Notes under the pieces: model-generated
Databases searched by the model: none
Told to the model about the DNA's origin: nothing
Seen by the model: only the letters and a program-made list of their open reading frames with translations
Translations under genes and position numbers: made by a program
Assembly: GCA_027923505.1 (NCBI GenBank)
Contig: BROI01000001.1
Coordinates: forward strand, 2,604,001-2,668,000
Direction of reading: 5' to 3'
DNA length: 64,000 nucleotides
Origin: Mayamaea pseudoterrestris
Lineage: Eukaryota
Shown: piece by piece, positions 1 through 64,000 of the stretch
Layout of the letters: each line of letters starts with the position of its first letter
How positions within the stretch are numbered: position 1 is the stretch's first letter

Positions 1-3000
1 GGCGACCTCAGGAATATCGGAAGATAGTACGAGCGCTTTTGAAGCTGTTTCAAGAGCGGATGTGAGCGGAACAGGGTCAGCGACTTTGCTCGTTCTCGCG
101 AAACGATGACCATATGATGCGGCAAGTAGGACGCTTCCGACTGGTCCTAGAAGGTATTCCGTCGACCGTAAATCTTCAGCTGGGGGTAAGGCTACTCTTT
201 TGTCAGCCAGAGCGCGATGAATGACGGTCGTTGCCATTGTTTTGGAAGCATTAGCCGTTTCGCTGAGGAGAATTGTATTCCAATCCTTACCCAGATCTGA
301 TCCGGGACGACAACATTGTGCGATTGTATCAAAGCTTTTCTCGACGAAAGAGTATCGGTCATCTTGGCTCGTTTGGTCACGTCTTCTATGCAATAGACGA
401 AACAGGAATAAGTTTGTGAAGATTGTTAGATACAGACGCGACGCCGCAGGTTGACTTACTCTGTTGGAGTTGGCATGTACAGTGTGCCGTACATTAATCG
501 CAATTTCGGCATGGCAGCATTTAAAACTTGATCTGTCTGAAGTAGATTCAGTTTGAGCCACTCGCGGGCGTACTGGAACTGCACCGAAACATTATCGTTA
601 TTAGCAACAACAGCATTTGCTTCTTCCAGGGCAGCCAGCAGCGCCTCCTTCCGACGAGTCGCTGCATCAATGACAGCAAGCAGTCCAACGAAAGCTTCGG
701 TTTCAGCTACACGACGGACAGCTTCCACTTTAGTATCTAGGCCTGTATTGTCCATGTTAGGCTTCTTTCCTGATGTAGGGCTTGGATATGGATCGAAGAC
801 CAACGACTCTTGCATCTCTATTCGTCGCTCGATCGGCGGCAAGCGAAGTGCATCATTGATCGTGCCTTTGACGCTACCACAAAAGGACATAGTGGGTGTA
901 CCAAGCCGGCGACTGCGCGAAAGAAGGTTGGCCGGGCCTCCATGACTGGCGACGTCATAATCTGCACAAATTTCGCTTCCAAACTCCTTCCTATCGTACA
1001 AAACAAGATAGGAGAATGCTCTTGTCTCATGTGTCAATACCGTACCTCGAAGAATGATATCATGCTTGGCGCTGTATACGCTGACAGTTGTGCCGAATGG
1101 AATAGGTGCTGGGATATCGAAATCAACGCTCGCCAAGGCCAACTTCATGGCGTTGTGTTGTACAAGTCTCACTCTTGCCCTGTATTTTCGTAGCCCTTCC
1201 AGCTGGGACTCAACAAAGCGACGACTGAAACGTCGAATATTCTTTTTGACTCGTCGGCGTATCACTCTCCACTCGGATGTCGTCAGCTTCACGTCCGGGC
1301 TCAACCCTAGGCGAGCAACCTCTTCCCGTATCTCATTCCGACTGAACCTGTTCGGAATAATCACAACAATTAGATATCAAAGCGCTGGCTACCAAAGCAA
1401 AGATTTGAAGCACCTACCATTCTCGATCAATATCGCTGTAAAAGAATTCACGGGACGCAAAAGCTCGAGTGGGTCCTTTTCTTAATGAGCGCACCAGCCT
1501 CATACAAAGCGCGGCATATGTTTTGTCAGAGTGACGCTGCCGCGGCGGATTTAGAGCTGATGAGTACGTTCTATTGATGGTCTCCCAACGAGGAAGACGA
1601 AATTCAATACCAGCAGCTTTTATCGCAGGAGGAATCTTGGCCAAGACCATGCTGTGGTATAGCTCTTTTGTTTCTGACCCGTCAAAAGCACTTGCGCTAA
1701 TGGAGAGATTGCGAGTGCGTCTTCTCAAATGCCGTTTCAAGCATAAATCCTTAGCGGTAACTCGTTTCATTGGCACTTTTGAGGCTTGTTTACCAGCATC
1801 CCGCAAGCTTATACCTCCCATCGACCCATTTGCCTGTGAGAAGGAATGGCTAGTGAGTATGGCATACGCGTACAAGTACAAACATATACCGAGTACGTTG
1901 CACGACTTACCATATCCATCGTTCCATCATGTACTGAACCATTAACAACAAGCCGCCCAATTCGAATTACTTTGGATTTCAAAAAAGAGAGCCCATTGGG
2001 TAGGGTTTCTCGAAATGGAATTTTAGCAATCAGTATTTTGTTCGCAGCGGGAGTATGCATAGCATTGCTCGTCACCGGCCTTGGCTTTTTGGCAACCTCC
2101 TCATCGGGATTAGAGGATTCCGATAATTCACGCTTGCGCTTAATGTTAACGTTGACCTTTTCAAACTTTCCAATCTCGTCTTCAACGTCATCTAACGCTT
2201 CCACCAAAAGGTGAATCCCCTTGTCGCGACGCTGGTTCTTTTGTTGCTGGGTCGTCCGGCGAGTTTTGATGGCCCGATCACCCTTACCGATTCCATTCAA
2301 ACCCTCTCGCAAATATGATTCAGGCTTGCTGCGATGCAATCCAGCAGCCCGGCGTATCCAACCGAGCGTACGAGGATCGAGCTCATAGTCCGTTTCTTTC
2401 TTGAGATTCGCAACAATATCCTTCATGTAGGACTGGCCAATGGCAATCTCTTCCTCCTCGGTCAAGAGATCATTAAACAATGACGTGTCACTCTCGTCCG
2501 ACTGGCCGAGAAGGTTAAAATGTTGTTCAGTCTGGCGATCGGCCGCACGATTCATTCGAACCATGAACGCGGTAATCTCCTCGTCATTCAAATAGCTCTT
2601 TGGCCCGTTGTCCTTCAAGTAGGCCAGGACGATACGCATCGTCTCCTCGTCCAAATCATTAGGAGCTTTGCGCAACTTTTTAGACATATTATTGTTTCGC
2701 ATGTCCTTGTGGTGAATAGTAATCTCTTTGACTGGACTCCCAAAAAGATTACGATGGTCCGCCTTATCGCCATCCTCGAATATGGATCGTTTCGTCATTG
2801 TACTAGTCAGTTCTTTCGTAGTATTTCGTTTTATGATAGGAGGAGATCTATATGATTGAACATTTGACTCTTTTGTTTCATTTTCTTTGCCAGTTTTAGT
2901 TATTACCGGCTGAGCGAGTGAATTAAACTCATTCGTATCGGTACTAGTAGCTAGCTCATTCTCAGTGGAAACCCTAGCTGCTGTTAACGTACCGTCCAAA

Positions 3001-3170
3001 TTCTTTATTGACTCATCATTTTTCGTCACCAAAGTTACATTTCCATTGTGCAATTCATCTTTTGCAAAGGCATTGGATGCTGCGGGCGCTTGTTTGTGAG
3101 TCGATTCGTGGCCATTTCCTACCTTGTCACTTGACGGATGTCGCTCAATTGAATGTTCAACTACGCCCAT
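1..3170 (-). CDS. LIN9: LIN-9/ALWAYS EARLY-like DIRP-domain protein (DREAM/MuvB); 3' end runs off the window. Exons approx. 3170-1911, 1833-1418, 1347-459, 385-<1
   Basis: 'REFFYSDIDREW|FSRN' and 'KLTTSEWRVIRRRVKKNIRRFSRRFVESQLEGLRKYR' match the DIRP domain, followed by a Tudor-like segment. GT-AG introns join the ORF pieces in phase, and the last exon is open to base 1. Confidence 0.75.
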
Positions 3171-3522
3171 TCTACTAAACAATCAGAGAATGAGCAGTAA
3201 ACGGAAAAGAGGTGAAGATATTGATCAATCGATTCGGTTTCTTGCTGCTTGGTCCTTCAATCTGTGTTTGCCACCAACCTGCCTCGAAACCGCGCTGAGC
3301 CGGGCCGGCGCGCGTCTTCTAGCTTCGGCGGTGACGTCAAGTATGGCTGCAAGAGTAAGTACTCTGAATCCTACAGTAACACTGAAATGTCCATCGTACC
3401 GGCACTGATAAGTTTTTTCGTTTCGATCGCTGCGACCATGACCAAGAGTTTGACGACGCAACGTTCATTGCAACAGACAGAAATACTTTGAAAATCTCTC
3501 ATAGTTATCAAGCACTGCAATC

Positions 3523-5269
3523 ATGGGTGTTTTAGAAAAGATCAAGGAGATTGAGGATGAAATGGTGCGTCATTCTCCCTTTGCGTTGACTTTGTCCTGG
3601 TTGAGCAACGACGGTCGTCGGACGTCTAGCTCTGCCTTGAAGCATTGTCGTTTTTCACAGGATTATATTAGCTTTGACTTCTAAACTGGTCAACTCGAAT
3701 TTACATCTTTTCCACAGGCCCGGACTCAAAAGAACAAGGCCACCAACTACCATCTCGGAACGTTAAAGGCCAAGCTCGCCAAGCTTCGAAGTGAGCTCTT
3801 TCTGGAGGAATCGGGAGGAGGCGGCTCCGGCGCGGGAGAAGGGTTTGCAGTTGCTCGGAATGGAGACGCTCGAGTGGCATTGATTGGATTTCCGGTACGT
3901 TGTTCCTGCTTGAATAGCTGTGTTGATAGCACAGACCGAGCTGATCTCTCATCACTGTCTCGTTCTTGTTGCAGTCGGTCGGCAAGAGTAGCTTATTGGG
4001 GAATTTAACTGCCACTGAATCAGAGGCGGCCAACTATGAGTTCACAACACTTACATGGTACGTATTGTTCCTGGTCGGTTAGTGCACTCGCTACTTGTTA
4101 CATGTAAACTGACCACTTATCCTTGTGCTTTCACATCACCAGTATACCAGGCGTTTTGAACTACAAGGGAAGCAAGATACAGGTTCTCGATCTACCCGGA
4201 ATTATTGAAGGAGCAGCCCACGGCGCTGGCAGAGGAAAGGAGGTAATTGCGGTGGCACGATCCGCGGATGCTATACTGATTGTATTGGACGCAGGAAAGG
4301 AAGGCTTGTCAAAGCATCGCGAAATTCTGGAGCGAGAGTTGGAGACGGTTGGCATTCGACTGAATCAACGCAAGCCAGATGTAACGCTGACCAAGCGAAA
4401 GACGGGTGGCGGTGTAAAATTTGCATCGACAGTTCCACAAACGCTTCTCGGACCCGATCCAGAAAAGGTTGTTTACCAGATATTGAAAGAGTACAAGATA
4501 TCTTCAGCGGACGTTTTAGCTCGGGAAGGTATGTGTCCATTGCGCACTGACACAATTGGCGGAGAATATGATGCAGCCTAAACTCACACAATATTTCATT
4601 TGATGCAGAAATTACGGTGGACCAGCTTGTTGATGTTGTCCAAGGAAACCGGGAATACAAGCCATGTTTATATCTTTACAATAAGGCAAGTTTAGAGTGA
4701 GCGACAGGGTCTCGCTCGCGTGTGTGTTCACAACATCACTCGCTTACGATATGCCACGCTTTCATCTACAGATTGACATGGTTACGATTGAAGAGGTTGA
4801 TCAGCTGGCTCGCATGCCGCACTCCATTGTCGGTAGTGTACAGGAACGCTTGAACATTGCTGGTCCGCTCGAGGATGATTTGGTCAAGCAGAAAATGTGG
4901 GAGTACCTTGGCTTGACTCGAATCTACACCAAGCGAAAGGGTGCATCGCCCGATCTCGACGAGCCTGTCATCCTTTCGGATTTGAGACGAGGGACTCATG
5001 TCAAGAGTCTATGCGCTAACATATCTTCGCAAATGCTGCGAGATTTTAACTATGCTCTTGTCTGGGGTACCTCGGCAAAGCACTCGCCGCAGCGATGTGG
5101 CTTGAATCACGATTTAGATGATGAAGACGTGGTCCAAGTTGTTACCAAGACGATTAAACAACAGCAATTGACCAAGGGCTACGGTGACCTTGCCCAGCTT
5201 GCCGCTGATAAGCATGCCAAGAAGCGTTTGGACGCCAAGAAGCAAAAACAAAAGAGGCTGCGAGGGTGA
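3523..5269 (+). CDS. DRG2: Developmentally regulated GTP-binding protein (DRG/RBG, OBG family). Exons 3523-3564, 3718-3894, 3975-4057, 4143-4528, 4609-4685, 4772-5269
   Basis: [29 protein letters not shown]1 [29 protein letters not shown] and a C-terminal TGS domain. The DRG1 vs DRG2 assignment is tentative. Confidence 0.92.
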
Positions 5270-5592
5270 GCTGACACAATTTTCAGCAATCCATGCCAGC
5301 GTCTTCAAAATATATCGTCTAGTATATTGTAATGAGTCTATATCTGTCGCTTCAGCTGTATACTTATATTAGTCAACAGCGATATCATTGTCCGATGCCA
5401 ACTCCTAACCATTACAAGTACACTACAGTACTATAGAGTAGGCAGTTGCATGGTAGCTACTCATCGCACAGTCACTCGAAGGAACTTCCATCTTGGCGCG
5501 CCGCGGCCATGAAGACTTGTGCCGTTTCTGTCACACTTTTCACTCGTCCTTGCTGCTTGCGCATGAGGCACCAAGTACAAATAAAAGCGTGC

Positions 5593-7050
5593 ATGATCTT
5601 ATTGGCCTCTGCTTGTCTTCGATCCATTTGCTCCTTTCCACAAGCACGACTTGTCATCAATCCGTTCATGGGATCATCCTCTCCACTTCGAGCATCTTCC
5701 CCGGCTGCTGCTGCGACGAAACTAGAGACTCCCCAGAAGCGAAAGCGATCAAATGATGCAACTCCCGCTATTGTCACTCCTGGACCAGCTATTGTTGGCA
5801 TAACGTCACGAGCCATTGGGCATATCAACCCAACGAGCCAATTCCAATGCCTTGGCGTTCCTCCCAACGAATTGCGGCCGAGTCGGACGCTAACAACGGG
5901 ACAGTGCTTTCACTGGACTGCTGTTTCGTCCGATGAGGTAGCGGACAATGCTACTACAGCCAAAGCTTCTGCGTGGGGAACTCATGATGCGACGGAATGG
6001 ATTGGAACACTTCGCCATCAGGGTGAATCTTTGGTGCTGGTGATTCGAGAAACGCCAACGGCGACACTCTATCGACCATTGACGCAAACTGATCTGAACG
6101 TTACAGCGCTGCTGCATGACTACTTTCAGCTGAATGAAAGTATTTCGTCGCTGTATCAAGAATGGTCGGAGCAATGTCCTCGTCTCAAAATGATAGCCGA
6201 GTGCCTTCCAGGTGTACGCATTGTCAACCAGGATCCCTTTGAATGTCTCATTAGCTTTATTTGCAGCAGCAATAACAACATTCCACGCATAACTAAAATG
6301 CTTTCAGCAATTCGAAAAGAGTTTGGAAGTCCTCTGTTGACCATTGGCGATCAAGTCTACTACTCGTTTCCTTCGCTGGCGGCGCTGCAGCGGAATGCGA
6401 CGGAGCAGCGCCTTCGAGAGCTTGGACTTGGCTACAGAGCCAAGTATATCATGGAGACTGTTCGCATTCTTACTGAATTGGGAGGGGAGCCATATCTGCA
6501 CGATTTACGCTTGATTCGCGACCCCTTGATTGTTCAAGAAAAGTTGACGCAGTTTAGTGGCGTTGGCCGCAAGGTTGCCGACTGCGTGGCGCTCTTTTCC
6601 TTGCAGCAAGACACTGCCATACCAGTCGACGTTCATGTATGGAACATTGCGCGACGTGACTATGATACGGATGAACTGCTACAAAGCGTCAAGAGCATTA
6701 CACCAAGTGTTTACAAGAGCGTTGGTGATTTGTTCCGAAACCGATTTACGAACAAGTGCGGATGGGCTCATTCACTCTTGTTTGTGGTAAGTCTACTCAA
6801 AACATTGCGACCATGCAATTGTAGCGGAACGTTAACACGTCTTATTCCATCTATTGTTTTGTGCAGGCTGAACTGCCAAGCTTTCGAGCCGTTCTGCCAC
6901 AGGATGTTGTCAAAGAAATGGATATTGTAAGCACTAGTTTGTGTATGCCAATTTCTGTCATCGTAACGTGTTGTGAGTCTCACAATTTGTCATGTCGTAC
7001 ATTGGAAACAGTTTCGTGCAGAAGAAAAGGCACGAAAGAAGGGCGCCTAA
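5593..7050 (+). CDS. OGG1: 8-oxoguanine DNA glycosylase. Exons ~5593-6786, 6867-6926, 7012-7050; start codon uncertain
   Basis: TLTTGQCFHW, QDPFECLISFICSSNNNIPRI, LRELGLGYRAKY, HhH-GPD GVGRKVADCVALF...PVDVHV, and GWAHSLLFV|AEL. Confidence 0.93.
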
Positions 7051-7110
7051 CCCATCAGCGATGCGCTATCCTTTGCCACTAAAAATATAGTTCGTTCTTA
7101 CTATACACAT

Positions 7111-8193
7111 TTACCTCCTTTGTTCATTCATTATAGAAGAGATGGTACTACAATCAGCTGGAGTGCTGGCTCCCTTGATTTTTACGCACGCCGTGCCAGC
7201 GGCACATCCACGGAATAGTCCTTCTTCAACGGCAGCACGAGGCCACGACGCATCATGCAACATTCGATTCTCCACTTTCCAGGCCCAAATGCCTTCCAAA
7301 AAGCCGGCAGTGAAGGCATCGCCAGCACCAGTTGGATCAATCACCTGAACATGCACCGAATGTTTCAGTTCCGCCAGTACCTCGCCGTCGCGGAATGTGA
7401 TTGCTCCATTCGCGCCGCGCGTCACGACAAACATGGTGTCGCGGCTCAGCGATTGAAAATGCTTGACGATAGCATCCATGTCATCACCGATCGCGTCATC
7501 GCGACTCTGCTCTCTCAACCCACGTTCCATGATTCGTTGCGCCTCGAGCAAATTAAGTATCAAAAAGTCGAGACACGATAGCAATTGATCAATGCCGCCA
7601 CTCCATGCGCCACTGGCATCATGCTGTGGCACCAAACTCATGCAAGTAATCTTTCGGTCACTATGCCGCTCTGAACGAACGTGTTTCAGCATTTGCTTTA
7701 GCTTGCCGTTCCAAAAGTGCGGCATGTTGTAGTAGCCAGCCACGTGAAGATGGACTGGTTTCGGGGAGTCAATCATTTGCTGCACTTCAACATGTTCCGG
7801 CGAAAAGTCGGCGACACATCCGCGATGCGTTAAAAAGGATCGTTCCTGCTTGGAAACAATGGCAAGGCAATGCCCTGTTGCGGCGATGCTATCTGATGGT
7901 TGACAGTTATTCAAGTAGAATCCATGCTGGTCGGCATGACGCAAAAGCAGCTGTCCGTAGTCGTCATTTGGATTCAATGCTGTATGCAGTAAAACTGTGG
8001 ATGTTGTTGGAGAATCACAGCTCCGCCCGACGAGCAGAGCTTGCAGATGCGTCGCAGTGTTCACGCCCGAGCCGCCAGCCAAGGCGTTGACAGGATCCGT
8101 CAGCTCCGCGTCGCCTCCTGGTTCAGGAAGAGAATCCTTAAGAATGCAAACGAGATCGACAAAGGCGTCGCCGACAATGTGAAAGGATGTCAT
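7111..8193 (-). CDS. pfkB-family carbohydrate kinase
   Basis: N-terminal GGSGVNTA motif and C-terminal DPTGAGDAFTAG signature. Confidence 0.9.
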   Translation of the reverse strand: MTSFHIVGDAFVDLVCILKDSLPEPGGDAELTDPVNALAGGSGVNTATHLQALLVGRSCDSPTTSTVLLHTALNPNDDYGQLLLRHADQHGFYLNNCQPSDSIAATGHCLAIVSKQERSFLTHRGCVADFSPEHVEVQQMIDSPKPVHLHVAGYYNMPHFWNGKLKQMLKHVRSERHSDRKITCMSLVPQHDASGAWSGGIDQLLSCLDFLILNLLEAQRIMERGLREQSRDDAIGDDMDAIVKHFQSLSRDTMFVVTRGANGAITFRDGEVLAELKHSVHVQVIDPTGAGDAFTAGFLEGIWAWKVENRMLHDASWPRAAVEEGLFRGCAAGTACVKIKGASTPADCSTISSIMNEQRR

Positions 8194-8813
8194 GCAGCAT
8201 GCAGATGATTGTGCTCACTGTCAATGATGATTGGCTATTGGCAATGAGCAGCGACGACGGATACTTCTCGTGATCAGTTATGGTTCTAGTGAATATCGAT
8301 CGACGGTCAAGTAAATTATAAAGGCGCGGTTGTGTCGCCAAGAATAGGTATAGACATCAAACCGCAGTACCTTACTTGTGCAGCGCTACCGTAGATTGAT
8401 GATGATGTTGCTGCTGCTTTCTCGTTTTGTCACCGAAGCATGTCGTCGCACACCGGTTTTCGGTGTACCGGACCGGTACGAGTACCGGTATGATGCTAAT
8501 CGCCAAAAGATGCTGCCTCCAACAAGCAATTACCGGTATATTCTGTACCGTCACGCTACTACTACTGGTGCAAGGTAACAATGTACTGAGTATGCTAGAC
8601 CAATACGACGAAGAAGAAACTTATACTTGTCGTAGTTTACAGTTAGTTTAAATACCGGTAGAATACTTTGCGCAAGATGCAGTTCCCCATCCTCAACGAT
8701 CAATAGGAGTATAGTGCGGAGAAAGTGCTTTCGATCGGCTGGCGGATCGGCGGATAACATATCATTAAGGCCAAAAAGAAGCGACATGGAAAGTCATTGG
8801 AGAAATGGTATTC

Positions 8814-10118
8814 CTACGTTGAGCCATCGTCATCGCTTTTCTTTCGCAGCCCCCTCTTTTCCGAACCGTCATCAGTAACGGCCTGGTCGTCACCCTCGCC
8901 TTCGTCATTGTCATTCTCCTTGTCTTCAGAACTATTGTCAGCTGCCTCTTTGTCGTCTTCACTTGCGTCCTCAACCATCTCGTTTACCTCGGCCTCGTCA
9001 TCCTCGTCCTCGGTTATCTCAGCCTTGTCATCCTCGTCCTCAACTACTTCCTTCAAAGCACCTTCCTTCTTATCTGTCTCAATCGTCCTTTTGGAATATC
9101 CAAACATGAAATCGTTTTCGAAGCGCTGGTGCATCAACTCCATCGTCTTGGCGCTCAAATGCTTGGTTGTCAGCTGCGCCTCGTCTCTCGACGCGGCTCC
9201 AAGCGCATTCATCTTTTTCAGTGTAAGCTTGTCAAGTCCAAAGGCAGACATGAGTTCCGTAAACGTGTCGGCCACGTTTTCTAACGTCAACACAAAATCA
9301 ACGTAGCGGACTTGGTTGGGGCCGACAATGAATTCGTACTGCGGCGTAAAGTGGCCATTGTCACTGAGATACTGCAGTGCGGGATGAACAGTCTTCTTCT
9401 GCTGCAGCTGTTGCTCGAACAGTTCATCGTCGCCGCCGTGAGCAGCTTTTGGCTCAAGTTTCCGCTGCAACCACTTGTTCATGTACTTTTCCTCGTGTAA
9501 CTTTTGTCGCTTGCACTGATCGGGTCGCCAGTCGAATACTTTGAGCGTGCAAATGTAGTAAAATTCGCTCACCATGCGATCATATGGCTCTCGCACCACG
9601 GCAAAAGTTTCCGCATTTTGGTAGGGATCAATGTTGCAGGCTGGAAAGAGGAATCGTGGCAAGTGCCAATAGCCAACGTGCGTTGGCCAGTCCATGGTGT
9701 TTTCAGGGTAGCGACAAACGTCGCGCTTGGGAGTATGTCGAAACAAGCAGCTTCCCCAAGGAATATGGTGTGCACCTGCAGCGTTCTCGGTAGCTGTGCC
9801 GGCAGTCTTTGGTATATGAAAGAATTTTAGCGATCGATCGAGTGATTTGAATGATTGCACGTAGGCTAGTGCTTGGTACGTCTCTTCCTGTATTCGTCGC
9901 GAGTCTGATATTGGCAATCCATTGCCTTGAGCACTATCTTTCATCTTTCGTTCAATTTCTAGTATTGCGGCATCCGCCGTTCTCACGTAGAGTCGTTCAA
10001 TGTGAAATGCATAGAGCAAGTAAAGCAAGGCGAAAAGAATGGCGCCACAACCGATTATGACACGGTAGAATTGTCGAGTTTCAGCTTTCTTCAAACTCGG
10101 AGCTTTTATTGCAACCAT
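8814..10118 (-). CDS. Type II membrane (Golgi) sulfotransferase, Sulfotransfer_2 family, with acidic C-terminal tail
   Basis: N-terminal TM helix, 5'-PSB loop FFHIPKTAGT and 3'-PB motif VVREPYDRMVSEFYY. Confidence 0.85.
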   Translation of the reverse strand: MVAIKAPSLKKAETRQFYRVIIGCGAILFALLYLLYAFHIERLYVRTADAAILEIERKMKDSAQGNGLPISDSRRIQEETYQALAYVQSFKSLDRSLKFFHIPKTAGTATENAAGAHHIPWGSCLFRHTPKRDVCRYPENTMDWPTHVGYWHLPRFLFPACNIDPYQNAETFAVVREPYDRMVSEFYYICTLKVFDWRPDQCKRQKLHEEKYMNKWLQRKLEPKAAHGGDDELFEQQLQQKKTVHPALQYLSDNGHFTPQYEFIVGPNQVRYVDFVLTLENVADTFTELMSAFGLDKLTLKKMNALGAASRDEAQLTTKHLSAKTMELMHQRFENDFMFGYSKRTIETDKKEGALKEVVEDEDDKAEITEDEDDEAEVNEMVEDASEDDKEAADNSSEDKENDNDEGEGDDQAVTDDGSEKRGLRKKSDDDGST

Positions 10119-10372
10119 TTGTAATTTACGTAATCACACTGGCTTTCTATTCCAAGAGAAGAGCAAATACAATAGAGGATTGCAGCAGTGCGTGCAGTAA
10201 CTGCATGCTCGTCATGGTCGTTCTTTTTTTGTGCTACAGTGTCGTACCGTTACTCGTCAACGGTCAAAGATCGTGACGTCACAAAAGTCGCATGCGACAT
10301 GCGTTCGGCTCGATCGTTGAATTTGACCATGGCCGTCAAAGGCATCATCGCACAACCTTTGAAACGAAAGGC

Positions 10373-13300
10373 ATGGACATTCAAGCCATTCTCGCTGCAT
10401 CCGACTCTTCAGATGAAGGAGATTTAGTTGGCGCTGGACGAATCAGTAGTCGCTACTCAAATATAGCCGCTACAAATATGGGCGCCGTTGACATTGAGCA
10501 ACTCCTTCGCGACGAGGATGACGAGGACGACGAGGATGGTTCTGATGATCTCATTGTACCGCGCTATAGCAGTAATCATGGGAAACGGCTTGGAGCATCA
10601 TCCTTGTCCAAGTATGCGAACTTTAGTTCGACGGGAAGTGACGTTACTTCTTGTTCGCATAGTCCGGACGACTGGGCTGTGCTGCAAGCCATTCTGCAGG
10701 AGGGCGATGACGATGAGGACTATGACGAGTCGCGTCGAGTAGGATCTGGATACAAGGATCTATACCAACGAGTAGATGAGGCGTGGATGGATGATTCAAA
10801 AAATAGTGATGACATGGCTATCGTGAGTTCTCGCCGAACGACCACCTCGGTCGACGCGATTTTGCTCGCATCGGATGATGAGTCGGACGATGATGTTGAC
10901 AATCAACTGCGTTTCGCTGACAACTCCTTAGTAAGAAAACAAATGGAATGGGAACAAGACAGGTTACTAAATGACGGCACATCTCATCAGTCAATGAAGC
11001 TGGATACGAGGAGTCCAGATCGAGTTGATGAAAACAATCGCGGCAAGCCCCCACTCATTACGCCGACTAACGGTGGTACGGCGCTAATCTCGCACCAGGA
11101 ACTAGAGACAAAAGGCTCTTCGCCAAAGGAAGCAACTAATTCAGCTCCGTCTGGCCCGAATAAAGACGAAATGTACTCGCGTACAGCAGCTCCAGTCGCT
11201 AATCCCAATTTACCTCGCGAGACAAAGGATGTACCTGTCGATTCATCCAAAACCCGACATCTATATCCAACACCAGCAACATCCCTTTCATCTATTAGTG
11301 CCGCAGAGTCTTTTGAGGAAGAATCGGAGCGAGCCTTGGCGCATGCTTATGCAACGGAGCGAAAACTGCTCAAGTCTGGCCATCGCGAAATTGTATCGCC
11401 GCTCTCGGTCAAAAGAAGACTGCGACCCAAGGTGGAACTGAGCGCACGTGGAAGTACAAAAAACAAGCGATCAAATACTTCAATGTTTGGAACAGAACGT
11501 CCATTGTTGACGAATAACCTGCGCACTGCTTCACGGTATAACTTTTCTGGTGTAACGGAAAATAAGCGACTGGCGACCATGTCGGAAAGCCTCGTATCGC
11601 ATGCAAACGAAAGTAGCAAGGTTGTATGCGGCTTGCCCACGGCAATGGCTTTGAACTCTAAATTCATTGCCGTCGGAACACAAAAGGGAATTATTTTGCT
11701 GTACGACTTGTTTGAGCAGCTGCGTCAACGACTCGGTGATGGACATGTTGACGATACATTCAACATTAACAAGGCGGGAGCGATCACAAGCCTTGATCTG
11801 AATTTCAACGGCGATCTTATTTGCGCCGGTTACTCGTCTGGTGTTCTTGTTCTCTGGGACAGCATCAGAGGCGAGCCATTGAAAAGTGTGTCAGACGCGC
11901 ATCCATCGCCCCTTACTTCCATACGTTTCATGAGTGAACTTAAGCTGGTCACTGTCGATGCTAGTGGCATTGTGAATAAGCTCACCTTTACCAGGAACAT
12001 GATATGGTTGACGTATTCTTTGGAAACAGAATGCTTACTGGATGGAACAGCGGGGCAGATTCTTGCCATGAACGTCCTACGACCATTTTCGACCGTCAAT
12101 CCCAATGTTCGAGCGGAAGCGCTTGCGCCGGTTCTAGGAAAACTTACGTTAATAGCTTTATCTTCCGAGCGCAGCTCATTTGTGGTAGCAGTGGAACCTT
12201 CTGTCAACGTCCTGCATCGTTGGGCGCGTCCACCTGAGGGAAATATTGTCGTGGTCGACAAATCGATTGGAAATGCCGGCGAGCAAAACTGTCTTCCATG
12301 TTTGGCATGGGGTTGGGCGCTAATCTCCGGGGGCCAAAATGTGGTAACACCTATATTAGCCAGAGCGTGGGGTTGCTGTCTTCAGCTTTTAGCTGCAAAC
12401 TTTCCGACGGTTGACGATGCTGAACCGCAGAGCAGCAATGATCATGATATCCACTGGCCAGCATTTGGAGTTCACGAAGAAATTGATACTGTTTCTTCCG
12501 TGGTGGCCTTGCAGTGGCTTGATTCTCGCTCTCTCGTGTACCTTACTCTTACGAAAGAGTTCACTCTCATCGACACTGTCATGATGACATTGCTTGAGCG
12601 AATCGACTTCAGTGCGGTTAAGCTGGTTTACGCTGAGTTTACGCTAAGCCGCAAAGTTGTCTCTGATGAAGATGACAATACCAGTTTGTTGAGATGCACA
12701 ACCTTTCAAAACAGTATTCGAAGCAGCGACGATCGCATTGTGGTGCTTTGCTGTGACGAAGTTAGATGCGTTTCCATTGTCGGTGCCACACGCCGTGTTG
12801 CTTCGCTCGAGGAAGACGGAGAATGGCTCGAGGCACTGGCGCTGGCGTTGGACCACTACGAAAGCGCAATCATGAGTCAGGAAGATCGAAAACGTGGTCC
12901 TCTAGGAAGAAAGGATTTATCCCATCAATTTTACGGAGCGAGGAACGACGAAGAAGAATGGCTCGCCAAGTTGCTTGTTCGGTATGTTAACCTTGCCGTC
13001 GACAATGCTCCTGTTTCTTCCCCGGAACCTACTCGTAAGAGTCTGCATGCATCTCGCGGATATAACTCGAACAATTACCTTGCGCAGAGTCATTTTCAGA
13101 TGCTTGCAGGAGTCGTCTTGGAATACTGCGTCACGACGAGGCGGCTTGATTTGCTCTTCGGACCAATTTTTCATCGATTCGAGGCTGCTGGCCACATTTC
13201 AATCTTTCTTGATGTGCTAGAACCATATGTTCTTAACGACAAGCTCACGTATGTTGCCCCGGAAGCCATGTCACATTTTGTACAGCATTGCCGAGCGTCG

Positions 13301-15790
13301 AATGATGTAGCTACAGTAGAGCGTTGCTTGCTACATCTCGACTGCACAATGATGGACTTCGACAATTTACTCCAACTTTTACGCGCCAATGAAATGTTTT
13401 CCGCTCTTTTCTACGTTTACAACCAGGGACTTGACGATTATGTGACTCCGCTGGAGATTCTTCTGGAAAGGATTTTTGATGAAGTCGATTCTGGGGGCGC
13501 GGTCAGGTCGGGCAGATCTGTTGGGTTGCCGCACACAACGTTTGATAAACTTGGTTACAAAGCAATTGTTTATCTTCGAACGTGCTTTAAAGGTCTCGCC
13601 TTTCCTTTGGAAAAGGTACTAGTTGCCGAAGATCGTCAGCAGTCAATAAAGAGCGAATTACTTTCTTTTATAGCCCGGGAAGCATTTGTGCCACCTTCAT
13701 CTATGCGCAAACAAGTTCCACCAGCTCGTGTTGGCTCCCGCGCTGAGAAATATCCATACGCTCGGATTCTTCTACTCGTTGACCCGAAAGCTACACTTGA
13801 CAGCATTGCACTGGGACTTTCAGCAACCGAAAGCTTCCCTTTAAATAATGGTACTGAAAGTAGCTGGGCTGAAACTAATTCACTTGACGGACCCAATAAA
13901 CAAAGAATGATGGATTTGTTATCCAGTGTGGTGATTCCTCTGGATGAGGACGGAAGTATGGCTTTAAAACAATCGCCAAGCCTCATTGCAGCATTCTTAG
14001 ACTTCACTGCAACTTACTTAATGCACAAAGCAGTGGTGGTCAGAAAAGAGATAGTAACGATGATAATATCGCGCTTGGTAGATCGTTTTGTTGCGGCTGA
14101 TGATGCAGGACGGAAGCAGCAAACTCAGAAGCAAATGCTTGACCTGTTCTCCGCGTTACCACGAGATTCATACCAGGCGGATTACGCATTGTCACTCATT
14201 GACAAAGCCGACATGCATCGGGTCGCTCTTTTACTTCACCAACAAGTTGCGTCGTCGTGGTATGACGACAACTGTAAGGACATTGACGTGCGATCCCATC
14301 ACTTCAAACGCGCAATCGACTGCTATATCGGAGACGACGAGGAAGCTTACCGTAGAGAAGTGTTCGACTACGTCAAAAAAGAGTGTGCGGGCATGACTAA
14401 GCAGGACGCCGTGGATGGTTCTGTGACACTGAGGGATGCGTTGTTTGCCAAGCTTCCTGCATTGGTGAAGCTAGACGCGCTCCTATCGGCTCGTCTCGTT
14501 GCTGAATTGTTTGTGGATGATTTAGACAAAGTTGTACAAGTTTTAGAGACAGAGGGAGGCAAGTCGCTTTTTCGCTTTTTCCGGGCGATTATTTCCGGCA
14601 ACCTAATGCAGTTGGACCCAGTGGCTGGGTCTGTGCTACATCTTACTTCACAGCACCATGAAAAGTATCTAAACTTGATGGCAAAGCTTCATCCGGATAT
14701 GGTGTACGAATATCTTTCCACACACGACAATTATCGCCTAGAAGACTGTCTCAAGCTTTGTCAGAAGTACGACATTGCTGATGCATCTGCATATCTCTTG
14801 GAACGATTGGGAAACATCACAAGTGCGCTTCAGCTTATTTTACAGACTCTTGAAACTCGTCTGATGAACTTAAAGCGATCGATCCGCGGTATGGGCGTCG
14901 AAGCGTTTCGAAAACTCGCCAATCGACGAATGCTTTCCAGTCGAAAGTCTGCCAGCGTATCCGAGCTTCCTCCTACGCTTTCAAAGGATGTGGAGAATGT
15001 CAAGCGCATACTTGTCGTTGCGCTTGACCTTTGTGAACGCAATTCGCGCACTCATGCAGAGCAAGGGTCGCAACTCTGGTTCAATGTTTTGGACCGACTT
15101 ATGAACGCCAAGGGCTTCCTCCGTCTAGAAAAGGAGCAGCCAGAACATGCGGAAGTAATGGGCAGAGCTTTGAGCACGCTACTTCATCTCACGATGCAAC
15201 GCTTGGTTTCGTCAGTCCCAATGAATGATCTTGTTCGCAAAATAACCTCTGACTCTAGCGGCAGTCGTCTTGGTGAAATGCGAGAAATGATTGAAAGCTT
15301 CATCAAGACATATGGGTATGAACTACGGGTCTTTCAAGGTGCTGCTAACGTGTTTCGCCAAGACTATTTTAGCATGCAAAACAGTAATCGACGCCTTGTG
15401 GTTGAGGGAGCTGCGGTGCGGTCAATCGGAAGCATTTCCCTTGGCTCGGAAGGCGCATCTGATAGTCTTCAGCGGCTGACTCGTCTGGATGTTGCCGTGA
15501 CGACTGGAAAGGCGGGACGCGCTACAGTCGTAAATGTCAAAGGCGTTGCAAACTCCAAACGAATTGAAAATGGGTTAATCTCTGCTTTGACGCGGCTTCG
15601 CGACAGACGGACGGAGAGCCACGGGCGATGTGACGACATTCGCCGCCCCCCAAAGAGCAGTTTGAACATGATGACGGCATCGGAAATTGCTTACCAACGT
15701 GGCGAATTTGAACCGGTGCTGCACGGGCCAAGATCTCCCGGGCTTTTGGGAGAAGCTGAACATCGAGGTCGAATGGTAACGTTCCTATAG
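10373..15790 (+). CDS. VPS8: Vacuolar protein sorting-associated protein 8 (CORVET subunit), single exon
   Basis: Acidic N-terminus; beta-propeller (GLPTAMALNSKFIAVGTQKG, LARAWG); VPS8 core (FLDVLEPYVLNDKL, VERCLLHLD, LDDYVTPL); clathrin-repeat-like region (YRLEDCLKLCQKYDIADASAYLLERLG). Confidence 0.85.
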   Translation: MDIQAILAASDSSDEGDLVGAGRISSRYSNIAATNMGAVDIEQLLRDEDDEDDEDGSDDLIVPRYSSNHGKRLGASSLSKYANFSSTGSDVTSCSHSPDDWAVLQAILQEGDDDEDYDESRRVGSGYKDLYQRVDEAWMDDSKNSDDMAIVSSRRTTTSVDAILLASDDESDDDVDNQLRFADNSLVRKQMEWEQDRLLNDGTSHQSMKLDTRSPDRVDENNRGKPPLITPTNGGTALISHQELETKGSSPKEATNSAPSGPNKDEMYSRTAAPVANPNLPRETKDVPVDSSKTRHLYPTPATSLSSISAAESFEEESERALAHAYATERKLLKSGHREIVSPLSVKRRLRPKVELSARGSTKNKRSNTSMFGTERPLLTNNLRTASRYNFSGVTENKRLATMSESLVSHANESSKVVCGLPTAMALNSKFIAVGTQKGIILLYDLFEQLRQRLGDGHVDDTFNINKAGAITSLDLNFNGDLICAGYSSGVLVLWDSIRGEPLKSVSDAHPSPLTSIRFMSELKLVTVDASGIVNKLTFTRNMIWLTYSLETECLLDGTAGQILAMNVLRPFSTVNPNVRAEALAPVLGKLTLIALSSERSSFVVAVEPSVNVLHRWARPPEGNIVVVDKSIGNAGEQNCLPCLAWGWALISGGQNVVTPILARAWGCCLQLLAANFPTVDDAEPQSSNDHDIHWPAFGVHEEIDTVSSVVALQWLDSRSLVYLTLTKEFTLIDTVMMTLLERIDFSAVKLVYAEFTLSRKVVSDEDDNTSLLRCTTFQNSIRSSDDRIVVLCCDEVRCVSIVGATRRVASLEEDGEWLEALALALDHYESAIMSQEDRKRGPLGRKDLSHQFYGARNDEEEWLAKLLVRYVNLAVDNAPVSSPEPTRKSLHASRGYNSNNYLAQSHFQMLAGVVLEYCVTTRRLDLLFGPIFHRFEAAGHISIFLDVLEPYVLNDKLTYVAPEAMSHFVQHCRASNDVATVERCLLHLDCTMMDFDNLLQLLRANEMFSALFYVYNQGLDDYVTPLEILLERIFDEVDSGGAVRSGRSVGLPHTTFDKLGYKAIVYLRTCFKGLAFPLEKVLVAEDRQQSIKSELLSFIAREAFVPPSSMRKQVPPARVGSRAEKYPYARILLLVDPKATLDSIALGLSATESFPLNNGTESSWAETNSLDGPNKQRMMDLLSSVVIPLDEDGSMALKQSPSLIAAFLDFTATYLMHKAVVVRKEIVTMIISRLVDRFVAADDAGRKQQTQKQMLDLFSALPRDSYQADYALSLIDKADMHRVALLLHQQVASSWYDDNCKDIDVRSHHFKRAIDCYIGDDEEAYRREVFDYVKKECAGMTKQDAVDGSVTLRDALFAKLPALVKLDALLSARLVAELFVDDLDKVVQVLETEGGKSLFRFFRAIISGNLMQLDPVAGSVLHLTSQHHEKYLNLMAKLHPDMVYEYLSTHDNYRLEDCLKLCQKYDIADASAYLLERLGNITSALQLILQTLETRLMNLKRSIRGMGVEAFRKLANRRMLSSRKSASVSELPPTLSKDVENVKRILVVALDLCERNSRTHAEQGSQLWFNVLDRLMNAKGFLRLEKEQPEHAEVMGRALSTLLHLTMQRLVSSVPMNDLVRKITSDSSGSRLGEMREMIESFIKTYGYELRVFQGAANVFRQDYFSMQNSNRRLVVEGAAVRSIGSISLGSEGASDSLQRLTRLDVAVTTGKAGRATVVNVKGVANSKRIENGLISALTRLRDRRTESHGRCDDIRRPPKSSLNMMTASEIAYQRGEFEPVLHGPRSPGLLGEAEHRGRMVTFL

Positions 15791-16096
15791 GGGCCCTAGT
15801 TACTTGCTTTCTTATTTAGACTGCGAAAGCTACATCGATTTTGGACTTGGGCTCGAGCGGAAACGTCGTGTTCGAATGGAAACTCGTCGTAGCGGTTTCG
15901 CAAAAAGTGGAAAACGGCGACTCACAAGACTCCCCCACTCACGAGTTCGATCGACGACCGCCGATTTGCCGACGCGTGACATTCGCGCGTTTGCTGCATC
16001 AGCGATCCATCTTTCCTCATCTCTCCCATTGCATCAACTGTAATTGACTAAATGCGTATGATGATATAGAAGTCATTTAACTGTTCGAAGCGCAGC

Positions 16097-18082
16097 ATGA
16101 AACGACGAGGTATTTTGCAATCCAACTCCATGGCGCCTCTGGCGAGGCCTGATGAAATACGATTGCACGACGACGCACAAAACGATACAAGATGGAACGA
16201 CGAGCCTGATGGAAGCAATAATTACAATGGAATCATGTCCGTCGAGAGTCAAATGGCTGCAAACAGTCTCTTGCAAGGCGATGATGCTTCGCAGCCATCT
16301 GATCCTATCCTGCCAAACATTTCTGCCATCGAAGCCCAAGCAAATCACGACGATCGTTGGAACTATGCCCTCCTCATTTGTCTATATACACTGCAAGGCA
16401 TTCCCATGGGCTTGTCAGCTTCCATTCCATTCCTGATACAGCAAAAGGTCAAGTTAATATCTTCGGGTAGTGCAGCCGCCATTGCCGCACGAACGCTCTC
16501 CGAAGGCACTGGCCAAGTAGCGGCAGCAACCGCAGTGTCAGCCTCCAGCGCTGCCCGATTGTCCTATACCGCCAATGCAATCTTTAGTCTATGCAGCTGG
16601 CCATTTTCACTCAAGCTACTTTGGGCGCCAGTAGTCGATGCATTGTTTCTGCCAAAGTTTGGCCGACGAAAAACCTGGCTTGTTCCGGTGCAGTTCATTG
16701 CTGGCTTGTGCATGGTGTGCGGATCCAACTTTGTGGAGCAGCAACTGGGATTGAGTGCGAGTAGCGACGCCATGGCGGCGTTTGACGTCAAGGGCGTGAC
16801 AGCCTTTTTCCTGCTCTTGTACTTTCTCATGGCCACGCAAGACATTGCCGTTGATGGATGGGCATTGACCATGTTGAGTAAGAAGAATCGAGGCAGAGGA
16901 CCTGTTTGCAACAGCATTGGACAAAATATTGGGTATTTCTTGTCGTTTGTTGGATTTCTGGCGTTGAATGACGTGGAGAGTTGCAACAGCGTGTGGCGAC
17001 CGTTGCTTGGAATGGCGCAGGATTCAACCAAGGGCATTGTTTCGCTCGGATCGTTTATAAGATGCATGGGATACTTTATGCTCATTGTCACTTCCTTTGT
17101 GGCAGTGTTTAAGCGAGAGACAGCTCGAGAAGTAACGAAAAAGCTATCAGATGATACGCTTCAGTCTTCGAGTGCCGAGGACGACCAAATTGAGTTGGAT
17201 GCGTCGCAACTTGGTATTAGGGAAACATATCATCGTCTTTGGGAAGTCTGCAAGCTTCCAGCGGTGCGTTGGCTCTTTTTGATTCTCTTGACCTATCGAT
17301 TGCCAACGGCGCTTTCCGATAATGTGAAGTTTTTGAAAGCCGTCGAGTATGGCTTGTCCAAGTCAACGACTGCGCTGCTATCTCCGACGCTAATTCTTCC
17401 GCTTGGAATAGCAGTCCCTATCATTGCCAACAAGATCTGGCACCATAAGCCCCTCCGACAATTTATGCTGGCGTACGGCTATCGCGTCACGCTTGTCCCA
17501 GTGCTGGACGTACTATTGTTAAGCTTGTTGAGAAACGGTCGCGAGGGCAGCAACGCGCTACTCTTTTGGACACTTCTTGTCTTATCGACTGCGGCACAAG
17601 CTATTGTGAATAGTCTACAGATGAATGCTCAAATGAGCTTTTTTGCGCATCGAGTCGACCCAGCTATTGGCGGTAGTTACATGACGCTGCTCAACACGGC
17701 TGCAAACCTTGGAGGCACTTGGCCAAGCTCCATTGTCATGTGGGCCATTAGTCGCTTGTCACAGGATCCTGTATGTCGAATAGACAAAGCTGGGCGAGAA
17801 GTATGCGACGGAGGGTGGGATTGTTATAATTCGTTGCAGCTTGCGGCGAGTGCCCTAGGCTGTCTTTGGATTTTTGTGCTGGGCCGACACGTGCAACGAC
17901 TGGGAGCCCTTCCGGATGATGCCTGGCGGACGCATTTGCCGGTGAATGGCAGGGTACAAAGTGTTGACGAAAGAATGAAGGACTTGGATCCGGAATCACT
18001 CGAGAGCACCAGCGTGCAACTCAACGTGAACGGCACTCATCCTGCCTTACTACCTAGCTCACACTTGACCAAGGAGCTTTAA
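16097..18082 (+). CDS. Acetyl-CoA transporter 1 (AT-1/SLC33A1, AmpG-like MFS)
   Basis: LYTLQGIPMGL, WPFSLKLLWAPVVD, ATQDIAVDGWALTML and DPAIGGSYMTLLNTAANLGG. Confidence 0.9.
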   Translation: MKRRGILQSNSMAPLARPDEIRLHDDAQNDTRWNDEPDGSNNYNGIMSVESQMAANSLLQGDDASQPSDPILPNISAIEAQANHDDRWNYALLICLYTLQGIPMGLSASIPFLIQQKVKLISSGSAAAIAARTLSEGTGQVAAATAVSASSAARLSYTANAIFSLCSWPFSLKLLWAPVVDALFLPKFGRRKTWLVPVQFIAGLCMVCGSNFVEQQLGLSASSDAMAAFDVKGVTAFFLLLYFLMATQDIAVDGWALTMLSKKNRGRGPVCNSIGQNIGYFLSFVGFLALNDVESCNSVWRPLLGMAQDSTKGIVSLGSFIRCMGYFMLIVTSFVAVFKRETAREVTKKLSDDTLQSSSAEDDQIELDASQLGIRETYHRLWEVCKLPAVRWLFLILLTYRLPTALSDNVKFLKAVEYGLSKSTTALLSPTLILPLGIAVPIIANKIWHHKPLRQFMLAYGYRVTLVPVLDVLLLSLLRNGREGSNALLFWTLLVLSTAAQAIVNSLQMNAQMSFFAHRVDPAIGGSYMTLLNTAANLGGTWPSSIVMWAISRLSQDPVCRIDKAGREVCDGGWDCYNSLQLAASALGCLWIFVLGRHVQRLGALPDDAWRTHLPVNGRVQSVDERMKDLDPESLESTSVQLNVNGTHPALLPSSHLTKEL

Positions 18083-18234
18083 GATGTATATATAAACATG
18101 TAAAATAGTTCGCGCTAGCCTGCTGCACTTGTTTGCTAACGTTAAACATTACCTATCGGCAGTAGTCATTGACAATTCAAATGCAATCACACTGTCCCGC
18201 TGATAGTTTATTATTCGATGCTACTTCACTTGCT

Positions 18235-18616
18235 TTACTCATCCTCATCTAATGGCTTAGCCTTGCTGAAGAGATTAAATATTTCAACGACTGCCGAACC
18301 CACCACGACAAAGATGAAGAATCCAATTAACCACTTGGAAATGTTTCGTTCCGTTTCGTCCTTCTTCTTGACAGGAACATTGCCTCGCTTTGTTATATTC
18401 TTGTCAAACTTTTCAGTACGATTGCGAACATTGCGTGGAAGAGTCTGATGAAGCGAAAAGGAGACGCGGCAGGTAAGTGAATGGTTTTACGATAAGTGCA
18501 GCAGTGCTGCGTGAATGCTGATTGCTGATGCAGTCGGTTTTGAGCAGCAGCCAAGCACAAGTCACTCCACCAAGTAGCGACATTTCGACTTCAATGAGCT
18601 AAACATAACCTACCAT
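18235..18616 (-). CDS. RAMP4: RAMP4/SERP1 stress-associated ER protein (~70 aa), absent from the ORF track. Exon 1 = ATG only (18616-18614), exon 2 = 18444-18235
   Basis: Spliced translation M|TLPRNVRNRTEKFDKNITKRGNVPVKKKDETERNISKWLIGFFIFVVVGSAVVEIFNLF... matches the RAMP4 consensus (KNITKRGNV...LFIFVVCGSA). Donor ATG|GTAGGT, acceptor CATCAG. Confidence 0.88.
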
Positions 18617-18898
18617 TCTATCAGGTACAGATCTTTGTTAAGCTTTAATCCTCCTTGCTTGTAGAAATCGGGTCCATGGTTGTAGAGGAGGTTCGACGGT
18701 CACGAAGCGCCGCGTTGCAGTTCGGGACGCGAAGCGGGAATGAAAATGTTGAATCATATCGTAACGTTACCGACTTTCTGGGGTCGCGTTCTCGCGCTTC
18801 GCATCAGCTGCCAAGCTAACCATGCTGGTGCCGATACAACACGTTGTTTTTTTATACAAAATAGATTATAATGACATAGACGAGCGCCCAGAGACGTC

Positions 18899-21800
18899 TC
18901 ATGAACTCCCGTCCTCATTAGCCGCACCGTTATCTTGATCCGTACCGACTATACTCTTTTTGGGAACCGCCTTGGGTGGTTTGCGAGCAATAGCCTTCCA
19001 GGCTCCAATGTGAGCACCCGGTCCCGACCCTTTCAAAACAGGCATTCCGTGGCGTTTTCGCCACTTGACATAGTCGCTGGAAATCTCACTGGACTTTGTC
19101 TCGAGAAAGTCCTTTGCCGTAGTAATGCCTCTTGACGCCAAGAATGTTTGAGCATACTCTGGTAATCCAGTCAACGGATCGCCAGCTTCTATCGAACCTT
19201 TGTCTCCGTCATCGGCATCTTCTTCGCCCTCACTTTCCGACTCCACCTCTGACGATTTGCTGGCGTGTTTGGAAGACTGCGTCTGCGGAGGATTCGACGT
19301 CGTCGCATCGGGAGCGTCCATCAATTTTCGGCAAAGCGCTTTCCATCCAGAGACTGTAGCCCCAGCACCAGTGCCTTTCAACGCCGGCATCTTTTGGCTT
19401 TTGCGCCACTGAACTAGATCAGTAGCAAGGTCGCTAGATCTTGCAGCCATCAATGCCTCCGCAGTGTTAATATCTACTATAAGCAGAAACTCTCTGGCGG
19501 TATCACTTAGCGCTTCGATAGGGTCAGCAATTTCCCCAGTGTTGGTCCGACGCCTCCTCTTTCTTGATCGCGTGTCCTCTGACCGACTCCGTTCACCCGC
19601 TTCTAGCTTTGCAAGTACTTCCATACCCATCTCCTTGGCTGCGTCTCGACATAAAGTTTTCCACCCGGAAATAGTAGCGATTGCACCAGTGCCCTTCAGT
19701 GGAGGCAGCTTTTGTTTTTGGCGCCATGAGATAAATGCATCAGCGATATCCCCAGTCTTGGCTTTCATGAATTCCTCAGCGGTCGAAATGTCTAAGGATC
19801 CGAGAAACGTTTGCGCGTTGGCATTCAACCGGTCAAACGGGTCATCCCATAATGTCGCATCTATTTTGGATCTTCGCGAACCAGTCCGTGGAGAAGATAA
19901 GTCATTCTCAGAGCTTTTGGACGCGTAAAAATTACCAACAATGGTATTTTCCACAAGAAACTGCGGACGATTGCGCTTACGACCAAAGCTACTAGCCTCT
20001 AACTTCACGACCGCCTCCACGGGGCGAACAGCTGGGCTTGCTTGCTCAACGGAAGCCTTTCGGGTACGCCGTTTAGCAGGTGGCGGCGCCAACGATTCCT
20101 CCTCCGCCGCGTCGTCGGAGCTTCGCTTTGAGATTAAACGCTTTTGACCCACAACTTCGTCATTTTTTGGCAGTGGGTCATCTGTACGCAATTTTGATCG
20201 AAAGCGCTCGGGTCGAGCTTCATTTAGTTCAGAAAGTACTTGGCTAAGCTTCTCTTCAGCGCTATCATCAAATTCCACACGTTGATAATGACCGTGCACG
20301 AGTGCATGAGGGAGCTGTTTAAGTTCTTCAGCAATTGTCGAAGCAGCCATTATAGCTCCATTTGTGAGTGTCACATCGCCCACTCCATTTCCAAATGTAT
20401 CTTCTTCGCCCAATGATTGAGTAGGCAGTCCACTAGACGACTCAACATCTGGTTGTTGCAAATTGTTTAACGTATTCACAGGCTCGGTCGTTGAGCTAGC
20501 AACCTTCGTATTGCAACACTCTTCGCAGAACCATTCGTCCTCCGGAACATTTGAAAGAGCAACACAGTCACTGTGGACGACATTTGAACAACCGTCGCAG
20601 CAAAGCAAATCGCCGCTTAAACCACAAATAATGCAGTATTCGTAATGGTTATCTGACTTATCGACTGGGTAAACGGACTTTATAAACTCCTTGCTGAGCC
20701 TCACTGGTTGCGCAGCATACTCTTGTGCCTGCTTTAAAAGTACCTTCCCATACCGCAGTGCCAACTTTGCCTTTCCTAACTGTTCTCGAGGATCCGAAGT
20801 TTCTCCTTCATCCTCCTTATTCTCGTCGTCATCGTCTGCAGCGTCATCATTCCTCCCACCCAATAACTCTTCGTCATTTCTTTCCGTTGAAGCACTGACC
20901 TTTTCTCCTTTTCCTGCAGTTGAAGCCTGCGGAGCTGCATCCCCCAAGTCCGAGCCAGCCGCTCCTTGACGACCACGTCGTGCATAGGTCGGATCCAACT
21001 CGACGAGCAACTCATCGATGCCATTAGCGCCTTCAAAATTTGCAACCCAGTCATAGTCTGGATTAGAATGTGAACGTCGTACCCGGCAGGTGAAGTAGGT
21101 CCGCCTGTGTGCTTGACATCGCGCACATGGCTCTTTGCGGCCAGGACGTCCAAAGATAAACTTGACAAGAGAGTCACTCGATTCATATTCTCTGTTTCCG
21201 AACATAATAGCATCGTCAACCTTGCGAACCAATGCTGCATCGCCTAGTTTACCTGCCAGTGACGCAGTAGTCTTTCCTTGCGCCTTGTTGCCGCATTTAA
21301 TGCTCACGCGTATATCTGTGAGACGATTAACCAAGCCATCGGTCGCCTCGTCATGTTCATCCTCAGTATCATCCTCCTCTTCCTCATGCTCTTGTAACCA
21401 GCTAATAATCTTCCGATTGGCCCGTATAGTAACTTCGAGCAATCGTCCATCTTCTAGCTCTGCTGTAGTCGCCGAAACTCTCTTAAAATACTTGGCGTGG
21501 CATACAGAAAGACCACCGCATGTGATGCGCAGTTTGCTTTTGGGGACAGAAGCGCGCTCCCCGTGAAACTTTTGCCCAAAAACATTCAATAGTTGGTCCT
21601 TCCCGACGGCTTCAAGCAGCAGAGCAATCTTTCGTCGAGCTTCTTCGCGCAGGGGGTCTTTTGGAGCTGTGTGCGTGGCTACTTTGACTGTAGGTGCGCT
21701 CAGCAACTTAACATCCTCATCCAATCCGAACAAGCATTCGAAAGTATTGGTGTGGCTCACAGCCAGGAAAGCCATGGCATGCAGCTCCCTTATTCGTTTG

Positions 21801-24800
21801 ATCCGAGAAGCGAGGGCGAACTCCTCTTGCGCACGAGCGTCATCCGCCTCCTCAGCAGGGGCATCAGCATTGGGTTTGGACGACATGCGGACAATGCGCT
21901 TCACCTGCATGGGAGCCTTCTTCCGACTGGCCGGTTCTGACAAGATAACACAAACAGAAGCGACATAAGACTCAATAATGTCATTTGAGATAGCTTCAGT
22001 ATGGCGATAAAATGCATTTTTAATTCGAAGGAGAATCAGCTCCAGCGACATTTTGGGATTCGGCGACACTCCCATGCATTGATTAAAACCATCCGACTGC
22101 GCGGTCCAAGGGGGAAGAAAGCCCGATCCAGACAACGAGTCGACGAAGGACTTGTTATGATTAGATGTGCCTGCACCTCTCAGCTTCACACCCCTTGTTC
22201 CCTTAGTTGAGGATGGTGCACATAAGTCTAAGCGCTCCGCGAATAGTAGATCGTGAAATGAAGGCAAGCTATTTATTTGTAGCTTCACTTTTGGCACTTT
22301 GAATCCGTGTTTAACGCTAGATTTGTCAAGACCAGGAATGATACCTGAAGGCGATTCACCTTTCAGGCAACGTTTTTTCAAAAATTGCAAAGCATTCTCA
22401 ATGCGCTTGCTTTTCGAAACTGACTTTACGTTGCTGCAGCTGGGATCATCACTTCTAGGACTTTCACAAGCGTAAATGAACGACTTATAATCAAGTCCAC
22501 ACTGAGGACAACCGACGGCTCCAACATGAAAAGGCAATGAACAAGGTCGGTAATATACAACAGAAGTACTGCCGCTTTTAGCCTGAAAGCCAATCGCGGC
22601 AAGTGTTGCGCTTGTCTTGAAAGTTATTTGATCATCGCCGCTCCGTTTCGAGGACATTTTCGGGAAAGAAGCTCTTACCCACACCACTCTACCCTGGATC
22701 CATTCCTGCTGATCGGGTCGTATAACAGGGCCGACAAAACAAGCTGGGACCACGCATTGCTCTGCCTCGAGGGAACAATAATGTCCTTGTACAAACGAGG
22801 CGTGCTTCGTCGGCGAATACAACACGTTGTCGCCGGCTTGAGGCACCCAGTTAGCCTCGCCGCCCATTTTATACTCCTGCAGCCAATCGGGGTCCACCTT
22901 GTCGGCGAAAGGTTGACGTAGGGTCGCCAGCATTGGTCCTAGAGTTGTTGATGTAGAGCCAGATGACGCTAATCCAACATTATTATCAGACATTGACATT
23001 ACTAGCCTCCTGCGTTCGTCATCAGCCTTTTTAGCCTCGATAACTTCTTGAAAATAAGCTTGGGAGGCTCGTAAAACCTTCTCTCTGAGTTGAGGGACGG
23101 TGACTGAAGCAGATTCAACAATCGCTGAATCCGGTGCATTGTACAACAAACAGTTCTCAAGCATCAAGTTGATGTCGGATAGCACGTGCTCTACTCCTCT
23201 GTAAGAGCAGCAACAGTCGCCATCAGAGTCATCTCCAAAACGAGTCAAGATGCGCTCCAACGACATGCTGACAGGCACGGCACAGCTATAGGAAGGTGCA
23301 CTTTCGTCCGTCACAGTGTAGTAAAGTAAATCACCAGCCTCTTGGTTGTCCCACGAAAAATCTTCAATCACAGTTTCAATTTTCCGTCGCAGCGCTTCAT
23401 CGAAACCTTTAGCTGCTAGTCCGTCCGGAGTGTAATCTTGCAGCACTTCCAATGCCTCGGGAAAACGTACTTCCCATGCAGATATCCAACGCTTCTTTCC
23501 AGCGCGCATTACGCACACCCCGTCCCAAAGTGGCAGCGTCCGAGCAATAAACAGAATCATATCGAGTGGTCTCGAGTTCATTATTGAATTGTCAACTTGA
23601 TTTACCTTCGCCATGTACTTCTGCGTAATCTCAACAACAGCACGACAGTCGCGAGCGGATAAACTTTTACCAGCACCTGACAATGCCTCGTCAAGGAAGC
23701 TTGTCACCGAGACGGCATTGTCCACTCGATGTTTAACCTCATTGATTTCCGTGATTTTATTATTAAAGCGAGTAGTATCTGCAGTTTTTATGGCCGCAAA
23801 ATCTGAAATTTGAGCCTTGGATCCGTCAAGTATGACGTCCTGCTTAACATCCAGCAAATGCCACATCGCATATGCATATGAGAAAGGTATACTTAAGATC
23901 ATCAGCAACAGAATCACGTGAGATAATGCCATGGCGAGCAAGATAACAATCGGTTGCCTCTGTACTTACATGAATGGCTTTACTTTGGAAGGAAACGTGA
24001 CAACACTAAAAATTGGGGGTAGCGGGAGACTTGCGTACCCTTCGCCAGTATCTAAAGTTGGTGGCGCCACAGATGTGAGCGGTTTAAGAATCAACGCCAA
24101 TCGCAAAGGTGCACCGTTGGCCGCTTTCAACTCCCCCGGATCCTTTGGCGCCTTCCATACATTCTGCGAGTTGTCGTTGCTTCCCGCCTTCTTTACTACT
24201 TTCGTGAAAGGGTCTGGAGGGAATTCGGCGTAGCTCCTCTCGACACGACATAAGATAGGATAGTTCGCACTCCCGTCATCCATGCCTTGTAACCATTCCT
24301 CAGTCCACCACACCATCCCTTCCGCAGCCGCCTTGCTGTCCTGCTCAGTAGCATGGAACGGGCGCTCCCACAGTGGAACACGTTGCGCGCTTCGCAACTT
24401 CTTCCCTAATGCGTCTGGATAAGTTGCCAAATGCTCCTTGTGACCTAGGGGATAATAACTAAAATCGATATGTGAGATACCGCGTGTCAAGAGGCAGTCA
24501 ACGACAGCCGAATATAAAGGCTTACAGAATGGCTTCCCCAACCTGGGGAGCGTACATCGAGAAATCCAAAGAGTCATCAAAAGTTGCAGGTCGATCGCGC
24601 TCTAACCACGTTCGATCGACTAGCTTGGCCATATTCGGAGAGATCCAACCTCCGACGCTCCTTACGCTCCGCGTCCGAATACGAACATTTGAGCGAGAAG
24701 CCATGTTCTTTCCTTCATCCTCTTGAGATTGATGTGACTCCTCTATCATGCAAGGGTCTTGTAACCTCTGGACATCAGGCCATTCTTTCGAAGCTGACTG

Positions 24801-25901
24801 GTTCAGGCTCGCAACGTCATCCTTAGTCTGCCTAGCGCGCTTCTTCGTGGAAGGTGCAGGGCTTTCACCTAGAACTCCGGAAGCAGCAGCGGACGAGCGG
24901 CGACTGCGCCGAGGAGGAGCTGGGTCTTTTGGCAACCTTTGAAGCAAAATCGTAGTTAGCAGAGATTGGCTATCATGCAAAACCTTGGGAAACTGATCTA
25001 AAGCATCTAAAGTTTTGTTTTTGGCTTCAGTCTCCATGCGTTGGATTTGTCGCTCCTTAGCTAACTCTTCGGCTTCAAATTCTTCATCGTATTTTTCGGC
25101 CAAAGAAACAATGTCATTCATTCGGTCATCAACCTGCTGTAATAATTCTCGCTTGCTGTAACCACCAAGTACTTCTCGCTCTTGGCCAATTAGAGACTCC
25201 CTAGTACTAGAATCTGCTTTTCGCTGCTCCCGGCGATCTAGCATTTCCGCGCGCTTGGTCCAAAACTTGATCTCTTTCTCAGCGGCTCTGACATCTCGCT
25301 CAAGCTGTTTGAGAACGTGCTTCTTTTTCGTGTTGATTCGTTGAAATTCGTCATAAATTGCGCGCACCATGCGCTGCTCATGCTTCTTCTCCCTCGGCGG
25401 CCTAGGTTCCTTTGGCAGCTTCTTCTCCTTCTTGGGCTTGTCGCTTGCTTCTTGCCGCATAAGCGCAGCTACGGAAAGTGAAGGTTCAGCATAACTAATT
25501 TCATTCTTCTTGGTGGCTCGACTAGAAAACCTGCTCTTGACTAGTGGCATTTCCGGCTGTTCCTTCTTCTTAGGTCGCGCCTTGGGCGGCGGTTTGACTT
25601 CATGAAGACCTAGCTGCTGCAAATATGCCTTGTTACGTTCAATACGCTCGAGACGCTGTCGCTCATATTCGGAGAGTGGTCGACCGTCGTCGTCAAGCAG
25701 AGGTTGCGCTGCAGCAGCATTGTCCGTTTCCGTCACTTCGTCTTCTTCCTCTTTCTCCTCGTGGCTATTTGAGAAACCTTCTTGAGGTTCTTTGAATTCT
25801 TCTTCACCCTTTTCTTCCGCTTTATGCTCTTGTAGACTATCGCTTTCATTTTGTTGAGGCGCGGTCGAAAGCTTCGCTGATTCTTCGTCGGCTTCCTCCA
25901 T
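18899..25901 (-). CDS. Large chromatin reader: BRWD/PHIP-like domains, bromodomain(s), PHD finger and C-terminal triple repeat. Exons 25901-24526, 24458-23970, 23891-18899
   Basis: YAPQVGEAIL|YYPLGH and WVPQAGDNVLY (BRWD/PHIP-type); bromodomain YSCAVPVSMSL...DINLMLENCLLYNAPDS; PHD CIICGLSGDLLCCDGCSNVVHSDC...WFCEEC. Introns are in phase. Confidence 0.8.
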
Positions 25902-26062
25902 CGTTGCACTCGGTCGTTCTTGACGAATAAGGAGCCGCTTAGATTGCTCTAGGTTCGTGCAGCGGTCCAAGCAATAGTTTAAATCAATAGATTGTATATA
26001 ACTGATTAAATATGATCAGTCTTGGTGGCTATGTTAGGAGTCCAGCGGCAAGCGCGCCATGG

Positions 26063-26273
26063 TGTTGAGCATGGATGAGAACCCAAACCGAAGCGGCAGC
26101 GGTGACGTCACGAAGACGGTCACATTTAAGTAAGCGCGGTAAGCGGCAACCGAAGGAGTGGATCGAGGACGATCACTTCTTGGAGAAAATAAGTAAAGTG
26201 GTTTTATTGACTCTGTTCTGCTTAATCATTAGTGTCGCTTCAAGGGCGCGCAAGATATATTCTAGATCCAACA
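26063..26273 (+). repeat. 5' LTR (211 bp)
   Basis: Identical by eye to 31075-31285; TGTTG...CAACA inverted ends. Confidence 0.97.
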
Positions 26274-26287
26274 TTTTCTCCAAGAAG
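26274..26287 (+). promoter_or_regulatory. Primer-binding-site position, self-complementary to the LTR (non-tRNA PBS)
   Basis: TTTTCTCCAAGAAG directly follows the LTR's terminal CA, has no TGG start, and is the reverse complement of LTR 26176-26189. Confidence 0.7.
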
Positions 26288-26300
26288 CGAGTGAAAAGAC

Positions 26301-29300
26301 ATGTCTTCGACGAGCAATACTCCGACGACAGGAGCGGCGTCGAGCGGTGGAGGTGCACCTCCCGCTCCGCCAGCAAGCGAAGGAAACCGACGCAACCGTC
26401 ATTATCGTCGTGGGAATCGTGCTGGGAATCGTTCCGGGAATCAAGGCAATGGTAACAGACTCAACGGACCGAGTCGTGCGCCGAGTGGAAATTTCCAAGG
26501 AAGCGAGCCGACGCTCGCTGGATTCATCTACGACTATAACGGTTCGCGCGATCCCGATGGATTCATCCGTACGACGAACGAGATCATCACTTTCGTCGGG
26601 CGCTCCTACAAGAAATATACCAAGGAGCTGCTCAAGGGCATGCGCAACGTGGAACTGGAGATTCCTGACGAGCCTGCACGTCCAACGAAGGATGCCGACA
26701 CGACGGACTCGGACTGGTCCATAATGCTCGAGGAATACAAGGCCGACAAGAAAGAGCATGTCGAGCGCGTGCGTGTATACTCCGACTTCCTCGCTGGTCT
26801 CTACGCCGTGTTGCATGGACAATGCACGGAGCGTATGAAGGATCGTGTCAAGTCGCACGCCAAGTTCCGAGACGCCGAGGAGGACACGGACGGAATTAAG
26901 TTGCTGGCGATTATCAAGGAGATCTCGCATACGTACGAAGGGCGCTGCAAACTTGTGGATCAAGTCGTGGACATTCAAGCTGAGTTGTTCGGACGTACTC
27001 AAGGAGCGCGCGAAAGCCTGCAGAAATATTACGAAAGCATGGTCACGCTGGCAGACGTGGCGAAGGCGGTTGGCGTCACGATGCACAACGAGATTGTGGC
27101 GTTGAACATTGCCAAGGATGACAATCGTAACAAGGCGAACAAGGAGGATATCAAGGCCGCCGAAGAGCTCGAGCTTGCGATGCTTTTCGTGCGTGGCGCA
27201 ACGGGCGAATACGCTGGGTATTGCAAGCACTTGCGCAACTGCTACCTCGACGGGCACGACAACTTCCCGTTGACGATCCACGATGCATACAACATCATGC
27301 AGCGTCGTGAGCATGCGGATGGAGAAGCCACGTTGCCAACGAACGAGGGCGTGGCGTTTCACACGACTGGTACAGCGCGTGACCCTCCCAGATGCTGGAC
27401 CTGTCAACAGGTTGGTCATGTGCAGCGAGACTGTCCTACGAGAACGGAGTCTACGGAGAGTGCGCCGGCTGCAGAGGCTAGTGGGGCGCAGCACTTCACG
27501 CTGGGTAGCGAGGAAGAAAGCGATGACGACGATGAGGTCGGATACATGTTCGCGCAGCCGCCGAAGGTGAACATCTCGAAGAAGGCTGTGCTCTTGGACA
27601 ATCAGTCGACAGTGGATCTGTTCTGCAACGCCAAGATGCTGACGAACATTCGCCCGGTGCCAACGTGGATGGTGACTGGTGCAACGCTGGTACAGTAAGG
27701 ACGAACATGATGGGCGACCTGGAGGGCTATGGTCCGGTGTGGTGGTATCCGCAGGGACTGGCGAACATTTTGAGTTTGGCGCAAGTCCGCAAGAAGTTTA
27801 CCGTGGAGTATCTCATGCACGGCGTGGATCGTCCAATGTTCGTTGTGGAGAAGCCGGATGGTAAGCAGCGAGAGTTTGTCGAGACTGACTCTGGGCTGTA
27901 TGTTTGCGAGAGCTTTTCGAAGGGCAAGCGCAGCGATGTCAAGGATGGAGTGGCGATGTTGACTACGGTAGACGATAACCGTACTAACTACACCAATGAT
28001 GACTATTTACGCGCTGTTAGAGCTAGGGAACTGCAAATCAAAATTGGACGGCCAAGCCTCAAGGATTACCTGCGCATCGTTACTAGCAATCAGTTGCCGA
28101 ACTGTCCTGTGACGAAGGCCGACATCCTGGCTGCTGAGCACATCTTTGGACCAGATGTTGGCTCGTTAAAGGAAAGACGACGCGTCGCGCGTCGCATCTG
28201 GTGAAGCCTGCGATTGTTGAGCAGCTTCCACCGGCTATCATGAGTCGCTATCGAGACGTTACTCTTTGTGCTGACATCATGTATATCAACAAAGTCCCTA
28301 TGTTGGTGACGTTCTCCCGCAGCATTCGTTTTGCTACGGTTGAGGTGATTCAAAACCGTACGCTTCCGGTTATGTTGAAGGCAATCGAGTCTGTGTTGAA
28401 GATTTACGCACGCGGTGGGTTCCGTGTCGTCGCGGCTCTGATGGATGGGGAGTTCGCTCCAATGCTTGGCGCGTTGGCTGATCTCGGAGTGGCGCTCAAT
28501 GCGACATCTGAGGATGAACACGTTGGCGAAATTGAACGTTTTATCCGTGTCGTGAAAGAACGGGTGCGCGCGACATACAACACGTTGCCATTTAAGCACG
28601 TGCCGGCACGCTTGGTTATCGAAATGACGAAGTCTGCCGTGTTTTGGTGGAATGCGTTTCCGAACGAGCGTGGCATTTCGAAGGATCTCAGTCCACGCAC
28701 TATTGTGACTGGTCAGACAGTTGACTTTAATCGGCATTGCAAGTATGAATTTGGTCAGTATGTGCAAACGCATGAGTCGCACAGCAATGACATGCAGGCG
28801 CGCACGATCGGTGCGCTGGCTCTGCGCCCGACTGGTAATGTGCAGGGTGGGTTTTATTTCTTCAGTTTGTCTTCGGGCAAAGTTCTGAATCGTGGGCACG
28901 CTACGCCTTTGCCCATGCCTGATGATGTCATTGAGCGCGTGCATCGTCTCGCTCGTCAACAGAAGGCCAATCCGGGCATCGTGTTCATGGACCGCCACCG
29001 TGTTGCGGAGGCTGCTGAGCCAGTCATGTGGCACGAAGATGACGCCGAGGATGATGATGACTCTGATTATGATGACGACGCTTCTCGCGGTGACGACGAC
29101 TCTGCCGGCGGAAGCGAAGGAGTGAATGCGACCGATGACGACGACGACGACGACGATGGTGCTGACGGCGCAACGAAGGAGTGCCGAACGACGAGGATGG
29201 TGAGGCCATTGACGGCGAACTTGACGACGCGCCAGCCGTGGATGATGGCGAAATTGAAGGAGTGCCCGATGAAGGCGAAATTGAAGGAGTGCCAGCTGCT

Positions 29301-31145
29301 GCAGACGAAGAGGATTTCGATGCGCGCTATGGCCCACGCACTGGTCGGTATGGCCTGCGTGCGCGCAAACCTCGCTCGTTCGCTCATTTGTTCACGCTCG
29401 ACGCTGCAGAGGAAGTGTCGGAGCCACTCGTCACGGCACAGATGAATATGCGACAAGGTTTAAAGGCTTTTGGCGATGCTGGAGTGGAGGCAGTGCGCAA
29501 GGAAATGCAGCAGCTACACGACAGGCACGTCATGAAGGCAGTCCCCCAATGCACTCTGACTCCGCAGCAGCGCAAGGACGCTCTGGCGTATTTGATGTTT
29601 CTCAAGCGCAAGAGATGCGGGACTGTGAAGGGACGCGGATGCGCGGATGGACGCAAGCAACGAGCATACACTGCAAAGGAAGACGCAGCATCTCCAACGA
29701 TAGCGACAGAGGCCATCTTTCTGACAGCTATCATTGACGCTATGGAAGGGCGCGAGGTTGCTGTGGTTGATGTACCGGGTGCTTTCATGCAAGCGGAAAT
29801 GGATGAGTTGGTGCACGTTCGTTTCACTGGGAAGATGGTGGAGCTACTGTTGGAAATTGATCGCGAGATGTACGAGCCTTGCGTCACAATGGAGAATGGC
29901 GAGAAAGTCATGTATGTTGAATTACTCATGGCGCTTTATGGTACGCTTCGAGCAGCGCGACTATTCTGGGAGAAGTTGTCCGCAAAATTGCTTGAGTGGG
30001 GCTTCGAGAAGAACCCGTACGATCCGTGTGTGTGCAACAAGATTGTCAATGGGAAGCAAATCACCGTGGGATGGCACGTGGACGATTTGAAGATTTCGCA
30101 CGTCGACGTGAGCGTAGTGGATGAGTTCATCGCGCAGATGGATGAGGAGTTTGGCAAGGAGACTCCAATGAATAAGTCACGCGGAAAAGTGCACGACTAC
30201 CTCGGCATGGTATTGGACTATACTAAGCCTGGAGAAGTAGCAATCAACATGGTTGACTATGTGAAGAACATCCTGCATCATGCGCCAGACGACATGGATG
30301 GAACGGCAGCTACTCCGGCAGCCAGTCACTTGTTTCAGATATCGGAAAATCCTGTCATGTTGAGCGAAGCGAAGAAGCAGATTTTTGTGACGATTGTGAT
30401 GCAGTGTCTGTATCTGAGTCAGCGAGCGCGACCGGATATTCGCACAGCGATTTCTTTCTTGAGCACGAGGCTGCAGCAGCCTGACGAAGACGACTATAAG
30501 AAGGCTGCAAGAGTGATTAAATATTTACGCGGAAGCGTGGACATGGTGTTGACGCTGAAGGCGGACCAGTCCGGGATAGTCCAGTGGTGGGTGGATGCGT
30601 CGTACGCGGTGCACCCAGACATGAAGGGTCACACTGGTGGAACAATGACACTTGGCCAAGGATCAGTGTACAGTACGTCGGCTAAACAGAAGTTGGTAAC
30701 AAGAAGCTCGACGGAGAGCGAAGTTGTGGGAGTTCATGATGTGCTACCGCAGTTGCTGTGGACAGGATATTTTCTGAAGGCGCAAGGTTTCGGGGTCAAA
30801 GACACGAAATTGTATCAAGACAATATGAGTTCAATGCTGTTGGAAAAGAATGGCAGAAGCTCAAGTACAAAGCGCACGCGACACATGAATGTTCGGTACT
30901 TCTTTGTGAAAGATCGCGTGGCAGCTGGTGAAGTCAACATTGAGCATTGTCCGACCGGAGACATGGTCGCGGATTTCTTCACGAAACCATTGCAGGGAGC
31001 CCAGTTTGGCAAGCTCCGCAACCTGGTTATGAATCTGGCCTCGAGCAGTAAGTACTACTCGGCCCAAAGGAGTGTGTTGAGCATGGATGAGAACCCAAAC
31101 CGAAGCGGCAGCGGTGACGTCACGAAGACGGTCACATTTAAGTAA
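26301..31145 (+). CDS. Gag-Pol polyprotein, split by three -1 frame changes (~27678, ~28171, ~29173)
   Basis: CCHC knuckle CWTCQQVGHVQRDC; protease LLDNQST; integrase (CADIMY...MDGEF...EHVGEIERFIR); RT (VDVPGAF, ALYG, WHVDD); RNase H (WVDASY, SSTESE, YQDN, RTRHMNVRYFFVKD, ADFFTKPL). Confidence 0.93.
29241..29294 (+). repeat. 27-bp tandem duplication in the IN-RT linker (DDGEIEGVP/DEGEIEGVP)
   Basis: gatgatggcgaaattgaaggagtgccc followed by gatgaaggcgaaattgaaggagtgcca. Confidence 0.85.
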
Positions 31146-31285
31146 GCGCGGTAAGCGGCAACCGAAGGAGTGGATCGAGGACGATCACTTCTTGGAGAAA
31201 ATAAGTAAAGTGGTTTTATTGACTCTGTTCTGCTTAATCATTAGTGTCGCTTCAAGGGCGCGCAAGATATATTCTAGATCCAACA
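31075..31285 (+). repeat. 3' LTR (211 bp), preceded by short purine-rich AAAGGAGTG (PPT position)
   Basis: Identical to the 5' LTR and followed by the CATGG TSD. Confidence 0.97.
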
Positions 31286-31537
31286 CATGGCCACGCGAAA
31301 ATCGGCACGGATCATTCAGATAAGGCTTGGGCTAGTAAGTGACGCTGCGACTTCTAATACTCTTGGCGTTCCAAAATAAAAAACCATTTACTAGAAGCAG
31401 CGTAGATCTTTCCACGGCAGACGCTTGAGAGTATCACGATGAGGATGCCTGCGGCGACCACGAGAACCACCATGCGAATCACGGTGCGGAACGACTTGCA
31501 GAATCGTTGCTCGTCACCACTTGACTCGTTATCAAGA

Positions 31538-32776
31538 ATGATCATGACAAAGGATGATGAAGCAAATAATCCATCGATTGATGCAGCGACTGCTGCTTTG
31601 AAGGGTCTGCTGGGAATCGGTTCGCCTTCGACTTTAGCTGCAAAGGCAGATGTTACGAATAGCACCGTGACCGAGGCAGTTGAGCAGCCGCGTGCTGAAC
31701 CCAAGCCAGCGAGTCCCTCGCAACCTCCGCCGCAGCCTTCCAAGAAGAAGAACAATAGTAACAGAAAGAAGAAAAATAAAGCAGCAGGTGAGAGTGCGAC
31801 TCCTCCCAAGGCGCCGGTAGCGAAAACCAACGACGAGACAGCAAACGCAAATAGTACCAGCGGAAAGAAGAAGAAACAGCAAAAGCAACAGAAGAAAAAG
31901 GAGCCTGAGAATTTTGCATGGTCTGCGTTTCAGTCTTCACCAGATGCGAGCAAGCTACCGATTCCTGCCTTTCATTCTCCGGCGGCTGGTGAGGTGAAGA
32001 AGGTTGAAGCTCCATCTAAAAATGACACAATGCCCTTGCCACTCGAGACTACAGCGGAAGTAGTAGAAGAGAAGAAAGCGGAGGTTGAAACGAAAGTGAA
32101 GGAGGAAGAATTAAAAGTGGTGGAAAAGGAGCCAGAAGCTCCCAAGAGCAAGACTGGTATTGATCTTGCTGCTGTCTTAAGCGAACAAGCAGCACCAGAT
32201 TCGTCCCGACCATCTCCCTCTCTTCAGCCCAATCTACCGCCTCATCACTCCTATCCGATGCAAGGCATGCATTACAACTATCCATATCCTGGGCCAATTG
32301 CCAGCAACGCTCCGCCTCAGTACTATTCCTACCCGCAGCAGCAGCATCATCCTCAGCAACAACACTCACCTCCGCCGCTCCAGCAACTAAACTCCAATTA
32401 TCCTCCTCCGTATCCGTATAACAACAACATGTACAATCATGCGCCGCATCCTCACGCGCATACGCCGCCAGGATTTGTCACTGTTTACGCGCAAGTGCCT
32501 CAAGCACTCTTGCCAGGCAATCGCATGGTGGTGCAGTCGCCGCAGGGCTACCCCATTCATGCCGTTGTCCCGGCTGGCTTTTTGCCTGGCATGACGCTCC
32601 CGGTGCATGTCCCGTTGGGTCCTCCGCCGCACATGCAGCAGCAGCAGCAGCAGCATATGGGCCAGTCGCCTCCAGGAGGATTGCATATGCAGCAGCAGCA
32701 GCAATCCCCACCGCACATGGCGCTGCAAATGCCTGGACCGCCGCCGCCGCCGCAGAATCACAACTATGGACATTGA
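31538..32776 (+). CDS. Low-complexity P/Q/H-rich protein with a PNRC/Edc1-like decapping-activator motif
   Basis: FAWSAFQSSPDASKLPIPAF resembles the YAGxxF...LPxP motif of PNRC2/Edc1; K-rich patches; poly-Q C-terminus. Confidence 0.65.
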   Translation: MIMTKDDEANNPSIDAATAALKGLLGIGSPSTLAAKADVTNSTVTEAVEQPRAEPKPASPSQPPPQPSKKKNNSNRKKKNKAAGESATPPKAPVAKTNDETANANSTSGKKKKQQKQQKKKEPENFAWSAFQSSPDASKLPIPAFHSPAAGEVKKVEAPSKNDTMPLPLETTAEVVEEKKAEVETKVKEEELKVVEKEPEAPKSKTGIDLAAVLSEQAAPDSSRPSPSLQPNLPPHHSYPMQGMHYNYPYPGPIASNAPPQYYSYPQQQHHPQQQHSPPPLQQLNSNYPPPYPYNNNMYNHAPHPHAHTPPGFVTVYAQVPQALLPGNRMVVQSPQGYPIHAVVPAGFLPGMTLPVHVPLGPPPHMQQQQQQHMGQSPPGGLHMQQQQQSPPHMALQMPGPPPPPQNHNYGH

Positions 32777-33184
32777 TGTTTGCATGTTTGCACCGACAAT
32801 TATAGCTTGTAAAGGAATTTTTAGCAATAAAATATAGTGATTTTAAGATTCTATCTCGTAGTAAGGTGTACGTGAAGGGCAACGCTGGGCCCCTCCTTAC
32901 CGGCAGACATCAACTTAATTAAGTACGAGATCACTTGCCTTACCTACGTCCGTAATACTGCAGATACTTCTATAGCACGTTTGTTTCTCGCTCGCCGAGA
33001 TCTATTCAAAGTTCTTGCAATGGTAATGGATTGGACAACATTGTTCCCAAATGTATCATGCAAGCTTTAACAATCATCTCATCATCCAGCGACTTAGCTT
33101 ACGCAACTAATTACAAAAAATAGATTTTTACATACAACTAGAAAAGTCATAAACTCGCATAAAAGCCGTCCCGTCCCAGCTTGA

Positions 33185-34199
33185 TTAATCCTTCTTCTTA
33201 GCGGACTTTTGTTTCTTTGGCGCGGGTTCGAGCGGCTGCTTGATGGGCCCAATCGGAAGAGTCACTCCAAAAACCGTGCCACCTGCATAAATGGACCATG
33301 CCACAGCAGACGAAATCGCCGCCAACCATGGCGCAATCCAGTAGACAAAGTAATGTGCAAAATTGTCCGGATACTCGTTTCTGTTGCCGACGCCATAGAC
33401 ATACCAAGCGGTCGCAAGCATTGGGTTCATCGACGGTCCGCATAGGGGAAATAACTCGATAAGAGCGCGAATGACACCAGCAGTAAGCGTCTGCTTAATA
33501 ATGTAGTGAAATCGTCCAAAGTTGAATTCCCAATTCAAAATGTAGATTGCCATGCAAAGCAAAAATGTTGCCGAATATTCCGAAATGAATCCTTCCACTG
33601 CATGCGCATCTTCAGTCTTATACTCTGGCCCTCCAAATGGCTGCAACTTTAGTGAATCGGAAATGGCATTGTACAATGGAAAGGCAATCAATCCACCAGC
33701 CATTTGTCCAGCAATGCGAACGTAGGCGTCAGTGTACGTGACCTTTCCGAGTGCCCACATGGCCATGGTCATGGCTGGGTTTACCTATTGCGCAAAGAGA
33801 AAAGTGTCGTTAGTTTTCTTCGTCCCAAATCAACATTATTTGCCGTCGCATCATTTGCAACGCTTCAGTATTAGCTATTAGCTATAAGTAAAGCATCCAA
33901 TGCAGTGCGATTTTGTTCACACAACTCACCTGCGGCCCACCTCCAACTAAATCCGCGATAACTACACCAACGGCATGCGCAGCCCATGCCATGTTTCGAT
34001 CGTCCGTACCAAACCACTTGCCAGCACTGAACGTGCAGCCGATCATGATTAAGGTTCCAATAAACTCATGACGAAAAGACGCAAGGTATCTCCCGCCTTC
34101 GATAAAGCCAGTTGCTAGTGTAATGCCTACTCCTGGAGGAACATACACCAGCGCATCCTGGAAGAACTTGGAGAGAGCTACTACGACAGCGGCCGCCAT
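33185..34199 (-). CDS. Major intrinsic protein (aquaporin, SIP-like). Exons 34199-33930, 33784-33185
   Basis: EFIGT in helix 1, GGPQ|VNPA (first box just after the intron), second box SMNPM, and VYWIAP. Confidence 0.85.
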
Positions 34200-34545
34200 G
34201 GTGAAATTGATATTGTGGTGCGACGATGGGAATTCGTCTCGATCAGTTTCGAAGAGCGTGACACCATGCGTCATTGAAGATGTATCCGTGACTGAAAACC
34301 GACAAGCGGGATTTCACAATGGTTATCATAGCTGAACTCCACAGGTAGCGCCACTATTATATCCTACCCTACCTATCATTCAGTCATATCATGTAAAAAA
34401 AAGGAAGTCGATTTATTTATTTATTGCTGTAGTTGAGTGCCGTCCCTTGATTCCTGCTATTGCATATGGTGCTCCAATTTCAAGACGGACAGAATGCTGT
34501 GGGGCCATAGCAGTTGCAACCATTTATCATAGAGCCAAGGACACT

Positions 34546-35089
34546 CTAGAATAAGATGCCTTGTCCACCCAAAAGCACAAGAGCAATGACGGCAGCTGAA
34601 ATATAGAGGATTACGTTGGTCTGCTTTGAGTTGCTGTCCAGACCTGCCGAAGCTTCGCGCTGCAAACGCTGCTTCATTGTTTCGGAAATCCCTTGTTTAC
34701 TCGATGGAATTGGGTCAACCTGTTATTTTAGTAATAAGGACTACGTTAGAGCGCTTCATTGAAAACGTGCCAATGGAAAGGCGACAAGCTAGCGATCTTT
34801 CTCATGCAAGCAAAGGCGCATGCTTTCCTCGTCATCAAATTTAACTTACTTCATCGTCATAGTAAGTGCCAGAAGTCGGAGCTGGTTTTTGTTCCGTATT
34901 CGATTTGTCTTCATCGGACATGCGCAGACTGATGTAACCCGTCGCCCGCGGCATGGAACCAGATATCGTTCGAGCCGGTTGGAAGGTCAACGTTTTCGAT
35001 CTTTTCTTCTGCACCGACGGCGAGAACGCCTGTGTTGCTGCGCATAAAGCTATCAAGACGATTGCTGAGATAAGCTTGCTGGATGGCAT
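34546..35089 (-). CDS. Small plastid-targeted protein with a single C-terminal TM helix, function unknown. Exons 35089-34850, 34719-34546
   Basis: Signal peptide ending ATQA-FSP plus a basic/Ser transit peptide; in-phase intron; C-terminus NVILYISAAVIALVLLGGQGILF*. Confidence 0.75.
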
Positions 35090-35483
35090 GATTGAACGAT
35101 GCTATGGTTCGTTACCGTCAAGAGCGAATGTTGTGGCAGACTGGTGCAGTAGATGTGCTGGATCATCTTGCTCATTCGTTCGGCAACGAAATATCTGACT
35201 CGCGCTTGTGACGTGCCACAGGTGTCAACCATCCAACGACCCGGAAAATGATCAGCTATCATAAATCACCAGACATGGCCGAAAACTGACAAAATCTTAT
35301 CCATCTCCTAGACATAGATATCATTACTATATACATGCGGGCATGTTTTGTATCATATTTGCGAGGGTTAGCCGATGCTCTACCGAGGCGACGGATGTAC
35401 ATTGATACACCTACTGTGCTGTACTGCATACTTGTACAACGCACCACCATGATATCAGCTGTTTATGGCATTAACGAATATAG

Positions 35484-36590
35484 TCATGGTAAATACTTCA
35501 ATGGAGGCTCTCGTCCGCATCGTCGAAAGAGATAGGCAACTTCAATGTCCTTGGTCATGGGTATTATAATGTCCTTGTAAATGCTTGCAATCACTCCTGG
35601 ATCAATCTTGTGATGAGAATTGTCCGCGCTCTTTCCATCAATAAAGTCGAGTGCTTCCGCGACAGCAGAGGCGGCGGCTTGTGCAACAAAGGTTGTTGAG
35701 TCACTCCCGTCGACTAGTGGCATGGATGCCAGCAAAGGTTCGGATCCATACGTCATTGCCTTCATTCTCGCTCGTCGAATCACTTGTTCCTCCACTACTG
35801 CATTTGTCAGTAGCTTCATGACCCCCTCCGCATCGCCAGCGTCAACTAGCCTTTGATACTCGTCGGGGCTAGATCTGTATTTACTTTCGGCAACAAACTT
35901 TCCATAATGCACTCGTCGACTGAGCGCCTGCAAAACATGAATGTCGCACAGCACTGTAGATCCGTGTTGCTCATCGTCTCCCTTCTTGGTGACAGAAGGT
36001 ACTATTGTCTCAATGTATGTATCAAGAAGACGCTTATTGTAGTTTAAATCAGAGGCTCCGCCCTTGGACGACAGTAGCTCGTCGGGATACTGCAAGGTTG
36101 GAAGGCATTCCATTGCCTTTGGAGGAAGGCGCTCTGGAAAAAAGGCATGCTCCTCGGGAGACGTGTAGCGTCGAACTCCACAATGAAGGACTTCTGTTCC
36201 AATCATGAAGAAATCCATAAAGGAAAGTGCCTCTTCGCCGTCAGCTCCAGGCAAACTTCCCAGGGGAACTCCCAAATCGCCGAAACCTCCCTTTTCATAT
36301 ACAATCGCATTTCTTCGAAACTGCGCGCGTTCGATTAATGCGAAAATGATTGTTTCTTCCTGTCGAATCAGCGATGACCGTATAGAATCAAGCGATAAAA
36401 CGTCAATCGTTTTAATGTTATCGCTAATGATTGTACTATCGACTATTCTTGATGTTCTGGAGTGATGGGTGGACACCATGCTGCGTGAGATCGCTGCTTC
36501 TAGTCGAGGCGATGGACCCCATCCAGCAAACGCCATTGTTATAGTTGGCAGTAGCACTGCAGTCGCGGCATACGCTGCTTTGAACAGCAT
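35484..36590 (-). CDS. Chorismate mutase (eukaryotic AroQ class), plastid-targeted
   Basis: LSLDSIRSSLIRQEETIIFALIERAQF, RRYTSPEEHAFF, LQALSRRVHYGKFVAESKY and IIPMTKDIEVAYL; presequence TMA-F. Confidence 0.93.
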   Translation of the reverse strand: MLFKAAYAATAVLLPTITMAFAGWGPSPRLEAAISRSMVSTHHSRTSRIVDSTIISDNIKTIDVLSLDSIRSSLIRQEETIIFALIERAQFRRNAIVYEKGGFGDLGVPLGSLPGADGEEALSFMDFFMIGTEVLHCGVRRYTSPEEHAFFPERLPPKAMECLPTLQYPDELLSSKGGASDLNYNKRLLDTYIETIVPSVTKKGDDEQHGSTVLCDIHVLQALSRRVHYGKFVAESKYRSSPDEYQRLVDAGDAEGVMKLLTNAVVEEQVIRRARMKAMTYGSEPLLASMPLVDGSDSTTFVAQAAASAVAEALDFIDGKSADNSHHKIDPGVIASIYKDIIIPMTKDIEVAYLFRRCGREPPLKYLP

Positions 36591-36909
36591 GCTTGCATGC
36601 CGATAGATGGGATGACAGCGAGGGTTGAACAGCAAGAAGTGGTCGACTTGCGAGATGCTGTGACCGTCAACGAAAACCGGTGCGATCGGGAGCGATTTTT
36701 GACGCAGCTATCGGTGTCATCCCTACGATAATTTTCGCTGCCGGCAGCCAAGAGGAGCATTCGACTACAATACGTAGCTATAAACTATGCGTTGGAAATA
36801 TTGTTTTAGTGCTCTATCAGATACGTCATGATCACTGGATTTAAAGCATGGAGATGGAGAAGAACGCAGAGCTGATGTTTGTACAAAGTGAATGCTGATT
36901 GTCCAAGCT

Positions 36910-38460
36910 TTATAACCCAAATAATGACCCGATATCGCCAATTGCTGCACTGGCACTGAACAACAGAAGAAAAAATATAGCTGCACCAGTAAGTCCTTCC
37001 TGAACTCGCTGATCAACCTTCCTTCCCGTCACTGCTTCTGCCAGTATAAATAGTAGCTGACCACCATCAAGCGCGGGAAAGGGAAGCGCATTAACGACTC
37101 CTAAATTGATACTAATGGCAGCCGCAAACATGAGGACCGTCGACCAGTCTCGCGTTGCAACAATCTCGGATCCAGTTCGAACCAAACCAATGGGGCCCGT
37201 CACCTGTGGGGCCTCGCCCTGTCCCTTGACAATGCCCGTCAACGCTGACGAAATGCCTCCTGCTGTAGCCTTTGTCAGTCTTACTGTATAGTCTGTCGCA
37301 AGCCGAGATGCCTTGATAATGTCTTTCGATTGAATTCGTTCAGACTTGACAAAGTTGGGAGCAAGCATTACACCAATAGTCGATGGCGACTTTTCGCTTA
37401 CTCTGGTCGGCTTTAAAGCAATATTGACTGGAGATTTGTCGCCCGGATGAAGGACACTGAGTTTGATGGAGTCGCCATCGGCGGTGGATCGTATGGAGGA
37501 AATGAAGCTACTGATACCCTTTTCCGCATCAATGGCTGAAGGTCGAGCGTCCGTGATGGAACGACCGTTCATGGAAAGAATCACATCACCTTGCCGCAGC
37601 AAGCCATTCGCAGCTGTATTTGAACGCGGAGTAGTGGTGACAACCGCTCCAGAATCGAATATTGGTTGCGGAAGGCCCGGGCCAAAGTTGATTTGCCCAA
37701 AGTAGATTGACCAGGCAAGGAGAAGATTGAAAATGACACCTCCGCTAATGACGACAGCTCGTTGGAACCATGGACGATTCTGCAGCAGGTCCGGGTCATC
37801 GTAAAAGTCAATGACGACATCGTCCAAGTCTAATAGCTCGGGTATAGGTGCATCTTCGCTCTTGCGTGTTTGAAAGCGAGCCCACCAAGTCGTCTTTGCC
37901 TTCTTTTGTTCATCTCGAAGCTGCTTTGCTTGTTTCCGTCTCTTCTCGTCTATTGATCCCAAAGTCAAGGTGTTTATTAGCTTTGCCGCTGCATCCAGTT
38001 CTTGCTTGCTATCAAACGCTTTGGCATTCTCCATGGCTGTGCTTTCCAGCAGTCGGACAGCTGTAGCATTGTAGTTTTCCGGAAAGCGCACGTAGCCACC
38101 AAATGGCAAGAGGCGTAAGTTGAACTCATCCCCAAATGCCTTGAATCCAAAAAGCTTGGGCCCGATACCAATGGAAAACTCGTCAACCTTCATACCGAAA
38201 TATCGTGCCGCCAGGTAGTGGCCGCTCTCGTGTATCAAAATAATACCTGCCAGTAGCGTGAGAGCAGGTACGGCGGTAGCAACGCCAGCCAGCGGTAAAG
38301 CATTCAAACAAGTTGTTAATTGTGGTTTTATGGATTTGCGCTGGTGATTATGATTTAAAAAGCTAGAAGCCGATGTACGTTGATGGTGCGGGTATGGAAC
38401 GAATGCAGTTGACAAACGTGTAAGCGCACTGCCAAGCAGAACTATTAGCCACAGTCGCAT
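36910..38460 (-). CDS. M50 site-2 zinc metalloprotease (RseP/ARASP-like) with PDZ domain, plastid-targeted
   Basis: HESGH, FSIGIGP, LPFGGYV and NALPFPALDGG; presequence STA-FVP. Confidence 0.92.
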   Translation of the reverse strand: MRLWLIVLLGSALTRLSTAFVPYPHHQRTSASSFLNHNHQRKSIKPQLTTCLNALPLAGVATAVPALTLLAGIILIHESGHYLAARYFGMKVDEFSIGIGPKLFGFKAFGDEFNLRLLPFGGYVRFPENYNATAVRLLESTAMENAKAFDSKQELDAAAKLINTLTLGSIDEKRRKQAKQLRDEQKKAKTTWWARFQTRKSEDAPIPELLDLDDVVIDFYDDPDLLQNRPWFQRAVVISGGVIFNLLLAWSIYFGQINFGPGLPQPIFDSGAVVTTTPRSNTAANGLLRQGDVILSMNGRSITDARPSAIDAEKGISSFISSIRSTADGDSIKLSVLHPGDKSPVNIALKPTRVSEKSPSTIGVMLAPNFVKSERIQSKDIIKASRLATDYTVRLTKATAGGISSALTGIVKGQGEAPQVTGPIGLVRTGSEIVATRDWSTVLMFAAAISINLGVVNALPFPALDGGQLLFILAEAVTGRKVDQRVQEGLTGAAIFFLLLFSASAAIGDIGSLFGL

Positions 38461-38726
38461 GGTTCTCGTTATTCCTGTTATACACGCTTTGTTTACTTCG
38501 CTTTAGCAGCGAAATTACTGCAAGAGCCGGATATAAGCGTGAAGATAAGCGTTGGTTGTCTGCGGCCAGCTCATGGTGAGATGCCGCGATGAGTCGAGTC
38601 AATGAGTCTGTCACGCGTCGCACTGGTTCTTATTAAGCGTGCACTGCTGCGGCGTATTAGCGTGGAAAGGCAGCTAACTGTACTTGTTACGTCAATTGCA
38701 AGTCTCGCTATATTTTATATTCCAAT

Positions 38727-40059
38727 CTAATCCACTGGTGGAAGATCCATCGGATCTGCTTCGTCAATAAGTTCTAGTCCTTCGCTATTCACCACAAAGG
38801 CATCGTCGTCAAAGTACCGCGACTTGCGCTGCACCCATTTAGCATGGTCCACGCGGCGCTTCCAAACTAATCCCGCCGCAGACAAGCATAGGAGAAGAAA
38901 AATTACCAAAGGAATGACAAATGACAGGTTTGTGCCAATAGCAGCTTCTTGTGTCGATACAGCTGGCAAGGAGCAGCTTCGAAAGATGGGTTTGGTCGAC
39001 GACGGCTCGGTCTCTGGACAATATATAAACAGCAAGTCAGCATACGCTGTCAGCAGTCAATCGATAACAATTAGCTTGTAGACTTACCTGAGCTACTTTG
39101 ACAGGTAATCTTTTCAACATATCCAGTAGCTTGGCAAGCGTGCATGCTTGAATCCAAGCAAGGACTAGTTTGACAATCAACAAGTATGCTACAACCTTCA
39201 CTCTCTTCATGCCGCGTCGCACTCCAAGATTCGCCCTTATCGTAGGTGTCGTCATTAGGCCCGTGTGATAGCGCCTCGTTGGTTATTCCAGGAATGTAGC
39301 CATTCAGCAAGGTTTGAGTAGAATTTTCGGACGCTTTGGCTAACAAGCATGAGAAGAGTGCTTCGGAAACCTTGCCTCCACTGTAATCCGTAAGCATTTC
39401 GACTGCAGCATCGGCTTCGTTGAAAAATTCCCACATCAAGTGCTCATCGGAAAGGTGAATCTGAAGCAGATTATATTGGTCAGAACGACAGTATGGAATT
39501 AAATTTAACACTCTAGACAACGATAACTTACTTGTACACCAGAATCCTCAGCCCCATTCGGACCCACTCCTTCCATAGCAGAAACAAAGTCGGTATCAAA
39601 CAATCGTACAAAGTAAAAGAGTCGTCCCTTGTACAAGTTACTCAAGACAGCCAACCGTCCAGATTCGGTCCTAATTTTCTCTTGTAACACAGCAGGCTCA
39701 AACCTGGATAAGCTGTCACGAATATTAATGCCAGTTTCTTCCTTAAATTCTCGACTGGCGCCAATCTTGCCGGCCAGCTGCAGCTGCATGGCCTTGTCGC
39801 TACCAACCTGTGCAGCGGCCGCTTGGTAATCCTCGTCATCCAAATGTCCTCCAGGAACCTCCCAGTATGAGCCTTTCTTTTTCTTGTCTCTTGACTTTAG
39901 TAGCATTAATCCATACACTGGATGCACGGCAAAGATGAAGGAACGATAGTCCTCCGAAACGTCAACTAGTATTTCCGTTGCTAATTGTCGAGAAAGTTGA
40001 AGCTGCTGCTGCAATATGGAGCCATCATTAGCATTCGTTTCGGCCAAGGAATCTTGCAT
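38727..40059 (-). CDS. Nudix hydrolase fused to a JTB-like Cys-rich domain and C-terminal TM helix. Exons 40059-39532, 39460-39088, 39013-38727
   Basis: Nudix box WEVPGGHLDDED...ASREFKEETG and LSDEH; then CQATGYVEKITC...FRSC plus a TM helix. Splice phases are consistent. Confidence 0.75.
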
Positions 40060-40514
40060 ATGGATCAAATAAATTTAGTAACGTTCTTAGGTACTGCTAT
40101 GATGGAGCAGGTAGGATATTCTATTCCTTCCTTTTCAATCAATACAGCCGTCTTCCGCGAGCTTCCGCATCATTGTGGCGTGGTCGTGCTGCGATTCGAG
40201 TGGCTCGCCGAAGTGCGAAAAAGCACAGTCGCCGATATGCAATTGCTTTCGTCTACTACCGGTTGGTCGTTTTCCAATTGGGAGACTCTATACTAATTCA
40301 ATCTTTAAACTTGCGAATCGGATATATTCAAACATATCGACAATAATGTATATGCCATTGTGTATAAAGTAAAGGCAGGAGATGAGACGTCGGCAGCAGT
40401 CGGACCAAAAATCAGCTGTGGCTCATCCCTCGACCCCTCGGTTTCACGCTGCGGACAAACCAAATGTACGTTCATGACCCATAGAATATGCACATCAATA
40501 CATTCGACAAGATG

Positions 40515-41154
40515 CTATACGACTTCCAAACCATCATTCTCGGTTAGCGCCGCCAGCTCCTCCCGATCTACCAGTTCTGGCATTTCCAATTCATTCGGCA
40601 ATTCACTCGTCCTTCTCCGTTGCTTTTCAGTCATTCGCGAAGACATCTTTCGCTGATCGAACAAACTGGCGCTGGCAGACTTTTGTTTCCTGGACGATAG
40701 GCAAGCCAAGGAGCCGAATAAAAGGCAAAGCACTTGAAAACGGACCATTAAGAATTCGTCGTCGGTCTTTGTTCGGTTGCAGCTGACGTATTTTGTTTGA
40801 AACTCTTCAGTCTCCTCTCCATCTGAAATATAAACGGAGGGACGAGTTAGCATAATTCCCTTTCTTACCAAAAAGCAGATAGAAATCAATCGATGCCGAA
40901 GATGATTCGCCCGTACTCGTACCTTCATCAAGAACGGGACACTGTAACGTTTGTACTTTTCCCGTTTCGATGCACTCTTCCATTGATAACTTATCAGTAT
41001 CCGTACATGTCCGACAGTGGTCAATCATTGTGCATCGCTCCAGTAAATCAGGCACGGAAGCAGCAGCGTCGACTGTCGACAGTTGATTATATGGAGCGCT
41101 GATCAGCATAAAGAGGCACATTTGCAGTAACGAAAATCTTCGTCTATCAATCAT
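40515..41154 (-). CDS. JTB (jumping translocation breakpoint)-like type I membrane protein. Exons 41154-40923, 40822-40515
   Basis: Signal peptide; six Cys (C..CRTC..CIETGKVQTLQC..YVSC); TM helix (FLMVRFQVLCLLFGSLACL) with a basic tail. This is the JTB layout. Confidence 0.7.
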
Positions 41155-41452
41155 TTTGCTCACAAATTAGTCCGCTTGCGAAAATTATATACTGTCTATT
41201 GATTCAATCGGTATGCTTGTACAATGGGCGGTGAACTCCGACGTGCGATGCTCTCGTCGTCCGTCGAAAATGGCATCGTCAAAAGTCGTACCGGTAACGG
41301 TTTCGACTCGTCACGGGCGTTGTTCCCGTAGCTAAACGGATGCTGTGCTTGCCCATGTTCTATACTCGTATCCGTCTACGAAGACCTAATAGCCAAGCTC
41401 AACATCAAAGTCGACACATACGGATGCTTTATAGCAGCTACTCGGTACAGAC

Positions 41453-43447
41453 TCATCCGCAAGTGCAGTTGCAGTCACAACGCACTTGATCGCAGTCGAC
41501 GACGATGCCGTCATTCGCATTGCGCAGCGAAAAGGCTTGACACATCTTTTCGGGAACACTTCCCGACAGAATTGTGTCAAAAACTTGCAGTTTTCTGATC
41601 TGGGATAGCACAGACAATTCAGAAGGTATTGTTCCGCTTACGCTGGTGCCCGACACGTCAAGGCTGTATAAAACGCTGAGCCCTGCCAAGTGGGAGGACA
41701 GAGTCCCTACCAAGAAGTTGTTGTTCAAGTACAATGCCTTCAAATAACTCAAGCCGCCAACTTCGCTAGGAATTGAGCCAGTTAGCAGGTTGTAACCAAG
41801 CTGAATCGATTCAAGAAGTTTGCACGAACCAATGTTTGATGGTATTGAGACCGTGAGCCTGTTCATTGTCAGGTACAGCTGTTTTAAGCTTAGATTTTTA
41901 AAAATCTCACTAGGAAGTTGTCCAGTGAGAGCGTTATCAGAGATGTCTAGTATTTGTAGCGCCGAGGGTCTCTCTAACTGCGGTGGGATGCGACCTTTGA
42001 TATCGTTTTCACTCGCAAGAAATTCAATGAGCGCCGCCATATTACCCATATCCAAAGGTAGGCTTCCAGAGATATGGTTTGCTTGTATACGAAATATTTG
42101 AAGATTGGTCATGAGGCCAACTGAGCTGGATATTGTGCCAGAAAAGTTGTTGCTAAACAAGTGGAGCGATCGTAAGTCTCGCCAACTGGACCAGACATCT
42201 TCGTGGATGGATCCGTGCAATGAGTTTTGCGACAACTTTATAAAGTAGCTCGGCGCCAATGCAAGCTCTGGAGGAAGTGTTCCGACAAGATTGTTACTTT
42301 GTAGATAAAGCTGATAAAAACCAATCTCAAGGCAATGTTCCGCCGCGCTTTCAAACTTCGTGTTGTCGTACAATGCGTCACTGCTAATATGCCATTCGCA
42401 AACGTCCTTTGTGCTTAGCCAGTTGGAATTATTCGTCCAGTTTGGTCCATCCGTTGCATAGTATAGGGTGGCCAACGCAAATCGAAGAGTAACCTCGCCG
42501 AGAGTGCGAGACTGGCTGTTGGGATCCGAAACTAGCCATTTCCAGGCTTTTCCTTGTGGAGTGACCGGCAGGAAGCTATCGTTAGCCCATACTTTCGCTT
42601 GGATCCGATCATTTTCTCGACGTATGTCCACTGGTAGCTCACTTTGTAGGGTTTTCTGTGTGTAACTTGGTAGAATGAGGGCAAATCTGGAAATGGTCGA
42701 AGGCAGCTCAAAAGGTGTACCCAGCGGCGCGTCGATTGGCCTTTTCGTTTCCACCGACATCCCTGCCGATATGCCAATGATACATAGAACAAGTATCAGG
42801 CCGAAGACTATGCACATGAATCGTCGTCGCTTGATGTGCACACCTTCCACTAGCGTTGCGAGAACGACAGGATACTCATCCGAACTCGCGGGAACGCCCG
42901 AGTAAGCAACCGTGCCAAGCAGTACCGGGGTTCGGGTTCCTTCATCAATATTCAAAGATGCGGCGGCTCCTTCTGGTGGGATGCCCGCGTGTACGAGCGC
43001 TGCATCGTAGACAATTTCTTGACTGGGTTCAGCGTTCAAGTCATAGCGATTTGGATAGACGTATCTTGCACCTGGTAAGGTGGTAGGCAACGATACGACT
43101 ATTACAGACGCTGGCATCTTAGCAGGAACTTTGTCTGGACTGGACGGCGGAGTAGATGCCACAGCAACAGCAGCGTCATCATCAGCGTCGTCCTCGTGTG
43201 ACTGCGATTCTCCATTCACGTCAGTAATGCATGCCAATGCAATTTTGTTCTCCTCATTTTCTTCAGAGCTTTTCGGGACAGAGTCAGAAGCTTCATCATT
43301 GCTGCAAGCTAATGCAAAATCTTGTTGATTAACATCGTTTCGTCCACCATAACATTCGCCATCAGCTGCAACCGTCGTATGCGAGGGCTGCCACTCATTG
43401 TCGATCGAAATATCTTGCCTCTTCCTCTTCGTTGTTTCCTCTTCCAT
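41453..43447 (-). CDS. Single-pass membrane leucine-rich-repeat protein (expanded diatom family)
   Basis: TM helix, RFALATLYYATDGPNW...WLSTKDVCEW cap, plant-type LxLxxNxLxGxIP repeats, and C-terminal DC..CxC.CxC. Confidence 0.88.
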   Translation of the reverse strand: MEEETTKRKRQDISIDNEWQPSHTTVAADGECYGGRNDVNQQDFALACSNDEASDSVPKSSEENEENKIALACITDVNGESQSHEDDADDDAAVAVASTPPSSPDKVPAKMPASVIVVSLPTTLPGARYVYPNRYDLNAEPSQEIVYDAALVHAGIPPEGAAASLNIDEGTRTPVLLGTVAYSGVPASSDEYPVVLATLVEGVHIKRRRFMCIVFGLILVLCIIGISAGMSVETKRPIDAPLGTPFELPSTISRFALILPSYTQKTLQSELPVDIRRENDRIQAKVWANDSFLPVTPQGKAWKWLVSDPNSQSRTLGEVTLRFALATLYYATDGPNWTNNSNWLSTKDVCEWHISSDALYDNTKFESAAEHCLEIGFYQLYLQSNNLVGTLPPELALAPSYFIKLSQNSLHGSIHEDVWSSWRDLRSLHLFSNNFSGTISSSVGLMTNLQIFRIQANHISGSLPLDMGNMAALIEFLASENDIKGRIPPQLERPSALQILDISDNALTGQLPSEIFKNLSLKQLYLTMNRLTVSIPSNIGSCKLLESIQLGYNLLTGSIPSEVGGLSYLKALYLNNNFLVGTLSSHLAGLSVLYSLDVSGTSVSGTIPSELSVLSQIRKLQVFDTILSGSVPEKMCQAFSLRNANDGIVVDCDQVRCDCNCTCG

Positions 43448-43609
43448 CCATTCAGATGCGACTTTGACTAAAGAGTGTGTTCGTGCCTTGTACTCCCAGA
43501 AGGAGGAGTAGGTATATTCTCGTTCTTAGATCTTGTGCGATGCGTGACCCTCCGTTCATTGACACGACGATGAAAAAGCTTCGACTGTGAGTCCCACTTC
43601 AACCTAACG

Positions 43610-44483
43610 CAAGGGGGATAAATTTACAGGGTGTGCAACGTCACAATTTCGGCCAACCCTATGTAGCGACCTTTTCACCACGATTTGTTAAATACAAAAC
43701 AGCTGCCACTATAGAGAATTGTACACTATTTTTCACGCGATGCCCGTGTTGTGCAAAATTCTACGAGTACACACTCTTCGTCCGTTTCTGAGTACCATCG
43801 CTGTAATTCAGGTGCATTGCAAGTGCTCTTTCCTTCATTTAAAACATGACAATGGCTGCATGACGCATCCTCAACCTACACTATCAAAGTATATGACCTT
43901 GGGACGTAAACGTTTTGGTAGAAAGCTGCATATTCTTGGTCCCAGATGCTTCGTTGTGCCGTTGGGTGTCTGGCTTTCCCATGCCACGGGGAGAGAAAGC
44001 AACAAGTTTAAACCTCATTTGAGACATCAGGTACATCATATATGAGCAAATAAGTTAATTCATGCATGATAGGCCATGCGAATGGCTGTTGGAGTGTGCA
44101 CTTTTCGTCATCCTCCAAGGCAATTCTTCCACATGTGTGGGGTACGATACATGACCTCAAAACTAAAAGCTGGCCTATTTTAACTTAACAGTAGTGCCCT
44201 CACTAGCATATAATGACTGTTTGCAAAGTTATAGATCAAACAAAGGCTTAAAAAGGTGAATTTGAAGGGATCCTTTTACGTTCTTTATCGCGGTGCCATC
44301 GACGGCAGTTGCTCGACGTGTAGAATTTTGCAAAAGTCTTAGCGGTACAGCGTTTCAATCCGGTACCCAATGGTCGCTACATAGTATTCAAGATCGTCAA
44401 ACCCTAACAGTTTGTACAGTTCAAATTCATAGTAAAATTGTGGCGCCAACTTCGATGCACACCCTGTAAATTTATCCCCCTTG
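43610..44483. mobile_element. Non-autonomous TIR DNA transposon (874 bp; hAT- or P-like)
   Basis: Perfect 28-bp TIRs CAAGGGGGATAAATTTACAGGGTGTGCA (43610-43637 / 44456-44483), 8-bp TSD ACCTAACG (43602-43609 / 44484-44491), AT-rich interior with no transposase ORF. Confidence 0.92.
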
Positions 44484-45077
44484 ACCTAACGTCCGTCACA
44501 ATTCATTTTCACGAAGGGAACAAAGCGCAGCGCAAACTATCGGTACTGTATCATACAAGTAGGACCAGACTCTATTGGTGTATTTGGATGAGAAGTTAGT
44601 TGTATACTCTATTCTTAGCGCCTTGATCGGCAATTCTGTGGCTTGGCGACGATAAAAGCATTCGCACCCACCAGAACCTCATCTGGTGAGTCGTGCGAAT
44701 CATTCCCACTCGTTTAGTGCCGAAATAGATCTTCCCACCTACGGTAGATCCGACAAAAATTATGCGATATCTCAGCTAAAGCAATAATGCCAACCTCTAC
44801 CTTTTTATTCTCATTGCTACGAGGATAATTGTATGTGCGTACAATGCCGCATCGTCCTCATCAAACCCGATCATTACTCCACATTTCCTCTATTCGTCAT
44901 TGTCCTATGCAAACTCTTTTGGCTCTGTCGGACGAAGTTTAGGCGTATCCGTACACATTGAGCAAATGCGAGGGACACTTGCATAGTGCAATATCTCGAT
45001 GCGTCAGTCGTTTCGAGTTGGTTTCTCATGCCAAGCCTTGGCTGCCGCTACCTACACATTTCCCCTTTTAACGCACT

Positions 45078-46546
45078 CTAATATTTATGGAAAAACTCAA
45101 AACCGTACAAATGCAATATCCCGACACAGGCAGCAAAAAGGAGGCAGTTGCACATGATTTCTCGCCCCGGTGAAATGATTGTCTCGCCCACATCTTCCGC
45201 TAGCCCTTGTCCAAACTCACTCCAATATGTTTCGAACGAAAAACCGGAAAAGGCATTCCTGAATTATGATAGTCAGTTTATGATTCCTGTATAGCTATAC
45301 ATACTGCTTATGATGCGATGCATGGTACACGACAGCCTCGCGCACACACTTACCAGGTGTATGCAACATCGGCTTCCCGCAAATCGTTCCGCCTTTGCTC
45401 CAGCAACTCCAGCTCAAGCTGGCAAGCAAACGGATACTTTGAATTTTCAAATTCTGTAAGCATTGCATTGAGAGAAACGTGCTGATCATACTTTTGGCTC
45501 GGCATATCAACCATGAGCTTGTCGCGCTGATCAAAGCAATACCAAAATATGCGAGACTGCAAATACAAAACGGCGCAGTAGAGCAAGTCGTAACCCAAAA
45601 TGTAGCAAACCGCTCGCACCGATTCCTTCCGCTTGACCCAACGCATGCTTTTAGCATCAACCATGTTGAGAAGGTTGCGATTGTGGTAGCTAAACTTGAC
45701 GCATTTAAAGTCGATTGAATTGCACCACCAGTAGAGGTAGCCAGACAGTCGCACCAGCGTAACGCCACATACTAGCAAGCCAATCGCAATGTATGCCTCC
45801 ACGGGAGCTGTGGCTGCCGACGCCAAAAAGTACTTGCGCGCAACGTGAATGGCGCACTGAATGAGCTCGTAAATGGAAGCGTGCGCCAGTGTATGGACCA
45901 GCAGAGACGCGACGGCAGGAACCGTAGTGTAGGCTTCGAAAATGAGCAGGTCGTGAATGGTTTGAAGCCATGACCAGCCGGTTTTGTGGATATTGCTGCA
46001 TTCTGATGGAAGGACAAGCGGTTTCGATAGCTCCATGATGAGACTATCTATCTGATCCAGTTCATCGTGATGGCTGCTCAAAGACTTTTTGTCATTTTCA
46101 TTTGACACCTGATCATTGCTGCTGCGCTTCTCTTTATGAAACAATACCTTCATTAATAGTTCTTCTCGTTGCTGCTCGCGCACCTGATGCTCCTGCCGAT
46201 GCAAAAGATCGACCATTGTCTTGCTCTTTCCACGAGCGATTCGTTGCAGCGCCATGTCACGCGTAGCAAAATGCTTCTGCAGTCTTTTCCATCGTTGCAA
46301 TGGTGAAGGAATCATCTTTGACTCGTGATGGTATAATGGAGATGCGCCGCATACGTCGTCATCATGGTCGTCAAATTCAAATGCATCCTCATCGTCCGAC
46401 ATGAGCGTCGACCAAGACTCATTGTGATGCTCCTGACTACTGGCAGTCGTCGCATGGTGCAGCATATTGCCTGGTTCTTTAGTGAATGAGACGGTGGCAT
46501 TGATAGCCTCTCCATGGTCGTCGAGAGGATGCAGACTGCCGCACAA
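45078..46546 (-). CDS. Hypothetical multi-pass membrane protein; start uncertain; intron ~45353-45259
   Basis: Long ORF with several hydrophobic helices; an in-phase second exon ends in a TM helix (LLFAACVGILHLYGFEFFHKY*). Confidence 0.6.
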
Positions 46547-46991
46547 TTATGCGAAGCGCGACCAGCGAGAGGCCGTTGCGTGACTACGACGGTACCGGTA
46601 CCGGTGCGGCTACCCCAAGACGTCACGTCCTTCGAGGAACAGCAATATACACCTTTCTATTGAAGCATTACCCCAATCAGTGGAGAAACGCAGATAGCAG
46701 ATCAACGAAATAGAATGTCATCTTCAGTAAGTATACGAATACGGTAGTCGCTTCTAGTCCAGGCCGACTGCAGACTTAGCTATCTTTTTCAAAATTTGGT
46801 TTCGATGCGACACGGTTTTCAAGACGATTGACGTTTTCCAAGCGTTAAATGAGCGCCTTGACGGATCCTGATTGGCCGCGTCGATTGCACCGGCCCCTCC
46901 ATCATGGTGATGAGCATCCGCCCCATTTCGTTACGTGAGTTACGACTGGAGGTTTAGCATTATTCGATTGATCAACTGAGATTATAATACA

Positions 46992-49900
46992 ATGGAGAAC
47001 GAGGAGAAGGTAGTAATAGAAGATTTGGATGCGGAGAATGAGGCCATTACAATGGAAGCAGTGGACATGACGGAGGCTTCGAAGCAGACAATTGCCTCCG
47101 ATGCTGCAGCAAACATGGAGACGGAAGCAGAGACGTTGACTGTAGAGACTCAGCAAGCTGATAAAAATGTAAAGGACAGTAGCATGGGCGACTCTATAAT
47201 GACGCTGGAGATTTCGCAAGACGTCATTTCCTCGCCTGCTGCGATCACACCTCCTTCATCTGCTTCCGAGGCGGCCAAATCATCCGCACCCTCGCCTCGT
47301 CCCTACATTCTATCCATGACGCAAGATTCGCTGCATTCCATTGCTTCATTCCTGACTCCATTGGATTGGTGCCGCTTCGGTCAGACGAACAAGGCAGCCT
47401 TGAAGCTTTGCAACGAAACAACTCGAAGCGTTCGCTTGCATGGCTTTCGATGTGCGCAGGAGATTGTCGCGTCGTGGAAGCTGGGACAGCATGAGGATGC
47501 CAAGGAACTAGCGGCGTTATATATTGCAAATGGTGTCCCTATATATCCCTCGAGTTTGGGACATTCGTATCATACAATCTTGTGGAGAATGGAAGCAGAA
47601 ACAAAGCAGTTGCTGCAGCAGGAGGAAGTGGAAAGGGAGCGCGAGCAATCCGAAGGAGTAGATGCAACAGTTCGAGAATCGAGCGTTGATAGATTTTATC
47701 GCGAACGGCAGGAGTTTCGGTCGCGAGAAAATTTCAGACATTGTATGAGCTACCTTTCGGAGAAGTGCCTCTTTTGGATGGATGCCAGGGAAAACAAGGA
47801 CCATGCAAATAGACCGACTCGGCTGGTTGCGAATTCTCTACAAAATCAGGCTACAGCTCGCGCTCATCAATCTACTGCGTCAAGGAATACAGAGTCGATC
47901 GTCGTCAATGCGACCAAAAAGAGGGATTTTCGGCCCAAGCTGCATGTCAAGATTCACCAGCACTTGCTCGATCAACACAAGCACAACAGGAAATGGATCA
48001 ATGATTCGAACGGCTCCATGATGACGCCACCCATTAGCTTGTCGGCTGACTTTTTTCATTCAACGAACCCAACGCACCAGTCTGGTCCGCTAAACATTAC
48101 ATTGCCGGAGGAGGAGAGACCTAAAGCTTTAGTGAGCAGAGATAGCTTTGATGATTCCATTAGCATTGCCTTTTTGAATGAGATGCAAGTCGTTTTAGAT
48201 GACGAAGAAGCTGACGTTGACGGGCTTGGTGAACTGGAAAACATTCTTCGCTTGGGGCCGGAAGATTTCTTGATGCAAGGCCTCCCATTACGACAGCCTG
48301 TCATTCCGCCCAAGAGTATTCCGAGAGCACAGCTTAATGACGTTCTGTCTCGCGTGAATTTGGAGCTTTACTCTTCTTGTTGGACTGCGTCGGCAAAGAA
48401 GGATGAACCGGAAGGTGTGCAGGAGATGAAGCGCCATTTGCGCTCAAGGTTTGCCACGTACAAACGTCGCCTCGAGTCATACTTGGTGCAGAAGGACTTG
48501 GTCTCGTTTGATGAGTGCATTATGGATTTTTGGGACGAGTTCTTTCCTCACTCGGCTGGCGTGCATTACTACGATCGAATGACAGTTGTTCCCCGTATTT
48601 CGGGCCTTGCCAAGTTTTTGACCAAGCCGGTTCCCAAGGCCTTTGGCATAATCCAGTGTGAAATTGAGCGCATCGTTTCAACCACGGGCAAAGGCGCAAG
48701 TATGAAAGGACGGTTCTTTCCAACATACGAGTATCGTCTATTTATTCGCCATGCTTCCTCTCAGCCCGATCCTGAGACTGCTGCGGACGAAGAACCTCGC
48801 ATCCGTCGTGACACGTTGTTAATGGTCGCTAAGAATCGCGGTCGAAAGCACACTGAGGCTTCTGTAGTATCCATGTCTGCGGCAGCGAAAAAGGGTTCTA
48901 ATAACTACTATCTCTACATGCCGCAGCAATCAGACGTCGATACACACTTCAACATTGTTAATAAGTTGGAGCGTCCTGCCATGATGAACCCTAATGGCGC
49001 CAGTCAACTACCCGTGATACTATCCGACGATTTCTATTCTTCGCTTCTTGGTCGACTGCAGAGCAATTTCATTGGAACAGAGTTTCAGATTTTCACCCCG
49101 CACGTATCAAAGCGGCCTCGCCGAGTGTCGTATGAATATTCATCTTTTGCACCTTGTTCAGAGGACGAGCTTGAGTCCGACGATGGGTTTTCCAGCGATA
49201 ATACATCCACCACAGCTCGCCGACCACGATTTGGTCGACTGTCGCTTCGAAGAAACACCTCTGGCAGCAGTTTGACTCCGTTTGTCGACGGCTCGTTGCC
49301 TGTTGCAACTGATGCAAATGCGACGCGCGCGCATCGAGCCAGAAGCCCGCCACTAAAGGAGCGCGTTTCAAGGCATCGACGGTCAAACTCATGTCCTGAT
49401 GTCCCATATCCACGACAGGTCAGAACAAACCGGCGAGTCGCGAATAACCCTGATTGGAAAACGGAAGAGAAGAAAATGTTTATTCTCGAAGAGGAGGATG
49501 GATGCATTACTTACACTGCAAATTTGCTCGGAAGTCGGCCGCGCATCATGGATGTTTGTATTCCGAAGATCCATCCCGAAGCGAACCAATGCATCGAATG
49601 GAAGCGGTATCTCGAGCAATGCGATGATTTAGATGAGTGTAAAATGCTCGACTGCTTTCGCCAGATGCAGCAACGTCTGGAGAACCCGAGTCAAGGAATC
49701 GAGGAGGGTGAAGCGGATGGCGATTCGGATGCTGGCGCCAAAAGCGCTCCTGAAGACTTTGGGCTGATGCCCCTACAGAACCGTCCACCCTGGTGGAATG
49801 TGGAGCTTGGCTCGTTCGTTCTCAATTTCGGTGGGCGCGTTAGTGTTGCGTCGGTGAAGAACTTTCAGCTTTGCGACAGAAATGATCATGATCAGATTTT

Positions 49901-50024
49901 GCTACAATTTGGCAGGATCCAAGGTCGTCACTCTTTTACCATGGATTTTCAGCATCCTTTGACGGCAGTTCAAGCCTTTTCCATTGCCATTTCTTCTCTG
50001 CAGTCGAAGATTTCCTTTGCCTAA
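46992..50024 (+). CDS. Tubby-like protein with N-terminal F-box-like motif
   Basis: Tub domain (GRLQSNFIGTEF, YTANLLGSRPRIM, LNFGGRVSVASVKNFQL, LQFGR, FTMDFQHPLTAVQAFSIAISS); F-box-like segment ILSMTQDSLHSIASFLTPLDWCRFGQTNK. Confidence 0.88.
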   Translation: MENEEKVVIEDLDAENEAITMEAVDMTEASKQTIASDAAANMETEAETLTVETQQADKNVKDSSMGDSIMTLEISQDVISSPAAITPPSSASEAAKSSAPSPRPYILSMTQDSLHSIASFLTPLDWCRFGQTNKAALKLCNETTRSVRLHGFRCAQEIVASWKLGQHEDAKELAALYIANGVPIYPSSLGHSYHTILWRMEAETKQLLQQEEVEREREQSEGVDATVRESSVDRFYRERQEFRSRENFRHCMSYLSEKCLFWMDARENKDHANRPTRLVANSLQNQATARAHQSTASRNTESIVVNATKKRDFRPKLHVKIHQHLLDQHKHNRKWINDSNGSMMTPPISLSADFFHSTNPTHQSGPLNITLPEEERPKALVSRDSFDDSISIAFLNEMQVVLDDEEADVDGLGELENILRLGPEDFLMQGLPLRQPVIPPKSIPRAQLNDVLSRVNLELYSSCWTASAKKDEPEGVQEMKRHLRSRFATYKRRLESYLVQKDLVSFDECIMDFWDEFFPHSAGVHYYDRMTVVPRISGLAKFLTKPVPKAFGIIQCEIERIVSTTGKGASMKGRFFPTYEYRLFIRHASSQPDPETAADEEPRIRRDTLLMVAKNRGRKHTEASVVSMSAAAKKGSNNYYLYMPQQSDVDTHFNIVNKLERPAMMNPNGASQLPVILSDDFYSSLLGRLQSNFIGTEFQIFTPHVSKRPRRVSYEYSSFAPCSEDELESDDGFSSDNTSTTARRPRFGRLSLRRNTSGSSLTPFVDGSLPVATDANATRAHRARSPPLKERVSRHRRSNSCPDVPYPRQVRTNRRVANNPDWKTEEKKMFILEEEDGCITYTANLLGSRPRIMDVCIPKIHPEANQCIEWKRYLEQCDDLDECKMLDCFRQMQQRLENPSQGIEEGEADGDSDAGAKSAPEDFGLMPLQNRPPWWNVELGSFVLNFGGRVSVASVKNFQLCDRNDHDQILLQFGRIQGRHSFTMDFQHPLTAVQAFSIAISSLQSKISFA

Positions 50025-50261
50025 GCGAACATAACAAGCCATCAATAACAACGATATTTAAACAGGACGCTGTGAAATATTACTGGTAGCTATTGGCTAT
50101 TCCACGGATGGCGGCTGCCAGCTGCAATTCGGCGATAACGAGCGAATACCGGTACGATTTTTATCATGATCCAACGGATAATTTATTTTTTGATCGATTC
50201 GTCATCGCTATTTATATGATTGATGCTCCGCTTTCTCTTCCAATAAACTGTTACATACACC

Positions 50262-51455
50262 ATGAACGAATCAGAAGTACTTCAAGACCTATTAAAAGAA
50301 GTAGAAGCTTCAAAGCGATTGAGTACGTCTGCAGAGGCTCTATTGGGCAATTGGGTTGCGCCTAATGCATGAGCTGGATGTGAATGAAGACAGAAACGCG
50401 GTCTAACATGGATTGTTTCTTACAATTACTCAGCCGTGACGAACAAGGACGACAATGACAAAATAGTCAAGCGACTTGAAGGAGAAATTGAAGATTTGAA
50501 GAGGTCGAATGACAGTCTCTCGCGCACTTTAAATGCCTTCATTACGCAAACAATGCCGTTGAATCGCATCAACGACTTCGAAATCCCCAGTGAATCGGAT
50601 GTACTGTCATTGAACGTCGGAGGAACAAAAATGGAGGTTCTTCGCAGGACGTTAACGTCTATTCCTAGCTTGTTGGAGACCAAATTTAGTGGACAATGGG
50701 ACAAAAACCTTCCCAAGGATTCGAAGAATCGTTTTTTACTCGAGGAGGAACCGGAAATTTTCATCGCCCTTATTAACTACTTGCGCGACCATAATCGAAT
50801 GCTTCCATCGGGATCGCAATGCCCTAAGTTGCCTTCGTTTGCAACGGACGACAAGTCACAAAAATTCATACGCATGGTCGAAGATTACGATCTTGCATAC
50901 CACTGTTGGCCGTTCGATATGCTCAGATTCGGCCCCCAAGGTGTCTTATCTACAGTCAAAAATTCAATGCACACACGTATTGTCCAACAAGAAGGCTGTT
51001 CGTACTACATGTTGCAACGAAAACGTCCAGATAATCGCCGCGTTCACTCCTTCGAAACGCAAGTGCATTTGACAGATAATTGCGTCTGGATAAAGATCGG
51101 CTGGATGAAGTATGGCATCGACAAAGTCACCGGAGCTATGTCACAAGGAAGTGAAATATACCTTGATGTCTATGAGTCGATGATAGCAACAATAGATATG
51201 GAATCCGATGGTCCGTGGCCAACAGAACTGGAGGCGAAAATTAACGTGCCCGAAGCGGCCAATCTCACAATACGTTGCGCCAATCGAGGAGCGGAATGGT
51301 ACATCAATGGCGAACTGGTGGCAGAGACGACTGGTCGCATGAGCGCACTATCGTCTGGAGAGCAGGATGGCGAGTTTGGCTGGCATCCTTTCATGTGCTT
51401 TGAAGGCACAATGAGCTTTCGCCTCATTCAAATGGAGCTTGAATACATCGAATAG
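50262..51455 (+). CDS. KCTD-type BTB/POZ domain protein. Exons 50262-50322, 50434-51455
   Basis: LSLNVGGTKMEVLRRTLTSIPSLLETKFSGQWD...FIALINYLRD; upstream exon joins in phase via GTACGT...CAG. Confidence 0.8.
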
Positions 51456-53149
51456 GCTCGCCGTGATAGTGTCAGTTTTAACGAAACGACAATGAGTACT
51501 GCTGGATTTTATAATAAACTTTACTCGACAAGTTCAAACAAATGGTTTAAAAGCAATCGTGCGTACTATATATTAAATTGGTGGACCTACGTTGCTGTAC
51601 AGAGTTCAGCTCTAGGCGGCACAGCGACAGTATCCAGTTCGGCGTGACGAATCGTAAAGTAGTGAGAGTCAGAAAACCATGCGCTTGTACTCCGCCGGTT
51701 GGCATTGTTTTGTGATGGATCGATGCCCAAGCGACAACGTTCGTTTGACCCAAGTGAGTGACGAACCTTCAGTAGATTCACTGCGCTGTCTTGCAGTCAT
51801 GGTTGGTTAAGCATCGCAAAACTGGCCTCTCGAGCGTTCAACATTTCACTTTGAAGGCGGACGACATCGAAATCAATGTCGCCAAATCTCTCTCATTAAA
51901 GCGGGTCACTCAAGGTATACACACCATCACCATACACGGATCCACGTTAGTTCAAGTCAATGTTGGATTTCTTGCAATCGGCCAAAGTTAAAAGACCGTG
52001 CATTCGAATGTGATCAGCATTTTGCAAGCAAGTATAGTGATAACCGATGCATCGGTGCGTTTTAATGTGTTGGTTCGCTTGAATTATCGTTGGCGCTTCG
52101 ATATTGCTTCCATCATTGTTACAAGATCGTCCAACGCAATGACCGATATACCAGAATTCGAAATGCCCAACGAGCGCGACAGTTTGTTGGACTCTCCAGC
52201 AATTACTGAACAACTAGAAACGCTCTTTCTGCTATTGTCGCCATCAGTCTGAGATGAAGGTCTTTCGGGTAGTCTCGCGTCGAGGCTGCACTTGCGTGAA
52301 TCTGCTGCGAGGCAGACGCCACCTTGCCATTAACTTCGTCGTCATCGTCAGTTTCGTCCGCAACGAAAATGCAATCTTGCTCGTCGTTTATAACAATTTG
52401 AAGCTTTTCGGGCGCTAACGTATCGCAGTCCTTGGCAAGCTGCCTATAAGATAGTGATTGCTGTCTCATGTCAGCCCCAACTAGGCTACGTTAATCGGCG
52501 ATTGCACAGATTAAGCATGGCCCACATCGGAAGGGTGTATAGTTGCGTCCCCACTGTCACCTTGGACTTTGAATTCCGTCAAAAAATCGGATGAAATACA
52601 CAATGTTGCTGGCTCCATACCATCTGACTTGATTGTGCATTGCTTGTCGCGTTGGCATTGTGTGGCAATGCCAGAGAACCATCCAAATTAGTTTCATTCA
52701 CGCTTGCCTTCGACTCATTTCCGGCGCCGTTTCTTCGTCCATTATATTCAATCCGCATCCCCTCCGATCAAAACATCTCGAAAGGCTCCAGCAGCATGCC
52801 TTGTCGTTTCGGGTTCGACTAGCTCTTTCAAATCGGCTGAGTGGTTTCAAGAAAAGCCTCCTGACTCGTACGCAAATCATTGTACGACAGATACCCAAAA
52901 AAGTAATTGTCGGCATCGTCATCTTCCGTTTGCGCTTGTTAATCTTGGCCAAGGCTTGCGCCAAATCGAGAGTCTTTGACGAATTGCCCTTCCTGTGCAG
53001 TTGCTGCTGCACGCGTTTAACCAATCGCTTCAGACCTGCCGCGCTTGCGAGACTGGCTCCTCGTCGAGTTTTCTTCGTATTCTTGCGTTTAATGGTTTAC
53101 GAAAAGTAGTTGGAACGAAGCTGCGACTGGGGCTGTTTATAAATGAGGA

Positions 53150-54403
53150 TTGGTTGTCGATGCGGCAAATGGAGTAAACATTGTCGCCATCGGCCCCTGC
53201 AATGTACTTTTACGCGAACAAGCAAAGTTCCTGGCGGAAAGAATCTGCTGCAAGAAATCTTCTCTGGCTAATTGTTTGATTGTGAGCTCATTTCGTCGTC
53301 GTTTGAAGAAAGCGACACGAAGATGGCGTGATGTGCAGCAGTGTTTTAAGTCTCGCAGTCGGGTGGATATGGCGATGGCTTTTCTGCGAATCGCAGCTAA
53401 TAGCAATTATCTCCCCAGAAGCTTCCAAAAGAATATAGAGCGAGTAGATAAGCTAGCGCTGCTGGTGATCGTTTTCCACCATGGTCGTTTGACGAGCGAA
53501 ATAATGGACGAAGCACAGCACACCGCTGTGATGCTCGCGAAAAGCAGCACGCTTGAAAACGACCGATAATGGTCTGAGCGGTACTCATGTTCCGCCTTGC
53601 GCGGAAAACGGATCCACAAAACCCTTGCAACATCGTCGGCCATGACGATGCTTCCGTTCATCAGCAAGTTCCAACATGATCTGTTATAAAACTACTTTGA
53701 AAGTGGAAGAAGCTGAATAAGTCGCAAACATTGGAAACCGCCCGCTTCGTGGTGCAACCCGTTGCCTGGTGCCAGAATTGCGTCGGCAGGTCGCTCATCA
53801 ATTCACAATTATCCTTCAACTGCATCATTATACATGATAAGTAGCATGTCTGGCATTGTCGGAAAGATAAAGATTGCTTCGATTGATGTGACTCAGGATC
53901 AGGTGCTGCAAGTGCTTTGCAATGCATGTCGCCATGAAGAATTCGACACGTTCTGGACGAGCATTGGTATCGAACCATCCAGCATTAAGAATCATTTGGT
54001 ATTCAAATTGAACGAGGCACCAAGTGAATCTTTGTCAGGTTTCGTGGAACAAACGCATGTTACGATGGCGCATCGATCTCGCTGCTCTCAGAAACGTTTG
54101 CGAGAGCTGTTTAAACCGTTCATTGGAAGCATCGTTACAGTGACGGCGTCGGCGTTGCTGTGGAGCCATCGAGTCGCTGCCTTGTCCATTAAACTACCCG
54201 ATCATGATCATGGCACATTGCCAGCCTGTCAAAACGCGTTTCCTCATATCACCGTGTGGCTCGCTGACGGTGCTAAAGCCCAAGACTCGAACGAATTGCC
54301 AATCTTGGTGGAGAATGGTTTGGCCACGCGAGTTGACTTTAAAAAGGTCATGGTACTAGAAGGAGTTATCAGTCTTTGGAGAAACGAAGGCGAAAGTGAA
54401 TAA
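53150..54403 (+). pseudogene. Decayed tRNA-ligase-like polynucleotide kinase plus intact 2H cyclic phosphodiesterase domain (open frame 53834-54403)
   Basis: Two HxT motifs (THVTMAH, FPHITVW...AQDSNEL) typical of the Trl1/plant RNA ligase CPD domain. Upstream lies a degenerate P-loop (ICCKKSSL) with stops and frame breaks at ~53570-53720. Confidence 0.55.
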
Positions 54404-54996
54404 GCTACTTGAAGGACACTCTTTCATTGACTGTGAAGCTTTTGTCGACAGCGACAATCGCATCGCAGGGCCTCATTCGCACGCCTGTATCAACACTTAC
54501 TGAGTACACACTATCTTAGCTCTATACCTATTTGTTACAACTTATACTACCATATACACATCTAAGGATAAATAAGTAGAGAAGGTTGCTGCCACGTGCA
54601 AGTAGACTGTTGCGTGACGCCTTCGCCACAAACGTGACTCATTTTCAAGTCACGGGCTAGTTGTTCGCCGTTTTTTCATTGGATTCGAAGCGCGCGCCTG
54701 CCACGCGCGCCGCCCTTGGCAAGACTCACCAAAGTCGAGGTCGGTTCACCATGACACTGGGCGCGCGAGGCTGAAACGGTCCAAGGAAACGTTGCAAAAG
54801 TGTGTTCACGAGCTACTAGTAGGGGCTCTTGGAGGCTGCCGTAGTACTGTTGAGGGAATAGATTGCGCATTCGTATCGAGCGCCGCAGCAACAATTGCAC
54901 CATTGGACGATCGTTACTGCTTGCTAATTGAGAATTTGGGAGACTCGACAATCAGCGACGACAAGCAATTAACAAAGTGACACATTAAAAGAAAAG

Positions 54997-56941
54997 ATGA
55001 CGTACGATACACCATTCTCGTTTCACTGCATGATTTGCTTCGAAGAGGTACGTCTTTTGCGAAGAAAGAATTCGCAGCCGTCACAATTTCGTTTCGCATT
55101 CCCTCTTCTTGTATTTAGCATTCACGTTTGCATTCGCTCGCATTGCACAGTTCCATCCAGAGGATCGTTACCCCGTCGTTCTTCCCTGCGGCCATACATA
55201 CGTTTGCAGCGTTTGCGCGAACCGACTCGATCGTTGCATGGAGTGCCGCACTCCCTTGTATACCATCACCAAGCCAGCTGTAAAGAGCCTCAATGAGTCG
55301 ATTGCCTCATCGAGCAACTCCGACTTGCCATCATGGTACAAACCACGAAACGCGCAGGCGCACTCGCGCAACGTGCACCAATCAGCAGCAGCAGGCGACT
55401 CTTCTCCCCGCGCCGAGGCCGTGACGAACAAGAAGAGAGTGTCGCTGCCAAAGAATGTGGTTCTCTTGAGCCTAATGGAAGCCACCGAGCTTGCATCCGA
55501 GCAGGTGAACAAGGCGTCGGGCGGCTCGCCCCGCGGAGTATCACATGATTCTGAACGACCTTCCATGGTGCTGCCAATGAATTCCATGATTGATATTGAG
55601 GACGATGAGGAGGAAAAAATTAAAGTGTCAACATCGATCGCCGTTGGAGCGGCGGGGACTTACGCCGTGGCGCACAAGGACGGGTTGCAGATTCATCCGA
55701 CGCGACCAACGGAGAGTAACCGCGCCATGCTTAACGATTTTTCGAATAGTAGCGGACATGATGAAGACGTTGATACCATTGTCAAGTCGCTGGACAGGAA
55801 AAAGGGAAAGTCGCCGTCCCCAACAAAGCACAAGAGTCCCATGCACAGTCCTTGGACGCCGGATGGCAGCAACTTTGAATCGGGAGTCCTTTCGCTGTCG
55901 TATGGTGATCGAGTGCAAGTCGTTGCGTTGGAGGGAGGATGGGCCAAGTTGGCGCGAGGTTATGGCTATGTTCGAGTGGATAAGAATCAGCTTGTCAAAG
56001 GTGAGTTATGGTTTTTCTGTAACACTATTCTGAATGAGTCGTGGACACTATCAGATTAATTTTTTCCTTGATCTGTTAATGCAGTTGGAAGCGCCGTTGA
56101 TCGATCATGCAGACTGGAAGCCATGCTTCGAGACTTGTCGCGTCGACGAAAGGAACTAAGGCAGGAACAGACGCAGATTGACAATCAATTCATCCATCTC
56201 ATGAATGATTTGGAAATGTCGTTGCACAATGACGAAGATCTTACAGTAATTTTGGCGGATACATTTAGCTTACCGCCAAAGGAAATTTTCGAGGCGGAAA
56301 AGAAGGAAGATTCACCAGCCATGCCGACGAGAGTCAGCGTGGAAGCCCCTGACGACATTGTCAAACCTAAACGAAGGTCACAACAAGACGAAACTGCAGT
56401 TTGTCGACCAAAGAGTAGCTTTGTTTGTTTCGCCGGAGACATGTTTTCCGGTGGCTGCGACGGCGAAGCCCCTTGTACGAGCACTCCGACGGGAACGCGC
56501 GCGGACCTTCGAGAATCGGTGTCGCACTCATCACTGCATTCGTCTAGCTACAGTCCGACTCATGCGAATCTGTTTCCATCGGCATCACATCCATCTCCCA
56601 GCGCTTTGAGAGCTGGAGCACAAGCCTGGAGAGAGCGCAATGGACAGGACGCGCGAACAAGCGTCGACTTTCGAACTGGCCTCAGCGGGCACTCGGCGCT
56701 GATGAGTACGCATCCGCACATTGAACCTCAAGGTTCCATGGGCGGAGGCGGTGGAGCGAGTGTCACTTCTGCAGGCTGGACGGGAGGACTTCCCAAGATG
56801 AGCAGTCACACGGGGCTGTCCATGACGTCCAAGTCCAAGCCATTTTACTCTGGCATATTGGCGTCATTGACGCTGCCGTCCTTTTCGGGTCCTTCCGATG
56901 GTGACGGACGATCAGACATTGCGCGCACCGGGTCCATGTAA
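54997..56941 (+). CDS. C3HC4 RING-finger protein with SH3b-like domain. Exons 54997-55047, 55151-56000, 56085-56941
   Basis: CMICFEE|F...PVVLPCGHTYVCSVC...CMECR; LSYGDRVQVVALEGGWAKLARGYGYV. Confidence 0.82.
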
Positions 56942-57092
56942 CAGAAACAAGGGGAATAGTGGTTGGAGTTTGTGGTAAACATTTTTGCATGAAAAAAGAT
57001 AGTACATTTTAACGGGAATAAATAGTGTTGTCGTCGCCCATAGCTGTTTACTATTATGGACAACCAACCAATGCAGAGTTGCCTTGTCGTAA

Positions 57093-58183
57093 CTATTCTT
57101 GTTCTGGCTGCTTCGCCTGAGCATCAACTGTGCTTACCTGCAACCACTTGCCATCCAAATCCGCCTTCCAGAGCGTCACATCCGAATCTCCCGAGCTCAC
57201 GGCCAGCAAATGACCCGTAACGCTCCAACTCACTCTCCAAACAGGAGCATCAAACTCGTGCAAAAGTGTCGCCTTCCATTCCGCGTCAGCACCTCCCTCC
57301 TGCGTCCAAATCAACACGGTGCAATCCTCCGAGCAGCTCGCCACCACATTATGATTCTGCATCAATACTGGCGCCCAGGCAACATCCCGCACCCAGTCGG
57401 AATGCGTCAGCGTCGTTGACACCGGGCTTGGATCAGGCTGCCACTGCCCGTCCGCTGGATTTTGTTGCCAAAAGCGAATCATGTTGTTGCAACCCGCCGT
57501 CACCAAGCGCGCCGCCTCGGGCGCATCCGGCGCACTCACGTCATAGTACGCGTTATGCGGCGCCCAGCTCAACGCGTTGACTCCCATGCGACAGTCCTGC
57601 AGATACGTGACGGACCACGTGTTGTTCGTCTCATGCGTCAAGATGGAAACACGTCCATCACTCGACGCCGCCGCCACCACTAACCCAAACTCGTGCGGCG
57701 CAAAGGCAATACCATTGACGGACGACTCGTGCAAACTCCGCGCCGCATGCAGCAACGTCCACTCGCGGGGCCGCTGCTCGCGGTGAATCAGGACGCTGCC
57801 GTCGAACGAGGCCGAGGCCAGCAGGACGCCAAAGGAGGGGTGCGCCCAGGACACCATCCAGACGGGGCCTTCGTGGCCGGTCAGTGTCGCGGAGAGTTCG
57901 TAGGAGCTTTCAAAGACGTTGTAGACTTTAATGGTGCGGTCTAGTTTGTGTATGTGCAATAGTGTGAAGTGGTTATAGGAGCGAGTAAGCAATGAAATAT
58001 AATATTTCGCATCACAATTCACTGTTTCACTACTCTGTTTCATCACTCACCCGACGAGCAAGTCGCTAGCTTGGATCCATAGTAGTCAAGCTGCGCGTCA
58101 TGCACCAAGTCTTCATGCTGCGTGTCCACGTAAATGGGGCCTAACGCCGAAGAAGCAGGCGTTGCGGTGGTAGTAGTCGCCAT
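57093..58183 (-). CDS. SEC13: COPII/nuclear pore WD40 protein SEC13. Exons 58183-58051, 57940-57093
   Basis: [54 protein letters not shown] and VWRVSWSVTG. Confidence 0.95.
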
Positions 58184-58387
58184 GGTGAACTTGTGTGTGC
58201 GATTCGCGTCTCGCAGAGTTGAGGTAATCATGAAAACTCTAAGTAAGACGGAGTTTTCATTCGCGCTACGACAGCACATTTTATGAGTCGCTCTTGCGAT
58301 CGCGTGTTTCTTCGTTCCATCAGAAGCGTTTACCAAAGGTCATCGCTAATCTTCGTTCCTCTACACTCGTCGCTCGTTCAAATCATC

Positions 58388-59704
58388 ATGAGCGGCAACT
58401 ATAACAATGACGATGATCCTTACATTCCATTGGCACGAAATCCCGTCGCGGCGGCAGCCGCATCCGCCACGCGAGAACCTTATGTCGACTTGAGTCAAAC
58501 CACCCTATTTGATCTTTGCCAAGACTTTGTCGTCACTCACATGAAGCATTATCCTCCGCAAGTCTTTCAGTGTCTCGAACTGGACGACTACGAAACCTTG
58601 ATTCGACGCAAGCATTTGAAATCGACGCCTAGTACAGGCAGCGGCGGTTTGGATGGCACTGGACGTGTCGGTCCGGCTCTTGGCATTGAATACATCACCG
58701 AGCTGGAGGCGAGCTGTCCGCACCTGGCGCAGTCCAACGTCGTGGATCAACTCGTGTGGAAGGATTGCGTCGAGTTTCGCTTCAAAAAGGCTGGCACGGG
58801 GAGACCACGGGCCTTGTACTTGCCGTGGCCGCTGCTGGTGGAGCAGATTCAAAGTGTGGGGCGTGAGTTGGCTTTAATGCATGCACATGAGTCTGCGTTG
58901 GAGGAGCCTATTGCGGCAGCTTGCATTCATACGCTGGAAACGTGCCCCATGAATGTGTCATTGCTGCAAGCGACTGCCATTGGAAAGACCATTAAAATTG
59001 TGTTGAAGCGCTTTCATCATGCGCCAACATGCGGATATCACAAACTGGCTAAACTATTGAACGCATGGAAGGAGCTTGCTGCGCGCAACGGAGTATCGCA
59101 TGCGTCTGCTGCAACTAGTCCGACTACATCGTCAGCAGCAGCAGCTGACAATTCTTATGATGAGGAAGCTGACGATTTAAAACTAGTGGAAACATGCAAG
59201 ACGTGGCGACAGTTATACGCTGCCTTGAAGCAAAAGGAGATGGAACGCTTCGACAATATAGCCAAGGAGCTTCGGCAACGCCGCAAAACGTTAGCGTCGG
59301 ACCGTCCCCGCATTGTCAAGGTGCGGCCGACGATGGCCAAGCGCGAGCAGTTGCTGGAGCGTGGAAACGGACCAGTCGCTTTGCAGAATACAAAAATGCA
59401 GCAGCTTCGCAAGGAGTCGAGTCAAGTGGCAGCCAAGACGCGCGTAGCAACAACGAGTGCAGGAAAAAGGCAGATGACACCAGTGGCACGTCCAGCGGCG
59501 CCGAGGACTGGCGGATCGTTTGGTGCCGCAGTGGCGTTTGCGTCATCGGGCAAGAAGCATGCGTCCAGCAACAAGCACGTTATCAGTAGTCGAACATCCA
59601 AAAACACCCACATTCATCATTTGGCGGGCGGCAAGCTAATGAAAGTGCCAGCCAAAGCGGCAAAGAAGGCAGCCATGGCGAAGCAATGGAAGGGAAGCAA
59701 ATAA
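58388..59704 (+). CDS. Elongin A-like protein with internal TFIIS-N-like domain
   Basis: BC-box-like TLFDLC; LEASCPHL...DQLVWKDCVEFRF; TWRQLYAALKQKEMER; TFIIS-N-like MNVSLLQATAIGKTIK...LLNAWKEL. Confidence 0.6.
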   Translation: MSGNYNNDDDPYIPLARNPVAAAAASATREPYVDLSQTTLFDLCQDFVVTHMKHYPPQVFQCLELDDYETLIRRKHLKSTPSTGSGGLDGTGRVGPALGIEYITELEASCPHLAQSNVVDQLVWKDCVEFRFKKAGTGRPRALYLPWPLLVEQIQSVGRELALMHAHESALEEPIAAACIHTLETCPMNVSLLQATAIGKTIKIVLKRFHHAPTCGYHKLAKLLNAWKELAARNGVSHASAATSPTTSSAAAADNSYDEEADDLKLVETCKTWRQLYAALKQKEMERFDNIAKELRQRRKTLASDRPRIVKVRPTMAKREQLLERGNGPVALQNTKMQQLRKESSQVAAKTRVATTSAGKRQMTPVARPAAPRTGGSFGAAVAFASSGKKHASSNKHVISSRTSKNTHIHHLAGGKLMKVPAKAAKKAAMAKQWKGSK

Positions 59705-60148
59705 TCATACATGAACACGATGCGCTTTACATATAAACAGAGTTTCACTAAAAGCAACAGGAAGAGATTCCTAGAAATGTGCGCCTGAATTGTCTAGAAC
59801 CTGTAATGCTCCTCATGAGGAACTCACGTTCTACCGGTAGCCAGATCGGTGACCTGATGGACCCCAATTTCGGCTCGAACCTTTCAAAGAACGAAAATAT
59901 GCAGTTGCTTAGCAATGCACGGGATTCTACAACTTTAATTCATTAAATAGAGTAGAATAATGGATTGGCTTTGAGCAATGGCTATGGCTGTCTACCAGAG
60001 CCTTATTCCTTGCGTTCATCATTGGACTGGCAGCACGCTAATAAGAGTTACAGTCAAACTGGCTATTGAAGGGGAACCAATTCGAAACGCTGTAAATGCA
60101 CTGAAACAATCACACTAGTAACGTATATTGCATTTTTTAACTCTAATG

Positions 60149-62477
<2,329 letters not shown>

Positions 62478-62725
62478 AATGATGATAAAGAGTAAAAGCT
62501 GTAGTGAAAGGTAAAAAACTAGTAGTTGTTGCGAGACAACGAAACAATGGTCCGTCCGAAATGCAGGGGAGAATGAACGAGTCGAATGCGCACCGCGCTG
62601 GCGCAAAACGAGTGGCAAAGAGCAATGTCGCAGTGGTGATACTCAGTCTTAGAGGTACTTACTGCGACATGCAGAAACGCAGAGCCTTCCTCCATTCTCC
62701 ATCATCTTACGCTCCCTCTCCAACC

Positions 62726-64000
62726 ATGAATACAATGAAAATGCCAGCAGATACAAGACATTTAGATCAAGCAGACATTGATTTATCGCTACAGCAAAAG
62801 ATTGACGCCTTACTGTCTAGCGACGAAAATACTCCACCATCGGCGGAGCGATCCGCCGTCGCCGTGCTTCTTTCGCTGCGACTGCCCATTATTGAAGCCA
62901 TCCAAGTCTTTCAAAAGCATTCGTGGATTGTCGCATGGATTATAATGTTGATTGAAAACGATGACGAAAATGAGACTGATGACGTTGAAAAGCAGCTGTA
63001 CGTTCGCTTGGCGGCCCAAGTGCTGGGACATGTTCCAAGTGTTGCTGCTTCTGCAGATCTCGCCAAGATTCTCATGCGGCAGCTTGATGCGAAATCTTTG
63101 TTGAGCGCTCCAATTTCAGCTTTCGACATTGACATTGTATCGAATCTATCGATTTATTTGGATAGTGTACAAGGCGACGAAGTATTCATGCGTGAGCAGG
63201 CGCTAACGTCAGTTTGGAAAAGGTGGTCGGGATCCGTGACGGCATCAACATTACCTGTCAACAGCAAGGACTTAATTGATAACGCCGCGCAAGAAACTAT
63301 GCATTCATGGTACCAAGTGCTGGAGCAGCTACTGCATCAGCAATCTGCAGCAGAATCATCGTCGACGGAGGAAGAAGTACGCACCATGTGGAACGATCAA
63401 GTCATGACTCTGCTTCAGGCGCACCTTTCTCGCGTCACTTTAACAACGAGCAGTTGCTTCCAGTTGATGTTGCAGTATTGGCTTTCAAAAGAGCAGCAAA
63501 GAGAGGAGAAACAGCATCAAGTTCAAATTGCGTCCATTCTATTAGAATGTTTGTTGGTGACAATGACTGCGCCGTTGGATGATACAAAGGACGATTTGTT
63601 ACAATCGCCACTCTTAAAGAATCATGCTCCAGATATATTGCATTTGATCACGGCATGTCTCATATCTACTAGTAAAGAATCGGATCAACTCAGAGTACTA
63701 GCATGGACATGCGTGTCGCAGATACTAGATACCATCAACGGCTGGCAGTGGCTGCTCCAGGAGGCTGCAACGTCGGACCGATGGACGCGCAACCTTGCCA
63801 AACCCAAGCACGGCAAGGCGCAGCATCTATGCACCACTCTCCGACTGGCCAGTGGTGAATACAAGATTCAGCTGGGCCGCAGCCATCCGCAGATTGACAC
63901 TTTAGTGGCCACGAGTCAGGTGTTGGTCCGGGGACTTGATTTCATGGTGCACTTGCTGGACTCTGGCAATGAATCATTGCTAGGCGATAGTGACTCCATT
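62726..64000 (+). CDS. Helical-repeat protein, possibly neurochondrin-like; 3' partial
   Basis: Uninterrupted frame from ATG 62726 to the window end; GWQWLL...LCTTLRLASGEYKIQL is reminiscent of neurochondrin (weak). Confidence 0.55.
   Translation, partial: MNTMKMPADTRHLDQADIDLSLQQKIDALLSSDENTPPSAERSAVAVLLSLRLPIIEAIQVFQKHSWIVAWIIMLIENDDENETDDVEKQLYVRLAAQVLGHVPSVAASADLAKILMRQLDAKSLLSAPISAFDIDIVSNLSIYLDSVQGDEVFMREQALTSVWKRWSGSVTASTLPVNSKDLIDNAAQETMHSWYQVLEQLLHQQSAAESSSTEEEVRTMWNDQVMTLLQAHLSRVTLTTSSCFQLMLQYWLSKEQQREEKQHQVQIASILLECLLVTMTAPLDDTKDDLLQSPLLKNHAPDILHLITACLISTSKESDQLRVLAWTCVSQILDTINGWQWLLQEAATSDRWTRNLAKPKHGKAQHLCTTLRLASGEYKIQLGRSHPQIDTLVATSQVLVRGLDFMVHLLDSGNESLLGDSDSI

Follow-up and report, generated by a model that had tools for sequence, protein, structure and literature searches.

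The 64,000-nucleotide stretch of Mayamaea pseudoterrestris DNA analysed here (GenBank assembly GCA_027923505.1, contig BROI01000001.1, positions 2,604,001 to 2,668,000 of the forward strand; hereafter the window) contains an LTR retrotransposon, the features of which are collected in Table 1. The sole long direct repeat in the 64 kb joins 26062–26273 to 31074–31285 at 100% identity, and trimming it to TG...CA ends gives two LTRs of 211 nt each, which are identical, as an earlier reading of the letters (the sequence-only reading) had described them. The TG...CA ends and the 5-bp CATGG target-site duplication are those expected of Ty1/copia (Pseudoviridae) LTRs. The pol reading frame crosses the polypurine tract and then runs through 71 nt of the 3' LTR (31066–31145). 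In relatives of the element, the equivalent junction, ACAGGAGTG followed directly by TGTTG, lies in the same place as the polypurine tract and LTR start of the window and encodes the conserved C-terminal HRSVL, so that coding constrains both the tract and the start of the LTR. The LTR also carries TGACGTCA, a perfect palindrome corresponding to a bZIP/CRE-type site and present again in the 3' LTR copy; any function assigned to it would be conjectural.

Table 1. Features of the retrotransposon, in window coordinates (position 1 is the first letter of the window).
Feature	Position	Strand	Basis or remark
Target-site duplication CATGG, left copy	26058–26062	+	Same 5 bases after the 3' LTR
5' LTR	26063–26273	+	211 nt, TGTTG...CAACA; 100% identical direct repeat
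Palindrome TGACGTCA	26103–26110	+	Motif scan; putative U3, ~70 nt upstream of the predicted start
Initiator-like TCACT	26173–26177	+	Fits the diatom TCAH(+1)W consensus, +1 = C26176
Putative self-primer, arm 1	26176–26190	+	Perfect complement of 26273–26287; first 15 nt of the predicted transcript
Putative primer-binding site, arm 2	26273–26287	+	Starts at the LTR terminal A; 26274–26287 lie beyond the LTR
gag ORF, CCHC zinc knuckle at about 27390–27437	26301–27698	+	ORF and motif
Presumed protease segment	27680–28171	+	tblastn collinearity with the gag–integrase interval of single-ORF relatives; frame differs from gag
Integrase (catalytic core and C-terminal domain)	28165–29004	+	AlphaFold2 model and Foldseek
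Reverse transcriptase and RNase H ORF; RVT_2 at about 29613–30284	29166–31145	+	Pfam
Polypurine tract AAAGGAGTG	31066–31074	+	Adjoins the 3' LTR; within the pol reading frame
3' LTR	31075–31285	+	211 nt; second arm 1 copy at 31188–31202
Target-site duplication CATGG, right copy	31286–31290	+	Read from the sequence

Coding potential on the plus strand is spread over four frames (26301–27698, 27536–28204, 28138–29445 and 29166–31145). The last of these matches Pfam RVT_2 (PF07727; E = 4.2e-17, 63 bits against a cut-off of 31.6), identifying a copia-type reverse transcriptase (RT). Pfam gave no integrase or protease family in the window or in two single-ORF relatives, and a PDB sequence-profile search returned matches of E = 0.4 or worse only. 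An AlphaFold2 model of 28165–29004, built from 16 homologous segments, has a mean pLDDT of 83.4, and in a Foldseek search of the PDB with this model all of the top matches listed were retroviral integrases (best E = 1e-8, probability 1.00). The predicted integrase fold thus lies upstream of the RVT_2 RT, and pol ends just past RNase H inside the 3' LTR; the copia domain order put forward in the sequence-only reading (integrase before RT) is thereby confirmed at the level of a structural model. The layout of Ty3/gypsy chromoviruses, with RT before integrase and a chromodomain, was not found, and no chromodomain was seen.

Metagenome relatives encode one continuous ORF of 1582–1705 codons, with which the window is collinear apart from frame changes near 27675–27683, near 28165–28171 and between about 29000 and 29180. 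Contigs from four public runs (two studies) carry, at full depth, an additional base after each of positions 27675 and 28167, and the size of the public-run contigs implies a third between 28606 and 29374, indicating that the common version of this family has a single gag-pol ORF. The copy in the window therefore contains either three one-base deletions, in which case it is a defective copy with identical LTRs, or three assembly errors. As written, with three frame breaks relative to its single-ORF relatives, it is not an intact autonomous element, and it may depend on proteins supplied by other copies. In the public runs X1–X3, several contigs join the LTR ends to different flanks (at 26060–26062, 26274 and 26281) and across the element the word depth exceeds that of the left flank by a factor of tens to thousands, so that the family either has many copies or is heavily represented. 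Contigs of one type, present in X2 and X3, agree with the LTR and with 8 nt of the putative primer-binding site (PBS) before they diverge.

The 5' LTR ends in CCAACA at 26273 and is followed by TTTTCTCCAAGAAG, which contains no TGG, as the sequence-only reading had noted; the full stretch between the LTR and the gag ATG at 26301 is TTTTCTCCAAGAAGCGAGTGAAAAGAC. No site of the tRNA-Met or half-tRNA-Met type is apparent, no TGG being present directly after the 5' LTR, and the 64-kb window contains no tRNA genes. What is found at this position is a sequence complementary to part of the LTR itself. An inverted-repeat search paired 26173–26190 with 26273–26290 at 17 of 18 positions (94%), the central 15 nt being perfect, exactly as first proposed. 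The 15-mer at 26273–26287 has perfect minus-strand matches in arm 1 and in its 3' LTR copy, whereas 0.14 matches with up to two mismatches would be expected in the window. In 20,000 shuffles of the LTR body, perfect helices anchored at the LTR end reached at most 11 nt, short of the observed 15. The minimum-energy fold of 26175–26300 contains the helix formed by the two arms; the overall energy of this fold is unremarkable (z = −1.88, with eight of 200 shuffles folding as well). Short inverted repeats are common, and this prior is the one point that speaks for a chance repeat or an assembly artefact. Against such an origin stand the shuffles, the presence of the pairing in both LTR copies and the public-run contigs that span the LTR and the LTR/PBS junction.

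A search for relatives with gag gave only five proteins (36–45% identity), and the RT was used as the query instead. With the RT ORF, 2,798 of the 7,998 candidates scored were homologues at E = 1e-10 or better; among the 120 matches listed, the sole one with a eukaryotic name came from the diatom Nitzschia sp. (63% identity). A 40-sequence RT alignment was then used to scan metagenome contigs and gave 607 pattern matches, of which 551 encode relatives; the best 80 of these 551 yielded 78 loci (numbered with the prefix L below), with RT identities of 43–71%. Searching these contigs blindly for perfect inverted repeats of 11 nt or longer turned up 60 matches in 325 kb, and most of the long ones share the geometry of the window: the first base of the 3' arm is the terminal A of ...CAACA or the base next to it on the 3' side, and the 5' arm lies 27–205 nt upstream of it, mostly 82–120 nt in the relatives and about 82 nt in the window. 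A segment inside the LTR that is complementary to the sequence at the LTR terminal CA occurs in 34 of the 78 RT-related loci, the junctions of the relatives having been located in part through the helix itself. After filtering for geometry, 31 loci and the window have a perfect helix of 12–17 nt. The three less regular cases are L011, with 13 Watson–Crick and two G–T pairs and with LTRs of its own that are only 92.9% alike; L025, with a 14-nt helix in which the site lies at the start of the contig and the arm was read in the 3' LTR; and L019, a decayed copy in which the helix has a 1-nt bulge.

No locus with an assessable junction was found to be without the pairing; L016, L042, L037 and L040 fall outside this assessment. 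L016 and L042 have an LTR end and a candidate site but an LTR cut by the end of the contig. A relaxed search at junction-type sites gave nothing in 22 of the 25 loci supplied to it. Inverted repeats reported for L034 and L068 proved to be chance matches inside coding sequence, and four presumed junctions (L012, L046, L069 and L073) are in fact 3' LTRs followed by DNA outside the element. The LTRs of these four carry segments resembling TCA plus the arm, and the arm of L046 is that of L001. All other loci are too short to be assessed.

Collapsing identical arms among these loci and the window left 30 distinct families. Pairs were counted in a script anchored on the junction, since a MAFFT alignment of the R-U5-PBS stretch had split arm 1 with gaps. 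Over 14 positions in 30 families, 415 of the 420 cells are Watson–Crick pairs, compared with 43.1% when the arms are re-paired across families, and each of the 14 positions shows two to four Watson–Crick pair types. RNAalifold, run on 12 of the 30 families, predicted the main helix alone, in which 11 of 15 pairs show compensatory double changes, and the minimum-energy folds of 28 relatives all contain the helix. Control sites chosen independently of the helix were supplied by a definition of the junction from motif plus ORF, which was too permissive for any other use because in-frame ATGs were counted. Among 598 such YNNAACA sites with at least 250 nt upstream, the best anchored helix is 8 nt or shorter in 573, and the other 25, with helices of 13–16 nt, are without exception LTR/PBS junctions. 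The sequence-only reading had made its proposal depend on conserved or covarying LTR–PBS pairing in related elements, and that is what the relatives show: a helix of 12–17 nt in the same place in 30 families, with different sequences. The recurrence of the pairing in 30 families, the compensatory changes found by RNAalifold and the shuffles together refute an origin by chance or by artefact.

Several of the relatives (L001, L018, L035, L066 and others) emerge from metagenome assembly as circularly permuted contigs of 5.1–6.5 kb, many of them about 5.1–5.5 kb, the ends of which overlap inside coding sequence. Such circularly collapsed contigs contain a single LTR followed directly by the site and gag; they are useful for reading LTR/PBS junctions and could be mistaken for circular genomes. 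In L075 (positions 2–10829), two tandem copies share one LTR; they repeat at an interval of about 5,358 nt and are 81–89% identical to each other.

The position of arm 1 within the LTR coincides with a predicted transcription start. TCAH(+1)W has been proposed as an initiator-like consensus in diatoms (Kadono et al., 2015; PMC4686930), and the same paper cites FCP genes in which transcription was mapped as starting from the Y of CAY(+1)A. In the window, TCA occupies 26173–26175, immediately 5' of arm 1, and W is T26177; H(+1) is then C26176, the first base of the perfect complement. The sequence-only reading had placed the start near 26175. The complement does begin right after TCA, as that placement implies, but the diatom consensus puts +1 at C26176 and not at A26175, a choice that rests on the metazoan reading YYA(+1)NWYY and differs by a single base. 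Under either assignment, the predicted RNA has its 5' end where the complement begins; pairing from the very start of the RNA is what defines self-priming of the Tf1 type. The same arrangement recurs in the relatives: YCAH(+1)W lies no more than one base from the start of the arm in 24 of the 30 families, and exactly there in 17, against a background of 71 in 6,396 positions (1.1%) in the same LTRs. At the four positions before the first base of the arm, the counts among 29 are C 18, T 18, C 19 and A 21.

At the other end of the helix, the last pair joins the arm 1 T to the LTR terminal A in 24 of the 30 families, and in the other six the pairing begins one base later. Either this terminal base is templated by the primer or the pair lies outside the functional duplex. 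No family of the 30 has a TGG within 8 nt of the LTR end. The putative site is A/T-rich and differs in sequence between all but a few closely related families, so that no single tRNA fits it. In some relatives (L027, L006 and L055), the gag ATG follows the site by 1–2 nt, leaving no room for a second primer site between the LTR and gag.

These observations also bear on whether the helix serves priming at all. It could instead be a structural RNA element that closes the R-U5 loop, with a role in packaging, dimerisation or translational control, while another primer, such as a tRNA fragment or a small RNA, acts at or beside the site; other retroelements are known to have long-range 5' pairings that serve functions besides priming. 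We consider this unlikely. In 34 of 34 loci the 3' arm lies exactly where a PBS is located, abutting the LTR terminal CA; the variable, A/T-rich and TGG-free site excludes a shared host primer; gag follows so closely in several relatives that a separate site has no space; and a 5' arm placed at an initiator-like motif is not something that a purely structural stem would require.

We therefore regard it as quite probable that this Ty1/copia-type element uses the 5' terminus of its own RNA to prime minus-strand DNA synthesis, as does Tf1 of Schizosaccharomyces pombe, a reading strongly supported by comparative sequence evidence. With regard to the start site, RNase H cleavage, the identity of the primer and priming in cis rather than by a second RNA, we infer the following course. 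Transcription would yield a capped RNA beginning inside the LTR, at the initiator-like TCA and the C that follows it (26173–26176; +1 being 26176 or else 26175), and the ~15 nt at the front of this RNA (26176–26190) would fold back over about 82 nt onto the site at 26273–26287. The RNase H of the element would cut after the paired segment, and the released 3'-OH would be extended through U5 and R to give minus-strand strong-stop DNA. From the general scheme of LTR replication, synthesis of the plus-strand strong-stop DNA would be expected to copy the primer, so that the site would be rewritten from the 5' end of the transcript in each cycle. Rewriting of this kind would keep the pairing near-perfect in young copies while its sequence drifts between families, and would confine blemishes to decayed copies such as L011 and L019.

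The primer could also act in trans, as LTR-derived RNA from the 5' end of a second packaged genome or as a short promoter-proximal LTR transcript. The sequence evidence fits cis and trans priming alike, arm 1 is present in both LTRs, and the family is multi-copy, with several different flanks at the LTR ends in public contigs. On the other hand, the Tf1 RNA pairs its own 5' end with its PBS in the structures described for it (PMC7175516, PMC10085805), the two arms are close together in the window and in its relatives, and minimum-energy folding of single molecules produces the helix. We judge priming in trans to be improbable, slightly more so than a purely structural helix.

Self-priming of this kind leads to a falsifiable prediction, namely a transcript starting at C26176 (or A26175) and a primer of 15 nt, and model diatoms can be transformed, which makes tests with compensatory mutations feasible. 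It also provides a diagnostic rule for annotation: the complement of the first LTR bases after TCA should be sought at the terminal CA. LTR-retrotransposon annotation that relies on complementarity to tRNAs will return 'no PBS' for these elements. More broadly, self-priming might be the shared ancestral mode of an abundant clade of copia elements in diatom-like hosts, independent of both the Tf1/sushi group and the plant TAR lineage, with a diatom-type initiator fixing the first base of the primer, the site being rewritten in each cycle and the last base of the LTR being templated by primer RNA in most families. We offer this wider scheme tentatively, its several parts taken together being somewhat less likely to hold than to fail.

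To our knowledge, experimental proof of self-priming exists only for Tf1-type gypsy elements. In Tf1, the PBS is paired with the first 11 nt of the transcript, which RNase H cleaves between nucleotides 11 and 12 (PMC7175516); the RNA adopts a 'pretzel' with two duplexes in addition to that of primer and PBS (PMC10085805). Self-priming is described as established for Tf1 and inferred for the Tf1/sushi chromoviruses (PMC7175516, PMC10085805), a group of Ty3/gypsy elements that includes Tf1 and Tf2 of S. pombe, Maggy, Skippy, Cft1, sushi and the plant Tcn1 clade. The present lineage resembles this group in lacking a tRNA-type site, in having after the LTR a sequence that complements an LTR segment at the predicted start, and in the family-specific nature of the pairing. 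It differs in superfamily, having an RVT_2 RT with the integrase upstream, in the length of the helix (12–17 nt, compared with 11 nt in Tf1) and in the use of the LTR terminal A for the last pair in most families. The 'pretzel' and RNase H cleavage belong to the description of Tf1, whereas the present lineage is known from sequence alone. With respect to extra duplexes of the Tf1 type, RNAalifold on 12 sequences retained the main helix only. Single-sequence folds of many relatives contain a small hairpin 2 nt after arm 1 (for example GGTTT...AAACC or AGTTT...AACT). The motif CTRGTTT directly after the arm is common to L001, L011, L014, L017, L050, L074 and others, and is absent from the window; as judged from the folded sequences, the CTRGTTT hairpin of the relatives may correspond to the U5-IR-type stem found in Tf1.

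Within the copia superfamily, the fungal GalEa elements are described as lacking a PBS and having a 'Conserved Hairpin Site' where it would otherwise be (Donnart et al., 2017; PMC5445492). They resemble the present lineage as copia elements that have a conserved structure where a tRNA-type site would be expected. The GalEa site is presented as a local palindrome followed by a hairpin, for which its authors report no complementary LTR sequence (PMC5445492), whereas the partner in the present lineage lies inside the LTR, upstream of the site. Diatom Ty1/copia-type elements have been classified as CoDi groups (Maumus et al., 2009; PMC2806351), and the nearest named protein of the present family also comes from a diatom; the main text of that paper contains neither 'tRNA' nor 'priming', and 'PBS' only as a buffer. 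A search of open-access full text found no paper describing self-priming in diatom-type copia elements.

The closest precedent is the plant Ty1/copia TAR lineage (Houba, Osr-1), for which self-priming was predicted by Neumann et al. (2019; PMC6317226), who cite an earlier proposal for Houba and Osr-1 (Capy, 2005). The view from which the sequence-only reading started, that copia elements are regarded as tRNA-primed, is consequently outdated, and the novelty for Ty1/copia is smaller than it claimed. In both cases elements of the copia superfamily are predicted from their sequences to self-prime; the hosts of TAR, which was compared here by its published description, are land plants, whereas the nearest named relative in the present case is from the diatom Nitzschia sp. 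The present elements thus form a new lineage for which the proposed mechanism is of a kind already known, and they are not the first case in copia. Self-priming in copia has so far been a sequence prediction in one plant lineage, to which a second is added here from a different eukaryotic supergroup, with comparative support that is unusually clean (30 families, with changes of pair type at every position of the helix). This suggests that doing without tRNA primers is a solution reached repeatedly, or else an ancient one.
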